64,000 nucleotides of DNA from a virus: IMG/VR virus record IMGVR_UViG_3300026136_000008. The stretch is one strand, 5' to 3'. The position numbers and the translations under genes were made by a program. The notes beneath the pieces were generated by a model. The model searched no databases and was not told where the DNA came from. It saw only the letters and a list, made by a program, of their open reading frames with translations. How positions within the stretch are numbered: position 1 is the stretch's first letter; each line of letters begins with the position of its first letter. Positions 1 to 64,000 of this stretch are shown here, in pieces.

Positions 1-870
1 ACCGAAGTCAAGCTTCTTCTCACCGAGAACTACATTTGCAATATGATCTAACTTGTATGATTCTTGTGGACCATATGAATAACCAAACTTCTTGAATATT
101 GCCATGTAATCTAAGATGGCTACACCTTTGATTTCATATTTAACTGCGGTTTGATTATAACCTGTATGAGTCTCACGCTCATCAATCATACGCCAAGGAG
201 ATAAGAACTTCTCACGACCATTGTCAAAGATACGTCTTATACGGTTAATGAGATATGGTATATCAAAGAATTCACAGTTCCAACCTGTAACGATATCAGG
301 GGAAGTCTTAGACCAATGATATACAAATTTGTGTAATAGTTCTCTCTCGTCTGCACACTTGACATAGATCACGGAATGGGTTTGCATGATAGAATTATCT
401 ACATCATACTCGCCACACCCAAATGTGTAGTAAGTATCATCGATGTTATTCTTCATTGTGATTGCTGTAATCTCTTGATCAGCTTCTTTAGGATCAGGGA
501 AACCATCACCGAACTTTGTCTCAATATCGATTGAGGTAACATTGATTGTGTTACGATCCCATTTGATTACACCAGGGAATTCATCATTAAGATATTGTGA
601 CACATAGTTGGTATTGCCATAGATTTTAAAGTTAGGTACGTCTGCATAAGACTTAATAAAGTCAGTAGCTTCACCCATAGAACCAAATACTATAGGTTCT
701 ACTGGCGTACCATCTAAGGCATGCCAATCATGAGGATTGTTTTGTTTGCTTGTAACGAATAGAGTAGGGCGATACGGGACAGTGAAAGAAACTTTCTTGC
801 CATCCTCGTAACCCAAATACTTGATGACCTTCCCGTGTCGGAAGGCTGACGTGTAAAAAGATTGATTCAT
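1..870 (-). CDS. gp43: T4-like family B DNA polymerase, N-terminal/exonuclease part (runs off window start)
   Basis: Not in ORF track; manual translation from ATG at 870: MNQSFYTSAFRHG...SIDIET (ExoI)...DIVTGWNCEFFDIPY (ExoII)...QESYKLDHIANVVLGEKK. Confidence 0.95.
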   Translation of the reverse strand, partial: MNQSFYTSAFRHGKVIKYLGYEDGKKVSFTVPYRPTLFVTSKQNNPHDWHALDGTPVEPIVFGSMGEATDFIKSYADVPNFKIYGNTNYVSQYLNDEFPGVIKWDRNTINVTSIDIETKFGDGFPDPKEADQEITAITMKNNIDDTYYTFGCGEYDVDNSIMQTHSVIYVKCADERELLHKFVYHWSKTSPDIVTGWNCEFFDIPYLINRIRRIFDNGREKFLSPWRMIDERETHTGYNQTAVKYEIKGVAILDYMAIFKKFGYSYGPQESYKLDHIANVVLGEKKLDFG

Positions 871-876
871 GGGTGT

Positions 877-905
877 ATTATAACACGAATCAAGCTAGAT
901 GTACA
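877..905 (-). promoter_or_regulatory. sigma70-like promoter TGTACA-N17-TATAAT, 6 nt before gp43 ATG
   Basis: Minus strand AAGTATGTACATCTAGCTTGATTCGTGTTATAATACACCCATG; same motif recurs before several replication genes. Confidence 0.75.
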
Positions 906-923
906 TACTTGTTTATTAATAAT

Positions 924-1565
924 TTACCAAACCCAACTTACAAAAGAATACCTTAAACCCTTTGTTACTTTACGAACTCGATGAGGGTATAAAAAGTTAC
1001 TAGGGAAAAACATAATCTCTCCTTTCTTAAAATAGTAATCTTTAGTACCCCAAAATCTTAATGCTCCACCTTCGAAGTCATCACCTAAATTGCCAACAAT
1101 AGAAACTGTTGGAATACCTTTACCACCTACAGCATTACCTACATGATCGCAGTGTTCCATCATGTCGTGTGTTTCCTCGTATTTCATAAATTTAGGATCA
1201 GTAAATCCTCTAAAATAATCATACCATTCTATATCTTCTAAATACTCATGAACATAATGCTCTAATCCAGCTTGCATTCTTTCACGCAGCGTGAGCAATA
1301 GATCTTGATTTTGCATATGACATAAACCATAATTACGATCTTGTTCAGGAATATCAGGATCACCTATGAACTGTTCCCAGTCAATACTTAATGTTGAACC
1401 AGCAATGCCATCTTGTTTTCGTGGTGCATCAGGATATGCATTAACTACATCTTTAGGGAATGGTAACCACGTATCTTCTTTATTTAACGTGGTTACTATT
1501 TCATCACAAAGGCTATCATTAATCCATATGTCCTTATGGACATAATGTTCAATGTTAAGATTCAT
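924..1565 (-). CDS. 2OG-Fe(II) oxygenase (prolyl-hydroxylase-like)
   Basis: HxD (EHCDH), FEGGAL, FPSNFLYPHRV..VTKGLRYSFVSW. Confidence 0.9.
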   Translation of the reverse strand: MNLNIEHYVHKDIWINDSLCDEIVTTLNKEDTWLPFPKDVVNAYPDAPRKQDGIAGSTLSIDWEQFIGDPDIPEQDRNYGLCHMQNQDLLLTLRERMQAGLEHYVHEYLEDIEWYDYFRGFTDPKFMKYEETHDMMEHCDHVGNAVGGKGIPTVSIVGNLGDDFEGGALRFWGTKDYYFKKGEIMFFPSNFLYPHRVRKVTKGLRYSFVSWVW

Positions 1566-1566
1566 A

Positions 1567-1881
1567 TTAAAGCATTAATTCTGGTTGTGCTTGTATGATT
1601 TCGATTGTACCATCAATCATGTCTTTATATTTTTTCATTAAAGGTTCTTCAGGTTCAACAATAAACATAATGTGCTCTTCTTTAATAACGAGACCATCTG
1701 CTAATTCGCTATAACCTAAGTAAGGCATGAATCCGATTCTGCCAGTTGCGCCTGGCTCTGGAATTAAAAGTACTGGGTTAAATACCGTTGTTGTACTTTC
1801 ATTTTGATCTCCTATACCACATAATATTTCTTCGCCCGATGTTAATCGGATTAATCTATTAATCAATTTACTTTCACTCAT
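1567..1881 (-). CDS. Sm-like conserved hypothetical protein of marine T4-like phages
   Basis: LIRLTSGEEIL N-terminal motif; similar to 22705..23070. Confidence 0.55.
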   Translation of the reverse strand: MSESKLINRLIRLTSGEEILCGIGDQNESTTTVFNPVLLIPEPGATGRIGFMPYLGYSELADGLVIKEEHIMFIVEPEEPLMKKYKDMIDGTIEIIQAQPELML

Positions 1882-2267
1882 CTATGTTCCCTTGGTTGTT
1901 TATTAATATAGTCTGCAACTGCTGATTTAATAGCATCTTCTGCTAATACGCTACAGTGGATTTTTACTGGAGGCAGATTAAGCTCTTCAACAATTTCAGT
2001 ATTTTTAATTTCTTCTACTTGATGTATTGTTTTACCTTTCACCCATTCTGTTAATAATGAGCTTGAAGCAATTGCTGATCCGCAACCATATGTTTTAAAT
2101 TTTGCATCTGTGACAATACCTTCTTCTATACGTATTTGTAATTTCATAACATCGCCACAAGCAGGAGCACCTACCATACCAGTTCCCACATTTGGGTCTT
2201 TCATATCCATTTTACCCACATTGCGTGGATTATTGTAATGATCTAAAACTTTTTCTGAATATGCCAT
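1878..2267 (-). CDS. iscU: Fe-S cluster scaffold IscU
   Basis: MAYSEKVLDHYNNPRNVG, GAPACGDVM, KTYGCGSAIASSS, LPPVKIHC. Confidence 0.97.
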   Translation of the reverse strand: MAYSEKVLDHYNNPRNVGKMDMKDPNVGTGMVGAPACGDVMKLQIRIEEGIVTDAKFKTYGCGSAIASSSLLTEWVKGKTIHQVEEIKNTEIVEELNLPPVKIHCSVLAEDAIKSAVADYINKQPREHR

Positions 2268-2281
2268 GTGCTCCTTAGTAT

Positions 2282-2740
2282 TTAGCCTAGTAACAACCTT
2301 TTGGCTGATTTCGGCAGGTCACCTAAATTGATAGTTTGAGGCTTGTCTTCTTCTGGAATATTGTTCTCCAAAATAACTACAAGCATTCCATCTACAATAT
2401 CGGCACCAACAACTTTTAGTGTGTCAGCCAAAGTAAATGAACGCTCAAACGCTCTTTGAGAAATACCGCGGTGAGCATACTCTCGTGTATCTGCAGCACC
2501 AGATTTCTTACCGCTAATTGTTAAAACACCTTTCTCAAGTGTTAAATCAATGTCTTCTTTCCTAAATCCTGCAACAGCGATTTCAATTAGAAAGTGACCA
2601 TCATCTCTTTTAATTACATTATACGGGGGATATCCTTGACCACGACCGGCCTCGAATGTAGTATTTTGTAATGTGTTAAAGAGTTGATCGAATCCCAAGA
2701 ATGTATCCCTTGGGAAGTTTGTAAATGCTAAGTTTGTCAT
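2282..2740 (-). CDS. hsp20: Small heat shock protein (IbpA-like Hsp20)
   Basis: GYPPYNV, IEIAVAGF, HRGISQRAFERSFTL. Confidence 0.95.
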   Translation of the reverse strand: MTNLAFTNFPRDTFLGFDQLFNTLQNTTFEAGRGQGYPPYNVIKRDDGHFLIEIAVAGFRKEDIDLTLEKGVLTISGKKSGAADTREYAHRGISQRAFERSFTLADTLKVVGADIVDGMLVVILENNIPEEDKPQTINLGDLPKSAKRLLLG

Positions 2741-2794
2741 ATTGACCTCCTATATATAGCAAGGTTAAAAAACGAATACCCTTTCGGCATATTC
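2741..2794 (-). promoter_or_regulatory. ROSE-like RNA thermometer in hsp20 5' UTR
   Basis: ACCUUGCUAUAUAUAGGAGGU hairpin pairs UUGCU with the AGGAGG SD; preceded by hairpin GAAUAUGCC-GAAA-GGGUAUUC. Confidence 0.7.
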
Positions 2795-2798
2795 ATAC

Positions 2799-3362
2799 TT
2801 ATTTATACACAAAAACCTTTAGGTCTTTATGTTTTTGTGAGCCTAAATTATGATTTTCTTTTACATCATATTTATGAACCCACTGGCGAATAGCTTTATT
2901 CTGATAGTATATATCATGTTTCATCTTAATGTCATCTCTATACCATTCATAACTAGGATAGGTTATATCCCATCCACCAGCTTTCTTCCACCATTCCATA
3001 CAATCATCACAATCACGTACACACGCAATGATCTGACTTTCTGGAAATACTTCCATTATCTCTTCAAGATAATATGCGAAGTGATGAGACATAAGCACCT
3101 TGACCTGATCTTCTGGTCCTGAGAAGCTATTATTAATCTCATCAATCCATTGTTCTTTTGTACCTAATTCTTTATCTAGCCATGTTCCGTTTAACATTCC
3201 AGGGCCATAATAATTTCCTTTGTGACCACTGAATTGCCCATGTTTGTATTCTTTCTCTGCCACATAATCGGTAATATCAGCATGATGATTAAATCTTACT
3301 TCTTGACCGACTCCACTCCACCGTGATCCAGGAGCTCCTGTTATAAAAATCCAATTCTTCAT
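2799..3362 (-). CDS. Hypothetical protein, P-loop/sulfotransferase-like fold
   Basis: N-terminal WIFITGAPGSRWSG and later IIACVRD resemble sulfotransferase-type motifs. Confidence 0.45.
   Translation of the reverse strand: MKNWIFITGAPGSRWSGVGQEVRFNHHADITDYVAEKEYKHGQFSGHKGNYYGPGMLNGTWLDKELGTKEQWIDEINNSFSGPEDQVKVLMSHHFAYYLEEIMEVFPESQIIACVRDCDDCMEWWKKAGGWDITYPSYEWYRDDIKMKHDIYYQNKAIRQWVHKYDVKENHNLGSQKHKDLKVFVYK
2800..2807 (-). promoter_or_regulatory. T4 late promoter TATAAATA (hsp20-iscU)
   Basis: Exact consensus upstream of the hsp20 UTR. Confidence 0.75.
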
Positions 3363-4039
3363 ATCGAAATTACCTTAGGATTTGCAAGTAATTTATATGT
3401 TTTTTCTGTAGCTATTCCAGTGACCAGTAAATTAGATCTCGGGCTTAATCCAGCATTAGCTGTACAGTGAGGAACATTATACCAATCAAATGTATAAATC
3501 TCTCCTGCTTTATAACCTGTATGCATATAGTTTCCAAACTGTATAAAGTGTCCTGGTTCCCAATCGTTTAACATAATAAAAAATCTAAATACACTATCCG
3601 GATCTTTTGGAGCATATTTATTTAATTTATCTATATGCAAAGACCAGACTTGACCTTGTGTTTGTGTATGTACTCTAGATTGTATTGGACGTTCACCATC
3701 AACTAAATAAAGAGCATCAGCCATTTTCTGGAATACAGGAAGAAGATCATAATTCATATTTCCTATTGGATGATTAGGATCTCCACCAGCTCTTTTAATA
3801 TCATATTCTTCTGATTCAAATTCTTGTTCAGAACGGTTTGAATTTGGATTACGAGTTCGCCATGTAACTTCTGTGCTACTTTCTATTGTTTCTTGTAACT
3901 CTTTACTCCAATCACCATTAAACCTGCCCACATACCGTATGGTATCATGAGCAGGATTATTATCGAATGGGTCAAAATGATACTCTGACCTTTCTTTTAA
4001 ATTGTCAAGATTACTTAACAAGACCTTCTTTATATACAC
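3359..4039 (-). CDS. Asp/Asn beta-hydroxylase-like cupin oxygenase
   Basis: LHIDK ... FDWYNVPHCTANAGLSPRSNLLVTG. Confidence 0.65.
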   Translation of the reverse strand: MYIKKVLLSNLDNLKERSEYHFDPFDNNPAHDTIRYVGRFNGDWSKELQETIESSTEVTWRTRNPNSNRSEQEFESEEYDIKRAGGDPNHPIGNMNYDLLPVFQKMADALYLVDGERPIQSRVHTQTQGQVWSLHIDKLNKYAPKDPDSVFRFFIMLNDWEPGHFIQFGNYMHTGYKAGEIYTFDWYNVPHCTANAGLSPRSNLLVTGIATEKTYKLLANPKVISI

Positions 4040-5048
4040 TTGCTATACCTAAAGCTTCTGTATTAAACCATACAAGATTCTGTAAAGCTTCGGCAGTAAT
4101 AAATGTCATAAGTGTATCACGATGGTTATTACCAGCTTCTCCGATAAGCCAGTCATATTGACCAACTTTCTTTTGAATAGCTGCAACAGCATCAGGATCT
4201 TGACTCATTTTAGTTAATGCATTTTGTAATTCGAATGCATTTGGATTACCTTTGTTTACCCATAATGCTTTTTGCATACCATCACGAAATGACTTCACAA
4301 GCTTATAGGCATCATAGAATTCTCCAGAAGGTGCCACACCCCATCTCTCTTCAAATAAGATTTCGAATTGAAATCCTGGGTAGTTAGGATCATCGGCATG
4401 ACTTCCGTCTGCTTGAAGTATACCATGATGAAACCACATTTCAGCGTTCTCATCTCCAGCCACGTGTTTCTTATATGCCGCTGGATTCTCTCTTGTACCA
4501 GTTAACTCTCCACGTTTAAACGCAAGTCTGCGTTCTCCGCCAGACATACCGCTTACCCACGTTACATGCTCTTCAAAGCAGGCAGCATATTCTTGCATAG
4601 TCTTGTCTGGACCACATATTAACTGTGTAAATGCCCAAGCTTCTGGTGTTTGACCAGATCCCGAAGCAAATTTAGGGAAATCCATATCAGCACCAATACG
4701 TTTACCGGCAATAATATTTAGATTCATAAGCCCAATTGATTCGTAATCACCATAGTTATAGTCTACATTCTCTTGTAAAAATGATACACCATTACCACCG
4801 TGTGAAACCATAACAACTTTGTCATCGTCTCTCATTTCATTGTGCCATTTGTTAAATCCAGGAATGTCTCTTGCTCCTGGGTGATGTAGTATAACTATCT
4901 TCTCTCCTAAGAAAGGTTCAAGTTGATCAGCAACGATTTGTGTCCATACACTCGTTCCACCGCCAGGTTTCTGTGGCACAACAAATGTGTAGTCGGCAAT
5001 TGCTGTTGTAGTTAATGCCGCTAGGCATAGTGCTAATAATTTCTTCAT
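4011..5048 (-). CDS. tctC: Tripartite tricarboxylate transporter substrate-binding protein (TctC/Bug-like)
   Basis: Signal peptide; FVVPQKPGGGT and HHPGA motifs; directly follows tctA. Confidence 0.75.
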   Translation of the reverse strand: MKKLLALCLAALTTTAIADYTFVVPQKPGGGTSVWTQIVADQLEPFLGEKIVILHHPGARDIPGFNKWHNEMRDDDKVVMVSHGGNGVSFLQENVDYNYGDYESIGLMNLNIIAGKRIGADMDFPKFASGSGQTPEAWAFTQLICGPDKTMQEYAACFEEHVTWVSGMSGGERRLAFKRGELTGTRENPAAYKKHVAGDENAEMWFHHGILQADGSHADDPNYPGFQFEILFEERWGVAPSGEFYDAYKLVKSFRDGMQKALWVNKGNPNAFELQNALTKMSQDPDAVAAIQKKVGQYDWLIGEAGNNHRDTLMTFITAEALQNLVWFNTEALGIASVYKEGLVK

Positions 5049-6466
5049 GAATACTCCAATTTATTCTTCTTCAATGATAAACAAAATAATAATACAATAC
5101 ATATTATTAAACCTAAAAATATTGGCCTCGTCATCAAAGTTTCCCAAGTGTATAGAGAACTCATTTGAAGAGTCAACGTTTCGACCTTGTAGCTCAAAAT
5201 GAACGCCATTAACATGGCAGGTCTACTATACTTATACGCTTTTCCAAAGACACCCAGAAAAGAACATATAAGCAAGATTACATAATCTTCCCACCCGCCA
5301 GTGTATTGAGTACAAGCCCATACAATAAAACCTACGAGTAACGGAAAATAATACTTATACGGTACATAAGATATCCTGCAAAGATACTTATTTAAAGCTA
5401 TGCATATAAATGCAACTAATACCGTACCCCACATAAATCCATATGTAAGGCTATCAAAAAATCTTAAATCATAGGCTAAATCAACTGTGCCTAATTCAAA
5501 TCCTAAATACATAAACAAAGCTATGAGTACTGCTGCGAATGAAGCACCAGGAATTCCGAATAAAACTGTTGGAATCATACTTGTTGCTTTTTGAGCATTG
5601 TTAGATCCTTCTGGTCCAATCACTCCACGTATATTTCCTTTACCAAACTCTTCGTTAGGATGTGTAGCTAATGTTGAACCGTATGCCATCCAATCAGCAA
5701 CACCGCCACCAATGCCTGGCAAGAATCCTACAAATGCACCTATTGCTCCACCTCTTAATGCATCCCATTTATATTTCCATGTTGCTTTAATTCCATCCCA
5801 TGTTTGTCCTGATGTGTCGTGTGGTTGTGTTGTAGCTTTACCCTGTTTTAGTCCATCTAATATTTCAGGTATAGCAAATAGACCAGCAACCATCGGCATA
5901 ATCTGAATACCATCTGCTAAGTAATCCCAACCAAATGTCCAACGATCGGCATTTGTAACTGGATCTACTCCTATCATACCTAAAAATAAACCGAGTATTA
6001 TTGCAATTATACTTCTTACCCAAAATCTATTACTAACAAATCCTACACAAGCAAGAGCTAACATAGTAAATGCCCATAGTTCAGGTACCCCAAAGATCAT
6101 CATAAGTTTCATATACCAAGGGAGTAAAGCAAACGTAAGTGTTCCCCATAAGAGACCATTAACAGTACTTGTTGTGATTGCTGCAGTTAAAGCATATGTT
6201 GCTTTGCCTTGTTTAGCTAATGGATAACCATCTACCATTGTAGCAGCGGATGAGTTTGCACCAGGAATTCCTAATAAAACTCCAGTGTATGTATCGCCTG
6301 TAGTAGATGCTGCGACTGCTGCCATACAAAAGACAACACCAAGATAAGGATCTGAGAATAAATGCATGAAGCCAAATAGAATGACAAGACCTGTCGTAGC
6401 TCCAGCAGCGGGTATAATTCCAATAATGAGACCAAAAATGGTCCCTAATAACAAATGTGTAATCAT
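5045..6466 (-). CDS. tctA: Tripartite tricarboxylate transporter permease TctA
   Basis: Polytopic membrane protein; GIPGANSSAATMVDGYPLAKQGKA and GPEGSNNA..ATSMIPTVLFGIPG signatures. Confidence 0.92.
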   Translation of the reverse strand: MITHLLLGTIFGLIIGIIPAAGATTGLVILFGFMHLFSDPYLGVVFCMAAVAASTTGDTYTGVLLGIPGANSSAATMVDGYPLAKQGKATYALTAAITTSTVNGLLWGTLTFALLPWYMKLMMIFGVPELWAFTMLALACVGFVSNRFWVRSIIAIILGLFLGMIGVDPVTNADRWTFGWDYLADGIQIMPMVAGLFAIPEILDGLKQGKATTQPHDTSGQTWDGIKATWKYKWDALRGGAIGAFVGFLPGIGGGVADWMAYGSTLATHPNEEFGKGNIRGVIGPEGSNNAQKATSMIPTVLFGIPGASFAAVLIALFMYLGFELGTVDLAYDLRFFDSLTYGFMWGTVLVAFICIALNKYLCRISYVPYKYYFPLLVGFIVWACTQYTGGWEDYVILLICSFLGVFGKAYKYSRPAMLMAFILSYKVETLTLQMSSLYTWETLMTRPIFLGLIICIVLLFCLSLKKNKLEYS

Positions 6467-6469
6467 AAT

Positions 6470-7276
6470 TTAAATTTCAAATTCTAATGGATGATGTCCA
6501 AACGGAACTCCTTCTTGTTCTTTACATATCACTTTAGATATATCTATATTGCTATTTTCTGTAGTTATAATTTTTTGTAAACTTATCCATTCACCACCCT
6601 TTTCTGGTGGTAGTTTAAATGAATCTACATTACTTGCATGATTTATTAAACCTCTAGGTTTTAACATTACATCTTCAGGTAAATAATTATCTTCGAAGTG
6701 TAGATCAGCAACAAGAACAGTATTGTCATCAGTAACTAAATCTAAAACTTCGCATGCTTGACTAAGGTATATATCTCTTGTAATTATTCTTGATGAAATT
6801 GGTAAATTAATTTTCCAAGCTTTGTGTACATTTACACCTAATGTATCTAATATTTCATCTGGGTCCAATTCAGGGTAAGCGTCCGCAAATTTAATTTGTT
6901 GTTCTCGTTCCCATGATCGGATATACTTCCTCAAAGGAATTTCTGGGTCCAATTCAGTTTCATAAGATATACTTGCATTAATTATTTTTATATCTTGATC
7001 AGGTGTTTTTATATAAGTGATTTGATAATTTTTACCTTGGCCAGCATCCATGCCTTCAACAAAGTCGTCAAACTCATATGTTTCTACGGGTGATTCTGAA
7101 CGTGTTTGGATTGTGCAGACTCCGTGCTTCTCATAGCATTCTTGAAAGTTTATACTCTTAACAATATTCATACTGTTTAGAGCTTTAACAAATATCTCTG
7201 GGCATCTTTGCACAAATATATAATCATAGTGTAAATCAATATCTCCGTCGGAGTATTGATACGTCATCATTTTCAT
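6470..7276 (-). CDS. Hypothetical protein
   Basis: 268-aa ORF packed between regA and tctA. Confidence 0.6.
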   Translation of the reverse strand: MKMMTYQYSDGDIDLHYDYIFVQRCPEIFVKALNSMNIVKSINFQECYEKHGVCTIQTRSESPVETYEFDDFVEGMDAGQGKNYQITYIKTPDQDIKIINASISYETELDPEIPLRKYIRSWEREQQIKFADAYPELDPDEILDTLGVNVHKAWKINLPISSRIITRDIYLSQACEVLDLVTDDNTVLVADLHFEDNYLPEDVMLKPRGLINHASNVDSFKLPPEKGGEWISLQKIITTENSNIDISKVICKEQEGVPFGHHPLEFEI

Positions 7277-7686
7277 TATTTTATTCCAATATTATACTTG
7301 GGGCATAATTCCCAATCGCCTTTTTCTTTATGTGATATTATTTTTATTTGATTTAATGGAGCAGTTTCTCCAATAGGTTTAACAGTTTCTAATAATCCCC
7401 AGTCAGACATGAGTGTAACAATTGTATTACGTCTTTGAATGTCATTTTCTGTTAGGTTTGATGGCTTACCATCTAATAAGAATAACTCTTTAAAGTGAGT
7501 TATAAAATACCTACCTTGCTTATGCAAGATATGGCATGATTGAAATAATTGAGAGTCACGCTTGGATGCTACTCCCATGCGTGTTAGTGTTTCTCTGATC
7601 TTTAAAAAATCATCGGGTTCTGCTAGTTTAACTTCTAGCATCATCTCCGGTGACCAATTGACTAAACTATCCTTGTTGTCCGCCAT
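7276..7686 (-). CDS. regA: Translational repressor RegA
   Basis: PDDFLKIRETLTRMGVAS, LFQSCHILHKQGRYFITHFKELF. Confidence 0.97.
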   Translation of the reverse strand: MADNKDSLVNWSPEMMLEVKLAEPDDFLKIRETLTRMGVASKRDSQLFQSCHILHKQGRYFITHFKELFLLDGKPSNLTENDIQRRNTIVTLMSDWGLLETVKPIGETAPLNQIKIISHKEKGDWELCPKYNIGIK

Positions 7687-8038
7687 GCTGTATTCTTCCT
7701 CTTATAATATTTAAGTGTTCATTACTTAAAAGCGGAAGTATATCACGAGCCTTTTCATTACTATAGCCATAATATTCTTTTACAATTTGTAGCTTCTCAC
7801 TTTCTACATTTTTGTTCCACTTAGAAAAACGATTTCGTTTCCTTACAATATTTATAAGAAAGTCGAACTGGAGGCGGCTATCCAGGTGGTGGAACTTATT
7901 CATTTCATTAGCGTATATGACAGTATCAGGAAAATAAGAAAGACCGCGGTTTACCATAAAGGCATTATAGTCTTTCTCATTCTCAAGTATATCAATCTTT
8001 GAATTTGATATTGATGTTATGAAAGCAAATGGATTCAA
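7667..8038 (-). CDS. gp62: Clamp loader small subunit
   Basis: YNAFMVNRGLSYFPDTVIYANEMN, VKEYYGYSNEKA; likely TTG start at 8038 overlapping upstream stop. Confidence 0.92.
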   Translation of the reverse strand: MNPFAFITSISNSKIDILENEKDYNAFMVNRGLSYFPDTVIYANEMNKFHHLDSRLQFDFLINIVRKRNRFSKWNKNVESEKLQIVKEYYGYSNEKARDILPLLSNEHLNIIRGRIQHGGQQG

Positions 8039-8637
8039 CGTGATGCTCCAATATGCTTTTTCTTTTTCCATATCCATACTGCTAATTTAGAGTAAGGCGG
8101 TTTAGTCATTGTTTCAATATGCATCTCTACTACATCAAAATAATTCTTAAACCATTCATGTGCACATTTATCTGCAGTGTCTATTGTCCATGGTACATAA
8201 GTTATGCCATCGTGATGTGCTTCTGGTTTTCTGTCAATGTGAACTCTTACTGCACATATTCCGCCAGGTTTTAGCCATTGCATAAAGTAATCAAAATAAT
8301 ATAGATTCTCTTCCATTGTACCGAAGTTACATGATCCTAATGCAAAGACAACATCAGCAAATTCTCTATTAAATATGTGATGCGCTTGATGGAATGTTGC
8401 TTGGAAGTCTGCTTCAGGATATGGTGCTGCATCAAATCCAATAATGTTATCAAACATATTTTTGAATGGATTAATACCACAACCAGCGTCGATAACTAAT
8501 GGGTTAACATTAAGTTTAGTAATCTCTTCAACAACTCTATCGGCCAATACAAATCCAGAGGTTGGATGTCTGGCAAATTTCTCTTGAGAGTATGGTTTAC
8601 CAGTAAAGAAATCTATTACTTTATTTTCATTCGTCAT
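8035..8637 (-). CDS. Class I SAM-dependent methyltransferase-like protein
   Basis: VIDAGCG motif I, IIGFD, WLKPGG. Confidence 0.75.
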   Translation of the reverse strand: MTNENKVIDFFTGKPYSQEKFARHPTSGFVLADRVVEEITKLNVNPLVIDAGCGINPFKNMFDNIIGFDAAPYPEADFQATFHQAHHIFNREFADVVFALGSCNFGTMEENLYYFDYFMQWLKPGGICAVRVHIDRKPEAHHDGITYVPWTIDTADKCAHEWFKNYFDVVEMHIETMTKPPYSKLAVWIWKKKKHIGASR

Positions 8638-8948
8638 AGGTTAGTCTTTATGTATTTAACATTATCAATGAGAAATGATCTCCATCCATTGTTTTCAACA
8701 TCGAATACATTCATATAAGATTTATTCTCTACAGTACCCGATTCATCTTCTAATATTGGTGCATTATAAGCAGGGATATGTTCAGACTTTAGCGTACATA
8801 ACATCTTACGCTCGTCGCCATTCTTTTTAGTAAAGCAAACTTCGATTATTTCATCTAATAAAAAATCTCTTATGTTCTCATAAAGAGTTGGTGATGCAAA
8901 GAAATTATTAGTTTCTCTGTACGGTGTTATGTTTGAATATTTAGTCAT
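8634..8948 (-). CDS. WYL_2/SH3-like phage protein
   Basis: FTKKNGDERKMLCTL ... VFDVENNGWRSF. Confidence 0.75.
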   Translation of the reverse strand: MTKYSNITPYRETNNFFASPTLYENIRDFLLDEIIEVCFTKKNGDERKMLCTLKSEHIPAYNAPILEDESGTVENKSYMNVFDVENNGWRSFLIDNVKYIKTNL

Positions 8949-9078
8949 CTTTTATTTGCTCCGATATAACTGCGTTCATAGCTTTAAGTATTGTTGCTGC
9001 TTTTTCCAATTGCCAAACAACATTTACCATTGCTAACATTAAAATAATTGTCGCGTAGTCCGCCAACATTGCTATCAT
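8941..9078 (-). CDS. Small membrane protein, 45 aa (not in ORF track)
   Basis: AGGAG RBS; MIAMLADYATIILMLAMVNVVWQLEKAATILKAMNAVISEQIKDD fills the gap after gp44. Confidence 0.6.
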   Translation of the reverse strand: MIAMLADYATIILMLAMVNVVWQLEKAATILKAMNAVISEQIKDD

Positions 9079-9086
9079 ATAAGCTC

Positions 9087-10019
9087 CTATTTAAATTGAA
9101 TTTGTGACATGATCTCAGTCATACATGCCACTACGTTTAATTCATGATCTGCTACAAAGCTATCTTTGTATGAATAATCTGCAAGTATGAGAACCAATTG
9201 AGGAATACTCTGTGGTTGGACATAGCTTGACATATTATCATAAACCATTCTAAATAACTTTGCTGATTCTACGTCAATGTTATCTGTAACCCACTTACGC
9301 ATCTTCTTAAAGTTTTTTGTCTTGAGGTCTTGCATTAATCCAGCAATACTTGACTCAGATAGAGTAACAAGAATGCCGGTATCAATATGACCACTCATAC
9401 CATATCTTTGACACTCATTAATGATGCGTCGCCAATCAGGTATGTATTTCATAATGAGTTCTGCAATCACTGCATTATCATGTATAATATGTTCGGAATC
9501 AAGGATAAACTTTAGCCTAGCCATAAACTGCTCTGCCATTTCAGCCTTGTTACCTATATTGAATTCATATATAGAACATCTCGAATGGAGAGGATCAATA
9601 ATACGATTCTTAAAATTGCAAGTAAGAATAAATCTACAGTTATTACTAAACTCTTCAATGAAACCACGAAGAGCAGGTTGTGTAGATTGCGGATTAAGAT
9701 AATCAGCCTCGTCGAGGATAACTACTTTGAATCCACCTTGTAATGATACAGTACTTGCAAACTGTTTGATCTTACCACGTAACGTATCAATGTTTCCATC
9801 TTCGGAACCATTAATCATCATATAGTCAAGATCTAATTCATTACATAAGGCTTTGGCTACTGTAGTCTTACCTACACCAGCCGAACCGGTAAACATCATG
9901 TTAGGAAGTTCTCCCTTAGCAACTATTTTTTTAAATGTATCTTTTAATGCTTGAGGGAGAATACAATCCTCTATGGTTTTCGGTCTATACTTTTCTACGA
10001 ATAAAAATTCTTCTTTCAC
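9087..10019 (-). CDS. gp44: Clamp loader large subunit (RFC-like AAA+)
   Basis: EKYRP, GSAGVGKT, ILDEAD, SRC motif. Confidence 0.97.
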   Translation of the reverse strand: MKEEFLFVEKYRPKTIEDCILPQALKDTFKKIVAKGELPNMMFTGSAGVGKTTVAKALCNELDLDYMMINGSEDGNIDTLRGKIKQFASTVSLQGGFKVVILDEADYLNPQSTQPALRGFIEEFSNNCRFILTCNFKNRIIDPLHSRCSIYEFNIGNKAEMAEQFMARLKFILDSEHIIHDNAVIAELIMKYIPDWRRIINECQRYGMSGHIDTGILVTLSESSIAGLMQDLKTKNFKKMRKWVTDNIDVESAKLFRMVYDNMSSYVQPQSIPQLVLILADYSYKDSFVADHELNVVACMTEIMSQIQFK

Positions 10020-10051
10020 GAATACCTCATAATATAATTTTGTATGGTATT

Positions 10052-10079
10052 ATTATACCACACAAATGTCAAAAGTACA
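10052..10079 (-). promoter_or_regulatory. sigma70-like promoter TGTACT-N16-TATAAT (gp44)
   Basis: AAGTATGTACTTTTGACATTTGTGTGGTATAAT. Confidence 0.7.
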
Positions 10080-10082
10080 TAC

Positions 10083-10322
10083 TTACTCAGCTGGAGTTTC
10101 GTCAGTAACTTCAGCTTGTGCCACTGCTGGAGTAGATGCTGTAATGAATTCTTGAATTCTATTACGTACTGCACCAACATCAGCTAACTCATCTCCATTG
10201 ATTGCACCACGCTTAGTGACTACATCAATGATACGAATTACAGCATTAAGATCACCTAGATTAATAGTGTGAATTGGTTGCTCCGCAGGAGCTTCAACTG
10301 TTTCAGTTTTTTTATCTGCCAT
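10083..10322 (-). CDS. Small acidic hypothetical protein
   Basis: 79-aa ORF between gp45 and gp44 with AGGA RBS. Confidence 0.65.
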   Translation of the reverse strand: MADKKTETVEAPAEQPIHTINLGDLNAVIRIIDVVTKRGAINGDELADVGAVRNRIQEFITASTPAVAQAEVTDETPAE

Positions 10323-10324
10323 TA

Positions 10325-11011
10325 TTATTCCTTAAATGTTGTAGTTTTATCAAGAGCAACCCAGTATTGTGTGTTGCCGGCCATTACAGAAGCTATTAAC
10401 TTCTTATCAATACCAAAATCATAAGAGTCAGCATTGATGAATTTAAAATTATTCATGTCTATGACTAAATCAAAGTCTGCAGAAGTATTTATACTGCAAT
10501 TAGATATGTTCATAGAGAATTGATTTGAAGTTGGATTCTGCTTGTCAACAATAATACACTCAATAAATGATGCACTATCATTTTTACGAATGCTTAGTTG
10601 ATTTGTTTTAAGAGTAGCAGAAGCTTTACGCAGCTGGTTTAACTGGTCTAACGTAAGAGTAAATTGAATATCGCTACATGGTAACGCAATATCTTTTGTA
10701 GGGACAGTTAGAATGTCGATATCAGAGAAGTAGTATTTAAATTGTGTAACACCATCTGTGATTGTCACATACTTTTTATCATCATCAAACGATAGAGTAG
10801 GATCATCAAACATATTAAGACAAGCTAGGAATTCACCTAAGTCATAAATGCCAAATGGATATGGTGATTCAAATGCTACATTGGCTTTTGCCATAAGTGT
10901 TTTAGAAGTAGACATTGATCGAATGAATCCGCCTTCTTCACCAAGAGCAATATTACTATTGATCCCTTGAAAGTTACTCAATACATCTTTTATTTCATTA
11001 CTAAGTTTCAT
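10325..11011 (-). CDS. gp45: Sliding clamp
   Basis: MKLS..LSNFQGINSNI, FGIYDLGEFL, YWVALD; synteny. Confidence 0.93.
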   Translation of the reverse strand: MKLSNEIKDVLSNFQGINSNIALGEEGGFIRSMSTSKTLMAKANVAFESPYPFGIYDLGEFLACLNMFDDPTLSFDDDKKYVTITDGVTQFKYYFSDIDILTVPTKDIALPCSDIQFTLTLDQLNQLRKASATLKTNQLSIRKNDSASFIECIIVDKQNPTSNQFSMNISNCSINTSADFDLVIDMNNFKFINADSYDFGIDKKLIASVMAGNTQYWVALDKTTTFKE

Positions 11012-11276
11012 TATTCGACTCCTTTAAGTCATGTTCATTAATTGCTAATAGAGTATAGTGCATGATCTTCATAAGATCTTCACGATTTGCTCCGTTCTTT
11101 TTGCCATATCTTGACGCATACTTTAATACATTGCCAAGACAAAAATCTAATCCTAAGCCAGAAGCAGAGATTAGATCCATACTTTGTACACCATTCGGAG
11201 CAGCATAATGTTTAGAGTAAGTACTCTCAACGTACGCTGTCAATTCCTGGATGTTTTCTAATTCATTAAATTTCAT
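11001..11276 (-). CDS. DUF3310/SaV-like protein
   Basis: HY..., FCLGNVLKYASRYGKKNG..EDLMK. Confidence 0.8.
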   Translation of the reverse strand: MKFNELENIQELTAYVESTYSKHYAAPNGVQSMDLISASGLGLDFCLGNVLKYASRYGKKNGANREDLMKIMHYTLLAINEHDLKESNNET

Positions 11277-11301
11277 ATAGGTCCTTTTTTATTATGGTAT
11301 T

Positions 11302-11329
11302 ATTATATCACACAAAGGCTTAATGTACA
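11302..11329 (-). promoter_or_regulatory. sigma70-like promoter TGTACA-N16-TATAAT (DUF3310-gp45)
   Basis: AAGTATGTACATTAAGCCTTTGTGTGATATAAT. Confidence 0.7.
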
Positions 11330-12012
11330 TACTTAGGTGTAATATTTTTATAAACTAATTTGTGATTTGGTTCATTAGCTGGATACCCACAACAAATATA
11401 TGGACCTATCCAAAATTGATTAGGAAATCTATGAGCGTATGAAGTCTTTCCATACCACTCAAATATAACTTTTCCGTTTAATGCTACTATAACATATCCG
11501 TCATCATTTGGTGATTGTAAAGTTTTAATAACGTAATCATTCCAAACTCCTGCCGGCATATCATAATCAACAGATATTACATTATTATTTCCATGATCAT
11601 TTGAAGTTTTAATATTAACCCAATGAGTGTTTACTGCAATTGTTGGAACAGTATTTGTATGACCACCAAATGGTTTAAGTTCCCAAATCTTCATAGGACT
11701 TCCATGTGACTTCTCTTTTTTGACAGAGAATCTATACATCATTGGCTTACCCATTTTATCGCCATATTTAGATTGGAGTTGACTACGAAGTTTTTTATAA
11801 TAACAATCTCTATGAATGTCTTCAAGACATCTGTCAGTAAGGAAATTAAATGTGACTTGATCTCCGTCTGTTATAATATGTTCAATACCACTGGTGGACT
11901 TGGCAAACCAAGATCCATTCCACCAGTAATTTTCTTGATAGTCAGCTTCTGCCGGCCAGTTAGCAAAAACACCAGCAGCAATAGTTCCTATTAAAAATAA
12001 TTTCATCTTCAT
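11320..12012 (-). CDS. Secreted polysaccharide-lyase-like beta-jelly-roll protein
   Basis: Signal peptide; GVWNDYVIK..DDGYVIVALNGK..WYGKT..FWIGPY pattern. Confidence 0.5.
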   Translation of the reverse strand: MKMKLFLIGTIAAGVFANWPAEADYQENYWWNGSWFAKSTSGIEHIITDGDQVTFNFLTDRCLEDIHRDCYYKKLRSQLQSKYGDKMGKPMMYRFSVKKEKSHGSPMKIWELKPFGGHTNTVPTIAVNTHWVNIKTSNDHGNNNVISVDYDMPAGVWNDYVIKTLQSPNDDGYVIVALNGKVIFEWYGKTSYAHRFPNQFWIGPYICCGYPANEPNHKLVYKNITPKYVH

Positions 12013-14165
12013 GCAGCAACCGCATCAGTAATACGTGAAACTAATTGCTTGTTGCCTTTCTTAGTCTTCGCAAACTTCTTGAACTCACGTTTAAGATCAT
12101 TGATTGTGTCAGCTTTTTTAGGCTCAAACACATCAGAGTCAAACCTTGCTGAACGATTGATCTTAATAATGAAATAGTCATCGTAACCTTTAACATTTTT
12201 CCAAGCACCGAAACCAAGTTTTCTCCAAGATTTGATTACATCAGGAAAGTTTTTGTCTTCATCAACATTAACATAACCTTGTCCGAAAGTAGATGCATCA
12301 TACGCAAGGTGGAAACCCATAATAGTTGCACCAGTTATCTCTTTAAGTCTGTGAAGAACAGCCTCATAGATCTTACGACCACCCTGACCACGTATCAGTT
12401 TACCTTCAAAGTTAATCATTGTCTCACGTGAAGTCATAACAGTAGCAGATGAATCACGTTCAACATTTATTCCATCAGGATATCCGTCAGTTAGGAACAT
12501 AATGTTTGTGTTTTGTATTGCATGTTTACGTGTAAATGCCTTAGTCAATTTAGCTGCAAGCATTGCAGTTTGGATAAGAGGAGTTGAACCCATAGCATCA
12601 AGAGCATGAAGATAGTGACCAGATATATGGTAGCTAGTATGCTTGTTATTGTAGCTATGTGCCTTGGCAATAGCAAATGAAACATAAGCAGCTTCGTCAA
12701 AAGTTTTCTTATTCATCTTTGAAGAGAACATCTCAACAACTTTAGTACCGTCAGAATGCAACTCGCCAGCTTTATGTTCCATCTCACGAATACCCTTACC
12801 ACGTTCTCTCCAGTATGAAGTAGAAGTAAAGTTATATGCCTCGAAAGGAATATTAACTTGACGACAGAACATAGCAATAGTAATTGCTTGAGCAGTAACA
12901 TCTTCGATGATCTCACACATTGAACCAGAAAGATCAAGGAACATTACGATACCGTGTGACTTTGCTTGAGCTAACTGAGTAGTAGTCAAGAAAATATCTT
13001 CTGAAGTTTTGTAAGCATGAAGCTTTAAAGGATCAAGTTTACCAGACTTAGCAGTTGTTGCACGAGAATATTCAAATGCAGCTTTCTTACGTTCGAAGTC
13101 TTTCGCCATAAGATTTGCTTGTTGCTTGTAAACTAGTTTAGTCTCATTGTAATCTTCTCTACAAGCTACGTGAGTATAAGCGTTCTCATCACCATAACGA
13201 AGTTTTTCACCCATCAAATCTTCTACATACTCATCACGTAATGATTTAGCATAATCGTAAGAGTAAAGAATCTTTTCGATATTCTCATCGCTCATGCCGC
13301 TTGAGTATTCAGGCTGACCACTTCTTTCGTATTGACGCTCAGGAGATTTTTCAAGTAAATCTTCTTCGCGTTCTCTTTGAGTATCTTCAGTCCAAGTCTC
13401 ATGACCTTCAGGAGCTTTATCATCTGCAACTTCGGCACTAGTAGGCTCTTCGTTAGATTCATCTTCACCATCAGAATCACCATTACCTTCACCAGAGTCA
13501 TTGCTTTCCTCATCACCAGAGATAGGAGTTTCACCTTCGTCCTTAGGAGATTCACCCTCGTCAGCACTTGGCATACCCATTTCAATTTCATCTTTTTCTT
13601 CTTCTTGATCTTTTTGATCTTCGATAAAATCATAAAGCTTTTTGCAAACAGCAACAACGTCATCCCATGTTTCAACTTCCATAGCTTCTTTAACTAATGG
13701 AGATTCTTCATTAGAGAATTCAACTGGAACATAACCGCGGCCTTTTGAAGAAACATTAAGTCTGTCCATAAGTCCAGCCTTGTTGATATCTCTCTCGTTA
13801 GTGCCAAAAAGATCACTATCGAAAAGAACTTTATAACCATTCTTGAAACGACGAACGATACCAGGATATGTTTGCATGATCTTACGTTCAATGCGGATGT
13901 CTTCAACGATATTAAGATATGCACGTGGAATCTTACCAATCTTCTTTTCAGAATCGTGCCATCCATCAGCTGGAGTATAAAGAGCATGGCCAACTTCGTG
14001 ACCAACTAAAAGATCATAAACGTCTTTACCTTTGTCTTTCCAAAGAGGAAGACGAAGTACTCTATTCTCAACATCGAAACTAGCTGTAGAATAGTTGCCA
14101 TGTTGAACCGATAAGTTCTCTTTGGCAAGTAGTTTGGCTAGGTATTCTTGAGCTGATAAATTCAT
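12009..14165 (-). CDS. CobT-like metallopeptidase-motif/vWA protein
   Basis: HEVGH, acidic linker, DLSGS MIDAS, GSTP, LTDG. Confidence 0.85.
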   Translation of the reverse strand: MNLSAQEYLAKLLAKENLSVQHGNYSTASFDVENRVLRLPLWKDKGKDVYDLLVGHEVGHALYTPADGWHDSEKKIGKIPRAYLNIVEDIRIERKIMQTYPGIVRRFKNGYKVLFDSDLFGTNERDINKAGLMDRLNVSSKGRGYVPVEFSNEESPLVKEAMEVETWDDVVAVCKKLYDFIEDQKDQEEEKDEIEMGMPSADEGESPKDEGETPISGDEESNDSGEGNGDSDGEDESNEEPTSAEVADDKAPEGHETWTEDTQREREEDLLEKSPERQYERSGQPEYSSGMSDENIEKILYSYDYAKSLRDEYVEDLMGEKLRYGDENAYTHVACREDYNETKLVYKQQANLMAKDFERKKAAFEYSRATTAKSGKLDPLKLHAYKTSEDIFLTTTQLAQAKSHGIVMFLDLSGSMCEIIEDVTAQAITIAMFCRQVNIPFEAYNFTSTSYWRERGKGIREMEHKAGELHSDGTKVVEMFSSKMNKKTFDEAAYVSFAIAKAHSYNNKHTSYHISGHYLHALDAMGSTPLIQTAMLAAKLTKAFTRKHAIQNTNIMFLTDGYPDGINVERDSSATVMTSRETMINFEGKLIRGQGGRKIYEAVLHRLKEITGATIMGFHLAYDASTFGQGYVNVDEDKNFPDVIKSWRKLGFGAWKNVKGYDDYFIIKINRSARFDSDVFEPKKADTINDLKREFKKFAKTKKGNKQLVSRITDAVAA

Positions 14166-14196
14166 AATATTTCCTTTTTTAATTCGTTATGTGTAC

Positions 14197-14225
14197 ATTA
14201 TATCACGTTTTGGACCAGTTGTACA
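14197..14225 (-). promoter_or_regulatory. sigma70-like promoter TGTACA-N17-TATAAT overlapped by an inverted repeat
   Basis: TGGACCAGT-N13-ACTGGTCCA (14211-14241) flanks the -35. Confidence 0.7.
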
Positions 14226-14230
14226 ACTAT

Positions 14231-14265
14231 TTACTGGTCCAGATGCGGCGAGTTGGTGTGCCAGA
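14231..14265. repeat. 35-bp direct repeat, copy 1
   Basis: ttactggtccagatgcggcgagttggtgtgccaga; 33/35 identical to 15484-15518. Confidence 0.9.
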
Positions 14266-15417
14266 TTATTCATCCTCCCACTCATCAGCGTGATTACTAA
14301 AGAATGAATCTTCGGCTTCATCAGCTGTTAGCTGAGGCTCATTGATAGTAGCATCAACTTTCTCGTAAAGATCTATAAAAGCTTCTTTAGTGTCATCGTC
14401 AAAACGGTTTACACAAAGAGCAATCGCTTTGTCTCTCTTACCGAAGATAGAGAAAGTCTGAACGATGTGGCACAAACGACGAGTTGAAATAACTTCGTCA
14501 ATACCTTCATCATAGAAAGTCTTACGAATAGCATCTGCCCAACCAACAAGTAGCTTAGCAAATTCTTCGTCAACTTTTTCAAACTTTGACATATGCTTCA
14601 TGACAATTTTTTCTTCAGTTGCCATAGTAGGGAAAGTCTGCTCAAGAGTAATAGTGAAACGCTCTAGGAAAGCATCATCAATGATAGTTGCTCCTGAGTA
14701 ACGTCCATCCTCTGAACCTTTACCTTTTGTGTTTGCAGTCGCAATCACGTTGAAACCATCGGCAGGCTCAACAACTTCACCAGTCTTTTTGATCAGAACT
14801 GGTTTGCCTTCAAGCACACCTTGTAAACACATAATTTTGTTTGTTCCACGATCGATCTCGTCAATCATAAGGACAGCACCAGCTTCCATAGCTTTGATGA
14901 CTGGACCTTTTTGGAAAACAGTCTCACCTTTGATCAGACGAAAACCACCGATTAGATCATCTTCGTCTGTTTCAGGAGAAATCTGAACACGTACATATTC
15001 ACGATTAAGTTTAGCACATGCTTGTTCGATCTGGAATGTCTTACCATTACCAGATAAACCAGATACAAAAGTCGGATAAAACATACCTGACTTAAGTACT
15101 TTTACAATTTCAGAGAAGTTACCCCATGGAACAAAAGTAGGATCAAAATCAGGAACAAAGACTTCGTCATTTGAAACTGATTCAACGCCTTTGACCATTT
15201 CAGGAGCAGCTTTGGCTGGTCGAGCAGATTTTGGCATCATAGATTCTAAGTTATATACACCGCGACGTACCGTAGGTGCATTGTTTGTATATCTGATATT
15301 TACATAAGCTGATCTAGGATTCTCACCCACAGCAATAGCAGCTTCTTTAATCATCTTAGCTGTAAATTCAGTCTTTTTTGGAAATTTTGTCATTAATTGT
15401 TCAATCACTTTATTCAT
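14266..15417 (-). CDS. CobS/MoxR-like AAA+ ATPase
   Basis: GLSGNGKT, ETDEDDLIGG, MIDEID, ATANTKG, AFLERF. Confidence 0.92.
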   Translation of the reverse strand: MNKVIEQLMTKFPKKTEFTAKMIKEAAIAVGENPRSAYVNIRYTNNAPTVRRGVYNLESMMPKSARPAKAAPEMVKGVESVSNDEVFVPDFDPTFVPWGNFSEIVKVLKSGMFYPTFVSGLSGNGKTFQIEQACAKLNREYVRVQISPETDEDDLIGGFRLIKGETVFQKGPVIKAMEAGAVLMIDEIDRGTNKIMCLQGVLEGKPVLIKKTGEVVEPADGFNVIATANTKGKGSEDGRYSGATIIDDAFLERFTITLEQTFPTMATEEKIVMKHMSKFEKVDEEFAKLLVGWADAIRKTFYDEGIDEVISTRRLCHIVQTFSIFGKRDKAIALCVNRFDDDTKEAFIDLYEKVDATINEPQLTADEAEDSFFSNHADEWEDE

Positions 15418-15483
15418 AATTTAGTCCTTTTTTAATTGATTATGTGTACATTATACACTGTTTCACCAGTCTTGTGTGGAAAG

Positions 15484-15518
15484 TTACTGGTCCAGATGCG
15501 GCGAATTGGTGTACCAGA
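15484..15518. repeat. 35-bp direct repeat, copy 2
   Basis: ttactggtccagatgcggcgaattggtgtaccaga, upstream of TATAAT at 15450-15455. Confidence 0.9.
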
Positions 15519-15596
15519 GAATGTATTGATACCATTGACATTACGGGGTGCGGTACCCCGCTGTTGTAATAGTGTATTTCTCAATCTCATAGGTAT

Positions 15597-15626
15597 ATTA
15601 TAACATGAATTGAGCCGCTTGTGTAA
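15597..15626 (-). promoter_or_regulatory. Early-type promoter TTACAC-N18-TATAAT
   Basis: Same architecture as 15863-15892; both are followed by ATACCT. Confidence 0.6.
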
Positions 15627-15654
15627 GTTTATAGTCACAGAAATAGTGTGTTTA

Positions 15655-15831
15655 TTATATTTGAGTTTTAAATTTTTTAAGATTTGACTCGGAAATTTTA
15701 ATAGTTATTGATGGTAATGGTAAATTTGGTTGTTCGTTTAATGATATTAAAGTCGCGGCGAAAAAATTTAAAGTTTTAAATAGTTCAAAAATTGAAATAT
15801 TTGGATCGATATCGGTAGTGTATGTAATCAT
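15655..15831 (-). CDS. Small early hypothetical protein, 58 aa (not in ORF track)
   Basis: AAAAAAGGA RBS and own promoter; MITYTTDIDPNISIFELFKTLNFFAATLISLNEQPNLPLPSITIKISESNLKKFKTQI. Confidence 0.65.
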   Translation of the reverse strand: MITYTTDIDPNISIFELFKTLNFFAATLISLNEQPNLPLPSITIKISESNLKKFKTQI

Positions 15832-15862
15832 GTATAATGTCCTTTTTTATTTAACAAGGTAT

Positions 15863-15892
15863 ATTATAACACGAAACACCAGCTACGTGTAA
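15863..15892 (-). promoter_or_regulatory. Early-type promoter TTACAC-N18-TATAAT
   Basis: GTTACACGTAGCTGGTGTTTCGTGTTATAAT with AT-rich upstream tract. Confidence 0.6.
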
Positions 15893-15927
15893 CTATTTTT
15901 CAAACAAATTCATATTATGAAAGTTTT

Positions 15928-17589
15928 TTATAGTATAGTAGAGAAATTGTTCCTCTTAATAAACTGAATCTTTTGATCCATTTTACTTTCTAACACATCA
16001 GGTTTGTGGGATATAATAAACGTGTTTGTACCCTTCTCTAATGTCTTTAAGATCTTCATTAGATTGTCTGTACCTTCATCGTCAAGAGATGAATCAAACG
16101 TTTCGTCAAGAATAAGTAAGTTAGTGTTTGTAGAGTTCTTCATCTTTGCTATTTGTCTCCATGCAAATAACAATGATAAATCAATACGCATCTTCTCACC
16201 TTCAGAGAAGTTAGCATATACGAATTCGTCTCTATGTCTTGATTTGATTGTCTCTTCGAAGTTTTCATTAAGATGAAACGCAACAAAGAAGTCAAGTGTC
16301 TGTAAGTATTTGTTTATAAGAGCATTCATTGCGGGTAAATATTCTCTGATAATTTTCGTTCGAATACCTGTATCCTTGAGCATCTCAGCGGCAATATTGT
16401 TATATAATACCTGATCCTCAGCTTCTGTGAGGTTGTCCTGGATATCGATGAGATCATAGGTCATATCCACAAGCTCTTTGGCAGGTGCATCAATATCAAC
16501 TTCTTTCACTTGTTTATTGACTAGCTTTGTCATATTATCTGTATGTGTTGAGATCTTAGAATTGATATTAGACATTTCAGTAATTTGATCTTGTACTTTT
16601 TCTAATGTTTTGATTGTCTCATCATACTTTGTTTTGTTTAGATCTATATCTTCTTGAGTTTGCTTTGCTTGTGCCTTTACATCTGTAAGCATTGAAGTTT
16701 TTAAATCTGTACTAATCTCTTGAGTACATGTTGGGCAAGCAGTATTTACTTCAAAGAATTTTGCTTTGCCTACAAGCTCTTTCATAGAATGTGTGTGTTT
16801 ACCTTTCTCGGTATTTAGACCTTCTCTGACTTTCCTTAAGGAGTTGAGAGTACCGCGTAAGCCGAGAGGATATTTATCCAAATCAGCTTTTAGAGAATCA
16901 ATCTTATCTTGTGTTTCTTTTATCTCTTCCTTAAATGATTTCTTTGCATCTTCATTAATTTCTTCTAATTGAGTAATATGTTTCTTTTGATACTCTATTT
17001 TATCCTTTTGATTATTTAATGCGATTTGTGAATTCTTTGCCCATTCTTTTGCTTGAGCATTACGTGTTTTTAGTACTGTCTTCATCTTACTAAACACACC
17101 AATGTCTAATAGATCCTCAATAACATCACGTCTATCCCATGCTTTGAGTTGCATAAATGGTATAAATGAACTCGAACCGAGAACGACAATCTGGTGGAAT
17201 GATTTATGATTAAGCTTTAGAATGTTTTGCTCTAAGAATTTTTGATAGTCTCTTACGTTTGATTGTTGGTCTATCATGTTACCATCTTGATAGACTTCAA
17301 ACTTATTTGGCTTAATGCCACGTAATACTTTCCATGTGTGACCAGCCGTATCAAATTCGATTGTAACCTCACAACCTTTACCATTTACTGAATTCACTAG
17401 GCCACCTCTTTTAACATTACGGTGTGGCTTATTAAATAAAGCAAAGGATATGGCATCCAATATAGTAGATTTACCTGTACCATTTGTACCAACAATAAGA
17501 GTTGATCTTGCTTTGTTAAGGTGTATGGTTATTGGGTTGGCGCCGGTTGAGAGAAAGTTTTTGTAAGTAAGTTCTTTGAATAATATCAT
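15928..17589 (-). CDS. gp46: Recombination endonuclease ATPase subunit (Rad50/SbcC-like)
   Basis: GTNGTGKS, CPTC hook, FSEGEK, LILDE. Confidence 0.97.
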   Translation of the reverse strand: MILFKELTYKNFLSTGANPITIHLNKARSTLIVGTNGTGKSTILDAISFALFNKPHRNVKRGGLVNSVNGKGCEVTIEFDTAGHTWKVLRGIKPNKFEVYQDGNMIDQQSNVRDYQKFLEQNILKLNHKSFHQIVVLGSSSFIPFMQLKAWDRRDVIEDLLDIGVFSKMKTVLKTRNAQAKEWAKNSQIALNNQKDKIEYQKKHITQLEEINEDAKKSFKEEIKETQDKIDSLKADLDKYPLGLRGTLNSLRKVREGLNTEKGKHTHSMKELVGKAKFFEVNTACPTCTQEISTDLKTSMLTDVKAQAKQTQEDIDLNKTKYDETIKTLEKVQDQITEMSNINSKISTHTDNMTKLVNKQVKEVDIDAPAKELVDMTYDLIDIQDNLTEAEDQVLYNNIAAEMLKDTGIRTKIIREYLPAMNALINKYLQTLDFFVAFHLNENFEETIKSRHRDEFVYANFSEGEKMRIDLSLLFAWRQIAKMKNSTNTNLLILDETFDSSLDDEGTDNLMKILKTLEKGTNTFIISHKPDVLESKMDQKIQFIKRNNFSTIL

Positions 17590-17596
17590 GTGTTAT

Positions 17597-17624
17597 ATTA
17601 TACTATATAAATGTCATTTGTACA
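17597..17624 (-). promoter_or_regulatory. sigma70-like promoter TGTACA-N16-TATAAT, 7 nt before gp46 ATG
   Basis: TATGTACAAATGACATTTATATAGTATAATATAACACATG. Confidence 0.65.
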
Positions 17625-17814
17625 TATTTTCTTCTGCTATTTTACCACACTCTTCACTAGCATATTTCTTAAACCAACGTGGAGCAAAAGCATGTATGAA
17701 TACAGCTAGGGTTGCTTTGAATAATCGCCACGATATATTGAGTGCATGTTTTAGATGCTCGTAGCGTGTCATATTCACTTCTTCCAAGTGAAGTTTACAT
17801 TGTTTACTATACAT
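17614..17814 (-). CDS. DUF6356-like small protein
   Basis: YEHLKHAL...AVFIHAFAPRWF pattern. Confidence 0.55.
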   Translation of the reverse strand: MYSKQCKLHLEEVNMTRYEHLKHALNISWRLFKATLAVFIHAFAPRWFKKYASEECGKIAEENMYK

Positions 17815-18419
17815 TATACCTCTTTATCTTGAATATTATTTATTGCTTCGGGTTGAGGTACTACCCCAGGATCTACGACAAACATCATGTCTAATCCGAT
17901 ACTTTTTACTTGTTGTAAAAAATGGTCACAACTATTATATAGTTGAGCAGCAAATAGCCCTGTTTGGAAACTCATATCCATGTGCATTTCCTCTTCGTCA
18001 ATGACATGTTTCTTTATGGCAAGTTTCATGAAGTATTTGCCTTGTGCAGAAAGATCACCACAATTCATTTTCCAATATTCTATTCCTCCTAAAACCATTA
18101 GGATAAGAGACTTATCTTCAAAGTATTGTCTATACTTGTCTTTGTCTAAATTTTCTGTACCAGTTTCATCAGTCTCAGCCTCAACAATAGTATTTTGCAC
18201 AGCTGTAAGAGTTGCCGATGGTGTTTCTTCTGGTTCAGGTGCTATGTCATATACTATAACCTCAGGCTTAGGGCTGAAATCTGTCCATACTCTTTCGATC
18301 TCTGCCCAAGCCCATATTGGCCATAATATAAAGCCGACTATCATTGCTGATACGGCAAACTGGTAAACTGCCCATAGCAGTCTATTTTCTTCGGGATCTA
18401 TCCCCTTATGTCCTCGCAT
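17814..18419 (-). CDS. Hypothetical membrane-anchored protein
   Basis: N-terminal hydrophobic helix, Pro/Glu-rich linker; start uncertain. Confidence 0.6.
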   Translation of the reverse strand: MRGHKGIDPEENRLLWAVYQFAVSAMIVGFILWPIWAWAEIERVWTDFSPKPEVIVYDIAPEPEETPSATLTAVQNTIVEAETDETGTENLDKDKYRQYFEDKSLILMVLGGIEYWKMNCGDLSAQGKYFMKLAIKKHVIDEEEMHMDMSFQTGLFAAQLYNSCDHFLQQVKSIGLDMMFVVDPGVVPQPEAINNIQDKEV

Positions 18420-18580
18420 GCTTCTCCTTCACAAACTGGAACTTCGATTTTGTCTTCTCCCCAAGCATTAAATGGGTTCTGCAACATAGAACATCCAGCT
18501 ACATTAAATATAACAAAAAGACAAACTAGAACAAATACTAGCATTGCCCATCTACTTTTAGAAACTTTTTTCATTTTCAT
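18398..18580 (-). CDS. Small putative lipoprotein
   Basis: Basic N-terminus, hydrophobic stretch, VAGC lipobox. Confidence 0.6.
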   Translation of the reverse strand: MKMKKVSKSRWAMLVFVLVCLFVIFNVAGCSMLQNPFNAWGEDKIEVPVCEGEACEDIRG

Positions 18581-19644
18581 TATTGTATCTCCATATCTAT
18601 GGCATCGTTATAGAGACTATTCATTAAGGTCTTGAGCTTTTCCTTATCAAGATCCGTATTCACACCGTCAATATAACTTGCCATTAAGTCTGTTGTATTT
18701 TCTACATCTTCTATATTAGTAAGAACATTCTCACCTAAGAACTCAGAGAAATTTTCAGCTATCTTTAAATCGTGTGTATTCAGCTCTGATATTCGTTCAA
18801 TAAATTTGTCAAACATGAATGGGTTAGACTTATTCCCAACAATTACTTTAACAAATTTGCCTGTAAGTGTATTTATATCATAATTTGCGTAATCTGTGTC
18901 AGTATCATCATAATATATTTTCTCAAATAATGTGAGCGGATTAGGTATTGCTTCCACAGTTTTTGTATCTGTATCGAATACATGGAAATATTTCTGATCT
19001 CCAGCATCTGCCCATGTGAATTCCATTTGGCATCCAAGGTATCTGATGTTGCCTTGTTGAGATGAGGCATGGTAATGTCCAGATAAACATAGGTCAAAGT
19101 GTGCAAAAGGTTCTACACCCATACCATGACCCATAGGTTGCTTAATACCTCTCATCATTTCAAAGCCTTGCAACTCTAAATGACCCATCATAATGCCTTT
19201 ATTACTTGCCAAGAAATTCATTGATTGATCCCAATTCTCTGGATTAATCCATGGCACTAAATGTACATCACAACCATCATAGTTTAATGTTGATGGTTTC
19301 ATAATGATATTGATATTGCTTGTGTAATAACCTAATAGTTCTTTAAGAGAACATAGATCATTTGTGTTCTTATGGAATACATCATGGTTACCTGGAATAA
19401 TATCCATAGTCATACCATTCTGTTTCATAGGCTCAAGGAAATGTCTACGGTTAGCATTCAATGCCTTAAAGTTTACAAACTTCCGATGGTCATAATAATC
19501 ACCTAGATGTATAATATGTTTTATATCATTATCTTTACAAAATGGAAAGAATATTTCAGAATAGAATCTCTCTTGGAAGTCTATGAATATTTCTGAACTA
19601 TTTCTTACACCACAATGTGTATCATTTAATAATGCTATCTTCAT
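18580..19644 (-). CDS. gp47: Recombination endonuclease nuclease subunit (Mre11/SbcD-like)
   Basis: DTHCG, LGDYYD, PGNHD, GHLE, SGHYH. Confidence 0.97.
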   Translation of the reverse strand: MKIALLNDTHCGVRNSSEIFIDFQERFYSEIFFPFCKDNDIKHIIHLGDYYDHRKFVNFKALNANRRHFLEPMKQNGMTMDIIPGNHDVFHKNTNDLCSLKELLGYYTSNINIIMKPSTLNYDGCDVHLVPWINPENWDQSMNFLASNKGIMMGHLELQGFEMMRGIKQPMGHGMGVEPFAHFDLCLSGHYHASSQQGNIRYLGCQMEFTWADAGDQKYFHVFDTDTKTVEAIPNPLTLFEKIYYDDTDTDYANYDINTLTGKFVKVIVGNKSNPFMFDKFIERISELNTHDLKIAENFSEFLGENVLTNIEDVENTTDLMASYIDGVNTDLDKEKLKTLMNSLYNDAIDMEIQ

Positions 19645-20198
19645 TTAAATGGATCTCCTTTAAACCAAATAACTAAACTATATCTTGTACCTTTTGTCAC
19701 TTTATCTACCTTATGCCAAACATGAGATGGGAATACATTAACAGAACCTTTCGGTCTTCCTAATTTATTTAACATAGGTTTTGTTTGACCATATTCTAAT
19801 TCATTATCAAACCACATATCGCCGCCTTCAAAATCATCATTCAGATTCACAGTAACACTTAGCTTTCTTATCTTACCATCTTTAAATGGTTCTTCAAATG
19901 AATCCCTATGCCAATCGTAATAACCACCTTCGTTATATTCGGTAAATTGAATTGCTTTTACTTCATCGTATTCTAAATTCCAGCCAGCTTTTTCATTAGC
20001 TTCACGTATATATGGATGTACTAAATCCATAATCCATGGATCATATAACCACACAATATCTGACTCTCTATAATTTTCTAAGTTATCCTTTGTAACAGCT
20101 TTCTTTTTCTCTTGGGATAAACCTAATTTTATTATATGGTCACATATTTTTGGATCTATTGCTTTTGGACGTGTCCAAACAAATTGTTTAAATCTCAT
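19641..20198 (-). CDS. 2OG-Fe(II) oxygenase
   Basis: YYDWHRD, RKLSVTVNL, FEGGD, HKVDKVTKGTRYSLVIW. Confidence 0.92.
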   Translation of the reverse strand: MRFKQFVWTRPKAIDPKICDHIIKLGLSQEKKKAVTKDNLENYRESDIVWLYDPWIMDLVHPYIREANEKAGWNLEYDEVKAIQFTEYNEGGYYDWHRDSFEEPFKDGKIRKLSVTVNLNDDFEGGDMWFDNELEYGQTKPMLNKLGRPKGSVNVFPSHVWHKVDKVTKGTRYSLVIWFKGDPFK

Positions 20199-20914
20199 TT
20201 AGATACTACTCTATGCTTTGGTGCCCATCCTAATTCTGTTAATTCTTTAATATTGGCGCATGTCTTTACTCGTTCTGTTGTTGGATTATCTGCTCTTATT
20301 TCAGGTGATCTGTATGGCATTAATTTTGCAGCTACTTCTTTTAAATTGATTGATTCACCTGTTCCAATATCAACACATTTACCCACCATTATATCATAGT
20401 TTTCCATCAATGTACATATAGCAGAACATAAATCTTCTATATGAGTCCAATCTCTTTCATGGTATCCATTTATATATTGAACTGTTCCTGGGTTTTCTGT
20501 CATTCTATGATACATCATATCTGTTCTGCCCGGATAAACTGTATGAGGTCTAAAACCTACAAAATCTTTTCCATCCACTTCATTAATCTTTTTAGTTGTA
20601 GCATATGGATTAGTCCACCATTCATGAGCATTTGAACTTGAAGCATACATACATTTTATATTACGTCTCCTACAAAATTCAAATACAGTTCTTGTACCAA
20701 TTACATTTGTTTCAAAATATTCATCAGGCCAATCTAAAGATCTACGAACTCCGGTTAATGCAGCAAGATGAATAACCATATCAAATTTGCCAGTAGCATA
20801 GTCAAACTCAGTAATCTCACCAGTAAAACCAAATACTTTATGTCCTTCATTTTCTAAGTACTTACTTAAATGTTTTCCTATATAACCACGCGATCCAGTT
20901 ATTATTATATCCAT
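20195..20914 (-). CDS. NAD-dependent nucleotide-sugar epimerase/dehydratase
   Basis: ITGSRGYIG, HLAA, YASS, YATTK, RDWTHIEDL. Confidence 0.9.
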   Translation of the reverse strand: MDIIITGSRGYIGKHLSKYLENEGHKVFGFTGEITEFDYATGKFDMVIHLAALTGVRRSLDWPDEYFETNVIGTRTVFEFCRRRNIKCMYASSSNAHEWWTNPYATTKKINEVDGKDFVGFRPHTVYPGRTDMMYHRMTENPGTVQYINGYHERDWTHIEDLCSAICTLMENYDIMVGKCVDIGTGESINLKEVAAKLMPYRSPEIRADNPTTERVKTCANIKELTELGWAPKHRVVSK

Positions 20915-21693
20915 CTTTTATCTTCCTTTATATCTTGATTAATTTTACGCGCCTTCTCTAATAAGGTAAGTTTGCCTTGTCCAGATTTTACAAAGGCACT
21001 TGTATCTTTTGGAAAGCACATACCACCAAATCCATATTTTCCATCTGGTCCAGGAACCATCATATGACTTTTACCAATGCGCTCATCCATAGATACTAAC
21101 TGTGTTAATTCATAAAATCCATTTTGTCCAAACATAGATTTAAGTTCATTAAAGAATATCACTTTTGTGGCAAGAAATGAATTGATTGTGTATTTGGCAT
21201 AAGCCGCTGTTCTTATATCAGTAAATTTTATATGATTTATTTTTATGCCAGCATCTTGAAATACTGTACACCAAAATAAGCATTGGCCTCCACCAAAGAT
21301 AGCAAATTTCTGGTTTAGAAATTCTTTTTCCGAATCTGCTTCTGTTAAAAACTCTGGATTTGTTGTAAGAAAGTTGTCCTCTATGAGTAACTCTGCAAGC
21401 TCAACAGATATAGTTGACTTAATAAGAATAGGAACCTTTGGTGCATGCTTACGAATCTCACGGTGATATTGTTCTACTAGCATATCATCACATTCACCCA
21501 TTGGCCCTTGTGGTGTAGGTAAACATATAATAATACCATCATAAAGATGATAGTGTGGATATATGTAATCTCTTTGAACTAATTCATAACCTGCTGGAGG
21601 ATCTAATATTTCTACAGCATATTTTTGTGATATACCTGCAAATACAGCTTTACCTACTACGCCATAGCCTATGATTAAAAATCTTTTATTCAT
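20905..21693 (-). CDS. UDP-glucose/GDP-mannose dehydrogenase-like protein (short form)
   Basis: IIGYGVVG, LPTP, IKST, NPEFL, GFGGMCFPKD; no C-terminal domain. Confidence 0.88.
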   Translation of the reverse strand: MNKRFLIIGYGVVGKAVFAGISQKYAVEILDPPAGYELVQRDYIYPHYHLYDGIIICLPTPQGPMGECDDMLVEQYHREIRKHAPKVPILIKSTISVELAELLIEDNFLTTNPEFLTEADSEKEFLNQKFAIFGGGQCLFWCTVFQDAGIKINHIKFTDIRTAAYAKYTINSFLATKVIFFNELKSMFGQNGFYELTQLVSMDERIGKSHMMVPGPDGKYGFGGMCFPKDTSAFVKSGQGKLTLLEKARKINQDIKEDKRWI

Positions 21694-22264
21694 CCATTAC
21701 CTTTTCTAATCCTTTCTTTTCTTTTGCCTTTTCTTCCTTCGCAAAATCACTGATCTGAGAATCAACTTCTTTGATCTTAGATATTTTTTCACGAAGAGTA
21801 TCAAGGAACGATTGGTCAATAGGACTATTCATATCAATAGCAGATACAAAGTCTTCTATATTGGCTTGCTCCATAAATTTGAATTTAATATCGGCTTGTT
21901 TCTTTTCTTTTACAATACGTCGTATAAAAGCAAAGTAAGCGATTTGTGTAAAATATGAAAATGCATTAGGCTTACCAGTTCTTGTGCTAGCATCTATTCT
22001 ATAATTGTATATTGCTTTCAAGCAATTCTCAACACCATCCATTACCATCTCATCTCGATATGTGTATCGTACAAAGTTTGGTTTATGAGATAGACCTTCA
22101 CAGATCTTCATAAAGCACATTGCAATATAATCTGGTACTATTGGATTTTTATCTCCCCTTTTCTTCGCAGCATTTGCCTCGGTTACATAGTCAACTACAG
22201 CATATGAAAACTGCCGGTTATTTACGTAATGGGGTTTGTCTCTAGGTTTAATTTTTTCAGTCAT
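21686..22264 (-). CDS. gp55: Late transcription sigma factor
   Basis: HYVNN, PNFVRYTYRDEMVMDGVENC, NAFSYFTQIAYFAFIRRI. Confidence 0.97.
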   Translation of the reverse strand: MTEKIKPRDKPHYVNNRQFSYAVVDYVTEANAAKKRGDKNPIVPDYIAMCFMKICEGLSHKPNFVRYTYRDEMVMDGVENCLKAIYNYRIDASTRTGKPNAFSYFTQIAYFAFIRRIVKEKKQADIKFKFMEQANIEDFVSAIDMNSPIDQSFLDTLREKISKIKEVDSQISDFAKEEKAKEKKGLEKVMDE

Positions 22265-22285
22265 AATATCTCCATGTGTATAAGC

Positions 22286-22313
22286 ATTATATCACATAAT
22301 GCCTAAATGTACA
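22286..22313 (-). promoter_or_regulatory. sigma70-like promoter TGTACA-N16-TATAAT (gp55)
   Basis: AAGTATGTACATTTAGGCATTATGTGATATAAT. Confidence 0.7.
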
Positions 22314-22316
22314 TAC

Positions 22317-22625
22317 TTAAATACTAAAAGATGATCCACAACCGCATGTTGTTTTTGCGTTGGGATTACTTATTTGGAATCTTGCTCCTGTTAAATCTTG
22401 AACATAATCGATCGTTATGCCTTCTAAATATTGATAGCTCATAGGATCAACTCGAACTTGCACATCATTTTTTTCAATAATAAAATCACCATCTATATTT
22501 TTCTCATCTAATTTAAAACCATAGTTAAAGCCTGAGCATCCACCACCAGAAATATAAACACGAAGACTTTCATCTCCGGTAATCATCTCGGATACTTTAC
22601 TTGTGGCATTATCAGTTATTTGCAT
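22317..22625 (-). CDS. A-type Fe-S carrier (IscA/ErpA, HesB family)
   Basis: [25 protein letters not shown]. Confidence 0.95.
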
Positions 22626-22644
22626 ATTTATTTTAACTAAAGTA

Positions 22645-22673
22645 TGTACAAAGCCGCTTTTCTATGGTATAAT
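22645..22673 (+). promoter_or_regulatory. Orphan plus-strand promoter TGTACA-N17-TATAAT
   Basis: AAGTATGTACAAAGCCGCTTTTCTATGGTATAAT; followed by palindrome AGAGAGTACTCTCT and a G6 run. Confidence 0.65.
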
Positions 22674-22704
22674 AAGAGAGTACTCTCTGCGGGGGGAGAC
22701 AGTA

Positions 22705-23070
22705 TTAATGGGTAGTGGCGTTTCCCTTCATGAGTTTAGTTTGTTCTATTAAAACATCCTTATCATGTTGGATCTCATCTAAAACAATCTTCATGTAGTG
22801 TGCCTTTATATCATCTTGAAGATCAGTCTGTAATAACACATTAAAATCTTCAATAGTATGTAATGACCCCATAGAGAACGGTAACCAAGGTGTTAAAACA
22901 AAATGGTTATCCGGTTCTGTAATCACTTTCATAGGTTCTTCAACATGGATTAATGAACCATTTGATTCATCATCAATAGTATGAGTATATGCAATGATGT
23001 TTTCACCATTGACTAGTTTATACAACCTTACTGGTAATTGCGATATGTCGTCTGGGAATTTCTTGTCCAT
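22705..23070 (-). CDS. Sm-like conserved hypothetical protein downstream of uvsW
   Basis: LYKLVNGENII, LTPWLPFS. Confidence 0.6.
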   Translation of the reverse strand: MDKKFPDDISQLPVRLYKLVNGENIIAYTHTIDDESNGSLIHVEEPMKVITEPDNHFVLTPWLPFSMGSLHTIEDFNVLLQTDLQDDIKAHYMKIVLDEIQHDKDVLIEQTKLMKGNATTH

Positions 23071-23075
23071 ATATG

Positions 23076-23083
23076 TATTTATA
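23076..23083 (-). promoter_or_regulatory. T4 late promoter, 5 nt before ATG
   Basis: TATAAATA-CATAT-ATG. Confidence 0.7.
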
Positions 23084-24575
23084 ATAATTTCACCTCATGT
23101 ATCTTGAATTTGAACCTTTCTTTTGAATATATTTTTATCCTTTCACCGCTATGATTTAAGGTATAATTCTTATTAGATTTCCAGTGTAGGTCATCCGCTA
23201 AGTCATATATCGTTGTATCTAGCGTACTCTTTCTTAATCCTCTACCAATACTTTGCAATACTCGTATCTGACTCTTACTTGGACTTGCAAATATAATATT
23301 GTGTAGGTTAACTATATTTATACCAGTAGAGAATGTACCATATGAACAGACTAATATAGCATTAGATTCTTGTTCAGTAATAGATCTAATTTCTTCGCGC
23401 GTATCTGCAGGGGTCTTGCCGGATACATAAAACACTTTGCGCTTACTATCTGTTGCACCATCTATTAATCTAAACAGCGGTTCACCATGCTTCTCTACAT
23501 ATTGGAATAATACTAATGTGTTACCTTTTAGATCGACAGCTAAATTCTTTATAAAGTTATTTCTCTTCTGACTCGTAACAATCCAATCTACCTCGTCTTG
23601 GTATTTCATGCCATTCACTAATTTACAATGCTCGTCAGGATGTTTAAGTAATAATACATCAATCGATATATTAGCAAGATCACCACGATCGATAAGCTCT
23701 TTACTTGTTGTGATATTCTTATGTGGTCCAAATAAACCTTCAAGAACTAACTTATGTGTTTGTGTACCATCTAATGTACCTGTTAGTCCATACCTATATC
23801 CAGCTTCTGTGCATTTAGTAAGAATGCTTGTTAATGATTTAGCTTTAAATCCATGTGCTTCATCTCCGATCACCATACCAAATTGTTGGAAATAACCTTT
23901 TTGCATTTTGTATATAGACTGCCAAGTAGATACATATATTCTTTTTGTCTTATGGCCTTTATCTAAACCTGCCATAATCTCATGACATTCATTTGCATCA
24001 AAGTTAGGATCATTCTCAGAGTACTTCGCAAAATCTCCAACCATTTGTTTAACGAGTGATGTAGTAGGTACAATCAATAATACTTTATCAGCCTCTAAAT
24101 CATAACTCATATCTAAGAAATATCTCATCATTAGGTATATAATATATGATTTACCCGAGGCTGTAGGTGATACCATTAATGCTTTTCTATTCTCGAGTGC
24201 ATGCTTCACAGCAGCTAACTGATAATCTCTTGGCGGAAATGGTAATACATATTCGTCGATAAAAGACATATCGACATTTACATGTACATTAGGTAGATTA
24301 TAACCAAGCTTTGCACTTGGTAATACTGTAAGTTTTATATTTCTTTCTGCAGCGAATGCTGCAATATATTTGTATAGACCGGCGTATATAGACTGATCTC
24401 TGAGATTAAGGAGTCTTACTTTACCATCCCACATTTTGTTTCTAAACTGTGGCATGAATTTATATCCAGGAACGAAGAATGTAAAATATTCTGCTAGTTC
24501 TTGTATGATTCCTTTATCGTCACAATCTACATAGATAAAGGCATTATCTTTAGTTTGTACTGTTATTTCTTCCAT
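23079..24575 (-). CDS. uvsW: SF2 DNA helicase UvsW
   Basis: PRDYQ, SPTASGKS, DEAH, GLTGT, QSIGRGLR; likely start MEEITV at 24575. Confidence 0.96.
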   Translation of the reverse strand: MEEITVQTKDNAFIYVDCDDKGIIQELAEYFTFFVPGYKFMPQFRNKMWDGKVRLLNLRDQSIYAGLYKYIAAFAAERNIKLTVLPSAKLGYNLPNVHVNVDMSFIDEYVLPFPPRDYQLAAVKHALENRKALMVSPTASGKSYIIYLMMRYFLDMSYDLEADKVLLIVPTTSLVKQMVGDFAKYSENDPNFDANECHEIMAGLDKGHKTKRIYVSTWQSIYKMQKGYFQQFGMVIGDEAHGFKAKSLTSILTKCTEAGYRYGLTGTLDGTQTHKLVLEGLFGPHKNITTSKELIDRGDLANISIDVLLLKHPDEHCKLVNGMKYQDEVDWIVTSQKRNNFIKNLAVDLKGNTLVLFQYVEKHGEPLFRLIDGATDSKRKVFYVSGKTPADTREEIRSITEQESNAILVCSYGTFSTGINIVNLHNIIFASPSKSQIRVLQSIGRGLRKSTLDTTIYDLADDLHWKSNKNYTLNHSGERIKIYSKERFKFKIHEVKLL

Positions 24576-24774
24576 TTGCTTCGGCCGCCAATTTATGTGC
24601 ATACTCTAATGCGGTCATCCCATTTGGATAGACTACGTCTAACGGTGTAGACTTTAATTTCTCTTCAGTCTCTTTAATTAATTTTTCGAACTTAGATTTT
24701 TCAGAACAAGGCTTTAAACCTTTATTGATATTAGTGTAGTTAATAAGTAATAACTCGAGTGTTTTTCTATTCAT
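24550..24774 (-). CDS. Hypothetical protein
   Basis: 74-aa ORF overlapping both neighbours. Confidence 0.5.
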   Translation of the reverse strand: MNRKTLELLLINYTNINKGLKPCSEKSKFEKLIKETEEKLKSTPLDVVYPNGMTALEYAHKLAAEANGRNNSTN

Positions 24775-25319
24775 CTTTTATTACTGTCAGAACCTTCAAT
24801 AAAATTTGTCATGTATACATGTTCTAGTTGTTGTATTAAAGCCACATTAACATATGATATAGGAATATACTTACTTACAGAAATAGAATCAATATCAATT
24901 AACCTGAGAGTTTCATTTTTAAAATCCCAAATTATATTATCTGGATTAGGATCACCATACCATATAAATTTATTCTCCATAAATTTTACTTCTTTTCTTG
25001 CTACATCATATAATTTTTCAAATATACGGTCCATAGCTATTTTTATTTTAATGATATCATTGTGATATAATTTACCACCATTTTTTAAATACTGATTAAT
25101 TGTCATTCCATTTACATATTCGTATGTAAACCCATCATCATTAATTTCATGTATCTTTGGAAAAAAATCTAAATTATAACGTTCTTGAAGTATTTTTACT
25201 GAATGTATTATTCGTTTTTTTCTATGCCACAGTCTAGGTTTTTTATGTACTACTCCATCAACTAATGTCACTACACTAGACATTCCATCAAAATGGTTTA
25301 GATTAGACTCCTGCTTCAA
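24771..25319 (-). CDS. Protein-kinase-like (APH/RIO fold) protein
   Basis: YEYVNG, YGDPNPDNII catalytic loop, LIDID. Confidence 0.65.
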   Translation of the reverse strand: MKQESNLNHFDGMSSVVTLVDGVVHKKPRLWHRKKRIIHSVKILQERYNLDFFPKIHEINDDGFTYEYVNGMTINQYLKNGGKLYHNDIIKIKIAMDRIFEKLYDVARKEVKFMENKFIWYGDPNPDNIIWDFKNETLRLIDIDSISVSKYIPISYVNVALIQQLEHVYMTNFIEGSDSNKR

Positions 25320-25749
25320 AACTTCTCCATTTTATAATGTTACCAATATTCTGATGTCTCCAACGTATGGTAGACATAATCTCTTCAAGAGTTTCAACTA
25401 AAATCTTTTCTACTTCTAATAATGCTTGTGATCTTTGGATATCAGTATCTGCATCATAATAATAATTCATATCACCTTTTAGTGGTTTATTTAATCCGCC
25501 AAATGGATCGTACTCCCACTTAAATGCATCTATTTGTTCTTTAGACAATTTGCCGTTATAGTAAAGCCACTTATCTTTAAGTAATGTCTTATACTCTAAC
25601 TCACGTTTTTTACGTGTCATCTTCGCAATGGTAAGTAATTCTAAATACTTACTATGGATACGTGCCATCCTAATAGTAGTATCATCTAATTTTAATTCAT
25701 CTATCTGGCCATCTTTCTGCCACATTTGTAGTACTTCAGTTGTAGTCAT
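25303..25749 (-). CDS. uvsY: Recombination mediator UvsY
   Basis: MWQKDGQID..., IHSKYL, KWLYYNGK, NIIKWRSFEAG. Confidence 0.9.
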   Translation of the reverse strand: MTTTEVLQMWQKDGQIDELKLDDTTIRMARIHSKYLELLTIAKMTRKKRELEYKTLLKDKWLYYNGKLSKEQIDAFKWEYDPFGGLNKPLKGDMNYYYDADTDIQRSQALLEVEKILVETLEEIMSTIRWRHQNIGNIIKWRSFEAGV

Positions 25750-25778
25750 AATAATCTAGTTATATCTATATTAGGTAT

Positions 25779-25807
25779 ATTATATCATAATATAGTGTCA
25801 ATGTACA
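25779..25807 (-). promoter_or_regulatory. sigma70-like promoter TGTACA-N17-TATAAT (uvsY)
   Basis: TATGTACATTGACACTATATTATGATATAAT. Confidence 0.7.
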
Positions 25808-27035
25808 TAGCCTTATATGTTTTTGGTAGCATTGTTTCTACTGATTGCTCTCGCCATTCATCTAATAATTCAGTTGTTCTATAATAGATTCTTTTATCAT
25901 CCTGTTTTGGCTCAGAATGATTATTTAAATATTCAAGAAAAGCTTCTGACATTTCAATAATTTCATCTGTACCATATCTAAAAAACATATTATCTATAAA
26001 TTCTTGAATATCTTTTTTTAATTTGTGTTTATTTTCTTCAGGGAGATTTCCTATTTGGTATTCAGACGGACCATATATATAATTTGTTTTAACCGTTCCG
26101 CATAAATGTGCTTTTTCGCCCACTATTTCATTAATAGTCTCTAACCACCATTCAGCGGTTTCTACAAAATAATTTGCATTCATTAACGACCATGTTGGTG
26201 CCCATGAAACTTGTATATTGCTTATATTTTCCTTCATAAACTGAAGCCATGTTCTAGCAGATTTTTCTACTGTATCCCACTTAGAATTATGTCTCGTATA
26301 TTCTTGTACCGAACCTGTGCCATCTATACTCATGAATATTTGGCAATGTTTAAATTTTTTTAATAAATCTAAGTGTCTCTTTTTAGGAACCCAACTTGCA
26401 TTAGTAAATATAAACATTCTAACATTTGTAGGATCAAATCTATTTGCAAATTTAAACCAATCCGGATGTAGCATTGGTTCTCCGCCAGTAATTTTGAGAT
26501 ATTCTAAATCTTTAAAATCATCATCTTCCCATTCTCTTTCAATATTCAATCTTTTCTTTGTGACACTAACAGCTAATCCTTCATGTACATATTTCTCTAA
26601 TCTTTTATTATCATCTAACCATGAATGAGATAAATCACTATCACAAGTTCTACATGCTAAATTACAATAATTACCAAAGGTTATTTCAACAAAATTTAAT
26701 TTTGGATTTACAATATCCGGCTCTGTCATCCAATCATTTCCATACCATGACTGAAGTTCTTTTGTGCGCATACTATCATATCCATTTTTTTCTGCGTAAT
26801 AACAAGTGGCACACCCTGCAACTTCCTCACCCTTTTTCATCTTTAGTTGTATATCTTTTATATTAGGATGCTGTAGATAATCTGATAATTTATCAAACTC
26901 GTTTATATTTGGAAGTTCCCACCCTTCAGGCATTTTACTCTTATTAAACCCGCAACACACTTGAGCTTTATTTGTTGGGTGAATATATATGTGGTTAAAA
27001 GGTAATGGACAAAATGTTTTAGAAATAGTTTTCAT
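25785..27035 (-). CDS. Radical SAM protein with N-terminal twitch/SPASM-like Cys cluster
   Basis: CNLACRTC, TGGEP, FTN, SIDG; N-terminal CPLPF..CC..CATC. Confidence 0.92.
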   Translation of the reverse strand: MKTISKTFCPLPFNHIYIHPTNKAQVCCGFNKSKMPEGWELPNINEFDKLSDYLQHPNIKDIQLKMKKGEEVAGCATCYYAEKNGYDSMRTKELQSWYGNDWMTEPDIVNPKLNFVEITFGNYCNLACRTCDSDLSHSWLDDNKRLEKYVHEGLAVSVTKKRLNIEREWEDDDFKDLEYLKITGGEPMLHPDWFKFANRFDPTNVRMFIFTNASWVPKKRHLDLLKKFKHCQIFMSIDGTGSVQEYTRHNSKWDTVEKSARTWLQFMKENISNIQVSWAPTWSLMNANYFVETAEWWLETINEIVGEKAHLCGTVKTNYIYGPSEYQIGNLPEENKHKLKKDIQEFIDNMFFRYGTDEIIEMSEAFLEYLNNHSEPKQDDKRIYYRTTELLDEWREQSVETMLPKTYKAMYIDTIL

Positions 27036-27819
27036 CTAGCATTCCTCTATCTAGTAAACGCTGTTTAATTCTGTCGCGTGTCATCATCTCCATCCATTGG
27101 TGATCTTCTATGATAGGTAACTCGTGTTTAATTTGTAACATCTTATCAAATGGTATATTCGTAGAATCTTCTTCTGTTCTTGATAGAGGCAAAGTTGATC
27201 CATCACCAAATACATATGGTTGTTGATTTCTAAAAACACCTATTCCTGTTTCTTTTTTAAGAATAAAAAATTCTCTCTTTAATGCTAGAATATCAAACAT
27301 TACTCTCCATGTTGTACCGCATCTTGGTCTTAATTTATTATCAGGTAAAGGATAAATTGCATGATCTTTTGTAGGAGGAAGCAAGTCATGTATGAATATC
27401 ATACCGCCTTTTCTTAAAAACATTAATGAATTTGAGAAATCTCTTAATACTTGTTTATGCTCGTGATCGCCATCAATAAATATAACATCGAATTTTTCTA
27501 AATTAATTTTAAAAAAATCATCTGAAGTCATACGAAGTGTACCACCAGATTTTGGATCTACACCAACTTTATGCTCTGCTTTAACGTTATCAAAACACTC
27601 ATTATATGCACATCCTATTTCTAAATACGATTTAAATTTATATTGGCTAAGTGCAAAGTTAATTAATTTTACTCTTGATGGTATCATTGTTTTAATATGT
27701 TCTTTATATTCATCATCACCTTCTTGTTTTGCGAAAAAATCATTATTTTGTTTACGTTCCCAGTATGTTTGTGCATTATCTTCACACCATTTTATAAATT
27801 TATTTTTATTGACTATCAT
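27019..27819 (-). CDS. Class I SAM methyltransferase (Methyltransf_24-like)
   Basis: YLEIGC, FDVIFIDGDH, LRKGGMIFIHD. Confidence 0.88.
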   Translation of the reverse strand: MIVNKNKFIKWCEDNAQTYWERKQNNDFFAKQEGDDEYKEHIKTMIPSRVKLINFALSQYKFKSYLEIGCAYNECFDNVKAEHKVGVDPKSGGTLRMTSDDFFKINLEKFDVIFIDGDHEHKQVLRDFSNSLMFLRKGGMIFIHDLLPPTKDHAIYPLPDNKLRPRCGTTWRVMFDILALKREFFILKKETGIGVFRNQQPYVFGDGSTLPLSRTEEDSTNIPFDKMLQIKHELPIIEDHQWMEMMTRDRIKQRLLDRGMLDENYF

Positions 27820-29021
27820 TTAAAATAATCTTTCATACCGCCTTCTCTATATGTATCTAATGTTAAACAATGCAGACCTCCATCCCAAAAATTCCTATGT
27901 CTAAATCTGCAGTATACTGCTTCAACTCCATGTTGCTTCAATTTGTCATGTACTTCTTTTTGATAGTTTAAAGATAGACTTACATTTTCATTTACCGCAA
28001 GCATATTTACTTCGAACAATGTTTCTTCTGCTTTTCCAACCCATTCACTACACCATCTATCTATAAAGCTTACAAGATCTGGATTCTCTTTAGCTTCTGG
28101 ATGCCACCATCTTCCATTAGTTATTCCTTTTTCTTTTTTCCAATCTACATTATCTTCCCATTTCATATAATTAGGATGTTCTATTCTTAATACATCCCAT
28201 CCAGGCAACGTATCTTTAAAGTGGCCTTTTCCTAACCACGGACCACAAACAACTAAGCCTGGTTTTGGTAAATTCATTGAACCATCATTATGACCACCAA
28301 TTGCTGTATTTGCACCTTCATATTGCGGGTATCTATCTAATAAAAAATCTGCAAGATTAGACCAATCTTCTTGGTCAATAATAAGCCTATTACCTACACG
28401 ATGTACGGCTGGTGCCCAGAATCCCCATGTGTGATTCCTCATCTTTTCGGTACGGCCAGTTGGTTTGAGAGGCCCTAAAGGTTCATTCCATTTTTCAGGA
28501 TCTAATAGCTTACCATTAGAATCTACTTTATATTTATTCTTACGATATTCATGTATAGCATCTTGAAATGGCAAATCAAGTACTGCAGGATTAAATATTC
28601 CACCGTTTACATCTACTTCATCATGCCACATATGATCACAATATACTATCTTATCACCAAGGGTTATAAAATCATCACGCGGTGTAAGACATGGTTTAGG
28701 TATACCTATGACACCTTCTCTTCTTTCATGTTCTACATATTCACCAAAACTTAAATAGTTACCACCTTTTGATCCGAGTGCACTAACACGATTAGGAGGC
28801 ATGCGTACTACATCAACACCCATATCCTCTAATGTCTTTTGAATATTATCTAAATCTTGATGTGTTTCAAATAATATTTTTTGCATGAGATCACGAAGCT
28901 TATGATCACGTATATCTTCAAAAAACTCTGGTGTGAATACATTACCAAGTACAACTTGTTTTAATGGATCCCATCCATTATATGCATTTGCCTTATTTAC
29001 TTTATATTGATTCGAATCCAT
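27816..29021 (-). CDS. Amidinotransferase (glycine/inosamine amidinotransferase family)
   Basis: NAYNGWDPLKQVVLG, PRDD, GHNDG, GGLHCLTLD (Asp-His-Cys triad). Confidence 0.88.
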   Translation of the reverse strand: MDSNQYKVNKANAYNGWDPLKQVVLGNVFTPEFFEDIRDHKLRDLMQKILFETHQDLDNIQKTLEDMGVDVVRMPPNRVSALGSKGGNYLSFGEYVEHERREGVIGIPKPCLTPRDDFITLGDKIVYCDHMWHDEVDVNGGIFNPAVLDLPFQDAIHEYRKNKYKVDSNGKLLDPEKWNEPLGPLKPTGRTEKMRNHTWGFWAPAVHRVGNRLIIDQEDWSNLADFLLDRYPQYEGANTAIGGHNDGSMNLPKPGLVVCGPWLGKGHFKDTLPGWDVLRIEHPNYMKWEDNVDWKKEKGITNGRWWHPEAKENPDLVSFIDRWCSEWVGKAEETLFEVNMLAVNENVSLSLNYQKEVHDKLKQHGVEAVYCRFRHRNFWDGGLHCLTLDTYREGGMKDYFK

Positions 29022-29472
29022 CTATTGTCCACCTGTCATCTATCCATGCTACTGGATTCATTACCTCAAATCCATCTATTTTTTGTTTATACTCATCAGC
29101 TCCGCCGATATACAAGTATTTATAACCTAATTCTTTATATATTGCACACTCGTTACGTAAGCTCTTTATACCTAAATGTAATTTAGGATTAGCATAGTCC
29201 CAAGCAAATTGATAACACTCAGCGTTATGTTCATCAAATTCAGCTATCATACTAAATGCTACAAGTACATCTCCATCATAATATCCTATTACCGTATTCT
29301 CTTTAAACTCAATATCAAACAAAGGCATAACACTATTGAATTTGTGATAATTACAGTACTTGTAATATATTTCTCTTAGCTGATTAGGGTCTGGATTAAG
29401 TAGTATTTCATGCGAACCTATTTTTTTATACTTTGTTTTTTCTAAATTAATTCTTGCATAGGAGTAACTCAT
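29002..29472 (-). CDS. Arg/Leu-tRNA-protein transferase (ATE/Bpt) C-terminal-like GNAT
   Basis: GYYDGDVLVAFS..FAWDY..LHLGIKSL..E..LGYKYLYIG..YK; likely start MSYSY. Confidence 0.6.
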   Translation of the reverse strand: MSYSYARINLEKTKYKKIGSHEILLNPDPNQLREIYYKYCNYHKFNSVMPLFDIEFKENTVIGYYDGDVLVAFSMIAEFDEHNAECYQFAWDYANPKLHLGIKSLRNECAIYKELGYKYLYIGGADEYKQKIDGFEVMNPVAWIDDRWTIDGFESI

Positions 29473-29933
29473 CCCACAAATCTCCAAGACACAACATCAT
29501 TTAAATTTTCTACTGACCAGTTAGCATAGTATCCTCTGTCTTTAAGGATATTGCTAGCCTCATTAATTGCACTTAGTCTCTGTACTAGTACTAATATACA
29601 TTTACCAAAATTCATCTTCGCGCCATTAATAATTTCTTCATCATGCGGATGATCTTCTAATGCAACAATATCCATAGCCATTGCGTTATGATTAAATTCT
29701 GTTACAATATCAGATAACTCTTTTGGTGTATAATTTTTAGTGGGGGTATAGAGACATACTACTTGATAATCATCATTAAAATCTGTACTGTAATCCTCAA
29801 GAGACTTGCGGATGTCATTAGTTTTAACATAATTGATTAATGCGTTTCGTGCATATGGACATGGTACAGTGCCAAGTTTTTCGTTATGAACAGATACGAA
29901 TTTATCTATCCATTTTTCGATTGATTTTTGCAT
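29469..29933 (-). CDS. DUF1415-like protein
   Basis: WIDKFV...PCPYAR, DHP, LVQRLS. Confidence 0.5.
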   Translation of the reverse strand: MQKSIEKWIDKFVSVHNEKLGTVPCPYARNALINYVKTNDIRKSLEDYSTDFNDDYQVVCLYTPTKNYTPKELSDIVTEFNHNAMAMDIVALEDHPHDEEIINGAKMNFGKCILVLVQRLSAINEASNILKDRGYYANWSVENLNDVVSWRFVG

Positions 29934-29948
29934 AATATAAGTGCCTCA

Positions 29949-30401
29949 TTATAAAAATTGGTAATAGGAATATTTGAAATTAACAACAGCCGTAAGATAT
30001 TCTACATCGGTTGTGGTGATATCAAATGGTAGGGACGAAATCATTGTCGGGTAAGCGTCCACAAATTTGATTTGTTTTGTGACATTATTTGCTGAATTCA
30101 TAATAGTAAGCGTCAAGTCACGTGTAGCATTAGTTGAATGATTAGATTCAACATTACTCTTTATCCAATCAAAGATCTCTTTATAGTTTAAAAGATCTTC
30201 GTCAATTAGATATGATATCTCAAATGAACCAAATACTATTTTATCTGATGGTATTCCAGCGTCAATCTGTTTAAATGGTAAAGGAGCGCCGTCCGCAGAT
30301 ACATCCGGAAGGATCATTGTTTGAATCGTAAATTCTGCACCAGAATAGGTTTGACTATCTAATGTTAAAACGAACGATGATGGATTTAAAAAGTTTGGCA
30401 T
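29949..30401 (-). CDS. gp3: Tail tube terminator/completion protein
   Basis: NFLNPSSFVL, LIDEDLLNYKEIFDW, FVDAYPT; synteny after gp23. Confidence 0.82.
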   Translation of the reverse strand: MPNFLNPSSFVLTLDSQTYSGAEFTIQTMILPDVSADGAPLPFKQIDAGIPSDKIVFGSFEISYLIDEDLLNYKEIFDWIKSNVESNHSTNATRDLTLTIMNSANNVTKQIKFVDAYPTMISSLPFDITTTDVEYLTAVVNFKYSYYQFL

Positions 30402-30402
30402 A

Positions 30403-31239
30403 CTATATATTTATAAGGTTCCTATACTCTGTTATTAATTGTTTTTTATTTGGTAATGGATCTTCTTGTATTGCTATTAATAATTTATCGTATTCTTCTT
30501 CATCACCTTCTAATAACTTTCCTATATCTAAATACAGTACTAAGTCTCCTCCTGGCACACCGTATGGTTTAATTTTATCTAAATATGCTGACCATGTTTC
30601 CCACTTCTCTGCCCAATTGTTTCTAGTTAAAGTGTGATTTTTCGGATGCATAAAAGGTGCATTTTTATTATAGTCTAAATATCTCATCCACCTATCTAAA
30701 AGATTATCAAATAATGTACTACGGATAACAGGAAGTATTACTTTTTTAGGATTCATTACTCTCATAACATAATTATATTCGGCCTGATCAATCATAACTT
30801 CATTATAATGAAGTTCGTGATTAGGTAATACCTTTAGAAAGTCTTTTGTGGCATTTTCCCTTTTAGCCAAAACTTTTGGATCTCCAAAAGTAGCTCTACC
30901 CATTGGGGACATTCTTACTTCTATTGTTTCTTCATGATTATACCAATCAGAACCGTAACATCCTACATCTATGCCACCTTCTTTTACATTAATATCATAC
31001 TTAGGAAAACTGTCATGTTGATTGACAAAAAAAGTTAACCATGATCCACATTGCCCAGCCCTATATAAACACAGATAATATTCCATATTTTCACTATAAC
31101 CTTTAAATTTATCTAAATGGTGCTTACGAAACTCTAAATACTGATTTGCACGCAACTTATTTTTTGAGTCTGTATTATCGCGATAATACTTTAAGCTTTC
31201 AGTAGTATGGCCTTCAAATTTATAGTTTTGTTTTTCCAT
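30403..31239 (-). CDS. Hypothetical protein (possible sulfotransferase-like fold)
   Basis: LYRAGQCGSWLTFFVNQH; own late promoter at 31249-31256. Confidence 0.55.
   Translation of the reverse strand: MEKQNYKFEGHTTESLKYYRDNTDSKNKLRANQYLEFRKHHLDKFKGYSENMEYYLCLYRAGQCGSWLTFFVNQHDSFPKYDINVKEGGIDVGCYGSDWYNHEETIEVRMSPMGRATFGDPKVLAKRENATKDFLKVLPNHELHYNEVMIDQAEYNYVMRVMNPKKVILPVIRSTLFDNLLDRWMRYLDYNKNAPFMHPKNHTLTRNNWAEKWETWSAYLDKIKPYGVPGGDLVLYLDIGKLLEGDEEEYDKLLIAIQEDPLPNKKQLITEYRNLINI
30408..30415 (-). promoter_or_regulatory. T4 late promoter, 6 nt before gp3 ATG
   Basis: TATAAATA-TATAGT-ATG. Confidence 0.75.
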
Positions 31240-31258
31240 AATAAAATTTATTTATAAT

Positions 31259-31285
31259 AAAAAAAATCCCCCAATGAAGGGGGAT
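31259..31285 (-). terminator. Rho-independent terminator after gp23
   Basis: ATCCCCC-TTCATT-GGGGGAT followed by T run. Confidence 0.85.
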
Positions 31286-31305
31286 CTTCTTGTGTACCTA
31301 AAAAA

Positions 31306-32613
31306 TTACAGGTTAGTAACCTTACGTTTTCTGTAGTATACGTTGTTACCAGCTCCAGCAGTAACGAACGGATTGTCCGCAATACCGTAACGAGTTTTGA
31401 ATCCGATTCTTGGTTGGAAATCATTCTCACCAATTGTCTTCATCATGCTTAATGGAACATACGGGCAGTAGAACATACCAGCGTCATATGGGTTTGCACC
31501 CTTATAACCAACTGTGAAGTAGTCTACAGCAGCATATGGATCAATGTAAACAGCAATGTTACCGTTTAAAGTACCAGCTCTAAGTGAACCAGTTACATCA
31601 GAATCCATTTGTTGAGCACCTAGTGCACCCATGCCAGTATCCATAACGCCAGCAGCATTTAGAGCCGCAGCAACGTTGTTAGATACCATTACCCAGTTAC
31701 CCTTACCGCGACGAGTGTCAACAGCAATTTTGTTAGCTTCGTGCTCAATTGCTTGAACAAGAGCTTTGTAACGCTCAATTGACCAACGAGCACCACCGTT
31801 ATCAGTAGCGTTAGTTGCATTCCATGTACCAGCAGATGCACCACGAGTAGATGTCTTAGAATTAACGTTTACTAAACGGATAATCTCACGATTCATTTCA
31901 GCCAAGATTTCAGTTGAAAGGATGTTCGCAAGCTCTGTCTCAGCAGAAAGACCGTGAATAGCTTTAAGGTCTTGTGCTAATTCAGTTGTGTACTCAGCTT
32001 TAAGAGCACGAGACTTTGCAGTCACAGTAGTCTTATCGATTGAGAACGCCATCTCAGGGATAGCAGGTGAACCTGATGTACCTTGAGCTTCAGCAGTTGC
32101 CAAAGTATTACCACTACCAGGTGTGTAGTCATCAACTGTATCATCATCGTCAGAAGCAGCAGGTGCGCCACTAACAGTAGATGTATCACCAGCAAACGGA
32201 TCGTCAGACTTTAATTCTGAACCACTGTCTGCACCAGAGAATGCAGTATCTGCTTCGTTAAATAACGCTTCAGTACCACCTTGAGTTGAATAACGTGATT
32301 TCATTGCAAAGATTAGGCCAGTTGGTCCAGTCATTGGCTGTACGCCAACTAGATCAAATGCTAACATTGCAGGAGTTGCACGTCTAACTAGTGAGATAAG
32401 AACTGGATCCCAGTTATCAACACCCGAGCCGTTACTCATATTAGCTGCAGCAGCCTCAGTTAACTGACGCTCCTCCATAAAGGCTTTTTCTTGGTTCTCA
32501 AGAACAACAGCAGTTACCGAGCGCTTGTGAGCGTCTGCGATAGTGCCAGCATCTTTCGAATTAAGAACAGGAGCCCATTTTTCCTGTAATTGAACTTGAT
32601 TAATAGCTTCCAT
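31306..32613 (-). CDS. gp23: Major capsid protein
   Basis: GVQPMTGPTGLIFAM, KSRALKAEYT.ELAQDLKAIHG, FYCPYVPL, FQPRIGFKTRYG. Confidence 0.99.
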   Translation of the reverse strand: MEAINQVQLQEKWAPVLNSKDAGTIADAHKRSVTAVVLENQEKAFMEERQLTEAAAANMSNGSGVDNWDPVLISLVRRATPAMLAFDLVGVQPMTGPTGLIFAMKSRYSTQGGTEALFNEADTAFSGADSGSELKSDDPFAGDTSTVSGAPAASDDDDTVDDYTPGSGNTLATAEAQGTSGSPAIPEMAFSIDKTTVTAKSRALKAEYTTELAQDLKAIHGLSAETELANILSTEILAEMNREIIRLVNVNSKTSTRGASAGTWNATNATDNGGARWSIERYKALVQAIEHEANKIAVDTRRGKGNWVMVSNNVAAALNAAGVMDTGMGALGAQQMDSDVTGSLRAGTLNGNIAVYIDPYAAVDYFTVGYKGANPYDAGMFYCPYVPLSMMKTIGENDFQPRIGFKTRYGIADNPFVTAGAGNNVYYRKRKVTNL

Positions 32614-32637
32614 TTTAATTTTCTCCTTAAATATGGA

Positions 32638-33726
32638 TTACTTTGTACGCTCGATTGCGCTAAGATATCTCTTCATGTTATCAGAAACATCTTGTTCTTG
32701 TGTATCCTCAGTAATAGCATCAACTTCCGGAGTTGCTTCTACCGTGGTATCTTTCTTAAGGTAAGATTCCTTAATTGTTGCTACTTTAGATGCAAAAGTT
32801 TCATTATCATCAGCTTCAACAGCTTCTGCTAATTCTTTTACTTTTGCCGCTTCAGTTGCTGCTAAACCTTCACATGCTTCAGCTACGATTTCCTTACGTT
32901 GGTAAGCTTTAACTTGCTCACCAAGTTCCATAGCTTTTGCAGTTGCGTCATTTAATTGAGCTTTAGCATCTTTAGCTTCTTCAGATAGTGCATCTAAGAT
33001 GTCACCCTTATCTTCAGGAACGTTGATGTGGTGCTCAGCAAATAACTGGCCTAGTGAATCAATAAATGACTCAGTGATTTCAGACTTCAAAGAATGCTCA
33101 ATTGCAACTTCGTTATCCTTCATCCAGTTTTCAACTACATATGTTAAGTAGCCGTCAACCTTGTCAACTAAATCTTCTTTAATAGCTTCAACTTCGCCTG
33201 CTAAATCAGATGCATAACGCTCTTCTAATTTTGCAGTTTCAGCAATGATTTTAGATTGCAGTGCAGCTTCAAAAATAGTCTCAGCTCTGGCTTTGAAACC
33301 TTCAGATAATGTATCTTCGTCTTTAATTAACGCATCAACATCTTCTTTAAATTTCTTTTCCATTACTTCGCCTTCAGAACCGTCATCAGCTTTGACTTTC
33401 TTCTTACTAGTCTTTTTAGCTTTAGGATCGGTTGCTTCTTTCTTAGCTTTACCTTCTTCTACATCGCCTTCATCTTCATCGCCTTCATCGTCCTCTTCTT
33501 CTTCATCGTCTTCGACCTTAGCTTGTGCTTCGGCTTTCTTCGCTGCTTCAAAAATGGCGTCAAGGCCCTCTTTAGACATTCCTGCCATAGAGGCTTGTAT
33601 TGCTGATACTGTACGAGCTTCCGTAAGAGGTGCTTCAGGTGTTTCCACCTCAGCTTCTACTTCCGTATCCTCTACGATAACCTCTGCTACATCTTCAACA
33701 ATCTCGTCTTGAATTTTCTCAGACAT
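32638..33726 (-). CDS. gp22: Prohead core scaffolding protein
   Basis: Acidic coiled coil, TIFEAA, VDGYLTYVVENW; synteny. Confidence 0.93.
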   Translation of the reverse strand: MSEKIQDEIVEDVAEVIVEDTEVEAEVETPEAPLTEARTVSAIQASMAGMSKEGLDAIFEAAKKAEAQAKVEDDEEEEDDEGDEDEGDVEEGKAKKEATDPKAKKTSKKKVKADDGSEGEVMEKKFKEDVDALIKDEDTLSEGFKARAETIFEAALQSKIIAETAKLEERYASDLAGEVEAIKEDLVDKVDGYLTYVVENWMKDNEVAIEHSLKSEITESFIDSLGQLFAEHHINVPEDKGDILDALSEEAKDAKAQLNDATAKAMELGEQVKAYQRKEIVAEACEGLAATEAAKVKELAEAVEADDNETFASKVATIKESYLKKDTTVEATPEVDAITEDTQEQDVSDNMKRYLSAIERTK

Positions 33727-33744
33727 TGTATTCTCCTATAGAGA

Positions 33745-34395
33745 TTATAGTTTAGAGAGGAAATGCTCAAAACCTTTAGTTTGTTGCTCTTCAGAGAACT
33801 CAACTTTAGATTCTTTCACTTCTGTCTCACCTTCATCAATTACCTTAACGAAATGACCAGGTCTATCCTGCTCAAAAGAAACACCTTCCATAATGCCATT
33901 TACATAAGCATTAGGGGCAGATGGATCTTGAACGATATCAACTGTGTTTAGCATAAAATCATCTGCTACATAGTTGGCACCATTTTTCATTGTAAGGCTT
34001 CCCATACCACGACTTGACACTCCTAGTTGAACGCCACCTTCAACAAGACCTTTTACAATCTTACCCATAGGTGTATCCAAAATAAGTGCTTTTCCTAACA
34101 CATTATTACCGTCCCATTTAAGTTCAGTAATTCTGTGCGAAACTTTATCCAAATTAATGGAAGGACCGTCCGGGTGATTAAGCTCACCTACCGCACGTCC
34201 TGTAAGTACTTGCTCGTTAACGAATTTGTCAACTGCCTTTGTAAGAACTTCTCTGGTATAAATTCTACCATTCTTATTCTTATTCTCAGCTTGCATAAAG
34301 ACACCTTCTAAAAAGGTACTCTTCTTGCCAGTTTTCGCATCCTCTTGGATAGAATAACCCAACTGATTCTGAGTATACTCTGTGATTAACTTCAT
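33745..34395 (-). CDS. gp21: Prohead protease
   Basis: NKNGRIY, GELNHP, GVSSRGMGS, DIVQDPSAP. Confidence 0.97.
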   Translation of the reverse strand: MKLITEYTQNQLGYSIQEDAKTGKKSTFLEGVFMQAENKNKNGRIYTREVLTKAVDKFVNEQVLTGRAVGELNHPDGPSINLDKVSHRITELKWDGNNVLGKALILDTPMGKIVKGLVEGGVQLGVSSRGMGSLTMKNGANYVADDFMLNTVDIVQDPSAPNAYVNGIMEGVSFEQDRPGHFVKVIDEGETEVKESKVEFSEEQQTKGFEHFLSKL

Positions 34396-34653
34396 TTATG
34401 CTCCCATTAATTTGATGAATTCTTTTATTGCCGCTTCAGCAGCAATTTGATCTTTATATGTATCAAGTTTGAGACCGTCTATATACAAGTTAAAATTCTT
34501 GTTTCCCGCTTTCTGTTGTGTAATAACAGCCTCTATATTTTTCTTTTTGCCAAGCTTTTTAAATTGCTTGACTACTTTTTCTCCACCACCGAGCTTTAAT
34601 TTAGCTTCTAATACCTCATTAAATGATTCCTTAAACGTCAGCATCCGCTTCAA
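34396..34653 (-). CDS. Small basic prohead core protein (gp68 position)
   Basis: Between portal and protease; MLTFKESFNEVLE resembles a capsid-targeting leader. Confidence 0.55.
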   Translation of the reverse strand: MKRMLTFKESFNEVLEAKLKLGGGEKVVKQFKKLGKKKNIEAVITQQKAGNKNFNLYIDGLKLDTYKDQIAAEAAIKEFIKLMGA

Positions 34654-34861
34654 CTTCTCCTGTTACTTCGACTTCAGTCTCCGCAGCAGGTTCTTCAACT
34701 GCAGGAGCGTCATCAGATGCTCCATACATTTTAGAAGCAACTTCTTGTTTATGTGTATCCAATGCGTCAATCAATTTATCATGCATAATACTATTAAAAG
34801 TATTGTTGCTTGCTTGCGCATCGCCCGATTTTATATTATCAATTAAGTCTCTTGTGCTCAT
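34631..34861 (-). CDS. Acidic prohead core protein (gp67-like)
   Basis: Position after gp20, acidic tail, late promoter at 34877-34884. Confidence 0.6.
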   Translation of the reverse strand: MSTRDLIDNIKSGDAQASNNTFNSIMHDKLIDALDTHKQEVASKMYGASDDAPAVEEPAAETEVEVTGEVEADADV

Positions 34862-34927
34862 AATCTCTCTGTTAAGTATTTATAAAAATGTTTATTTCCA
34901 GTAAACTTTTTGTAATACGACCTGTAA

Positions 34928-36439
34928 TTAGATCGTACCACGTGCCAAATCAGGGTTAAAGTCATCTGGAGTAACAGGATCATCAATGTTTTGCTTCGCA
35001 ATATCTTTGATCTCATCATCAGTCAACTTAAGAATATTTCTACGTACCCAGTCTTTAGACCAGAACGTACCAATATATTCGTCCATCATTTGAACTGTTT
35101 CTATACGTTCTTTAAGAATTTCAGCATCCTTAAGTTCAGAATAGTAATTGTCTCTGGAATATTCTACAACAATATCTTCACGGATATTTACCCAGTCACT
35201 TGGCACAATAATCTTTTTAAGGATTAATTGCCTCTTCAGTGCTTCATAGAATAATGTTGAGAATTTAGTTCGGCAACGATCAATAAATTTCTGGAATTTA
35301 AGTTCGTCACGCGTAATTTCTGAAGATCGACCGACAGAAAATGCATCTGCTTCAGTCAATCTTGACATAGGAACATTTAATGCCCTATATAATTTTTGTT
35401 GGAAGTATTGAATATCTTCAATCTCACCAAGGTTAGAACCTCCTGGAAGAGTGTCAATTTCAGTACCACGACCACCCTCTCTACGAGGTAGCCAAAAGTC
35501 TTCCATAATATTACGATGAATCTTTTCGTCTTTTAGATTACCAGTAGAAGGATCATATACGACCTTATTACGATATCTGTTCATCGTGTTATTTAAATAT
35601 TCTTCAGCTTTCTGCTTAGGTAGATTACCAACATCTATATAAAATATTCTACGTTCAGGCGCTCTCGATATACGATAGATAACTAACGAGTCTTCCATCA
35701 TACTTAATTGGTTAATAGGTTTAAGGGCTTTATTTAAGTAGCCAATAACCTTATTGCGTTCTTCGTTTAATAGACCTGAGTTAACCTGAATAATAGCATC
35801 AGTATTAATACGTAATCCTTCGCCAGATTGTGTCATCTGATCATCTTGATATAGGTAATATTCTCCTACCTCTTTTATAAGCTCAGCACCAGTCTTAGGA
35901 TCTTTAACCTTCTCAGTTTCTTTGACCTTACGAATTTTTGTAGGATCAACTTGTCTCATCTCAATTATACCAGCATCAAGCTTTGAATCATTAATAATAA
36001 CATGATAGAATAAACGTCCATCAATATACCAACGTCTAAATATATCGTATGCTGTATCTTTAAAGTTAGTTAAACTAAGAATCCTATCAAATTCATCTTG
36101 AATAAGCTCTTTAACTTTATCTGCTTGGTCTAAGTTATCAAGGTTTAGCTTAGCTATGACACCACTTTCTTCTGTAATTGCCTCATTACATATATCTTCA
36201 ATAGCCATATCCACTTCAGGATATGAAGCTACCGAACGGTATTTCATAATTAAGTCTTTGTCTGATTTATATTTGTCACCATGTACATCCATGTACTGGC
36301 CAAAATAGCCACCGGTCGGTGATATCTCGTATGCACCATCCTCATTATCCGCTGCGAATGATACCGGTTTTTTGTTTGTCTCTATTGCTTTCCTTTTAAA
36401 TTGGAAACCGAATAGTGATCTTCCTTCGTTTTCTGCCAT
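34928..36439 (-). CDS. gp20: Portal vertex protein
   Basis: YRISRAPERRIFYIDVGNLP, EDFWLPRREGGRGTEI; late promoter at 36472-36479. Confidence 0.99.
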   Translation of the reverse strand: MAENEGRSLFGFQFKRKAIETNKKPVSFAADNEDGAYEISPTGGYFGQYMDVHGDKYKSDKDLIMKYRSVASYPEVDMAIEDICNEAITEESGVIAKLNLDNLDQADKVKELIQDEFDRILSLTNFKDTAYDIFRRWYIDGRLFYHVIINDSKLDAGIIEMRQVDPTKIRKVKETEKVKDPKTGAELIKEVGEYYLYQDDQMTQSGEGLRINTDAIIQVNSGLLNEERNKVIGYLNKALKPINQLSMMEDSLVIYRISRAPERRIFYIDVGNLPKQKAEEYLNNTMNRYRNKVVYDPSTGNLKDEKIHRNIMEDFWLPRREGGRGTEIDTLPGGSNLGEIEDIQYFQQKLYRALNVPMSRLTEADAFSVGRSSEITRDELKFQKFIDRCRTKFSTLFYEALKRQLILKKIIVPSDWVNIREDIVVEYSRDNYYSELKDAEILKERIETVQMMDEYIGTFWSKDWVRRNILKLTDDEIKDIAKQNIDDPVTPDDFNPDLARGTI

Positions 36440-36486
36440 TTAATATTCCTTTAACACTCTTTCCTAAATATTATTTATAACACTTA

Positions 36487-36509
36487 GAAAAGAGTGCCCG
36501 AGGGCACTC
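36487..36509 (-). terminator. Rho-independent terminator after gp19
   Basis: GAGTGCC-CTCG-GGCACTC-TTTT. Confidence 0.8.
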
Positions 36510-36529
36510 CTTAATGTTATATCGATGAT

Positions 36530-37057
36530 TTACGTTGTCTTATTAGACTCCCAATACTGAACTTGCATTTCAACTTCAAACTCTTCGATTGTGTCACCTG
36601 TCTCATAACTTAGTTCAATAGCACCTAAGTTAGTTGGGAAAACACCACGAATGTTATAAGTTTTCTTTGTTGTACCATCTTTGTCCAATTGCTCAACGAT
36701 CATATCCGCCATATAAGAACTAGGTTGTGTTAAACCTGTATTCTGTTTATGTTGGTTAATACCGTTCATCCATTGTTCAAAAGAATTACGTACATTAAAG
36801 TCAGTATCGTTAATCACAGTCACAGACCATGGATCAAACGTTCTGTCACCAGCTACTTTCAACTGACGGCCACGAAATGGAACTTCGATTGCCGCAATTT
36901 GTGATGCTGGCATACTTGTCGCTTTACACATGTATGATGCCAATTCTACATTCGCAGTTACATAACTTGGGAAAGCCATTGTAACTTTGAATAAATTAGG
37001 TCTAGCACCGCCGCCAATTAGTTTGGCTTTCATATCATCTACGCCTAATATTGCCAT
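36530..37057 (-). CDS. gp19: Tail tube protein
   Basis: GGARPNLF, FRGRQLKVAGDRTFDPW. Confidence 0.96.
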   Translation of the reverse strand: MAILGVDDMKAKLIGGGARPNLFKVTMAFPSYVTANVELASYMCKATSMPASQIAAIEVPFRGRQLKVAGDRTFDPWSVTVINDTDFNVRNSFEQWMNGINQHKQNTGLTQPSSYMADMIVEQLDKDGTTKKTYNIRGVFPTNLGAIELSYETGDTIEEFEVEMQVQYWESNKTT

Positions 37058-37059
37058 CT

Positions 37060-38733
37060 TTAATTACCTCCTGCGATTTCAGTAAACTCTACACCCGTAC
37101 GAGTAGCGATAAAGTTTAGTGTGATATAATTAATCGATCTTGCAGGTTTAACATAAATGTCTGCAACAAACTTGTTTGTGTCAATAATAGCACCAGTATT
37201 ATTAGTACCATCACAAACAACTCTAAAGTCTGTAATACCTCTACGACCCTGAACATCTCTTAAGAAAGGCTCAACCATATTTCTAAATTGTGCCCTTGTA
37301 AATTCATCATTAAATTCGAATAATGATGCTTTCGATGCTGTACTTACTGCTTCCTCAAGAACAATGAATAGTCTCCTAACATTGATTCTATCGAATGCAC
37401 TTGGCTTAGCTTGTATCGTTTTATCACCAAACAACACTGTACCTTGACCAGGGAAAGTCACTATAGGGTTAACACCTGTTTTATATAGTGCATCTCTATC
37501 CGCTTGGTTAGGGTTCCATGCTAGTTTAGTAACGTTACGAACATTACCTCTTGTAAATCCAGCCGGTGAGAACCATGCATCAGCAACTAAATCAGCGTTA
37601 GCTGTTAGTCCCGCTGTTGATCCTGCCGCACAAATCCAACGATATACATCATTGTACTTGTCATACACATATAAAGAACCACTATCTGCAAAGCCGTAAG
37701 ACGTTGAAGTTAGTCCAGTTCTCCATGTTGCTACCGTCGAGATTGGATTTGCTGCGCCAACTGTTGCCGCTCTTTCAGGAGAGACAAAGCCTACCGCATC
37801 TTTTCTTGCTGCACATAGTGCAGTTATATGATTACTTAGTGTGATATTATCACTTGCACTAAAGCCAGAATTGGCTTGGAACACTAAGTTAACATCTACT
37901 GTCTCTGCATCAGAGAAGAGATCATACGCTGTTGTAGTTTCACCTACAGTTAGCGTGTTATCTTCAATGCCGCCCGATAAGACGATAAAAAACGAAGCTA
38001 CAGCAACAAACGCATTGTTTGTGGCCGATTGACCCGCTTTAGTCATTGTTGATTTGTGGTTACCAAAATAGATCCAGTCAGATCCGTTATTAATAACATC
38101 GTGATAATATAAAGTAGAACCATCTGCATCTTTAACATCACTAGCTTGTGATAGATAAGTCCAACTTTCAAGTACTTCTCCAATATTACCGGTTATTGTA
38201 CCATCTGCGTCATAAACCCATACGTGCATTTCATCATTTGAACCACCAACTGCTGCTGCTCCAGGAGATGTTCCCGGAATTGACTCAGCATTAGCTAGCT
38301 GAAATGCTGTACCTGTTTGACCAGCAGTAAGGATTGATACACCTATTGAGTTACCTCTAACACCAGGATATCTAGCTTGCACATAGTCTCCTGCTGCAGG
38401 TGATTGACCGTCAAATACGGTCTTGTTTTGTGTTAGAATTCCAGTACCTGACGCTGTCGCGTTACGTGCTGAAGAACCAACTGCTCTGACAACTTTTAGA
38501 TTATTGCCATAGCTTAGAAATTGGCTAGCAGACAAAACACTTTCGAATGTGCTCGCATCTGGCTTTCCGAATTTCTCGACCAATTCCGTCTCTGATGTAA
38601 CAGTAACAATTTCATCAGCTGGACCCCACGTAAACGCACCGGCCATAGCTCCTATTGTTGATGATACTGACGGAACGACATTGGTCAAATCGATTTCTTT
38701 TACCTGTACTCCAGGCGAAACTAGATTAGCCAT
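37060..38733 (-). CDS. gp18: Tail sheath protein
   Basis: SPGVQVKEID, WFSPAG, FDRINVRRLF; late promoter at 38793-38800. Confidence 0.98.
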   Translation of the reverse strand: MANLVSPGVQVKEIDLTNVVPSVSSTIGAMAGAFTWGPADEIVTVTSETELVEKFGKPDASTFESVLSASQFLSYGNNLKVVRAVGSSARNATASGTGILTQNKTVFDGQSPAAGDYVQARYPGVRGNSIGVSILTAGQTGTAFQLANAESIPGTSPGAAAVGGSNDEMHVWVYDADGTITGNIGEVLESWTYLSQASDVKDADGSTLYYHDVINNGSDWIYFGNHKSTMTKAGQSATNNAFVAVASFFIVLSGGIEDNTLTVGETTTAYDLFSDAETVDVNLVFQANSGFSASDNITLSNHITALCAARKDAVGFVSPERAATVGAANPISTVATWRTGLTSTSYGFADSGSLYVYDKYNDVYRWICAAGSTAGLTANADLVADAWFSPAGFTRGNVRNVTKLAWNPNQADRDALYKTGVNPIVTFPGQGTVLFGDKTIQAKPSAFDRINVRRLFIVLEEAVSTASKASLFEFNDEFTRAQFRNMVEPFLRDVQGRRGITDFRVVCDGTNNTGAIIDTNKFVADIYVKPARSINYITLNFIATRTGVEFTEIAGGN

Positions 38734-38801
38734 CTAAACTCCTTCATATTAATTATAAGATTTATTCATAATAAGGTTTTTCTCAATATACTTATTTATA
38801 C

Positions 38802-40370
38802 TTATTTAAATCTATAGGTTTCCCATCCTACTCCGAACGGATGATTACCTTCTTCTCTTTCAGGCATAATTCCTACTGGTATGACTTCATCTTCTAATTG
38901 TTTAACTTTTTCTTTATATAACATGTTTTTCATATTTACATCTGTTGATTCTGCAAAGAACTGAGTGGATGTAAACCATCCAAACATCACTAAATTCATC
39001 ATGAGATCATCATGTGAGTTATGATCTGCCTGATATGATGTACCCTTTGCTACAAATGTACTCATTTCTCTTATAGTTTCTTCATCTTTTATTATTAATT
39101 TTTTCTGTGCCATGATGTCTCTTATATTAGAACAGCCTATACGTTTAGTTTTAGCTGTCATAGTAACACCGATTGCATTTGCTTTTACCATAGACTCTAC
39201 AAATACGTTTTCATATTCTAAATCATAATATAAACCATTACATACAACTTGTCCTGCATCGTTTGATTCAACTACTACATGAGCCTCGTTATAATGATTA
39301 GCATATTTGTATAACAGGTCAGGAAATAGTAATGGGCTTATCATATTATCTCGATATGTACATACCTGTACAAATGGATTAACACTTACATCTATGATTG
39401 TAAATGTTGAATAGTCTTGTCCTCTACCTCTCGATACATCAACAAACATATGATAATTATGGCCTTCTTGAGGATGGTCAAAGATCTTTACATTATTCTG
39501 AAACTCTAAAGGATTTGTAGCTCTTAACGCCAATAAGACATCGGCAGTAATTAATGTGTTTCCTGTACCGTGAAAACTATTACCGAATTCCTGGTCAAAC
39601 TGGAGTTCGGATGTGTTCTCAATCGTCATCTTCTTCCATGCTTCATCTCTTCCAGGAACATCCCACCAGTCTACTCGAGTCGGTGTAAATTCGTTTGTAC
39701 CTTGTATTGCACCTTCATATAGTTTATGAAACATATTACCTATGCCATTGGCTGTGGATGTGATAATAATCTTAGATGTTTTACCAGATGAGATAACTGG
39801 ATATGTTGATGTATAAAATTCTGCAGCATTTTCTACAAATGCAAACTCATCGAGGTAAACAAGATTAAGTGACATACCACGAATAGAGCTTGATGATGTA
39901 GCTGCTGCGATGATTCTACTATTATTAGAGAATCCTATAGATCCTTTATTGAGTGCAGTACATCCTGGTTGTAGAAAGAATGGTAGATTTTCTAACATCA
40001 GAGTAATACGTGCTAACATTTCTCTTGCAATAGCATTCTTATTTGCAAGTACACCTACAACTTGTTCACCAAAGAATATAGCATACCATAAAAGATACGC
40101 GACCACAGCAATGGATTTACCACTCTGGCGGCATGCCAGAACTATATTAAAACGATTGCGGGTAAATGTATCAAACATTTCCTCTTGATACGGGTATAGG
40201 TCAAAGGGTATTAAACCTTTGTCGAGGTGGATTACTTTACAATACTTTTTAGCGAAATATTTAGGGTCATCTAAACACTTCTTGTATTCTATTAATTCCT
40301 CTTTAGTCCATGGATGTTCTACATCGGCACCCCGAACATTCGGATTGCCTAAGTAGTTTGTTTCTCTCAT
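38802..40370 (-). CDS. gp17: Terminase large subunit
   Basis: RQSGKS, YLDEFAF, STANG, DVSRG, HDDLMM. Confidence 0.98.
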   Translation of the reverse strand: MRETNYLGNPNVRGADVEHPWTKEELIEYKKCLDDPKYFAKKYCKVIHLDKGLIPFDLYPYQEEMFDTFTRNRFNIVLACRQSGKSIAVVAYLLWYAIFFGEQVVGVLANKNAIAREMLARITLMLENLPFFLQPGCTALNKGSIGFSNNSRIIAAATSSSSIRGMSLNLVYLDEFAFVENAAEFYTSTYPVISSGKTSKIIITSTANGIGNMFHKLYEGAIQGTNEFTPTRVDWWDVPGRDEAWKKMTIENTSELQFDQEFGNSFHGTGNTLITADVLLALRATNPLEFQNNVKIFDHPQEGHNYHMFVDVSRGRGQDYSTFTIIDVSVNPFVQVCTYRDNMISPLLFPDLLYKYANHYNEAHVVVESNDAGQVVCNGLYYDLEYENVFVESMVKANAIGVTMTAKTKRIGCSNIRDIMAQKKLIIKDEETIREMSTFVAKGTSYQADHNSHDDLMMNLVMFGWFTSTQFFAESTDVNMKNMLYKEKVKQLEDEVIPVGIMPEREEGNHPFGVGWETYRFK

Positions 40371-40786
40371 TTTTCAAATAAGTCCGGTTCTGTTTCTATT
40401 ACCTTTTCATCACGTAACATCTTTTGTAGCTCTGCTGTGCTACCTATAAAAACATTATTATTCGTTGGTGCTTGTTGAGCAATTGCAGGAACATCTTCTT
40501 TATCCTGTTCTTTCTTGCTCTTGTGAAGCTTTAAAACTTTTTCACCTATCTCAGCGTTTTGTTTAATTAATTGCCCAAGAACTTCAAAAGCTCTTGGGTG
40601 CTCAGACTCACGTGCAAGTTCCATCATAAGCTCTATAGCTTCTTCACCTTGCGTTGACAAATCAAATAAATCTCTACGGACTCTTTCGAAGTCCTGATCG
40701 ATTTTACTTTTCGTGCCAGTCAATGTGGGCTTCTGGATTCTCGTCTCCGTGCTCATGGTCGTCGTCGTGTTCTTGTGGGTTTTCAT
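40367..40786 (-). CDS. gp16: Terminase small subunit
   Basis: ESEHPRAFEV, NNNVFIGSTAELQKML; start uncertain. Confidence 0.9.
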   Translation of the reverse strand: MKTHKNTTTTMSTETRIQKPTLTGTKSKIDQDFERVRRDLFDLSTQGEEAIELMMELARESEHPRAFEVLGQLIKQNAEIGEKVLKLHKSKKEQDKEDVPAIAQQAPTNNNVFIGSTAELQKMLRDEKVIETEPDLFEK

Positions 40787-41183
40787 AATATGTATTCCAT
40801 AATTCTAATACACCATGCTTCGTGCGGCTTTCTTCTTTATTGCCACCTTCGTATGGTATAGCTAATTGTTCTTCAATAAGACTTTGGTTAGCATCTTTGC
40901 CATTAACCTCAATCGTACCAAGTACTCTTCCGAATTTACCTTTCTCCATATCTTCGGTTACTAGAGTAAAATGGCCATCAGTTTCTGCCAATAATTCAAT
41001 TAATCTATGCTTAGCAGCGAGTCCCCATGATTTCTCTGCTAAATTTCTTGTTCTACTCTCAGGTGTATCTATACCCATTAAACGGATGCGATCCCTCATG
41101 AATACAGAAAAACCTAATTCTATATCTGCATCGATGGTATCTCCATCGACAACCTTTACTAATCGTGCATTAAATCTGTACAT
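40704..41183 (-). CDS. Thermonuclease (SNase-like)
   Basis: VVDGDTID, RIRLMGIDTPES, GKFGRVLG. Confidence 0.9.
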   Translation of the reverse strand: MYRFNARLVKVVDGDTIDADIELGFSVFMRDRIRLMGIDTPESRTRNLAEKSWGLAAKHRLIELLAETDGHFTLVTEDMEKGKFGRVLGTIEVNGKDANQSLIEEQLAIPYEGGNKEESRTKHGVLELWNTYYENPQEHDDDHEHGDENPEAHIDWHEK

Positions 41184-41194
41184 TCTATTCTCCT

Positions 41195-41962
41195 CTATAC
41201 ATCAGTGTCAAAAAAGTTAATCGTTTCGGTATATGGCTCTTTAAAACCTCCCGCACCATCAGATGTGGTTCTACCGTCTATTGCTAACGTCTCAAATTTA
41301 TGAGTAGTAGGATCAACATTTTCTGAAAAATCAACTTCTGTTTGGAGAATTTGTTTGCTCTTACCAATACCTCTATAATAACGAATACGAGTTGAGAAAT
41401 CTAATGTGTATATAATAGCTCTCCTCGTAACTAAATCACCCTCATACTCATCATTTAAGGTAACACCCTCTAATACAATAGGAGTGTCTGTTTTAATATC
41501 CATTGTAGGAATATCTTTTATTGTTACTGTATATTCTGGCTGGAACATTGGAAGTATCTGCTCTAATAACTGTAGACCTTCATCTTGGGTTGCAGCCATA
41601 ATATTTAATTCGAATCCAACTTTATAAACAGCGGGTGCTCCGAGTTTATTTAATTGTAATGTGTCCCCTGTTATAACCTTCTTATAATTTTTATGTTTAG
41701 ACACACGCGCATTTGCATCATATTCCATAGACGTTATTTCAAATGACAACCTAGGTAAATTAATTGCTAGCTTAGGATCACTTGTTTGTTCTGCCATTCT
41801 TGCCAATACTTTTTGGCGTGGAGCATAAGCTAAAGGAACTTTAATTTTTTGTAATACTTTACCGGCCGAATCTGTTTTAACAACTTCTAAGTCATTAAAT
41901 AAAGATCCAAAGACAGAAACCATTCTGCGAGTTGATTGATTATAAAAATGATTAGAAAACAT
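41195..41962 (-). CDS. gp15: Tail sheath stabilizer/terminator
   Basis: FGSLFNDL, KVPLAYAP, LPRLSFE, EQILPMFQP. Confidence 0.95.
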   Translation of the reverse strand: MFSNHFYNQSTRRMVSVFGSLFNDLEVVKTDSAGKVLQKIKVPLAYAPRQKVLARMAEQTSDPKLAINLPRLSFEITSMEYDANARVSKHKNYKKVITGDTLQLNKLGAPAVYKVGFELNIMAATQDEGLQLLEQILPMFQPEYTVTIKDIPTMDIKTDTPIVLEGVTLNDEYEGDLVTRRAIIYTLDFSTRIRYYRGIGKSKQILQTEVDFSENVDPTTHKFETLAIDGRTTSDGAGGFKEPYTETINFFDTDV

Positions 41963-42909
41963 TATGGATCTCCAAACGGATTAGTTTCTGAGAAATCAAT
42001 AATGTCATCACCTAACAATTCAAAATCATCATTATCTGCATATACACTAGTGTTATATTCAGTCTTAGTAGTGCCTGTTAAGTCTACTGTAATTTGTCTT
42101 GAGCTGCCGGATTTTTGACCGACAAGTAATCTTGTAGCATGTACAGCATTTTGCATAAATGTACCGTCACCATTTGTTGATTGATGTGGAGATACAAGTG
42201 TGACTGTATATGTTGTATCATTTACATATTCGTATCCAGCAACCTTTGCAATTATATTAATAGCATCACCATTACCATCAACACTTCCTGTATCTTGATG
42301 GACATATTCTCCAATTTCAAAATGATTAGTATCAGATGCAGCCGTAGTTGTGTATGAATAAGAGTTTGCATGTTTTAATTCTATATCATCAATCTCTGGC
42401 ATACCAGTATCAAAATTCTGATCATTATATTCAAACAACTCAGCTGTTAGAGTATATGTAGGTAGATCTGCTATTTGGAAGAATGGTAGTTTAGGTTCTA
42501 CATATTTGATTTCAAATAACCTATCAGTCATTGGCATGTATACAAGATCACCTTCACCAGGTTTAGATAATAATTGATGACCTTGTGCTGTAGAAAGATT
42601 TACACCTACAATATGGTCCCAACGTTTCTTAGGTATTACAAATGTACCTTGGTCACGAATCTCTAAACCAAATTTATTTAATAGATTACCATCACCTTCA
42701 AATCCTTCAGTGTTCTCTATAAAGCATTCTATTGGATAGGCGGAACGATATTGATTATATGTTTCGTTTAAGATTGCATCTTCGTATATCTGTTCACGCG
42801 GAATGTATATAACATCTTGACCAAACATTTTAATGCTTTCAAGTACTAAATCTTCGTAAAGGTCCTGCTCAGATCGTACAGCACCGTTAAAATATACACT
42901 AGTTGCCAT
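41962..42909 (-). CDS. gp14: Neck protein
   Basis: ESIKMFGQDVIYIPR, KFGLEIRD, PGEGDL, DFSETNPFG. Confidence 0.95.
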   Translation of the reverse strand: MATSVYFNGAVRSEQDLYEDLVLESIKMFGQDVIYIPREQIYEDAILNETYNQYRSAYPIECFIENTEGFEGDGNLLNKFGLEIRDQGTFVIPKKRWDHIVGVNLSTAQGHQLLSKPGEGDLVYMPMTDRLFEIKYVEPKLPFFQIADLPTYTLTAELFEYNDQNFDTGMPEIDDIELKHANSYSYTTTAASDTNHFEIGEYVHQDTGSVDGNGDAINIIAKVAGYEYVNDTTYTVTLVSPHQSTNGDGTFMQNAVHATRLLVGQKSGSSRQITVDLTGTTKTEYNTSVYADNDDFELLGDDIIDFSETNPFGDP

Positions 42910-42912
42910 TTA

Positions 42913-43656
42913 TTATCCCATTATGAAGTTGTCAGGAGTCATCCATGCCAACCTGCATTCTTCTTCTAATTCTTTTATTTCCTCTATGGCATCATCAAAC
43001 ATTTGACGGCCATTCAATGTTATACCACCTGGCAATTGGAAGCCTTCGAATTTCATCATGTTCGCTCCCCATTGACGTTTAATTAATGCGGTAAGATATT
43101 TCTTTAAAAAGTGATCGTTAAAAACATCAGTGTATGTTGAAGGATCTAAAATAGAATATACTTCTAATACAATATACTCACCAGCAGCTAGTCCGCCAAA
43201 TCCTTCATCCATATGTATTCTATTCATATGTCTACTAAATCTTATATGCTCTTGGCTATTTAATCTGTGGTCAACTAACGATAATTTTTGTTGAGACATT
43301 TCATATTCTTGCATTTGAGTGCTTAAACCTTGTAATAAGAATATATCATTTTGTCTCATATGATAACCCATATCAAATAATGAACTACCTGTTGTTGCAT
43401 TAATTTTAAGCATGCGTACTACAGATGTAACCGAATCATTTAAAGTAATATAATTATTTGTTATATCAGATGCAGTAAGCTCATGCTTTATATATTCACG
43501 AATTACACCATCAGAATGGTATTCTTGATAGAATTGTAATGCATCGTCAGTACGATCTTCAATTTGGTCATCGTCCACGTTGACTTCTATCACTGGAGAT
43601 CCTAATGATCTCAAGCAATATTCTTGTAACGTAGCTCTCGAGTTCGGTTTTGCCAT
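42913..43656 (-). CDS. gp13: Neck protein
   Basis: LRSLGSPVIEVNV, KRQWGANM.KF.G.QLPGG; late promoter at 43680-43687. Confidence 0.95.
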   Translation of the reverse strand: MAKPNSRATLQEYCLRSLGSPVIEVNVDDDQIEDRTDDALQFYQEYHSDGVIREYIKHELTASDITNNYITLNDSVTSVVRMLKINATTGSSLFDMGYHMRQNDIFLLQGLSTQMQEYEMSQQKLSLVDHRLNSQEHIRFSRHMNRIHMDEGFGGLAAGEYIVLEVYSILDPSTYTDVFNDHFLKKYLTALIKRQWGANMMKFEGFQLPGGITLNGRQMFDDAIEEIKELEEECRLAWMTPDNFIMG

Positions 43657-43693
43657 GATGTTTCCTTGTTATATAGACTTATTTATATAAAAC

Positions 43694-44524
43694 CTACCAC
43701 CCAAACCGCGCTTTGATAGTGTCAATTAGTCCACTATATCGTGATTTTTCTATTTCTTTTAAAAGCGAATCCGCTAAAAGAGCTCCTGGAAGCACATCTT
43801 TTAATTGGATAGTTGTTTGTTCCGCGGTTCTATAATGTACTGTAAAGAATCCAGTCAATCTATTCAATGTTGCAGCGTCTGGATTTGTATGGTGATTATT
43901 TGTATATAAATCTTTTGCTGCTGTTACATCACCAAAGGATAACAGTCTAAAATTAGAGTCTTTAGATTTTTTACTATGTAAATGCACAAATGCTAACGCT
44001 AATTGTTGGTCATACGTTAATGCATTTAATTCGGTCTCATGATGATATGTGCCGTTATCTATTTTTTGTTTTAGGTTAGATATAAAGAATGGCGTACTAA
44101 TAGTTCCTAATGGACGACTATACGGTTTCCATGTTCTTACATCTTTCCTTGCATTAAATCTATCTAAATGCCCAATGTATCTATTCACTGCGGTTTCTAC
44201 AGAGTCAACCGTAAACTGTACATAACCATATGCTGTAGTGCTACTTGCCGCTGCATCTTTTTTCCAATCTGATTCTATACCAACTAACTCATCCATAAAC
44301 CATAATACATTACCTTCAAACGCATGATATTTAAAATCATCAAGTTCTGCTTGAGTGAAATATCCTTGAGATGATGTTTGGAATCTTCGTATATCGTCGT
44401 ATACTAGTTGTGTTGCCTGGGTTAAGAATGAACCAGGTGATTCTCTTAGATTTGCTTTCGCAGAATAGTCATCGGCTGTCGAGACGAAGCGAATCGTTGC
44501 TTGAGTTGGTATTGATACTGCCAT
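43694..44524 (-). CDS. Hypothetical virion protein with lysozyme/lytic-transglycosylase-like motifs
   Basis: GIESDW...TAYGYVQF resembles the SLT ES and GxxQ motifs. Confidence 0.45.
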   Translation of the reverse strand: MAVSIPTQATIRFVSTADDYSAKANLRESPGSFLTQATQLVYDDIRRFQTSSQGYFTQAELDDFKYHAFEGNVLWFMDELVGIESDWKKDAAASSTTAYGYVQFTVDSVETAVNRYIGHLDRFNARKDVRTWKPYSRPLGTISTPFFISNLKQKIDNGTYHHETELNALTYDQQLALAFVHLHSKKSKDSNFRLLSFGDVTAAKDLYTNNHHTNPDAATLNRLTGFFTVHYRTAEQTTIQLKDVLPGALLADSLLKEIEKSRYSGLIDTIKARFGW

Positions 44525-44541
44525 AATTAAAAAGGCAAGAG

Positions 44542-44832
44542 CTAACTTGATTTTTTTCTCGTCGGGGCATTCCGTCTTTGATTTACATCTTTCGCATCAA
44601 TGCCCATCTTTGCGGCATCCCCATATTTTTTCATAGTCTTTTTCAGATAAGCTTGTTTTTTAGCTCTACGAGCAGCTGGACTTAATTCATCTAAGTCATG
44701 TACATAACCCATCTTCTTCATCTTTATATGGTCATCATGTGTTTTTGCTTTATAACCCTTCTTTGTTTTAGGGTCATACATCATATGAGGTACAAACTCG
44801 TCTTTATTTTCGAATGCTTTAAATGATTTCAT
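44542..44832 (-). CDS. Small basic protein, putative internal head protein
   Basis: MKSFKAFE leader; Lys-rich. Confidence 0.55.
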   Translation of the reverse strand: MKSFKAFENKDEFVPHMMYDPKTKKGYKAKTHDDHIKMKKMGYVHDLDELSPAARRAKKQAYLKKTMKKYGDAAKMGIDAKDVNQRRNAPTRKKSS

Positions 44833-44834
44833 AC

Positions 44835-45266
44835 TTATACTTTATCAGCCAAATCTTTATCAGCTCCACCCCATGTACCTTTAGATTTTGTTACAAATGA
44901 GTTTACTCTTGCATGGCCCCACTGTTCAGGTGTTGTTCCAGGTCTATGACCACTCTTCCACGCAGCAACACCACGATTATAAACTTGTCTTAAAATGCTA
45001 ACTGGCATACCAGAAGCTTTAGCTTTCTTTGCTAATGACTTATCTTCTTTACCTTCATATACATCAGGATACATCTTCTGCATCTTTGTTGTATGGGTAG
45101 ACTTACGAGTCTTTGCTGTTTTATCTCCTACCGCTGGCTTATATGCATTTGGATCATCGTCATCCATCTTGGCTTGCTTTTTAAATTGAGCTTGCCTCTT
45201 TGCTTTACTTGATTTAGATAATCCTGAATGATATGCATCATTCTCAAACATCTTAAAACTTTTCAT
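44835..45266 (-). CDS. DUF5824-like basic protein, putative internal head protein
   Basis: LRQVYNRGVAAWKSGHRPGTTPEQWGHARVNSF; MKSFKMFE leader. Confidence 0.65.
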   Translation of the reverse strand: MKSFKMFENDAYHSGLSKSSKAKRQAQFKKQAKMDDDDPNAYKPAVGDKTAKTRKSTHTTKMQKMYPDVYEGKEDKSLAKKAKASGMPVSILRQVYNRGVAAWKSGHRPGTTPEQWGHARVNSFVTKSKGTWGGADKDLADKV

Positions 45267-47266
45267 TAGTAACTCCTACGAGCCATTAACTCTTTCTTTT
45301 TCTTCTTACCTGCATTAGGTGCCATATCAACATGGCCATCACCAGCATTATTTGCTGCTGCATCTTCAGGTAATTTTTTACCAAACATAACTGAGTTTGC
45401 GGCTGCTAAAACAGTATCTACTTCACCGTCATAATCATAACGTGCATCAAGTTCAGCTTGGTGTTTCTTCTTTTCTTGTTTAGCTTTTGCTTTTTCACGT
45501 TTAATCTTTGCAGCTTCTTGTCTCTTTAATGCTTCTTTAAAACCTTTTGTTCTGCGATCTACAGTAGCTTCATTGACATCTTCAGTTCTCATACCCATAG
45601 CACCTAAAAATTTATGGACATCATCACCTTTACCCCAAACTGATATATCACCATCCTTATCATTACGTATAGTAACCTTATGCTTTTTCATTAATTTATC
45701 TTGTTTAGGAGTAAGCACTAATGTATCACCATCAACTTTAATTTTTAAAGCTTTTGCAGTAGTAACCTTTGTTGATTTATCATTATTACCTTTAAGCTTC
45801 TTATGCATGTACTCTTTGTCATGAGCCATCTGGCCTTTAGACATTGCTTCGTTAACAGATTCATTAGCCTTTCTAAGAATATCCATTACAACTGGATTAT
45901 CGCCTAAACCTTTTTTAAGCTTTTCAATATCTTTTAAAGCTCTTTCCATATCACCAGAATGCTTTTTCGCAATAGCTTTAACCTTTCTTTGAGTTAAAGC
46001 ATCTAATACAGGATATGCTTTATCTAATTTAGCACCTTTAACAGGTGGCATTTCTTTAGCACCACGACGAGCTTTCTCACGTGATCTCTTACTAGCGCCT
46101 GACAAACCAATGCTACGTGTAGAAAACATTTCATTAACTGATTCAAGCTTAATAGCTTTTTTAACTAACTCGACTTCTTTAGGAGTAAGAGATACACCAG
46201 CAACATCATCAACATATTCATCTTTCTCTTTTTTATCTGTAATATTATTTCTGCGTATAGCAGCAAGAGCTAAATCAAATATCTTTTTTGATGGTTTATT
46301 TAATTTTTTAGAAAACCGATTAGCTTCTTCAACTGATTCATCACGTTGCTTATTAGTTATATTGCTAGCTCCTTTATACTCAGGTGTGATATGATTATAG
46401 GTTTTTTTAATATCATCCTTTGACATTCCCATAGCCATAGCAAATTTATGAAGATCTTTTGGCTTACCAGCAACCCATCTAGGATCTCTTTTATCAACTG
46501 TTACATTAAATTTTTTCTTCAATGCAGCCCATTTTGATTTAGGTGCAAACTTTGCTGCACGCAATTTCGATAAATGAATCTCAGATTCGTTCATGTGACC
46601 ACAAGCACCTTCTTCATGCATCTTACCGCAATGCTCACACATGACCATCTTCTCGTTCATATCATAAGCTTCTTCTAATGCATCACCCGAGACTTTATTT
46701 TGACGAATAATGCTTAAAGGCTTTGGGTAGTGACTCTCCAATAACTCTGGGAATAGATCTTCGATATCCTCATCATCCATACCGTAATCGTCAGATGTTA
46801 ACCATGCAATAATTTTCTTTTTATCACCTGATACAAATGCTTGTCCATCACCTTTACCTTTGATGTTAATCTTCCATTTAGTAGAATCAAATTTAATATC
46901 TTTTCTATCACCCATGTAATCGATATCAATTGCATCTCTTGGTGCTAGCTTACCACGACCAGCCTTTGCAATAAGCTTACTTAAAGCTTCTGTTACCTGG
47001 CTAGCAGCTTTATCAGCTTGGTCTTCATCTGCATCTGCGTCAGTGTCAGGATCTAAATTATCTGGATCATCATAACGTTCATTCTTTTCAGGCTTCTCGT
47101 TATCTCCATCCCACCCAGCATCTAGCGCATCGTAAAATTTCTTCTTTTTATCACCTTCTAATTCGCTAGGCGATGATACTCCAAACTTTTTAAGAAGAGA
47201 ATTGAAGAATTTTTGGTAGGCTTCTTTGCCACCGGATGCTTCTCTAATTTGTTTAAGTGATTTCAT
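45266..47266 (-). CDS. Large Lys-rich modular protein, putative internal head polyprotein
   Basis: MKSLKQIRE leader; recurrent ESVEE/ESVNE/EDVNE motifs between basic modules. Confidence 0.6.
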   Translation of the reverse strand: MKSLKQIREASGGKEAYQKFFNSLLKKFGVSSPSELEGDKKKKFYDALDAGWDGDNEKPEKNERYDDPDNLDPDTDADADEDQADKAASQVTEALSKLIAKAGRGKLAPRDAIDIDYMGDRKDIKFDSTKWKINIKGKGDGQAFVSGDKKKIIAWLTSDDYGMDDEDIEDLFPELLESHYPKPLSIIRQNKVSGDALEEAYDMNEKMVMCEHCGKMHEEGACGHMNESEIHLSKLRAAKFAPKSKWAALKKKFNVTVDKRDPRWVAGKPKDLHKFAMAMGMSKDDIKKTYNHITPEYKGASNITNKQRDESVEEANRFSKKLNKPSKKIFDLALAAIRRNNITDKKEKDEYVDDVAGVSLTPKEVELVKKAIKLESVNEMFSTRSIGLSGASKRSREKARRGAKEMPPVKGAKLDKAYPVLDALTQRKVKAIAKKHSGDMERALKDIEKLKKGLGDNPVVMDILRKANESVNEAMSKGQMAHDKEYMHKKLKGNNDKSTKVTTAKALKIKVDGDTLVLTPKQDKLMKKHKVTIRNDKDGDISVWGKGDDVHKFLGAMGMRTEDVNEATVDRRTKGFKEALKRQEAAKIKREKAKAKQEKKKHQAELDARYDYDGEVDTVLAAANSVMFGKKLPEDAAANNAGDGHVDMAPNAGKKKKKELMARRSY

Positions 47267-47268
47267 AT

Positions 47269-47619
47269 TTAGTTCCTTGTGTCTTGTTCGAAATGATTTG
47301 TCATCATTACTTCCATTTTAGTTAATTTTATCATGATCTCATTGTACCTTTCAGTACTACTCAATCTGAATTCTGTATTTACTTTAACATCATCAACGAT
47401 GTTCATTTGAGTATTTGTTATTTCAGATGCCCACCAAACCGCTGTCATTGTTTGACCGATGAGTGTAATAAATAACGCAAACCCAGCATTTCTAATCCAA
47501 TTAGGAACTCTTACACTTCGCTCTCGCCAAGAGTCCAATTCTTTTTCTTGACGTTGTAAAGCAGCGTGCATTCTCTCTAATTTATTCTCGATTTCGAGAA
47601 GTTTTACATCTGAATCCAT
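47269..47619 (-). CDS. Single-TM coiled-coil protein
   Basis: Central hydrophobic helix; late promoter at 47651-47658. Confidence 0.6.
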   Translation of the reverse strand: MDSDVKLLEIENKLERMHAALQRQEKELDSWRERSVRVPNWIRNAGFALFITLIGQTMTAVWWASEITNTQMNIVDDVKVNTEFRLSSTERYNEIMIKLTKMEVMMTNHFEQDTRN

Positions 47620-47661
47620 TTATTTTCCCGAAATTGAGTTCCTATGAATGTATTTATACAA

Positions 47662-48417
47662 CTACCAATTTTCAATATGTTTAACATATTCGGTCATAGC
47701 ATGGTCAGAAAAGTTATCAACTTTAAGCTGTTTTATACCACCCCACATACCTTTCATACGATCTTTAAACAAAGACAATCCGTTTAATTTAACAGGATAA
47801 TGAACTGTTCCATCATGTCCAATATACATACGTGTGCCATCATGCTTATAGTTCATAAGTCTTAATGGAACTCTTGTAACAATATCATTATTATTTTGCC
47901 ATCTATAATGACATATTTTTAATGATTTAACATAGTTTGGCCATCCAACTCTTGGAGAACCGTATGTAAATAAGCAATCAACCTCTGGAAAATCATAGTT
48001 AAGAGCACATCGACTAGCCATAATAGTAGCCATTGCAGCACCTAAACTGTGTCCACAAAACCATAAAGGTTTCTTTACATTGATTACATCGACAGAAACT
48101 TCAGGCCAAAGATCATCTACCTCGGCTTTAAATCCACGATGGACTCTACTTACTGTTTCTGATTTGACTGGAAATGCTTTCAGATCTGCTTTGAGATCAT
48201 TAAATTCCGTAGGTTCTGTGCCACGACAAGCAATTACAACATCTGTTTTATTCTCAAATCTATATGCTTGTGCTCCACCGATATCATAAAATTTTGTTTT
48301 AGTAAAACCATGTTCTTTCGCAAGCTTTTTCATATCCTTTTCATCGTTATATGCATCTCTTGCAAGTTTAGCAAAAAGTAAACTTTGCTCCTTTAAACTC
48401 ATTTCACGTATACTCAT
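47662..48417 (-). CDS. Class 3 lipase
   Basis: ACRGTE, VHRGF, GHSLGAA, TYGSPRVG, NDIVTRVP, DH; start at TAATG overlap 48417. Confidence 0.92.
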   Translation of the reverse strand: MSIREMSLKEQSLLFAKLARDAYNDEKDMKKLAKEHGFTKTKFYDIGGAQAYRFENKTDVVIACRGTEPTEFNDLKADLKAFPVKSETVSRVHRGFKAEVDDLWPEVSVDVINVKKPLWFCGHSLGAAMATIMASRCALNYDFPEVDCLFTYGSPRVGWPNYVKSLKICHYRWQNNNDIVTRVPLRLMNYKHDGTRMYIGHDGTVHYPVKLNGLSLFKDRMKGMWGGIKQLKVDNFSDHAMTEYVKHIENW

Positions 48418-48548
48418 TACATTGCTCCCCAATCTTGGTAAGCTTTCCATGCACCCCAACCTATTGCAGCGATCGCAGCAATCTTAATAAATGATGTAGC
48501 AAATAACGCAATAAGCCCAAAGGCTATTAATCCCCAATTACTTCCCAT
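48417..48548 (-). CDS. Small hydrophobic membrane protein, 43 aa (not in ORF track)
   Basis: MGSNWGLIAFGLIALFATSFIKIAAIAAIGWGAWKAYQDWGAM; GGAG RBS; TAATG overlaps at both ends. Confidence 0.7.
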   Translation of the reverse strand: MGSNWGLIAFGLIALFATSFIKIAAIAAIGWGAWKAYQDWGAM

Positions 48549-48820
48549 TATAGTTTCTCCTCTATTTCTGTTTCTAAATCTTCAATACGCATTTCTAATT
48601 GCTCGATCTTTGCAGCAATCTTTGGATTGACTTTCTTCCAAGCATCTTCATCTTGGTTTAACCAAGTCCATCCATACTTGTCTCTAAAATAATCTACTGT
48701 ATCATCAATCTTACCATATGCCCATAAGCCAATACGTGTATCTTTAATATACGCTAGAAAAGCTGCACCTAATAATGCTCCTGCAATACTCGTATAAATC
48801 CATAGTCTATCTTCAAACAT
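48548..48820 (-). CDS. Membrane-anchored protein with C-terminal coiled coil
   Basis: N-terminal TM helix; GAGGAG RBS. Confidence 0.65.
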   Translation of the reverse strand: MFEDRLWIYTSIAGALLGAAFLAYIKDTRIGLWAYGKIDDTVDYFRDKYGWTWLNQDEDAWKKVNPKIAAKIEQLEMRIEDLETEIEEKL

Positions 48821-48821
48821 A

Positions 48822-49001
48822 TTAACTCTCCTCGAATGGTGACATTGCTCCTAACGGTGGAAGTCGTACTTCTCCTGTACACACCCCGTTATTATATGAT
48901 TTAAAATCTTTCCCTAATTCTTTTTGATATACATCTTTCATATATGTGTCTTGCTCATTAACTTCTTTGAGGTTTTCTTCATCGGCTGTTTCAAGCACCA
49001 T
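48822..49001 (-). CDS. Small acidic protein, 59 aa (not in ORF track)
   Basis: AGGAG RBS; MVLETADEENLKEVNEQDTYMKD...SPFEES fills the gap. Confidence 0.6.
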   Translation of the reverse strand: MVLETADEENLKEVNEQDTYMKDVYQKELGKDFKSYNNGVCTGEVRLPPLGAMSPFEES

Positions 49002-49010
49002 GCCTATCTC

Positions 49011-49280
<270 letters not shown>

Positions 49281-49283
49281 TTA

Positions 49284-49326
49284 TATTTATAATATTGCTA
49301 TTTATAAGGCGGGTTTTCTATAAATA
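49284..49326. promoter_or_regulatory. Divergent T4 late promoters
   Basis: TATAAATA on minus at 49284-49291 and 49299-49306, on plus at 49319-49326. Confidence 0.75.
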
Positions 49327-49356
49327 TAGTAATGAATATATAAGGAGATTAGTGAT

Positions 49357-49635
49357 TTGGAATATTTAGATCTAGTAGCGGAAGTGGGTTTCCCTATAGT
49401 TGGAGCAGGAGCAGCAGGATATTTTGTATATTTAACGCTTAATTTTATCTTAGATGGTGTATTAGATGACATTAAGCAACAAAGAATGTTTGCTCAAGCT
49501 TTAGATAATAGGGTTAAAACTATGAATAGCGAGTTAATTCGAATCGATGTGAAGATGTGTCAGGCATTTGGTATAAGACCTGATACAGATAGAATCGCAA
49601 GAGCAGATGGTAAGACTGATGCGAGGAGGGATTAA
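49357..49635 (+). CDS. Small single-TM protein (GFPI motif), paralog A
   Basis: AAGGAG RBS, TTG start; GFPIV TM helix plus coiled coil. Confidence 0.75.
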   Translation: MEYLDLVAEVGFPIVGAGAAGYFVYLTLNFILDGVLDDIKQQRMFAQALDNRVKTMNSELIRIDVKMCQAFGIRPDTDRIARADGKTDARRD

Positions 49636-49952
49636 TGGAAGTTCCTGAAGTAGTAGTTGAGCAACAATCCACAATAGGTTCATTAATTAGTGATTATGGG
49701 TTTCCCATTATTGCCGCATTTGCAATGGCCTACTTCATATATTTTATATGGACATGGGTATCTACAAAGGTAGACCCAGTTATAGGTGACAGTCACATGA
49801 CGTTAATTGCATTAATTGATAGGGTAAGAATGTTAGATAACGATTTAATTCGACTTAATGCTAAGTTGGATATGATATTACAGGAGAGGGAAAGACGTGA
49901 AAAAAATAATAGCGATAATAGCTATAACACTGACGACGATTTGCCAGGCTAG
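49635..49952 (+). CDS. Small single-TM protein (GFPI motif), paralog B
   Basis: GFPII TM helix; ALIDRVRMLDNDLIRL aligns with ALDNRVKTMNSELIRI of paralog A. Confidence 0.75.
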   Translation: MEVPEVVVEQQSTIGSLISDYGFPIIAAFAMAYFIYFIWTWVSTKVDPVIGDSHMTLIALIDRVRMLDNDLIRLNAKLDMILQERERREKNNSDNSYNTDDDLPG

Positions 49953-50379
49953 TCAGCTAACCTTTGATTTTAGTAATCCTTCGTTTAGCGGCGACGGATA
50001 TTCAAGTCATGTATTATCTATTTCTCAACTTGAGTACAATAGAAAGGAAGCAGTAAAAGACGATTTAATAGCTGCGCAAAAGGCAGCCGAAAGGGCAGAA
50101 TCGAATACAACTCTTGCTAAGTTTGTAACGAATGTTGAAAGTCGTATATTTGCAAACTTATCTAAACAAATGGTTGATAATATGTTTGGTACGAATTGTA
50201 CTGAAGATACTACAACAACCGAAGTAGAATGTCCACTAAGTGGTGAAGCAAAGTTACCTGATGGCTCGACAGTTTATTGGGCAAAAGATGAAACAGCAGA
50301 AACAATTACGTTAACTGTTACTGATGCTAATGGTAGTATAACTGAATTAGTAGTACCAGTTGGAGACTTTAAATTTTAA
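49897..50379 (+). CDS. csgF: Curli assembly protein CsgF
   Basis: Signal peptide then SQLTFDFSNPSFSG (CsgG-binding N-terminus); FVTNVESRIFANLS; upstream of csgG. Confidence 0.85.
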   Translation: MKKIIAIIAITLTTICQASQLTFDFSNPSFSGDGYSSHVLSISQLEYNRKEAVKDDLIAAQKAAERAESNTTLAKFVTNVESRIFANLSKQMVDNMFGTNCTEDTTTTEVECPLSGEAKLPDGSTVYWAKDETAETITLTVTDANGSITELVVPVGDFKF

Positions 50380-50383
50380 AATT

Positions 50384-51289
50384 ATGAATATGGAATATTT
50401 GGCGATAGCATTTTTAAGTTGTATTATAGCTGGTTGTTCAGTACAGAACACAAAGGCAATAGAAGGAGATATGCCTTTTGTTCAGGGTACACCCACAAAA
50501 CAATTGCTAAAAGAGATGCCTAAGCTAATAAATACTCCTACGGATGGCGAAGGCAATCCAGTAAAGATTACAGTTGCGGTATATGATTTTCCTGATGAAA
50601 CAGGACAAAGGAAGCAAGTAGGATTATCAACAGCGGTTTCTCAGGGAGCTGATGTTTGGGTTATACAATCACTCATGGCAGTTAATAATGGTGGTTGGTT
50701 TACAGTTGTTGAAAGAGCGAGTTTAGATAATTTAACGAAAGAAAGACAACTGATTAGAAGTACAAGGGAACTATATGATGGTTCTCAGGCGACAGATTCT
50801 TTATCGCCTATGTTGTTTGCTGGCCTAATATTAGAGGGTGGCATTGTTGGATATGATACCAATACAACAAGCGGTGGAGCAGGAGCAAGGTTTCTAGGTT
50901 TAGGAGCTAACGATCAATATAGAACTGATCAAGTAACTGTTTCATTAAGACTCGTTGCGGTGCAGACAGGAGAGATCTTATTGACTGTATCATCAACGAA
51001 AACAATTGCGAGTACCAGTAATGGTGCAGATGTGTTTAGATTTTTAGATTTAGGAACACGTGCACTGGAAATAGAATCTGGTAATGCAGCTAACGAACCG
51101 GTGAATTATGCGATTCGTACAGCTATTGAATATGCAGTCTTGCAAATGCTATATGAAGGAAGAGAGTGTGGTTTATGGGAGTGGGCAGAACCAGTTATGG
51201 CAGAACGCGTAGACAAAGATGTCTTAAATTCTAATATACCACTTGATGATTGGGTAAAGCATCCAATTGAGGCAAAAGAAGGAGAGTAG
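50384..51289 (+). CDS. csgG: Curli secretion channel lipoprotein CsgG
   Basis: IAGC lipobox; VAVYDFPDETGQ, STAVSQG, WFTVVER..LDNLTKERQLIR, EGGIVGYD, YRTDQVTVSLR. Confidence 0.95.
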   Translation: MNMEYLAIAFLSCIIAGCSVQNTKAIEGDMPFVQGTPTKQLLKEMPKLINTPTDGEGNPVKITVAVYDFPDETGQRKQVGLSTAVSQGADVWVIQSLMAVNNGGWFTVVERASLDNLTKERQLIRSTRELYDGSQATDSLSPMLFAGLILEGGIVGYDTNTTSGGAGARFLGLGANDQYRTDQVTVSLRLVAVQTGEILLTVSSTKTIASTSNGADVFRFLDLGTRALEIESGNAANEPVNYAIRTAIEYAVLQMLYEGRECGLWEWAEPVMAERVDKDVLNSNIPLDDWVKHPIEAKEGE

Positions 51290-51292
51290 TAA

Positions 51293-52402
51293 ATGAAATT
51301 ACTAACATTCTTTGTTATGACTTTGATGAGCATGCCATTAATGGCTGTAAATAAAATTTATGTAACGCAAGCTGGTGCCTCATTAGTTTTTGATGTACTA
51401 CAAGATGGAGATGGTAATATGGTCGGTAATTCGACTACGGCATCAACGGTTAATGGATCAGCTTCAAACTTTAATATCGACCAAGTGGGAGATAGTAATA
51501 TAATCACCTTTGATATAAATGGTGATAACTTTGTTGGTACATGGAGTACCACAGGTAACAGTAACAATATTGATTTTAATTGTGACCCAGCAGATAATAC
51601 AAGTGGTTGTGATGATGTCAATGCTGTTATCACATTTACTGGTAACTCACAAGACATTGATATAGATGTTGGTGGTACTACATCTGGTGATAATGCTGAT
51701 ATTGATATTGTTGGCCAATCAGGTACTGATAGTACTGTTGTTAATGCTACTATTGATGGTACAAGTGCAATACTAAGATTAACAGTTAACGGCGACACAA
51801 ATAACTATTTAATAGACATAGATGGTAATGGAGATGTTAATGGTCATACATTAATTATGACTCAAACTGGTATTACTGCTGATGTTGATGTTACTCAATC
51901 TGGTACAGATGATAACTCTATAACATTTACATCAACGGGCGATTCACAAAACATTGATATTACACAAACCTCTGGTGGTACAGTTACGGCAACAACAAGC
52001 GGAAGTACATCATCTGCGGTAAAGACAGTTAATATTAATCAGACTGCGGCCGCAACATTTAATACAGATGGTACTATCCTTGGACAAACGTCATCTGGTC
52101 TTGCTGGTGCTGGTGGTACATACGATATTGACCAAACAGCTGCTGGTACAATTAACTTAGATGTAAATGGTGCAAGTGCGGATGTGAGTATAGAACAAAC
52201 AAGTACAGGAACAGTAAATATTGATGCTGCTGGTGCAAGTTTTACTGCTGACATTGACCAAGATAACGCAAGTACACTTTCATTACATCATGATGGTGCT
52301 AGTGGAGATTATGTTATATTGCAAACTGGTGGTAATGGAGATATATTAACCCTAACGGTTAACGGTGCTTCGGCAAACGTAGATATTATCCAAAGAGATT
52401 AA
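51293..52402 (+). CDS. Secreted curlin-repeat (CsgA/B-like) beta-solenoid protein
   Basis: Signal peptide; tandem I-x-Q-x-G-x-x-N type repeats; N/D/T/G-rich. Confidence 0.75.
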   Translation: MKLLTFFVMTLMSMPLMAVNKIYVTQAGASLVFDVLQDGDGNMVGNSTTASTVNGSASNFNIDQVGDSNIITFDINGDNFVGTWSTTGNSNNIDFNCDPADNTSGCDDVNAVITFTGNSQDIDIDVGGTTSGDNADIDIVGQSGTDSTVVNATIDGTSAILRLTVNGDTNNYLIDIDGNGDVNGHTLIMTQTGITADVDVTQSGTDDNSITFTSTGDSQNIDITQTSGGTVTATTSGSTSSAVKTVNINQTAAATFNTDGTILGQTSSGLAGAGGTYDIDQTAAGTINLDVNGASADVSIEQTSTGTVNIDAAGASFTADIDQDNASTLSLHHDGASGDYVILQTGGNGDILTLTVNGASANVDIIQRD

Positions 52403-52403
52403 T

Positions 52404-53504
52404 GTGCGATTATTTGTTATATTATGGTGTTTAACATTTTCATCATTCGCTAGTATAATTGGCGATGTCATTAAGACAGAGGGCAGCGCTGCTATTCAAA
52501 GAACGGATGGTGAAGATGTTGAATCTGAATTAGATTTAGATATATTTCAGTATGATACTGTAAAGACAGGTAAAGGTAAAGTCGCTATTGGCTTTATTGA
52601 TGAAACGAGAGTAGATGTAACCCAACATTCAAAATTAATTATTGATGAATTTGTTTATGACCCAAATACAAAGAAAGGTTCGTTATCACTAAAAGCAGCA
52701 CTTGGTACAGTAAGATATGCTTCTGGCCAAATAGCAAAGACCAGTGCAACAAATGTTCAAATAAAAACGCCCACCGCAACGATAGGTGTTCGAGGTACAG
52801 ATTTCTCGATGACGATAGACGAGCTAGGTAGCTCTACTATTATTCTTTTACCGTCATGTGATACAAATGGAAACTGCTTCGTAGGTGAAATAATAGTTGA
52901 ATCTGATGCAGGTATGGTTATTATGAACCAAGCTTTTCAAGCTACGCTTGTAGATACAATTGATAGTAAACCTATAAATCCTGTTATTGTAGAGCTAGAT
53001 GAAAGTTGGATCAGTAACTTACTTATTATATCAAAACCAAAGGAAATTGAAGAAGCAGTTCAAGAATCAGAATTTAATAAAGTTGCAACTGCCCTTGATA
53101 TAGACTTTCTAAAGTTTGAAGAATTAGAAATAGATTATTTAGAAGAGGTAGAAGATGATGCAGTAACAATGCTTGATATTAATTTTTTAGATCAGAATTT
53201 TTTAGCAGATGTTTTAGAACAACTCAATCGTCAATTGGCATTACAAATGCAATCTGAATTTGATAAAAAGAAAGGAGTTGTGTACGATTTTAAATTAGGT
53301 AAAGACAAGGAAACAGGAATTACAATACTAGACGAAGATCCACAATGGTATTGGCATAGAGAAGCTGCAAGTGGTAGTGTGGTTGAATTAAGGCTTGAGA
53401 AAGAAAATAGTTATATGATGAATATACAACAAGGGGATTTCTATTTAATAGATTTTGAATTAGGAGGAACAGAAAGTGAAATCACTATTATTCAAAGTCA
53501 GTAG
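52404..53504 (+). CDS. FecR-domain periplasmic protein
   Basis: Signal peptide; DTVKTG, LIIDEFVYDP, GTVRYASG, TPTATIGVRGTDF. Confidence 0.88.
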   Translation: MRLFVILWCLTFSSFASIIGDVIKTEGSAAIQRTDGEDVESELDLDIFQYDTVKTGKGKVAIGFIDETRVDVTQHSKLIIDEFVYDPNTKKGSLSLKAALGTVRYASGQIAKTSATNVQIKTPTATIGVRGTDFSMTIDELGSSTIILLPSCDTNGNCFVGEIIVESDAGMVIMNQAFQATLVDTIDSKPINPVIVELDESWISNLLIISKPKEIEEAVQESEFNKVATALDIDFLKFEELEIDYLEEVEDDAVTMLDINFLDQNFLADVLEQLNRQLALQMQSEFDKKKGVVYDFKLGKDKETGITILDEDPQWYWHREAASGSVVELRLEKENSYMMNIQQGDFYLIDFELGGTESEITIIQSQ

Positions 53505-54258
53505 TATATTACTATTATGCTTACCTGTATTTGCTAACAACGAGATATACATTTCGCAAGTTGGCACAAGTAATAACTTTACATTAGATATAACCCAAGA
53601 TGGTGATGATAATGTAGTAAATTTTTCTGTATCACACGATGATAATACAATTACAATTGACCAAGAGGGTGAAGATGGTTATGTAGGTTATACTACGGCA
53701 TGGGGAACTCAATCTAATGGAGATTTAGATGGTTCTGACAATAATATTAATATTAAGCAATACTGTAATCAAACTGTTTGTGGTGGTGATAGATTTGAAT
53801 TTCACATAATGGGTAATGATAATGATGTTGATTTTTATCAAGGGTATAGTGTAAATACTTCGAATAATCCAGGAACTCCAGATTTATTTGAAGCAGGTGG
53901 TCACTTTGTAAGATTAGATATTCATGGTTCTAATAATAGATTTTTAGGAAGTCAAAGATCACATAATACAGGACACGAACACTCAAATACTTCAAACATT
54001 TATGGTAATTATAATGACATTTATATGAGGCAAGATAGCAATCAAGATAAAACAATGACTTTAACTGTCAATAATTCTAATAATGATATTGATATGATAC
54101 AAACTGGAAGTGCTGAACATAGTGCTACTATTACATTGAGTGGTTCTTATGCTACAGATTTAGATTTATTACAAAAAGGTGGTACAGCACAGTCATATAC
54201 TTTAACACAAACGTGTACGACTGCGAGTGGATGTTCAGTTCAAGTTACACAACAATAG
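53476..54258 (+). CDS. Second secreted curlin-repeat protein (CsgB-like)
   Basis: Signal peptide; NEIYISQVG, DITQDGDDN, TIDQEG, DMIQTG repeats. Confidence 0.75.
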   Translation: MKSLLFKVSSILLLCLPVFANNEIYISQVGTSNNFTLDITQDGDDNVVNFSVSHDDNTITIDQEGEDGYVGYTTAWGTQSNGDLDGSDNNINIKQYCNQTVCGGDRFEFHIMGNDNDVDFYQGYSVNTSNNPGTPDLFEAGGHFVRLDIHGSNNRFLGSQRSHNTGHEHSNTSNIYGNYNDIYMRQDSNQDKTMTLTVNNSNNDIDMIQTGSAEHSATITLSGSYATDLDLLQKGGTAQSYTLTQTCTTASGCSVQVTQQ

Positions 54259-54266
54259 TATAAATA
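54259..54266 (+). promoter_or_regulatory. T4 late promoter, 5 nt before cyclase ATG
   Basis: TATAAATA-GGTTT-ATG(54272). Confidence 0.7.
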
Positions 54267-54271
54267 GGTTT

Positions 54272-56113
54272 ATGAAGAAAATATTATCACATTGGTCTAT
54301 AGCATTTGTTACTCTTATAGCATTAACCTATATCGGTTTACAAGATCCATGGGTCAAAGAGATACTACGACTTAAATCATTTGACTATGTATTGCAAAAT
54401 GAAGAGAAGACTCCTTCTCAAGCAATATCAATAGTTACCATAGACGAAGCAGCGATCGAAGAACATGGTCAATGGCCATGGGATCGTGATACGCTTGCTA
54501 ACCTCATACTTCAATTAAGGAATGCAGAGACAGGTATTATTGTTATGCCTATATTGTTTAGTGAGGAAGATAGGTTTGGTAGTGATGATACATTCTGTGA
54601 AACATTAACGTATGGTACAGTTATTGCCCAAACAGGTACAGCACAAGAAAGAACATCTAATCCAGTACCGAGAGGTGTGGCAAAGATAGGAGATCCGTTA
54701 CCATATTTGTATGAGTGGAATGGCATGGTTGGTCCATTACCTAAACTTGCAGAATGTGCAGGTGGTGTTGGTGTCATTAATACTGCTCCTGAGATTGATG
54801 GTGTTGTAAGACGAGTTCCATTACTTATGAAGATAGGTGAAGAGGTATATCCGAATATGGCAATAGAAACTATTCGTGTTGCTGTAGGTGACCCATCATA
54901 TCAAGTCAAAGCTGATGAGACTGGTATTGTGGCTATGAGAGTTCCTGCTTATGCTACAATTAATACAGATACAAATGCTCGTGTATGGGTAAGATGGAAT
55001 AAAGAATTCAAAACAATGAGTGCCGCATCTGAAGACTTCACGCCGCTTGCGGGTACCACAGTCATTATTGCTATGACAGCAGAGGGATTAGGTGGAGTGA
55101 TTGCAACGCCTGTGGGTGAACAATATGACTATGTTATATCTGCACAAACCCTTCAAACAATATTAGATGGCGAAACAATAAAGCGATACGATAGCCTTAT
55201 AGAGATACTGGCTGGATTCGTATTAGGTATAATCATCATACTTATTACTAGATTTACACCATATTGGATAATTGGTGTATCTTTATTAGGTGTATTTGGT
55301 GGAGGTATATATTACTTCCAACATATGTTTAGTACACAATTAGTTCTTGTAGATATTACATGGGCATTATTAACATTCTTTATTGTAGGATTCCATGCTA
55401 CATTCAATAGATTCATATTAGAGTTTAGGCAGAAACAACAGATTAAGAAACAGTTCGAACACTACTTAGATCCAAGACAAGTCAAAGAACTACAGAAAAA
55501 TCCTGACTTATTGAAGTTAGGTGGTGAGAGAAAAGAAATGTCTTATTTGTTTATGGACATTATTGGATTTACACCTATATCAGAATACTATAAAAACAAT
55601 GATGACCCAGAAGGATTAGTCGTTCTTGTTAATGAATTCTTAGATGAGATGACAAATATTATATTGGCTAATGGTGGTATGGTCGATAAGTTTATGGGTG
55701 ATTGTATTATGGCAGTATTTGGTGCACCACTTGATATGCCTAATCATGCTGAGATGGCGGTGAAGTCTGCTATTGAAATAGAAGCAAAGACATTAGAACT
55801 AAAACAAAGATATAAAGATCGTGGCTTACCTGATATAAACGTAGGTACAGGTGTAAATACTGGACCAGCAATTATCGGTAATATGGGTAGCTCTACACGA
55901 TTTGATTTTAGTGTAATAGGTGATGCTGTTAATCTAGCAGCAAGACTAGAAGCAACAGCAGGAAGGGGAGATTATTCAAAATATCCAACTATATATTCCT
56001 CAATGACAATGGATCAGTTACCTGATACTTATAAATCTAAAAAGATTGGCGATATAAAAGTTAAGGGGAAAGAAGACGTAATAACTATTTATGCCGCTGT
56101 TCCCTCTTCATAA
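54272..56113 (+). CDS. CHASE2-domain class III adenylate/guanylate cyclase
   Basis: IVTIDE..GQWPWDR, DGVVRRVPL (CHASE2); 3 TM; FMDIIGFT, DKFMGDCIMA, GDAVNLAARLE. Confidence 0.96.
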   Translation: MKKILSHWSIAFVTLIALTYIGLQDPWVKEILRLKSFDYVLQNEEKTPSQAISIVTIDEAAIEEHGQWPWDRDTLANLILQLRNAETGIIVMPILFSEEDRFGSDDTFCETLTYGTVIAQTGTAQERTSNPVPRGVAKIGDPLPYLYEWNGMVGPLPKLAECAGGVGVINTAPEIDGVVRRVPLLMKIGEEVYPNMAIETIRVAVGDPSYQVKADETGIVAMRVPAYATINTDTNARVWVRWNKEFKTMSAASEDFTPLAGTTVIIAMTAEGLGGVIATPVGEQYDYVISAQTLQTILDGETIKRYDSLIEILAGFVLGIIIILITRFTPYWIIGVSLLGVFGGGIYYFQHMFSTQLVLVDITWALLTFFIVGFHATFNRFILEFRQKQQIKKQFEHYLDPRQVKELQKNPDLLKLGGERKEMSYLFMDIIGFTPISEYYKNNDDPEGLVVLVNEFLDEMTNIILANGGMVDKFMGDCIMAVFGAPLDMPNHAEMAVKSAIEIEAKTLELKQRYKDRGLPDINVGTGVNTGPAIIGNMGSSTRFDFSVIGDAVNLAARLEATAGRGDYSKYPTIYSSMTMDQLPDTYKSKKIGDIKVKGKEDVITIYAAVPSS

Positions 56114-56240
56114 GATTCTTTAAACTCTTTACGAGATTCTTCTTCTTATTGGATCTATCATGACCCATCTCATGTAACTTTTGTTTTGTATGTTTTAATT
56201 GTACTTTCTTACTTATATTACGACTAGTAGTCTGATTCAT
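56085..56240 (-). CDS. Small basic protein, 51 aa (not in ORF track)
   Basis: MNQTTSRNISKKVQLKHTKQKLHEMGHDRSNKKKNLVKSLKNLMKREQRHK; TATAAATA at 56246-56253, 5 nt upstream. Confidence 0.55.
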   Translation of the reverse strand: MNQTTSRNISKKVQLKHTKQKLHEMGHDRSNKKKNLVKSLKNLMKREQRHK

Positions 56241-56256
56241 ATATTTATTTATAAAG

Positions 56257-56283
56257 AAAAAAAAAGGCTCCCGAAGGAGCCTT
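56257..56283 (-). terminator. Rho-independent terminator
   Basis: AAGGCTCC-TTCG-GGAGCCTT plus T run. Confidence 0.9.
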
Positions 56284-56290
56284 AGAAATG

Positions 56291-56971
56291 TTACGCGTGA
56301 ACTTCGTAAGTCCTCATATTTGGCTTAGAGCCGAACTTGAAAGACGCATCTGAATGATGTTCTTGTCTTGAGCGAGAAGTATCAGCGATACCAACACCCA
56401 TTAACAATACAGTCTTCTTACCTTCAGGAACACCCAGTATTTCGTTAACTTTTTCTACATGGAAACACTTGCAACATCCAGTTGAATAACCCATCATTGT
56501 TGATACAAGGTTTACATAACCTGCAGCAATACCTACTGCCTGGTCACGATCTTCCTTATATGAAAAATGTTCTTTTGAACCACCCATCTTTTCAGACTCA
56601 CTAATATTACGAACTTCTTCGCCATATTGTTTTACATCGTCTTCAACAAATGCATATACTGTATGAGCAGATAGTTGTGAGTTAGTTGGTCCCGTACCTT
56701 CGTCATAACCTTGTAGACCATCAAATCCTAAGAATGAATTGTCTTCACTACCAAACTCAGGAATAGCAGTAGCAGCTTCGATTTGTTCAATCATAGCACG
56801 ATCTGTTATCACGTGGGTTTTATAGTGGTTAAGGTTTTGCTTAGTAGGGCATTGAGTAGCCGCTTCAGTTATCAAGTCGATATCTTCTTGTGGCATTTCC
56901 TTGCTTAAATCCCAGTTGCGATTGCAATGCTGAGATTTATGTATAGATTTTTTAATCATTGATCTAAACAT
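56291..56971 (-). CDS. Nitroreductase-family protein
   Basis: QHCNRNWD..ATQCPTKQN; AVGIAAGYVNLVSTMMGYSTGCC; LLMGVG. Confidence 0.8.
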   Translation of the reverse strand: MFRSMIKKSIHKSQHCNRNWDLSKEMPQEDIDLITEAATQCPTKQNLNHYKTHVITDRAMIEQIEAATAIPEFGSEDNSFLGFDGLQGYDEGTGPTNSQLSAHTVYAFVEDDVKQYGEEVRNISESEKMGGSKEHFSYKEDRDQAVGIAAGYVNLVSTMMGYSTGCCKCFHVEKVNEILGVPEGKKTVLLMGVGIADTSRSRQEHHSDASFKFGSKPNMRTYEVHA

Positions 56972-56990
56972 TTTTTTCTCCTTATGTTAT

Positions 56991-57073
56991 AAAAACGTAA
57001 GATTGCAATCATGAGATTATTCCGGATAGTCCTTCTCCGTTGTTACTGAACGATTTCGAATAATTGCTCTTAC
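56991..57073 (-). ncRNA. Candidate structured leader/sRNA upstream of the nitroreductase
   Basis: Starts at predicted +1 of late promoter 57079-57086; nested stems GUAAGA/UCUUAC, GCAAU/AUUGC, UAUUC/GAAUA; ends in GUUUUU. Confidence 0.5.
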
Positions 57074-57086
57074 AGGTGTATTTATA

Positions 57087-57533
57087 CTAATCTTTACTTC
57101 TACGTGCAGCTAATTCAGCCTTCATAGCATCATACTTATCTTTCCTACGCTGATCTACTGCTGCTTGTTCTGCCTTTCTTCTTGCTCTTCGTTGTGCAGC
57201 CCATGGACCGACAACATTAGTAAATATTAAAAATCCGATTACGCCGTATAAAACGGTTTCTGTTAAATTTGCAAACATAAATGCCCTCAGTTGTTCTTCA
57301 TTTCCAGCTTCTATCTCACTTATTTGTGGTTTGTCATCAGGTAATACTGAATCGACTGCTACTGATGTTGCTGCATTCACTGCCGCTGGAATAGGGCCTG
57401 CTACAACGTATGTGGCACCAGTAGTTGCCGCTGTTTTAATTAAATTCTTGGGATCTAATGCGTTGAATCCGCCTAACATACTACATCCACTTATAGAAAG
57501 GGCTAATGTGCCCGCTAATATTTTCTCAATCAT
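57087..57533 (-). CDS. Putative lipoprotein with additional TM segment
   Basis: ISGC lipobox; late promoter 57539-57546 5 nt before ATG. Confidence 0.65.
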   Translation of the reverse strand: MIEKILAGTLALSISGCSMLGGFNALDPKNLIKTAATTGATYVVAGPIPAAVNAATSVAVDSVLPDDKPQISEIEAGNEEQLRAFMFANLTETVLYGVIGFLIFTNVVGPWAAQRRARRKAEQAAVDQRRKDKYDAMKAELAARRSKD

Positions 57534-57537
57534 ACAC

Positions 57538-58524
57538 TTATTTATATGGTTTTAGCGGTGCAATGCCAACTATATGTATTCGCGGTTCAAGTGATGAATT
57601 AATTGCTGTATGTGGTTTAGTAGTATCAAAGTAATATGGATAACCATTATCAGGTACATGGAATAATCTCCACTTATCATCTGTCATAAAAGCCCATTCA
57701 TTTGTTTCTACTACTAAATGTATACGTGGAGTAGGATCAAAATGGAATGTATAACAACCTTTAGGTGGTAGAACCATTAATCTAGTTCTTGTTAAGCCTT
57801 CAGTTTGTATAAACCTTGCAATCTCTGAATCTTCAGGGACGTTAAGCTTATTAAAATCATTTTCAGAAGATCCATCTGGTAACTTATCTATTTGTAATAA
57901 ACCAGTATAGAAGTCTTTACCATCACGTGATTGTAACATAATTTGATTATCATGTAAATCAGGTAAGTCTTTTATTTCTTCACGTATTCTTGTAAGATTA
58001 TATTTACGGTTAATCTTTTTATGTTGCGCTGCATACATGCCAGAATACTTATATAGCTTATCTGATCTTTTCATTTGTTCGCTTGACCTATCATCATCAG
58101 GTAGTATTGTCATTTCCTTTACACGATTTGGATTTAATAATACCCATTCAATAGTATCAAGAACAGATTGAAGTGTCATTTTATTGTCAGATATATCAGC
58201 AACTCTTTCAGTATCTAACCAACCAAAACGTAAAGCTGTGGTATTCATGCCTAAATAGAATAGTTGTTCGTTTGCTTTATCTAATGCAGCTTTCTCAACA
58301 GCGTATACATGCTTCCATTTTTTAAAGCCATCCCCGCTGTTTGAGCTTATGTTAATTGCAGTTTTATTTAAGTCATAAGCTTTATATAACATTTCTACTT
58401 GACTAAATCCATCATGCTTACAATTAATAAACACATCACATTCTTCGAGAGACTCAACTGTATTTAATCTATCGTGAAGGTACTTACCTAACCCTCGTCT
58501 AATCCCCGTTATATAAAACTTCAT
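57538..58524 (-). CDS. Fusion of a minimal SDR (Rossmann) domain and an AspH-like cupin hydroxylase
   Basis: ITGIRRGLG, INISS, YAVEK; C-terminal FHFD..RIH..DTTKPHTAIN..PRIHIVG. Confidence 0.75.
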   Translation of the reverse strand: MKFYITGIRRGLGKYLHDRLNTVESLEECDVFINCKHDGFSQVEMLYKAYDLNKTAINISSNSGDGFKKWKHVYAVEKAALDKANEQLFYLGMNTTALRFGWLDTERVADISDNKMTLQSVLDTIEWVLLNPNRVKEMTILPDDDRSSEQMKRSDKLYKYSGMYAAQHKKINRKYNLTRIREEIKDLPDLHDNQIMLQSRDGKDFYTGLLQIDKLPDGSSENDFNKLNVPEDSEIARFIQTEGLTRTRLMVLPPKGCYTFHFDPTPRIHLVVETNEWAFMTDDKWRLFHVPDNGYPYYFDTTKPHTAINSSLEPRIHIVGIAPLKPYK

Positions 58525-60004
58525 TTAAATCGCCATTGTAAAATATGTATTGTTTATTATTAGGATATATAATCTCTAATTTTTCTGGGTGTACTTGCCA
58601 TGATGTAGAATCTTTAATGTCTTCTTGAACACCAAAAATATGAGGAAGTTCTTTTAATAATTTATGAAAAAACAGCGGTGATTTATCACGTGACCAATAA
58701 GCTACTTTATGTTCTTGAAAGTATCCTAATAATTCAAATACGTATTTAAGCTCTTCCCAATCATCTACTTTATCTAATAGTGTTGATCCATCTGTTTTAT
58801 ATTGGTCAAATTCAAAATACCTTGAAAAAATCCTTGCTGCTTTACCATGTTCTTGTACACCACTTGCAAACATCGGTGGTAGTTGTCTATGGTATATTTC
58901 TTTGCCTCTTACATCATGCTTATATCTTTTATGTTTTAGTAATGGACCAAATACAATATTGTATACCCACATCTTATCTAGGTGCAATCCTTTTTCTGAA
59001 TAGTTATCTGCTAATCTATGGTTGTGCCTCTCTTTTTCCATTAATTTAAATGCATTTGCGCACAGCTCAAGTTCTTTATAAGTTAATTTAGGATTTACTT
59101 TTCCTCTCCATATATAAGGTACTACCTTTTCGCCCTTAGGTAAATATCTAATTGGAGGTATTCTATCCCATTCTTCTATAGGTAATTTATTATATTGTGG
59201 ACCACATAAAATTCCATGTATATCTTTTTCAGTCCATGTTCGTGATCTTCTACCTTCAGATCTATAACATGTGATATGAGCAATTAATCTACGTCCACTA
59301 AATATATCGCAATCAGTTACTACATCTTCATAAGCATGATATTTATTTTTATAATGAAGCTGTACTGAATTTGCTATTGTATTTAATTCTAAGCCATCTC
59401 TCCAAACCCTTTGATCTTTCATAGGCTCTTGTATGATAGCATGACGAGCCCCATATGCTTGTTGTATATCTTGAAAATATCTCTGATGTTGTTGCGGTTC
59501 ATATAATAAAACACCTGACCATATTAAACAATCAACTTTATAATCAACTTGATAGGCAACTTCTACATTAGGTGTTGCGTCACTTGCAAATATATCATCT
59601 ATAAATTTATATGTACCAACTTTATATTCTATGCCTGGAAATTCTTCCCACACCTTTTGTGCGTATTCAATAGATTCTGTACTTGTATCAAATCCAAAGT
59701 AACGATAATCCTCGTCGATATAACCTCTCTCATATAATATATCATTTACTGGGCCGTGTCTACAACCAATATCGACTATGGTCTTATGACCAAATTTCAT
59801 TATATAATCTGCTTGAGCTTCGAATATAGGTTTAGCTTCATCACTATCTAAATAATCCATACTATAATGCCTATATTCTTCTTGCAAAGGAACCTTATCG
59901 TACTCACCCTCCGGCAACCTAGGCCAAGGCATTCCATTTACAAAGTGCGGTTCTTTAGTTTCTATTTCAGGAGTATGTTTTTTCCACATGTTCTTTAAAT
60001 TCAT
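58499..60004 (-). CDS. SAM-methyltransferase-like domain plus unknown C-terminal domain
   Basis: IVDIGCRHG, YFGFD, SGVLLY. Confidence 0.65.
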   Translation of the reverse strand: MNLKNMWKKHTPEIETKEPHFVNGMPWPRLPEGEYDKVPLQEEYRHYSMDYLDSDEAKPIFEAQADYIMKFGHKTIVDIGCRHGPVNDILYERGYIDEDYRYFGFDTSTESIEYAQKVWEEFPGIEYKVGTYKFIDDIFASDATPNVEVAYQVDYKVDCLIWSGVLLYEPQQHQRYFQDIQQAYGARHAIIQEPMKDQRVWRDGLELNTIANSVQLHYKNKYHAYEDVVTDCDIFSGRRLIAHITCYRSEGRRSRTWTEKDIHGILCGPQYNKLPIEEWDRIPPIRYLPKGEKVVPYIWRGKVNPKLTYKELELCANAFKLMEKERHNHRLADNYSEKGLHLDKMWVYNIVFGPLLKHKRYKHDVRGKEIYHRQLPPMFASGVQEHGKAARIFSRYFEFDQYKTDGSTLLDKVDDWEELKYVFELLGYFQEHKVAYWSRDKSPLFFHKLLKELPHIFGVQEDIKDSTSWQVHPEKLEIIYPNNKQYIFYNGDLNEVLYNGD

Positions 60005-60548
60005 TATATGTTTTATTTATACCTCTCCAGGCAAAGCAAAATATAGCTCGAGGTGCTTCAACCACTTGTACATCATGTAAGTAAGCAGTGTTTAATAATA
60101 CTGGCTTGTCAACCAGTATTTCCCCCATCTGTATTGCTGGATATTTGTCTTGCAACATATTCCAATGAGTCTTGCCATGCCTATATTCTAATTGATGTTG
60201 ATGTGTTTCGTATATGCCAATCTTTGCTTGACCAAACATAGGTAATAATAAATTAAATTGATTGCCTTCTCTCTCATCAAAATCTATATGAGGTGGAACA
60301 CCCGATCTTAAAGTACCATTTAAGTTAAAGCCCGTACCGTGTTCGCACATACCCATATGAGCGTCTGATCCCCATGTTAATAATCTATCCCATTGTCTAT
60401 AATAATCTGGGTTAGATATAAGAACATGTGATTCAGTACCACATTCGATATACTCTAAGGCTGTCTCACCACGAACTTCATTATGCATTCGTATAAGCCA
60501 ATCTTTATCATAATCGACATTAACATATTCAGCTATTCCACTTAGCAT
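59967..60548 (-). CDS. Cupin/2OG-oxygenase-like protein
   Basis: PPHID, FNLLLP, PVLLNTAYLHDV, PR. Confidence 0.6.
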   Translation of the reverse strand: MLSGIAEYVNVDYDKDWLIRMHNEVRGETALEYIECGTESHVLISNPDYYRQWDRLLTWGSDAHMGMCEHGTGFNLNGTLRSGVPPHIDFDEREGNQFNLLLPMFGQAKIGIYETHQHQLEYRHGKTHWNMLQDKYPAIQMGEILVDKPVLLNTAYLHDVQVVEAPRAIFCFAWRGINKTYNEFKEHVEKTYS

Positions 60549-61164
60549 CCCATTCCTTATATTGTTCTACCCATTTTTGTGGTCTATCTTTCATGTCAGG
60601 TTTTCTTTCTTTCGGTTCATTTAACCAATAATTATTATGGTCAAATATTTCAATACATACATCTTTGACCCATTCATAATTACCTGGCACACATTCTTTC
60701 CAGCCATTGTTCATGCAAAAAGTATCATAAACTATACCACCCATTTTCTCTATTAAATGTCTTGTCATATCAAAATGTCTATGCCCAGCATTTTTTGTTA
60801 CAGGTGTAAATGTTATTACATAGATAGGTTTATTTGAGAATGGTCCATCTTGACCAAGATCAGAATTAAAATGTGTTGAACATATTATCCAATCCATTGC
60901 ATTCTTAAATCCAACAGAATAATGAGCAGTAGCTTCAGGTACTGCAAACACTAATATATCTGCCTCTTTAATAACCTTTAAAAAGTTATGTACACGAGCT
61001 AAGACTTTACCATCAGCACTATTCTTATTACAAATAGGCATATTAAAATCTGTCATGTCATACACGTAATCAAGACCCATTAATCCTAGGCCTCGTGTGT
61101 TCATGGAATTTTCTGCGTAACTAAAGGATATTCCTGTAATTACACTTTTAGTATGCGCCGACAT
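60529..61164 (-). CDS. NAD(P)H-dependent FMN reductase-like flavoprotein
   Basis: ADILVFAVPE...FKNAMDW, FSNKP. Confidence 0.8.
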   Translation of the reverse strand: MSAHTKSVITGISFSYAENSMNTRGLGLMGLDYVYDMTDFNMPICNKNSADGKVLARVHNFLKVIKEADILVFAVPEATAHYSVGFKNAMDWIICSTHFNSDLGQDGPFSNKPIYVITFTPVTKNAGHRHFDMTRHLIEKMGGIVYDTFCMNNGWKECVPGNYEWVKDVCIEIFDHNNYWLNEPKERKPDMKDRPQKWVEQYKEWDAKWNS

Positions 61165-62095
61165 TTTTAAATTTGTTTTTAAAGCCTTTCATACCTTTTT
61201 TTAATTCTTCATTACTCAACACATTATTATAGAATTCTGGTAATGGCATAATAGTACTATAATCAGTTGCTATTCTCCATAGCTCACGATCTAAATCACT
61301 TATTGCTGTTCGTCTATGTAGTGAGGCAAACTGGTCCATAAGTATTAAGTCGCCCTTTTTAAATATGTGATGATCCATATATTTAGATCTCATTATTTTT
61401 TTATATAATGTATCAACAAATTCATCTCTGTCAATTTGCTTTCTCTTTCCACCTGGTGGTGTATACCATACCTTTCTAATAAAATGATATGAGAAATAGA
61501 TATAGTCTTCATTAGTATGCGGATGCTTACCACACAATGGTCTAATTTGACCACTATGACTATCCATCACTTCTAACTCTGGATCATCATCTTCTATTTC
61601 CATCATAGTATTATTTTTGTATTTAAAATAACAAATAATATTATTATAATAATCTTTCTCTTCTTGTGAAAAATCTTTAAATACATCTCTTGTATTTACA
61701 ATCGATAAAGTAGTATCTTCACATTCCTTGTGACAATATAATCCTATTAGTATTTTTTTAATATCTTTCCTTGAGTTTCCGTTTGAATGCCAACCTAATT
61801 CTTTTTCACCAAACATACCTACTTTCTTTCCATCTATTTTTTTGCCAGTGACAATAAAGATTTCTGGATTCTCTGGAGGATTCATCCAAAGCTTTGGTGT
61901 TTCAGGTTCACCAAACCTTTTCATTACTTCAACATATTCTGACTGAGTAAAGTCTTGCTCATAAAAGAAAACTGGCTTACCGGTTTGAACTTCTTTTGCA
62001 ACTTCTAATAGTTCTTCATTAGAAAAATCTAATAATTTTTTGTCAGAATTTGATGTTTGTGTAGTCAAATGCAGTTCTCCATAATTGTCTTTCAA
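61148..62095 (-). CDS. TauD/TfdA-family dioxygenase
   Basis: GMFG..ELGWHSNG, HPHT, FKKGDLILMDQ..LHRR, RELWR. Confidence 0.85.
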   Translation of the reverse strand: MKDNYGELHLTTQTSNSDKKLLDFSNEELLEVAKEVQTGKPVFFYEQDFTQSEYVEVMKRFGEPETPKLWMNPPENPEIFIVTGKKIDGKKVGMFGEKELGWHSNGNSRKDIKKILIGLYCHKECEDTTLSIVNTRDVFKDFSQEEKDYYNNIICYFKYKNNTMMEIEDDDPELEVMDSHSGQIRPLCGKHPHTNEDYIYFSYHFIRKVWYTPPGGKRKQIDRDEFVDTLYKKIMRSKYMDHHIFKKGDLILMDQFASLHRRTAISDLDRELWRIATDYSTIMPLPEFYNNVLSNEELKKGMKGFKNKFKNVGAY

Positions 62096-62912
62096 GGTAT
62101 TGTATCGGCGATCTCCTATGAATAGTATGCAACTGGTCCATAATTAATAAGTCGCCTCGTCTAAATACATGATGAACCATATATTTTGATTTAAATAATG
62201 TTTGCCATAAATCATCTTTAAAATGTTTAAATTCGTGACCAGTTAATCTTACACCGTTTCGACTAGCACCCACCATAAAAGGCACACAAAAATATAAGTA
62301 TTCTCTACCATCAACTGGATGTACACCTACGAGTGGTCTACGATCAAGATCCTCATGATGATTGTTAGCATTTTTATCTCTATAATGTTTTATACCAGTT
62401 CTAATTTCACCTGATGGTTCCGGATCATCTTCTGAGTCATGTTCAGATATAGCATATATAGCATCATTTACATGGTCAAGATGTATATCAAATTCTCTAA
62501 AATAGTTTTGTCTTTCTTCAGATAATTCAGCAAAGCAATCTACTTGGCTACATATAGAAAGAACTGTATCAATGCATTCCTCAACACAATACAATGATAC
62601 TATTATATCCTCGAACTCGTGCCGTGCCGATCCATTCTGATGCCACTCTAATTCAGTATCACCAAACATTCCAATACGTTTACCTTCCTCATTCCTCTGT
62701 CCAGATACAATACTAATTTCTCTGGCATTTACTGGATTCATAAAGTATTCATTACGATCCATTTTACCGAATCGCTTACATGCTTCAATGTGTTGTTGTT
62801 GTGTTAGATTTTGTTCGTGAAGTACTATGCTACCATCTTGTACTACTTTTAATGCTAAATCTTTTATTTGTTCGTCGCTATAATCTAATATCTGTAATGT
62901 CATCTTGTCCAT
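62043..62912 (-). CDS. TauD/TfdA-family dioxygenase (paralog)
   Basis: GMFG..ELEWHQNG, PLVGVHPVDGR, GDLLIMDQ..IHRR, RQLWR. Confidence 0.85.
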   Translation of the reverse strand: MDKMTLQILDYSDEQIKDLALKVVQDGSIVLHEQNLTQQQHIEACKRFGKMDRNEYFMNPVNAREISIVSGQRNEEGKRIGMFGDTELEWHQNGSARHEFEDIIVSLYCVEECIDTVLSICSQVDCFAELSEERQNYFREFDIHLDHVNDAIYAISEHDSEDDPEPSGEIRTGIKHYRDKNANNHHEDLDRRPLVGVHPVDGREYLYFCVPFMVGASRNGVRLTGHEFKHFKDDLWQTLFKSKYMVHHVFRRGDLLIMDQLHTIHRRSPIQYLERQLWRTAFDYTNIKF

Positions 62913-63510
62913 CCAAACTAAACATAAAGGCTATACGTGGTTCTTCACTTTGATTAAATACTCCGTGTGCAAATCCAGTATTAAAGAAATATGCTTTGCC
63001 TGCTTCTAAATGTGTCTCTATAATTTCACCTTTTACCTTAAATCTATTTATCACTTTCTTATTTGTATAAACTGGTATCACAACCCTTGTTGCATAGGTA
63101 GGATCATAATCGATATGCATCGGAACATCAGTATTCCCATCAAGTTTAGTAATACGAATTCTCATCTTATCGCATTTAAATTGATTAGCTATTTCTTCAA
63201 AGTAACTTCCAATAAATTTATCGTTTGGCTTATTATATAATTTCTCTTCGTTTCTTCTCAATCTTTCTTTTATATCATCAGTATATGGTAACTCTTCACC
63301 GTTAAGCTCAGTTAAGTTTATTTGTTTAAAGTTATCGTATACAGATTTACTCAACGCCATATGGTTATCACATAGTGCTTTGTTCGCAGTTTTAACATCA
63401 ACATATTCGGCAGCTAAAACATCTGTTGCTGCTTGAAGCTTGCCAAGATCTATATTGATATGTTTTAATTCACCATGTGTTGGTAACTTATATTTTGTTC
63501 TTGGTTTCAT
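62878..63510 (-). CDS. Asp/Asn beta-hydroxylase-like oxygenase
   Basis: RIRITKL, MHIDYD, FFNTGFAHGVFN..PRIAF; start 63510 lies 5 nt after late promoter 63516-63523. Confidence 0.8.
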   Translation of the reverse strand: MKPRTKYKLPTHGELKHINIDLGKLQAATDVLAAEYVDVKTANKALCDNHMALSKSVYDNFKQINLTELNGEELPYTDDIKERLRRNEEKLYNKPNDKFIGSYFEEIANQFKCDKMRIRITKLDGNTDVPMHIDYDPTYATRVVIPVYTNKKVINRFKVKGEIIETHLEAGKAYFFNTGFAHGVFNQSEEPRIAFMFSLDGQDDITDIRL

Positions 63511-63526
63511 ATACTTATTTATATGG

Positions 63527-64000
63527 CTATACAACATAGTTATGATGTTTCCTTAAATGCGATTTATACCATTTAGCCGTACGCAATAATCTACGTGGCT
63601 TATCCTTTAATATGTCTGGTCTTCTATGTATACCTATTACATTATCAAATAAACATATGTCGCCTTCCTGCCATTTGTGTTTATATGTGTACTTTTCATT
63701 ACATACATAATCTTCCCATAACTCATAAAATAATTTTTTAGAGTGTTCATACGGTTCACCATCTTTTAAAAATCCGTGTACTTCATACGGGCTAAAGAAT
63801 AAACCTTCAGGGCCGACTGGATGATCAGGTACAAGTTTATGGTTATTCATTATACCACGAGATGCACCAAACTTATGTTTATTCTCAGGCTCCATGTTTA
63901 AACAGTTAACTATCTCACGAGTATTTCTATTCTTATTAATCTCATCAAGAACTTCTTGACCATATATTTTTTTAAATGATGGTTGCCAAGCTTTTTTAAT
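63527..64000 (-). CDS. TauD/TfdA-family dioxygenase, C-terminal part (5' end outside window)
   Basis: Frame open to window end; HKWQEGDICLFDN..IHRR..RRLLR. Confidence 0.85.
   Translation of the reverse strand: MKKAWQPSFKKIYGQEVLDEINKNRNTREIVNCLNMEPENKHKFGASRGIMNNHKLVPDHPVGPEGLFFSPYEVHGFLKDGEPYEHSKKLFYELWEDYVCNEKYTYKHKWQEGDICLFDNVIGIHRRPDILKDKPRRLLRTAKWYKSHLRKHHNYVV

Follow-up and report, generated by a model that had tools for sequence, protein, structure and literature searches.

Adjacent TctA and TctC-fold genes of an uncultured marine T4-like phage: a probable two-part importer of the tripartite tricarboxylate transporter kind

Analysis of a 64-kb stretch of DNA from an uncultured marine T4-like phage (hereafter the window) led to a gene module, set inside the replication-gene cluster, in which a TctA permease gene adjoins the gene of a divergent substrate-binding protein (SBP). 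The two gene products probably work together as a secondary importer that depends on its binding protein; it would be a tripartite tricarboxylate transporter (TTT) cut down to two components, both encoded by the phage. An earlier note made from the sequence had read the locus as a phage-encoded TTT system, and this is borne out by the match of TctA to PF01970 (E-value = 1.9e-95) and by the TctC fold predicted for the adjacent SBP.

Organization of the locus

The features of the window discussed here are the following, each with its coordinates.

7276-7686, minus strand: regA, whose stop overlaps the orf268 start
6470-7276, minus strand: orf268, an acidic ORFan between regA and TctA
5045-6466, minus strand: TctA permease (PF01970), 473 aa, the short form without a TctB-like extension
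4011-5048, minus strand: SBP, 345 aa, predicted to be secreted; TctC fold by predicted structure and profile homology, invisible to Pfam
3359-4039, minus strand: orf226, AspH-like, 2OG/Fe(II)-oxygenase-like, with HxD...H...R residues and a GTG start
2799-3362, minus strand: orf187, P-loop-fold protein, probable sulfotransferase from motifs, predicted structure and sub-threshold Pfam matches
8035-8637, minus strand: orf200, class I SAM-dependent methyltransferase family from motifs and family-profile PDB matches
924-1565 and 19641-20198: two further 2OG oxygenases, from Pfam

The whole chain is encoded on the minus strand in the order regA, orf268, TctA, SBP, orf226, orf187, tightly packed and overlapping, and it is shared with regA. 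Specifically, 3 nt lie between the orf268 stop and the TctA start, while TctA/SBP, SBP/orf226 and orf226/orf187 overlap by 4, 29 and 4 nt, respectively, just as the earlier note had described for its consecutive tctA, tctC, AspH-like and P-loop genes. Its list of four genes omitted the fifth gene of the interval, orf268. The latter has no family match and is lineage-restricted (8 homologues in 5.8 billion clusters); 4 related loci contain it, with insertions or deletions, its dN/dS is 0.36-0.53, and it is outside the conserved module. In the window, gp62, regA and orf268 separate orf200 from the TctA-SBP pair. GC content is even across the pair and the locus (0.31-0.42). The closest cultured phages are Phage C48C1 and Pelagibacter phage HTVC008M, whose DNA can be aligned to one quarter of the replication cluster at 66-68% identity, and the N-terminus of the DNA polymerase is only 42% identical to that of the best cultured phage.

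The permease, its binding protein and the missing TctB

The match of TctA to PF01970 reaches 320 bits (cut-off 28.9) and extends over profile positions 4-422 of 423. A simple hydropathy scan returned 11 hydrophobic segments. Members of the TctA family carry a repeated motif, G-Hy3-G-Hy3-G-Hy2-P-G-Hy-G, in TM1 and TM7 (PMC5812351). The TM7 copy of the phage protein (G239-x3-G243-x3-G247-x2-P250-G-x-G253) agrees with it exactly, and in the TM1 copy (G8-x3-G12-x3-G16-x2-P19-A-A-G22) Ala replaces the Gly after the Pro; the G and P positions of both copies are invariant among 14 viral TctA homologues. A profile search of the PDB with TctA gave no meaningful match, and no membrane component of a TTT system has been solved. 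In the phylogeny against cellular TctA, all phage copies fall in one well-supported clade (23 rows, SH-like support 100), whose members are short TctAs. The nearest non-phage relatives show 34-38% identity and are mostly cellular TctA-TctB fusions paired with TctC, 90 of the 150 best representatives being at least 590 aa long. Descent of the phage TctA from such a fusion was considered and dropped: outside the phage clade the tree mixes long forms with short ones, with 31 changes between them, so that it can only be said that the nearest relatives are mostly fusions, with no direction of change.

Concerning the SBP, direct family searches missed it, and only structure and profile-profile comparisons led to a family assignment. 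Searches of Pfam, PHROG and NCBIfam gave no match for the protein, so that the earlier note was right to call TctC divergent; PF03401 is not matched even at an E-value of 10. Among 15 viral members of the SBP family, none matches PF03401 at an E-value of 1 and all fail the Pfam TctC threshold, and a homologue with 46% identity reaches 26.0 bits (cut-off 27). The AF2 model of the SBP (pLDDT 88) was used for a Foldseek search, in which the top 16 matches were all TTT receptors (E-values from 4e-11 to 7e-8, best 4.3e-11), among them MatC, BugE, TctC, BugD, Bug27, TphC and AdpC. Additionally, hhalign against canonical TctC gave a probability of 99.1% (E-value = 1.1e-18) over 283 columns, and four of the five matches in a profile search of the PDB were Bug/TctC proteins. 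By its predicted fold and by profile-profile homology, the SBP is thus classed as a TctC/Bug-type receptor. By inspection, its N-terminus resembles a Sec signal peptide ending A-I-A before D-Y. Identity of the SBP to the solved TTT receptors is no more than 11-14%, and these receptors bind very different ligands among themselves.

TctB is poorly conserved, no function is known for it, and archaea with a TctA lack it (PMC5812351). The earlier note had seen no TctB, and we agree: the 64-kb window holds no small ORF with at least three TM segments and about 100 related loci hold no conserved small multi-TM ORF, a judgement that covers 64 kb of genome and a poorly conserved protein, so that a copy elsewhere or a host TctB is possible. 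The nearest cellular TctAB fusions have a TctB-like extension, and an HMM made from it matched cellular controls only. Phage PstS is believed to serve as a part of the phosphate transporter of the host, and a comparable arrangement, in which the phage supplies two of three parts and its TctA pairs with a host TctB, is conceivable by analogy, though in our view unlikely. It would be favoured by the many TctCBA variants of SAR11 and similar marine heterotrophs (bioRxiv 10.64898/2026.10.07.757358), by the essential role of the analogous small subunit in TRAP transporters (PMC5812351) and by the retention of TctB, fused to TctA, in many of the nearest cellular relatives. However, identity between the phage TctA and cellular TctAs from outside its clade does not exceed 38%, and the poor conservation of TctB makes cross-pairing doubtful. 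A cyanophage-like contig that also encodes heme oxygenase and bilin reductase has a member of the TctB-less clade, and so do phages with quite different backbones; from this a common host partner seems unlikely. The preferred reading is that the phage TctA clade probably works without TctB, as is believed of archaeal TctAs.

Conservation of the pair and its gene neighbourhood

TctA and SBP are adjacent in 98 viral or metagenomic loci, in 94 of them with TctA first. Because the loci are not phylogenetically independent, counts of co-occurrence, here and for the neighbouring genes below, run higher than the true number of separate events. The adjacent genes mostly overlap by a few bases, and the adjacency persists down to 46-56% identity. 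Both genes are under purifying selection (dN/dS 0.08-0.19 overall; 0.08-0.15 for TctA, 0.13-0.19 for the SBP). The module is common in ocean metagenomes, with more than 1,600 distinct SBP clusters and contigs of up to ~340 kb, the long ones measuring 146-342 kb. Among 50,697 deposited phage records the locus DNA matched none, and the TctA protein matched only seven, with less than 33% identity and none of them marine.

Nothing was found in favour of a misassembled host-phage chimera or a decaying remnant, apart from the binning of some homologous contigs in bacterial MAGs. The former had been raised by the earlier note as an assembly chimera with host DNA, and it is ruled out by the even GC content and by dozens of IMG/VR contigs, taken from different samples, that repeat this gene order in the regA-gp43 interval; with intact frames and low dN/dS in addition, chimera and remnant together are left with almost no probability. 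The MAG contigs that bear the module stem from unrelated phyla and have further phage genes in common, and a T4-type gp23 is also present in one of these MAGs; most of the contigs are treated here as mis-binned phage DNA. In L102 the neighbours are DsrMK-like and DUF2058 genes, and this locus may be cellular.

No other family accompanies the pair as constantly as that of orf200, which lies within 3 kb of it in 33 of the 36 loci that had enough flanking sequence. This partner had been overlooked in the earlier note. The protein of the window alone gave no Pfam match, while PF13489 is present in some of its relatives. It harbors the motifs V-x-D-x-G-C-G and L-K-P-G-G; in motif I (D50-x-G52-C53-G54), D50, G52 and C53 are invariant and G54 is kept in at least 90%. 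The family profile found SAM methyltransferases as top matches in the PDB (best E-value = 2.8e-6). It could be argued that transporter and flanking enzymes are functionally unrelated and merely share the regA-gp43 hypervariable island of T4-like phages. That island also houses hsp20, nifU, an additional 2OG oxygenase and an ORFan; the oxygenase and sulfotransferase-like genes of the window are often absent elsewhere; and here gp62 and regA stand between methyltransferase and TctA. Against this, the methyltransferase family is never moved further than 3 kb from the pair across at least eight gene orders and orientations and in different phage backbones, and nearly all copies of the family in the 17-kb loci fall within ~3 kb of the pair. 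Moreover, orf200 is single-copy in the 64-kb window, and its family is almost absent from deposited phage records, which likewise lack the transporter. We consider a mere sharing of the island doubtful, yet deserving of attention.

The two genes downstream of the SBP are accessory to the module. The earlier note had coupled the transporter to a hydroxylase and a sulfotransferase-like gene, and both do follow it in the window; across the 36 loci, however, orf226 is found near the pair in only six and orf187 in 19. orf226 can be described from its residues as 2OG/Fe(II)-oxygenase-like, of the AspH-like type. It has the HxD...H iron triad and a basic residue for the 2OG carboxylate, and H135-x-D137, H191 and R201 do not vary among 12 homologues. 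Asp_Arg_Hydrox (PF05118) occurs in 26% of the members of its neighbouring Atlas clusters, while orf226 itself gave no Pfam match at threshold and only one of the 12 members matches Asp_Arg_Hydrox or another 2OG-oxygenase model (E-value = 0.044). Its profile also gave a weak AtsK/TauD-type match confined to the C-terminus (AtsK, E-value = 0.038), on which no organosulfur role was built. The earlier note had put the number of such oxygenases in the window at roughly nine; with orf226 and the genes at 924-1565 and 19641-20198, at least three genes of the 2OG-oxygenase type are confirmed; phmmer with the 2OG oxygenase of L102 found no paralogue in it.

The second accessory protein, orf187, has a P-loop fold and may be of the sulfotransferase type, as judged from its model. 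Conserved are G-x-P-G-S at residues 9-13, S92-H93 and R116. It remains below threshold for Sulfotransfer_3 (21.9 bits, cut-off 27) and Sulfotransfer_4 (17.7 bits, cut-off 22.8), and sub-threshold matches to these models were obtained for 6 and 5 of 20 family members, respectively. With the AF2 model (pLDDT 92), the top four VIA matches were TPST1 (Z 9.4), TPST2 (Z 8.7), a tick TPST (Z 8.7) and STF1 (Z 8.2), with kinases next, within about 1 Z unit, at Z 8.0 and below. Foldseek returned kinases and sulfotransferases mixed, at E-values of 0.01 or worse, and the profile had no useful match in the PDB.

According to the earlier note, 2-oxoglutarate, citrate or Fe-citrate would be imported to feed the many 2OG/Fe(II) oxygenases of the phage, or else the import would provide the two coupled enzymes, oxygenase and sulfotransferase-like protein, with a substrate. 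Citrate and other carboxylates are the classical cargo of TTT systems (PMC5812351), and the window does have its three or more oxygenase-type genes with NifU nearby. Nevertheless, the methyltransferase accompanies the pair more constantly (33 of 36 loci) than these two enzymes do (six and 19). The low identity of the SBP to solved receptors of such different ligands means that citrate cannot be assumed and that the ligand is not readable from sequence, and nothing in the analysis favoured any of the three compounds. As 2OG is a central host metabolite, a dedicated importer would not obviously be needed. We regard this reading, with either cargo, as distinctly unlikely.

Proposed function and comparison with known uptake systems

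From gene identities, folds, the missing TctB, conservation, selection and linkage, we infer transport activity and its direction as follows. Upon infection of a Gram-negative marine host, the phage TctA would be made in the inner membrane and the highly diverged TctC-fold SBP exported to the periplasm. There the SBP would capture one specific small solute, probably with a carboxylate or other anionic group, and pass it to TctA, inward movement being paid for by an ion gradient; the phage TctA would not need TctB. Since the module travels with a methyltransferase and often with sulfotransferase-like and AspH-like genes, the imported compound would probably be tailored in the cytoplasm and not simply burned. 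As a tentative extension, the TctB-independent importer and the methyltransferase could constitute a phage-specific import-and-tailor pathway that converts one seawater compound into a product needed by the phage and not made by the host. Equally tentatively, in many phages the methyltransferase could act together with the sulfotransferase-like enzyme and the AspH-like oxygenase. A building block used to modify DNA or virions would be one conceivable product.

Compared with TTT transporters (TC 2.A.80), the phage system shares a multi-TM TctA permease with the TM1/TM7 glycine-proline motifs and a signal-peptide-bearing receptor of the predicted TctC/Bug fold, encoded next to the permease. It differs in lacking TctB, in a receptor that fails the Pfam TctC model, in placing the permease before the receptor and in being encoded by a lytic T4-like phage. 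Cellular two-gene TTT systems, made of TctC and a TctA-TctB fusion of ~640-710 aa, likewise consist of receptor and permease, and one of them has a Pfam-invisible receptor adjoining the fusion that is 24% identical to the SBP (E-value = 7e-13). Those fusions, however, carry about four extra C-terminal TM helices with TctB similarity, whereas the phage clade stops at the end of TctA, and their gene order, receptor then permease, is reversed in the phage. Archaea possess a stand-alone TctA without TctB, which has been taken as a sign that TctA is the core transporter (Winnen et al. 2003, reviewed in PMC5812351). In terms of gene content the phage system can be likened to it, although archaea also lack TctC and the phage keeps a receptor.

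Viral AmtB/FocA genes have been found on marine viral contigs (PMC8115048), and tctA, noted on SUP05 viral contigs, was listed as a putative AMG without an assigned role (PMC4164917). Like the cyanophage PstS, these are auxiliary genes extending the uptake capacity of the infected cell. In the present case, by contrast, receptor and permease are both phage-encoded, belong to a phage-specific clade far from host genes and are linked to putative tailoring enzymes. The earlier papers on viral tctA mention it only in passing, and neither the receptor nor the loss of TctB was recognised. Because Pfam does not recognise the SBP, the most that current AMG surveys can pick up is an orphan 'tctA domain'.

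As a rule, the auxiliary genes of a phage mend just one step in the metabolism of its host. In the present case a lytic phage brings along receptor and permease together, and the uptake system that they make up is part of a phage-specific ocean lineage. The module offers a natural test of the long-open question whether TTT systems need TctB at all, and the SBP provides a handle on a dissolved compound taken up by infected cells. If import followed by tailoring proved true, this would be the first natural two-component TTT system shown to work without TctB, as well as a new class of viral metabolic gene set.

Gene layout in a marine T4-like phage

The window covers part of the genome of an uncultured T4-like phage from the sea and carries regA, the clamp-loader gene gp62, the sliding clamp gene gp45, the start of the DNA polymerase gene, hsp20 and nifU. 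The nearest deposited phages are Phage C48C1 and the Pelagibacter phages HTVC008M and Mosig, with a DNA identity of 65-68% that covers just a fifth to a quarter of the replication cluster. The polymerase N-terminus reaches at best 42% identity to a deposited phage, so the host cannot be deduced from these relatives. Two genes of a tripartite tricarboxylate transporter (TTT) were located downstream of regA, among the following features.

Features of the transporter locus
8035-8637, minus: orf200, predicted class I SAM-methyltransferase family; between the clamp-loader genes, upstream of gp62
6470-7276, minus: orf268, between regA and polymerase
5045-6466, minus: TctA permease, 473 aa, Pfam TctA
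4011-5048, minus: receptor, 345 aa, TctC/Bug superfamily
3359-4039, minus: orf226, predicted AspH-like 2OG oxygenase
2799-3362, minus: orf187, sulfotransferase-like
After orf187, minus, in this order: hsp20, nifU, a 104-aa ORF, a 2OG oxygenase

All genes of the regA-polymerase interval lie on the minus strand and abut or share 4-29 nt with their neighbours, so they read as a single chain with regA; no convincing terminator was found between the chain genes. In this region the minus strand has two exact copies of the T4 late-promoter consensus, one within gp62 (7849-7856) and the other, ahead of hsp20, where orf187 ends (2800-2807). Across the whole window this consensus (TATAAATA) is present 23 times against 12.9 expected, and 21 of these occurrences are on the minus strand, which bears most of the genes. 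A 102-aa ORF antisense to TctA (5598-5906, plus strand) was rejected as a gene, its tblastn matches in all related loci being the shadow of the conserved TctA frame. The acidic ORFan orf268, wedged between regA and TctA, has eight homologues in 5.8 billion clusters; its copies differ by large indels and show relaxed constraint (dN/dS 0.36-0.53). Sugar-nucleotide and glycan functions are also encoded by the same phage, namely by an NAD-dependent epimerase gene adjoining a short UDP-glucose/GDP-mannose dehydrogenase-like gene (20195-21693, minus strand) and by a polysaccharide-lyase-like gene (11320-12012, minus strand).

The permease, its divergent receptor and their distribution

TctA matches the Pfam TctA model from end to end (E-value = 1.9e-95). 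It keeps the duplicated glycine/proline motif of the family (PMC5812351) in helices 1 and 7, at positions that are invariant across 14 viral homologues. The receptor has a typical export signal at its N-terminus and is recognised by no Pfam, PHROG or NCBIfam model, while none of 15 viral homologues reaches even an E-value of 1 with Pfam TctC; the divergence ascribed to it in the earlier note is therefore real, yet its fold is that of TctC/Bug proteins. Four of the five weak matches of the viral profile in the PDB were BugD, MatC, BugE and AdpC, at equivalent N-terminal positions. With the AlphaFold model (pLDDT 88), the 16 best Foldseek matches were TTT receptors (E-value = 4e-11 to 7e-8), other receptor classes beginning at 5e-7. 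A freshwater homologue with 46% identity scores 26.0 bits on PF03401 (cut-off 27), and hhalign against two canonical TctCs gave 99.1% probability over 283 columns (E-value = 1e-18). On these grounds the 345-aa protein belongs to the TctC/Bug superfamily. Two of its loops, P-x-x-x-G-G-G-T-S following the first strand and G-S-G just ahead of P135-E136, correspond in the alignment to the pair of glycine-rich loops in Bug proteins. In the BugD and BugE structures those loops clamp a ligand carboxylate, which offers a lead for the receptor. The family comprises at least 1,650 clusters in a collection of 5.8 billion proteins; the 120 best hits are all unnamed or hypothetical, lack any Pfam domain and come mostly from marine samples.

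TctA and receptor are adjacent in 98 loci, mostly IMG/VR viral contigs from many samples, with TctA preceding the receptor in 94 and a usual overlap of 3-7 nt, and in the closest group of loci the pair occupies the same regA-gp43 interval. Base composition is even across the locus, and pairwise dN/dS is low for both TctA (0.08-0.15) and the receptor (0.13-0.19), compared with 0.03-0.07 for regA. Together, these data exclude both a decaying gene and the assembly chimera with host DNA considered in the earlier note.

Searches of deposited phage records with the locus DNA and the TctA protein revealed no module in cultured phages. Module contigs that were binned in MAGs from phyla not related to one another have further genes in common with the phage of the window, and one such MAG also contains T4 gp23. 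Locus L102 (MAG 'Marine bacterium B5-7', contig BQJD01000039.1, 1-4600 and 7500-9800) has TctA, receptor, sulfotransferase-like, methyltransferase-like and 2OG oxygenase genes beside genes for DUF2058, a DsrK/HdrD-like Fe-S protein and a 5-TM DsrM/NarI-like protein; it may be cellular, a prophage or the product of chimeric binning.

Short TctAs and the missing TctB

TctA was searched against 1.84 billion representatives, and on the tree all viral copies fell into one clade (23 rows, SH-like support 100), made up of short proteins of 441-504 aa, outside which identity drops to 34-38%. One member belongs to L111 (ENA ERZ27313046 k141_739055), a 74-kb contig that is cyanophage-like (gp32, gp59, heme oxygenase, bilin reductase); thus, the clade spans different phage backbones. 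The order in L111 is reversed, receptor then TctA, and its cassette, the largest among the loci examined, adds two sulfotransferase-like, three methyltransferase-family and one GATase-like gene. At another locus (L108:1967-2782, plus strand), a 40%-identical TctA of the clade adjoins a 271-aa protein with faint PP-loop ATPase similarity (ThiI/QueC-type N-terminus, E-value = 0.05-0.14).

Among the best 150 representatives, 90 are 590 aa or longer. Such long cellular TctAs carry at their C-terminus roughly four additional helices whose similarity to TctB stays below threshold, and they adjoin a receptor gene in ordinary cellular contexts; one of these receptors likewise escapes Pfam and shares 24% identity with the phage receptor (E-value = 7e-13). 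The nearest cellular kin are mostly two-gene TctC + TctAB systems with a long permease, whereas the phage permease is short and has no TctB-like extension. Descent by loss of the TctB part cannot be claimed, because on the tree long forms occur scattered among short ones.

The absence of a visible TctB, already remarked upon from the sequence, held up. No small ORF with at least three hydrophobic segments was found within the 64-kb window, which is part of the genome, nor do about 100 related loci share a small ORF with multiple hydrophobic segments in the vicinity of TctA. An HMM of the C-terminal, TctB-like part of 85 cellular TctAB fusions recovered the four cellular controls (E-value = 1e-30 to 1e-35), whereas the window and the viral loci gave no hit (best E-value = 0.054). 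These negative results are qualified by the 64 kb covered and by the notoriously poor conservation of TctB (PMC5812351). The phage TctA may instead borrow a host TctB, given that the analogous small subunit of TRAP transporters is essential (PMC5812351) and that SAR11-type hosts have many TctCBA variants (bioRxiv 10.64898/2026.10.07.757358), although in the literature TctB counts as an accessory subunit with no known function and archaea carry TctA alone (PMC5812351). In the mode of action that we consider most likely, permease and receptor would operate without TctB.

Linked enzymes and the proposed uptake route

The AspH-like label of orf226 is a fair prediction: the HxD...H...R set is invariant and part of its Atlas neighbour clusters carry Asp_Arg_Hydrox, while no Pfam model reaches threshold. 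Besides orf226, two 2OG-FeII_Oxy_3 genes are located on the minus strand of the window (924-1565 and 19641-20198). For orf187 a sulfotransferase is probable; it combines a P-loop-like G-x-P-G-S motif with conserved S-H and R residues, and the four best VIA matches of its model (pLDDT 92) are tyrosylprotein and mycobacterial sulfotransferases (Z 9.4-8.2), but sulfotransferase-model matches are below threshold and nucleotide kinases come just behind. By its motif I and the PDB matches of its family profile, topped by SAM methyltransferases (best E-value = 2.8e-6), orf200 is assigned to the class I SAM-methyltransferase family. It is single-copy in the window, and the family is essentially absent from deposited phage records.

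Linkage was counted in 36 loci whose two flanks each extend for at least 3 kb. A member of the orf200 family is no more than 3 kb away from the pair in 33 of them, one of the orf187 family in 19 and one of the orf226 family in 6; these counts are descriptive, as the loci are not independent. The methyltransferase family stays near the pair through at least eight different orders and orientations, and in 17-kb loci nearly all its copies are at most about 3 kb away, which is the pattern of a functional partner. The oxygenase and sulfotransferase-like partners named in the earlier note are thus present here and far from constant among relatives; the interval it considered ended short of orf200, the commonest partner. 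Its proposed cargo (2-oxoglutarate, citrate or Fe-citrate) is not supported: of the neighbours, the oxygenase is the one most often missing, and the ligands of TTT receptors with this fold differ widely.

On SUP05 viral contigs, tctA was previously counted among the putative auxiliary genes, with its role given as unknown (PMC4164917; PMC6359870), and 'Tricarboxylate transport' genes were noted on an OMZ myovirus scaffold (PMC8115048). In the literature searched, no paper was found that recognises the receptor, the lack of TctB or the link to the enzymes, and the orf200 methyltransferase family as the most constant neighbour is new here. With its periplasmic receptor and ion-driven permease, the phage would equip the cell it infects with an additional, phage-encoded route of high-affinity uptake; the linked methyltransferase would probably then modify the cargo, joined in many phages by the sulfotransferase-like and the oxygenase-like enzyme.

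Follow-up and report, generated by a model that had tools for sequence, protein, structure and literature searches.

A virus-restricted p154–half-ATE gene pair and an amidinotransferase-fold enzyme, candidates for a tailoring module, behind a T4-type late promoter motif

What a phage might make with an amidinotransferase and an aminoacyltransferase-like protein encoded side by side is the question raised by a chain of genes in virus record IMGVR_UViG_3300026136_000008, a marine T4-like phage, of which a stretch of 64,000 nucleotides (the window) was analyzed. In cells, aminoacyl-tRNA-dependent transferases serve in N-degron tagging, in the formation of peptidoglycan bridges, in lipid aminoacylation, and in the synthesis of a few antibiotics. 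A sequence-only reading had proposed that a late operon behind gp3 encodes one tailoring pathway of a DUF1415-like protein, an ATE/Bpt-like transferase, an amidinotransferase, a methyltransferase, and a radical SAM enzyme. All of these genes were found where that reading had placed them, on the minus strand; they are referred to here as p154, half-ATE, AmT, MT, and rSAM (Table 1).

Table 1. Positions of the operon genes and adjoining features in the window
Feature	Position	Strand	Remark
T4-type late promoter motif TATAAATA	30408..30415	-	ends 6 nt upstream of gp3-like start codon
gp3-like tail completion protein, tail-tube fold, 150 aa	29949..30401	-	first operon gene
p154, DUF1415/DUF6875 (cytochrome P422)-like, 154 aa	29469..29933	-	Cys25-Pro26 and LEDHP motif
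half-ATE, single-lobe ATE_C-type GNAT protein, 156 aa	29002..29472	-	PF04377, ATE1 profile and fold matches
AmT, amidinotransferase-fold (pentein) enzyme, 401 aa	27816..29021	-	profile and fold matches
MT, class I SAM-dependent methyltransferase (Methyltransf_24), 266 aa, accessory	27019..27819	-	PF13578
rSAM, radical SAM enzyme with N-terminal twitch domain, 416 aa, accessory	25785..27035	-	NF033640
UvsY recombination mediator, downstream slot boundary	25303..25749	-	PF11056 E=3e-21
p278, 278 aa, upstream neighbour	30403..31239	-	own TATAAATA motif at 31249-31256
Terminator-like hairpin 3' of major capsid gene gp23	31268..31284	-	sequence

The chain runs from the gp3-like gene through p154, half-ATE, AmT, MT, and rSAM to uvsY. 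The five genes from p154 to rSAM overlap or abut, downstream of a TATAAATA motif and the gp3-like gene, and the overlapping arrangement described earlier was confirmed: the p154 stop and the half-ATE start share an ATGA, as read from the sequence of the junction, and the following overlaps measure 20 nt (half-ATE/AmT), 4 nt (AmT/MT), and 17 nt (MT/rSAM). p154 is preceded by a 15-nt gap containing GAGG and uvsY by one of 35 nt. The open reading frame listing gives a TTG at 29487 as the start of half-ATE, and its homologues begin at the ATG at 29472. The gp3-like protein matched the phrog_45 tail tube (E=4e-27) and scored 26.4 bits with PF06841, just short of the cut-off. Its gene lies between gp23 and uvsY, matching its relatives, in the conserved order gp23-(p278)-gp3. 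Tail-tube-fold homology together with a position after gp23, as in T4-like marine phages, suggests that it corresponds to T4 gp3. p278 had no match in Pfam, PHROG, or NCBIfam, and its presence follows that of MT and rSAM in most slot lineages.

The TATAAATA motif was found 13–14 nt upstream of gp3 in every relative with the gp3 slot. Where the trio of p154, half-ATE, and AmT occurs outside this slot, TATAAATA was found upstream of p154 itself, and the late expression assumed in the sequence-only reading is thus plausible. A sigma-70 promoter scan gave a chance-level result (42 sites vs 39 expected). No tRNA genes were found within the window, and the region had no blastn match among 50,697 phage records.

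The ATE/Bpt-like label of half-ATE was supported for the C-terminal lobe. With PF04377 (ATE_C), which many of its homologues carry, the window protein reached 22.5 bits (E=1.9e-4), slightly short of the gathering score (25). The family profile matched ATE1 structure chains at E=0.0035, ATE1 gave the top Foldseek matches to the predicted structure, and the motif QFAWDY..LG..EC..YLYLGG..YK aligned to ATE1. These matches suggest homology with the ATE_C domain, and half-ATE shares the ATE_C motifs and the GNAT lobe with ATE1/Bpt. In contrast to these two-domain proteins (ATE_N + ATE_C), the half-ATE family, with a length of 139–198 aa and a single GNAT lobe, the C-terminal lobe of 141–161 aa, gave no ATE_N match, and half-ATE lies beside p154 and is virus-restricted.

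By fold Z-scores, the best matches were to the second GNAT lobe of MprF/aminoacyl-PG synthases and FemX (Z 13.7–14.3), and the tRNA-dependent Sba18/Sbb17 reached Z 12.2–12.4, again with the second GNAT lobe. Ordinary GNATs and N-myristoyltransferases lie just 1–2 Z units below the best matches. MprF, FemX, and Sba18/Sbb17 have non-protein acceptors, and Sba18/Sbb17, the streptothrisamine peptide synthases, attach amino acids to an amino sugar within a guanidino-containing natural product; they are, however, two-lobe enzymes with no detectable sequence similarity to half-ATE. Because a second GNAT lobe is present in every solved relative, half-ATE probably needs a partner. Since it represents the C-terminal lobe of ATE only, classical N-degron tagging is the less likely among the candidate functions listed in the sequence-only reading, the others being modification of virion proteins, glycans, or DNA and synthesis of a guanidino metabolite.

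The obvious candidate for such a partner, or for a redox/cofactor subunit, is p154, which adjoins half-ATE in 61 of the 62 ATE-centred phage loci (raw locus counts, kinship ignored). Its homologues form 909 sequence clusters, and the family alignment showed an invariant Cys25-Pro26 and an LEDHP motif. Among 33 family members, 13 matched DUF6875 (best 1.9e-5) and 11 matched DUF1415 (E≤0.05), whereas the window protein alone fell under the gathering score for these Pfam families (12.2 bits; cut-off 24.5). The DUF1415-like label therefore stands for the family and is weak for the window protein by itself. Cytochromes P422 (DUF6875) are thiolate-haem tryptophan oxygenases with a haem-ligating Cys in the motif RxGxVCP (bioRxiv 10.64898/2025.12.11.692455). 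p154 is similar in size and has an N-terminal Gly-x-Val-(Pro)-Cys-Pro segment, but this segment, G-x-V-P-C-P-[FY]-A-[KR] in the family, has one Pro more than the P422 motif, and p154 showed no recognisable counterpart of the published substrate-binding motifs. These weak N-terminal matches suggest that p154 is a distant relative of the thiolate-haem P422/DUF6875 and DUF1415 families; it might bind haem. The p154 profile had no match in the PDB, and an identity of p154 with DUF6614 was rejected by comparison.

For AmT, the amidinotransferase label was upheld by profile and fold. The profile matched SxtG (6e-13), AGAT (8e-12), and StrB1 (2e-10). A Foldseek search with the predicted structure gave amidinotransferases at 2e-16 to 5e-14 and arginine deiminase at 1e-9, and VIA Z-scores were 23.7–25.3 for amidinotransferases, about 22 for arginine deiminases, and 17 for peptidyl-arginine deiminases, with HsvA among the best structural matches. 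The predicted pentein fold is closest to that of the amidinotransferases SxtG, AGAT, StrB1, and HsvA, and identity to solved amidinotransferases is 17–21%. AmT matched no Pfam family at E≤0.01, PF02274 (Amidinotransf) included, and no precomputed Pfam domain was present on the 120 AmT homologues listed. Because the fold scores of arginine deiminases are only slightly lower (Z 22 vs 25), AmT could be a hydrolase.

An intact Asp-His-Cys had been reported for this protein, and this was correct in part. Across 37 sequences, C385, H244, D246, and D116 do not vary, and they align with C407, H303, D305, and D170 of AGAT, with Cys385 and His244 as the catalytic residues and D116 and D246 as the guanidino-binding Asp residues. 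However, the position of the AGAT triad residue Asp254 is taken by Trp202 in the profile alignment, and the AmT family has no conserved acid 45–55 residues before His244. Relatives of AmT are encoded on 543 viral contigs, and its cellular relatives, on metagenome-assembled (MAG) contigs, show at most 37% identity in the best aligned segment. By these sequence comparisons, AmT belongs to a virus-dominated clade.

The methyltransferase and radical SAM labels were both confirmed. MT scored 42.3 bits with PF13578 (Methyltransf_24; gathering threshold 26.3), and its IFIDGDH motif aligned to PDB 6g7d. rSAM scored 269 bits with NF033640 (N_Twi_rSAM; cut-off 170) over residues 5–408 and has the cysteine motif CNLACRTC (CxxxCxxC). 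MT is present in only a subset of the gp3–uvsY slots, and the rSAM-slot gene of relatives is only 26–32% identical. The slot itself is variable, with MT/rSAM present or absent, alleles swapped, and an extra gene in one locus (L039). As judged from these comparisons, MT and rSAM are accessory, lineage-specific genes. Independent shuffling, which the sequence-only reading had named as evidence against its pathway, was not seen at least for p154, half-ATE, and AmT, whereas MT and rSAM are swapped between lineages.

Radical SAM genes recur around the module. One protein, on a single 3.4-kb contig, fuses N_Twi_rSAM with p154. One locus (L012) contains four full-length N_Twi_rSAM genes, two AmT genes, p154, and half-ATE; Bdellovibrio-type MAG islands combine AmT, p154, and several rSAM genes without half-ATE; and four of the five large phage records bearing p154 and half-ATE have 4–12 N_Twi_rSAM genes each above the cut-off. 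N-twitch enzymes of this kind are unusually numerous in the genomes that bear the module. A cluster of radical SAM genes and a 'glycine amidinotransferase' has been described in the Campylobacter phages CP220/CPt10 (PMC2853527). The T4-like CP220 encodes an AmT homologue, CPT_0086 (hhalign probability 98%), among five radical SAM genes, as in L012 and the Bdellovibrio-type islands, but it has neither half-ATE nor p154, and its cluster includes two glycosyltransferases and a PAP2 phosphatase. CPT_0085, upstream of the CP220 amidinotransferase, was considered as p154-like and rejected (hhalign probability 0.1%). The fusion protein, L012, the Bdellovibrio-type islands, the rSAM-rich records, and CP220 point to a functional tie between the module and radical SAM chemistry.

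The collinear p154–half-ATE–AmT trio was found in at least eight flanking contexts among AmT-centred loci, down to about 40% AmT identity, and AmT was present in 38 of 61 p154–half-ATE loci (about 60%; raw locus counts, kinship ignored). Dozens of phage contigs that are divergent from one another share the arrangement, which is therefore far beyond chance. There are also many p154–half-ATE–DUF6614 loci without detectable AmT and, as noted, AmT–p154 islands without half-ATE, so the three enzymes need not act on one molecule. On these co-occurrence data, and with MT and rSAM accessory, a single fixed pathway comprising all five genes was rejected. The surroundings of the module are heterogeneous and give no information on the acceptor.

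Half-ATE is fixed beside p154 in at least 590 uncultured phage contigs, whereas no match was found among 50,697 cultured-phage records and a single one among 185,579 cellular species genomes. The view that a bacterial biosynthetic gene cluster had been borrowed was rejected, as cellular genomes almost entirely lack half-ATE and the AmT clade; because the module is virus-restricted, a virus-specific use, rather than a borrowed host pathway, is indicated. The sequence-only reading did not recognise the combination from any described phage pathway, and this agrees with our literature searches, which were empty, and with the lack of half-ATE in cultured phages. The module is a variant of known enzyme kinds, and for the combination itself no earlier description was found.

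The reading that we put forward, tentatively and with somewhat more doubt than confidence, is a virus-specific tailoring module in which AmT amidinates an amine and an aminoacyl-tRNA supplies the amino acid that half-ATE, probably together with p154, attaches. The module would be expressed late and built around the inseparable pair of p154 and half-ATE. Half-ATE would move the aminoacyl group from aminoacyl-tRNA to a primary amine of the acceptor, with p154 serving as its partner or as a redox/cofactor subunit. From L-arginine, AmT would form a thiouronium intermediate on Cys385 and release ornithine; the amidino group would then go to an amine of this acceptor or of its precursor. In the window phage, the Methyltransf_24 enzyme and the N-twitch rSAM may add further tailoring steps. 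We infer both the substrates and the order of these steps.

On the model of hsv/phevamine and of the tRNA-dependent streptothricin-type peptide synthases, an aminoacylated guanidino compound would be expected as the product. In the hsv operon of Pseudomonas syringae, the amidinotransferase HsvA and the ATP-grasp ligases HsvB/HsvC produce phevamine A on spermidine (PMC6187163). An AGAT-type amidinotransferase is combined there with amide-forming attachment of an amino acid to the same amine scaffold. The hsv amide bonds are formed by ATP-grasp enzymes, whereas a tRNA-dependent ATE_C-type reaction is proposed here, and the phage module is viral and adds a P422/DUF1415-like protein. Candidate acceptors are polyamines, amino sugars, proteins, and DNA bases; of these, we favour a non-protein amine, which could be a polyamine or an amino sugar in the product of the phage's radical-SAM islands. 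A bolder version, which we regard as unlikely, is that p154 and half-ATE form a virus-only two-component aminoacyl-tRNA transferase, possibly haem/thiolate-dependent, that aminoacylates a viral macromolecule, either a glycan or protein of the virion or a DNA base with an amine, after which AmT would make guanidinium groups on the same target.

Protein modification would place the same enzymes on another substrate: half-ATE would aminoacylate proteins of the virion or the host at N-termini or side-chain amines, the added residue serving as a structural mark or an N-degron-like tag, and AmT would make homoarginine from lysine-type amines or deiminate arginine on these proteins. ATE1/Bpt, the closest sequence family of half-ATE, acts on protein N-termini, but the ATE_N lobe found in all protein arginyltransferases is absent from half-ATE, which by fold Z-score resembles MprF, FemX, and Sba18, enzymes directed at lipids and small molecules, no less than any other match. 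Likewise, peptidyl-arginine deiminases share the AmT fold, at Z 17, whereas the closest kin of AmT are small-molecule amidinotransferases. From late-type promoter motifs, the operon would be transcribed together with tail and head genes, and purified S-SCSM2R virions contained an amidinotransferase homologue (PMC12801897), the gene for which was matched in our database search; no candidate substrate gene, however, accompanies the module, barring the optional DUF6614. On balance, we consider protein modification improbable.

The finishing of DNA hypermodification, by which an amine-bearing base, made by genes elsewhere in the genome, would be amidinated and/or aminoacylated after replication and then altered by MT and rSAM, is more doubtful still. 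The finishing steps of thymidine hypermodification are typically carried out by GNATs, methyltransferases, and radical SAM enzymes, and a ThyX gene adjoins AmT in one context, but most contexts have no nucleotide-modifying gene beside the trio, and we know of no tRNA-dependent DNA modification. A search for the thymidylate-synthase family on trio-bearing contigs matched one of three records, two of them fragments, and did not discriminate. The least probable account is auxiliary arginine/nitrogen metabolism, with AmT (or a deiminase-like activity) freeing ornithine/ammonia for the host and its neighbours as unrelated morons in a hypervariable slot: the gene content of the gp3–uvsY slot is variable and a full-length PutA lies beside the cluster in one context, but this is one of at least eight, p154, half-ATE, and AmT are collinear and translationally coupled in many unrelated contexts, unlike morons, and cells almost entirely lack the AmT clade and half-ATE, which sets these apart from typical auxiliary metabolic genes.

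No description of a phage-encoded aminoacyl-tRNA-dependent transferase was found in literature searches or cultured-phage records. For the proposed tailoring module, identification of the product would give a function to a gene pair that is very common in marine 'viral dark matter' and would test whether phages use charged tRNA for chemistry beyond translation. It would possibly also explain the clusters of radical SAM and amidinotransferase genes that have stood unexplained in T4-like phages since 2010. If modification of the virion or genome proved true, the module would represent a previously unknown class of tRNA-dependent modification with a link to the large islands of radical SAM genes in marine T4-like phages.

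The trio formed by p154 (154 aa), half-ATE (a 156-aa transferase with only the ATE_C lobe) and AmT (a 401-aa enzyme of amidinotransferase fold) is a real and widespread module. Two sets of viral loci, 80 AmT-centred (drawn from 543 viral contigs that encode a relative) and 80 half-ATE-centred (of at least 591), were supplemented with contigs from protein look-ups, and all were scored with the window's proteins and by all-against-all clustering. p154 adjoined half-ATE in 61 of the 62 loci with room for p154, AmT came next in 38 of these 61, and the collinear trio occurred in at least eight distinct flanking contexts. The methyltransferase (MT) and radical SAM (rSAM) genes were restricted to a subset of the intervals between gp3 and uvsY; the radical SAM gene at the rSAM position in other lineages was still a member of N_Twi_rSAM (NCBIfam NF033640), yet only 26-32% identical. 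The sequence-only reading had proposed a five-gene guanidino/aminoacyl tailoring operon behind gp3, to be given up if its genes were shuffled independently across phages and no product or modification was detected. Given the adjacency counts and the patchy occurrence of MT and rSAM, independent shuffling fails for p154 and half-ATE, largely fails for AmT and holds for MT and rSAM.

Features of the window and of related loci (L numbers) discussed in the text
Feature	Location	Strand	Remarks
Major capsid protein	31306-32613	-	
gp23 (major capsid protein), then a terminator-like hairpin		-	First in gene order
278-aa gene	30403-31239	-	Between gp23 and gp3; own TATAAATA motif
Second TATAAATA motif	30408-30415	-	
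gp3-like tail gene, 150 aa		-	phrog_45 at 4e-27
p154, half-ATE, AmT, MT, rSAM, then uvsY		-	Five abutting or overlapping genes
p154	29469-29933	-	DUF6875/DUF1415-like
half-ATE start (ATG)	29472	-	As in homologues
Internal TATAAATA motif	29117-29124	-	Within half-ATE gene
Trio	gp3-uvsY interval		
Trio	L010		Beside ribonucleotide reductase and curli genes
CsgF-CsgG-FecR-CHASE2 cyclase block	L010:10613-15935		Directly downstream of trio
Trio	L012		Inside island of seven radical SAM genes with two AmT paralogues
Trio	L014		Beside PutA
Trio	L040, L056		Between PRPP synthetase/MazG and RpiB
Trio, three more contexts	L021/L022; L051; L052/L053		
DUF6614	L010:7679-8011; L012:7679-8011; L014:7679-8011; L099:3944-4261		
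P0449 fusion	L250:266-1984		572 aa
AmT relative, 298 aa	L003, Synechococcus phage S-SCSM2R, 213353-214246		Shorter; adjoins KdsA/KdsB and 2OG-Fe(II) oxygenases
Radical SAM genes and AmT relative	L104, L102, L105 (Pseudobdellovibrionaceae/Bdellovibrio MAG)		About four to seven radical SAM genes per contig
p154 relative	L104-L106		
PP-loop ATPase-like gene	L104		

The source of the window is a divergent marine T4-like myovirus, whose major capsid protein was at most 55% identical to that of any cultured phage (best matches S-SKS1, pelagiphage HTVC008M and the Melnitz phages). The chain of overlapping genes described behind gp3 was borne out by the junctions: the p154 stop and the half-ATE start share an ATGA, and the half-ATE/AmT, AmT/MT and MT/rSAM overlaps are 20, 4 and 17 nt. 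Judged from the sequence, gp3 and the chain look like one late transcription unit beginning at gp3. The motif TATAAATA is the T4 late-promoter consensus. It lay 13-14 nt upstream of gp3 in every relative with the gp3-uvsY arrangement, and where the trio stood elsewhere or apart from gp3, it preceded p154 itself (L019, L021/22, L039, L058 and L063); we infer that the window phage uses it as a late promoter. The internal copy arises from conserved Gly-Tyr-Lys-Tyr codons, and many relatives likewise have the motif within the stretch from p154 to AmT, at offsets of 371-821 counted from the start of p154. The internal copy could be a late promoter for AmT, or incidental.

The half-ATE of the window scored slightly below the ATE_C gathering threshold, and PF04377 was detected on many homologues. 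Searched against the PDB, its family profile matched ATE1 structures alone (E=0.0035), in an alignment spanning the FxWD, LG, E, YLG and YK positions, and ATE1 was also the best Foldseek match of the AlphaFold model (pLDDT 89), all of which agrees with the initial ATE/Bpt-like label. By Z-score, the best matches were the second GNAT lobes of MprF and FemX (13.7-14.3), followed by the tRNA-dependent Sba18/Sbb17 (12.2-12.4), with ordinary GNATs and N-myristoyltransferases merely 1-2 units below. All characterised relatives have two lobes each, whereas half-ATE has a single lobe.

The DUF1415-like label of p154 held for the family more than for the window protein, which alone gave just a weak match, to DUF6875 (E-value 0.19, sole match). 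Among 33 family members, 13 matched DUF6875 (best 1.9e-5) and 11 matched DUF1415, and language-model neighbours agreed with this assignment. Throughout the family Cys25-Pro26 is invariant, and an LEDHP motif is present. Under its recent new name, cytochrome P422, DUF6875 comprises thiolate-ligated haem oxygenases that carry the motif RxGxVCP (bioRxiv 10.64898/2025.12.11.692455). p154 instead has G-x-V-P-C-P, and kinship is therefore plausible from the sequence, short of proof. Cultured cyanophages, Syn1 and S-RIM44 among them, have p154 relatives on their own, some of these adjoining 2OG-Fe(II) oxygenases.

The AmT profile matched SxtG (6e-13), AGAT (8e-12) and StrB1 (2e-10) over N-terminal, central and C-terminal segments, and its model (pLDDT 81) resembled amidinotransferases at Z 25 and arginine deiminases at Z 22. 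Cys385, His244, Asp246 and Asp116 were invariant and aligned with AGAT C407, H303, D305 and D170. In the profile alignment, the position of AGAT Asp254 is occupied by Trp; the 'intact Asp-His-Cys' triad was therefore verified only in part, for Cys385 and His244. The other two labels stood: MT is a clear Methyltransf_24 member, and rSAM is a full-length N_Twi_rSAM (269 bits against a cut-off of 170).

In many loci, the strongly conserved DUF6614 (110 aa; MD.YTIYAD ... MKLGFRSMDLPEFRIDMEF), which is missing from the window, lay between half-ATE and AmT. It was 67-95% identical across loci whose AmTs were 31-52% identical to that of the window, which makes it better conserved than the neighbouring enzymes. 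Many more distant phages had only p154, half-ATE and DUF6614, for example beside a baseplate gene or a UvsW-like helicase. The 278-aa gene had no family match. With 33-38% identity against 72-83% for gp3, it is a fast-diverging gene, and it was found in most gp3-uvsY lineages with MT and rSAM and was missing from lineages without them; it could encode a further enzyme, or a substrate for the accessory genes. The IMG/VR loci L039 and L041 are close relatives of the window (gp3 81-97% across both; UvsY 100% and rSAM 89% in L039) in which AmT has diverged (53%) and an additional gene, of 322 aa, separates gp3 from p154; the MT of L039 is also divergent (60%). Neighbour genes 84-100% identical to the window around an AmT of just 53% in L039 are evidence, at the sequence level, of AmT allele replacement inside the module in this group.

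No half-ATE match was found in 50,697 cultured-phage records, and 185,579 cellular species genomes gave one, on a Bacteroidetes MAG contig of 6 kb where p154 and AmT are present as well. The closest cellular AmT relatives, also on MAG contigs, shared no more than 37% identity (best aligned segment), and ordinary Streptomyces amidinotransferases were 21-25% identical. The S-SCSM2R relative of AmT was reported in the purified virion proteome of that phage (PMC12801897).

The module was also associated with radical SAM genes beyond the window. Five large phage records all had p154 and half-ATE, with the trio collinear in four; N_Twi_rSAM exceeded its curated cut-off in 4-12 genes in four of the five, and in none of 14 control cellular genomes. 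L012 (ENA ERZ23491603 scaffold_80, 130 kb) had four full-length N_Twi_rSAM among its seven radical SAM genes, its AmT paralogues in tandem, p154, an oppositely oriented half-ATE, DUF6614 and a nitroreductase. P0449 fused N_Twi_rSAM (164.7 bits, slightly below cut-off) to a p154 domain (residues 400-558), and is known from a single 3.4-kb contig with a second radical SAM gene downstream. Bdellovibrio-type MAG contigs, either truly bacterial or mis-binned phage, combined AmT, p154 and several radical SAM genes; half-ATE was not found on L104, L102 or L105. In Campylobacter phage CP220, an AmT homologue (hhalign probability 98%) is surrounded by five radical SAM genes and accompanied by two glycosyltransferases, a cluster pointed out in 2010 by Timms et al. 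(PMC2853527).

We tentatively read the p154/half-ATE/AmT locus as a virus-specific tailoring module, which is a serious possibility somewhat short of probable. AmT would move the amidino group from arginine onto an amine. Half-ATE, probably with p154 as its missing part, would draw on aminoacyl-tRNA to attach an amino acid to an amine, and MT and rSAM would contribute finishing steps that are optional. Among pathways already worked out, hsv comes closest: there, an amidinotransferase and amide-forming ligases use spermidine as the scaffold for phevamine A (PMC6187163). MprF, FemX and Sba18 are the closest precedents for an enzyme that aminoacylates a non-protein acceptor in a tRNA-dependent way. 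Protein modification is an unlikely alternative, and classical N-degron tagging is disfavoured by the missing N-lobe of half-ATE. A finishing step in DNA hypermodification appears improbable. Arginine catabolism has slightly poorer prospects still, a borrowed metabolic role being disfavoured by the viral restriction and persistent collinearity of the genes. For the tailoring module, the target may be a macromolecule. No description of the combination was found in the literature and records searched, in line with the first impression that it matched no described phage pathway. The enzyme superfamilies of the parts are already known; the single-lobe architecture of half-ATE, its putative partnership with p154 and the restriction of the module to viruses are new.
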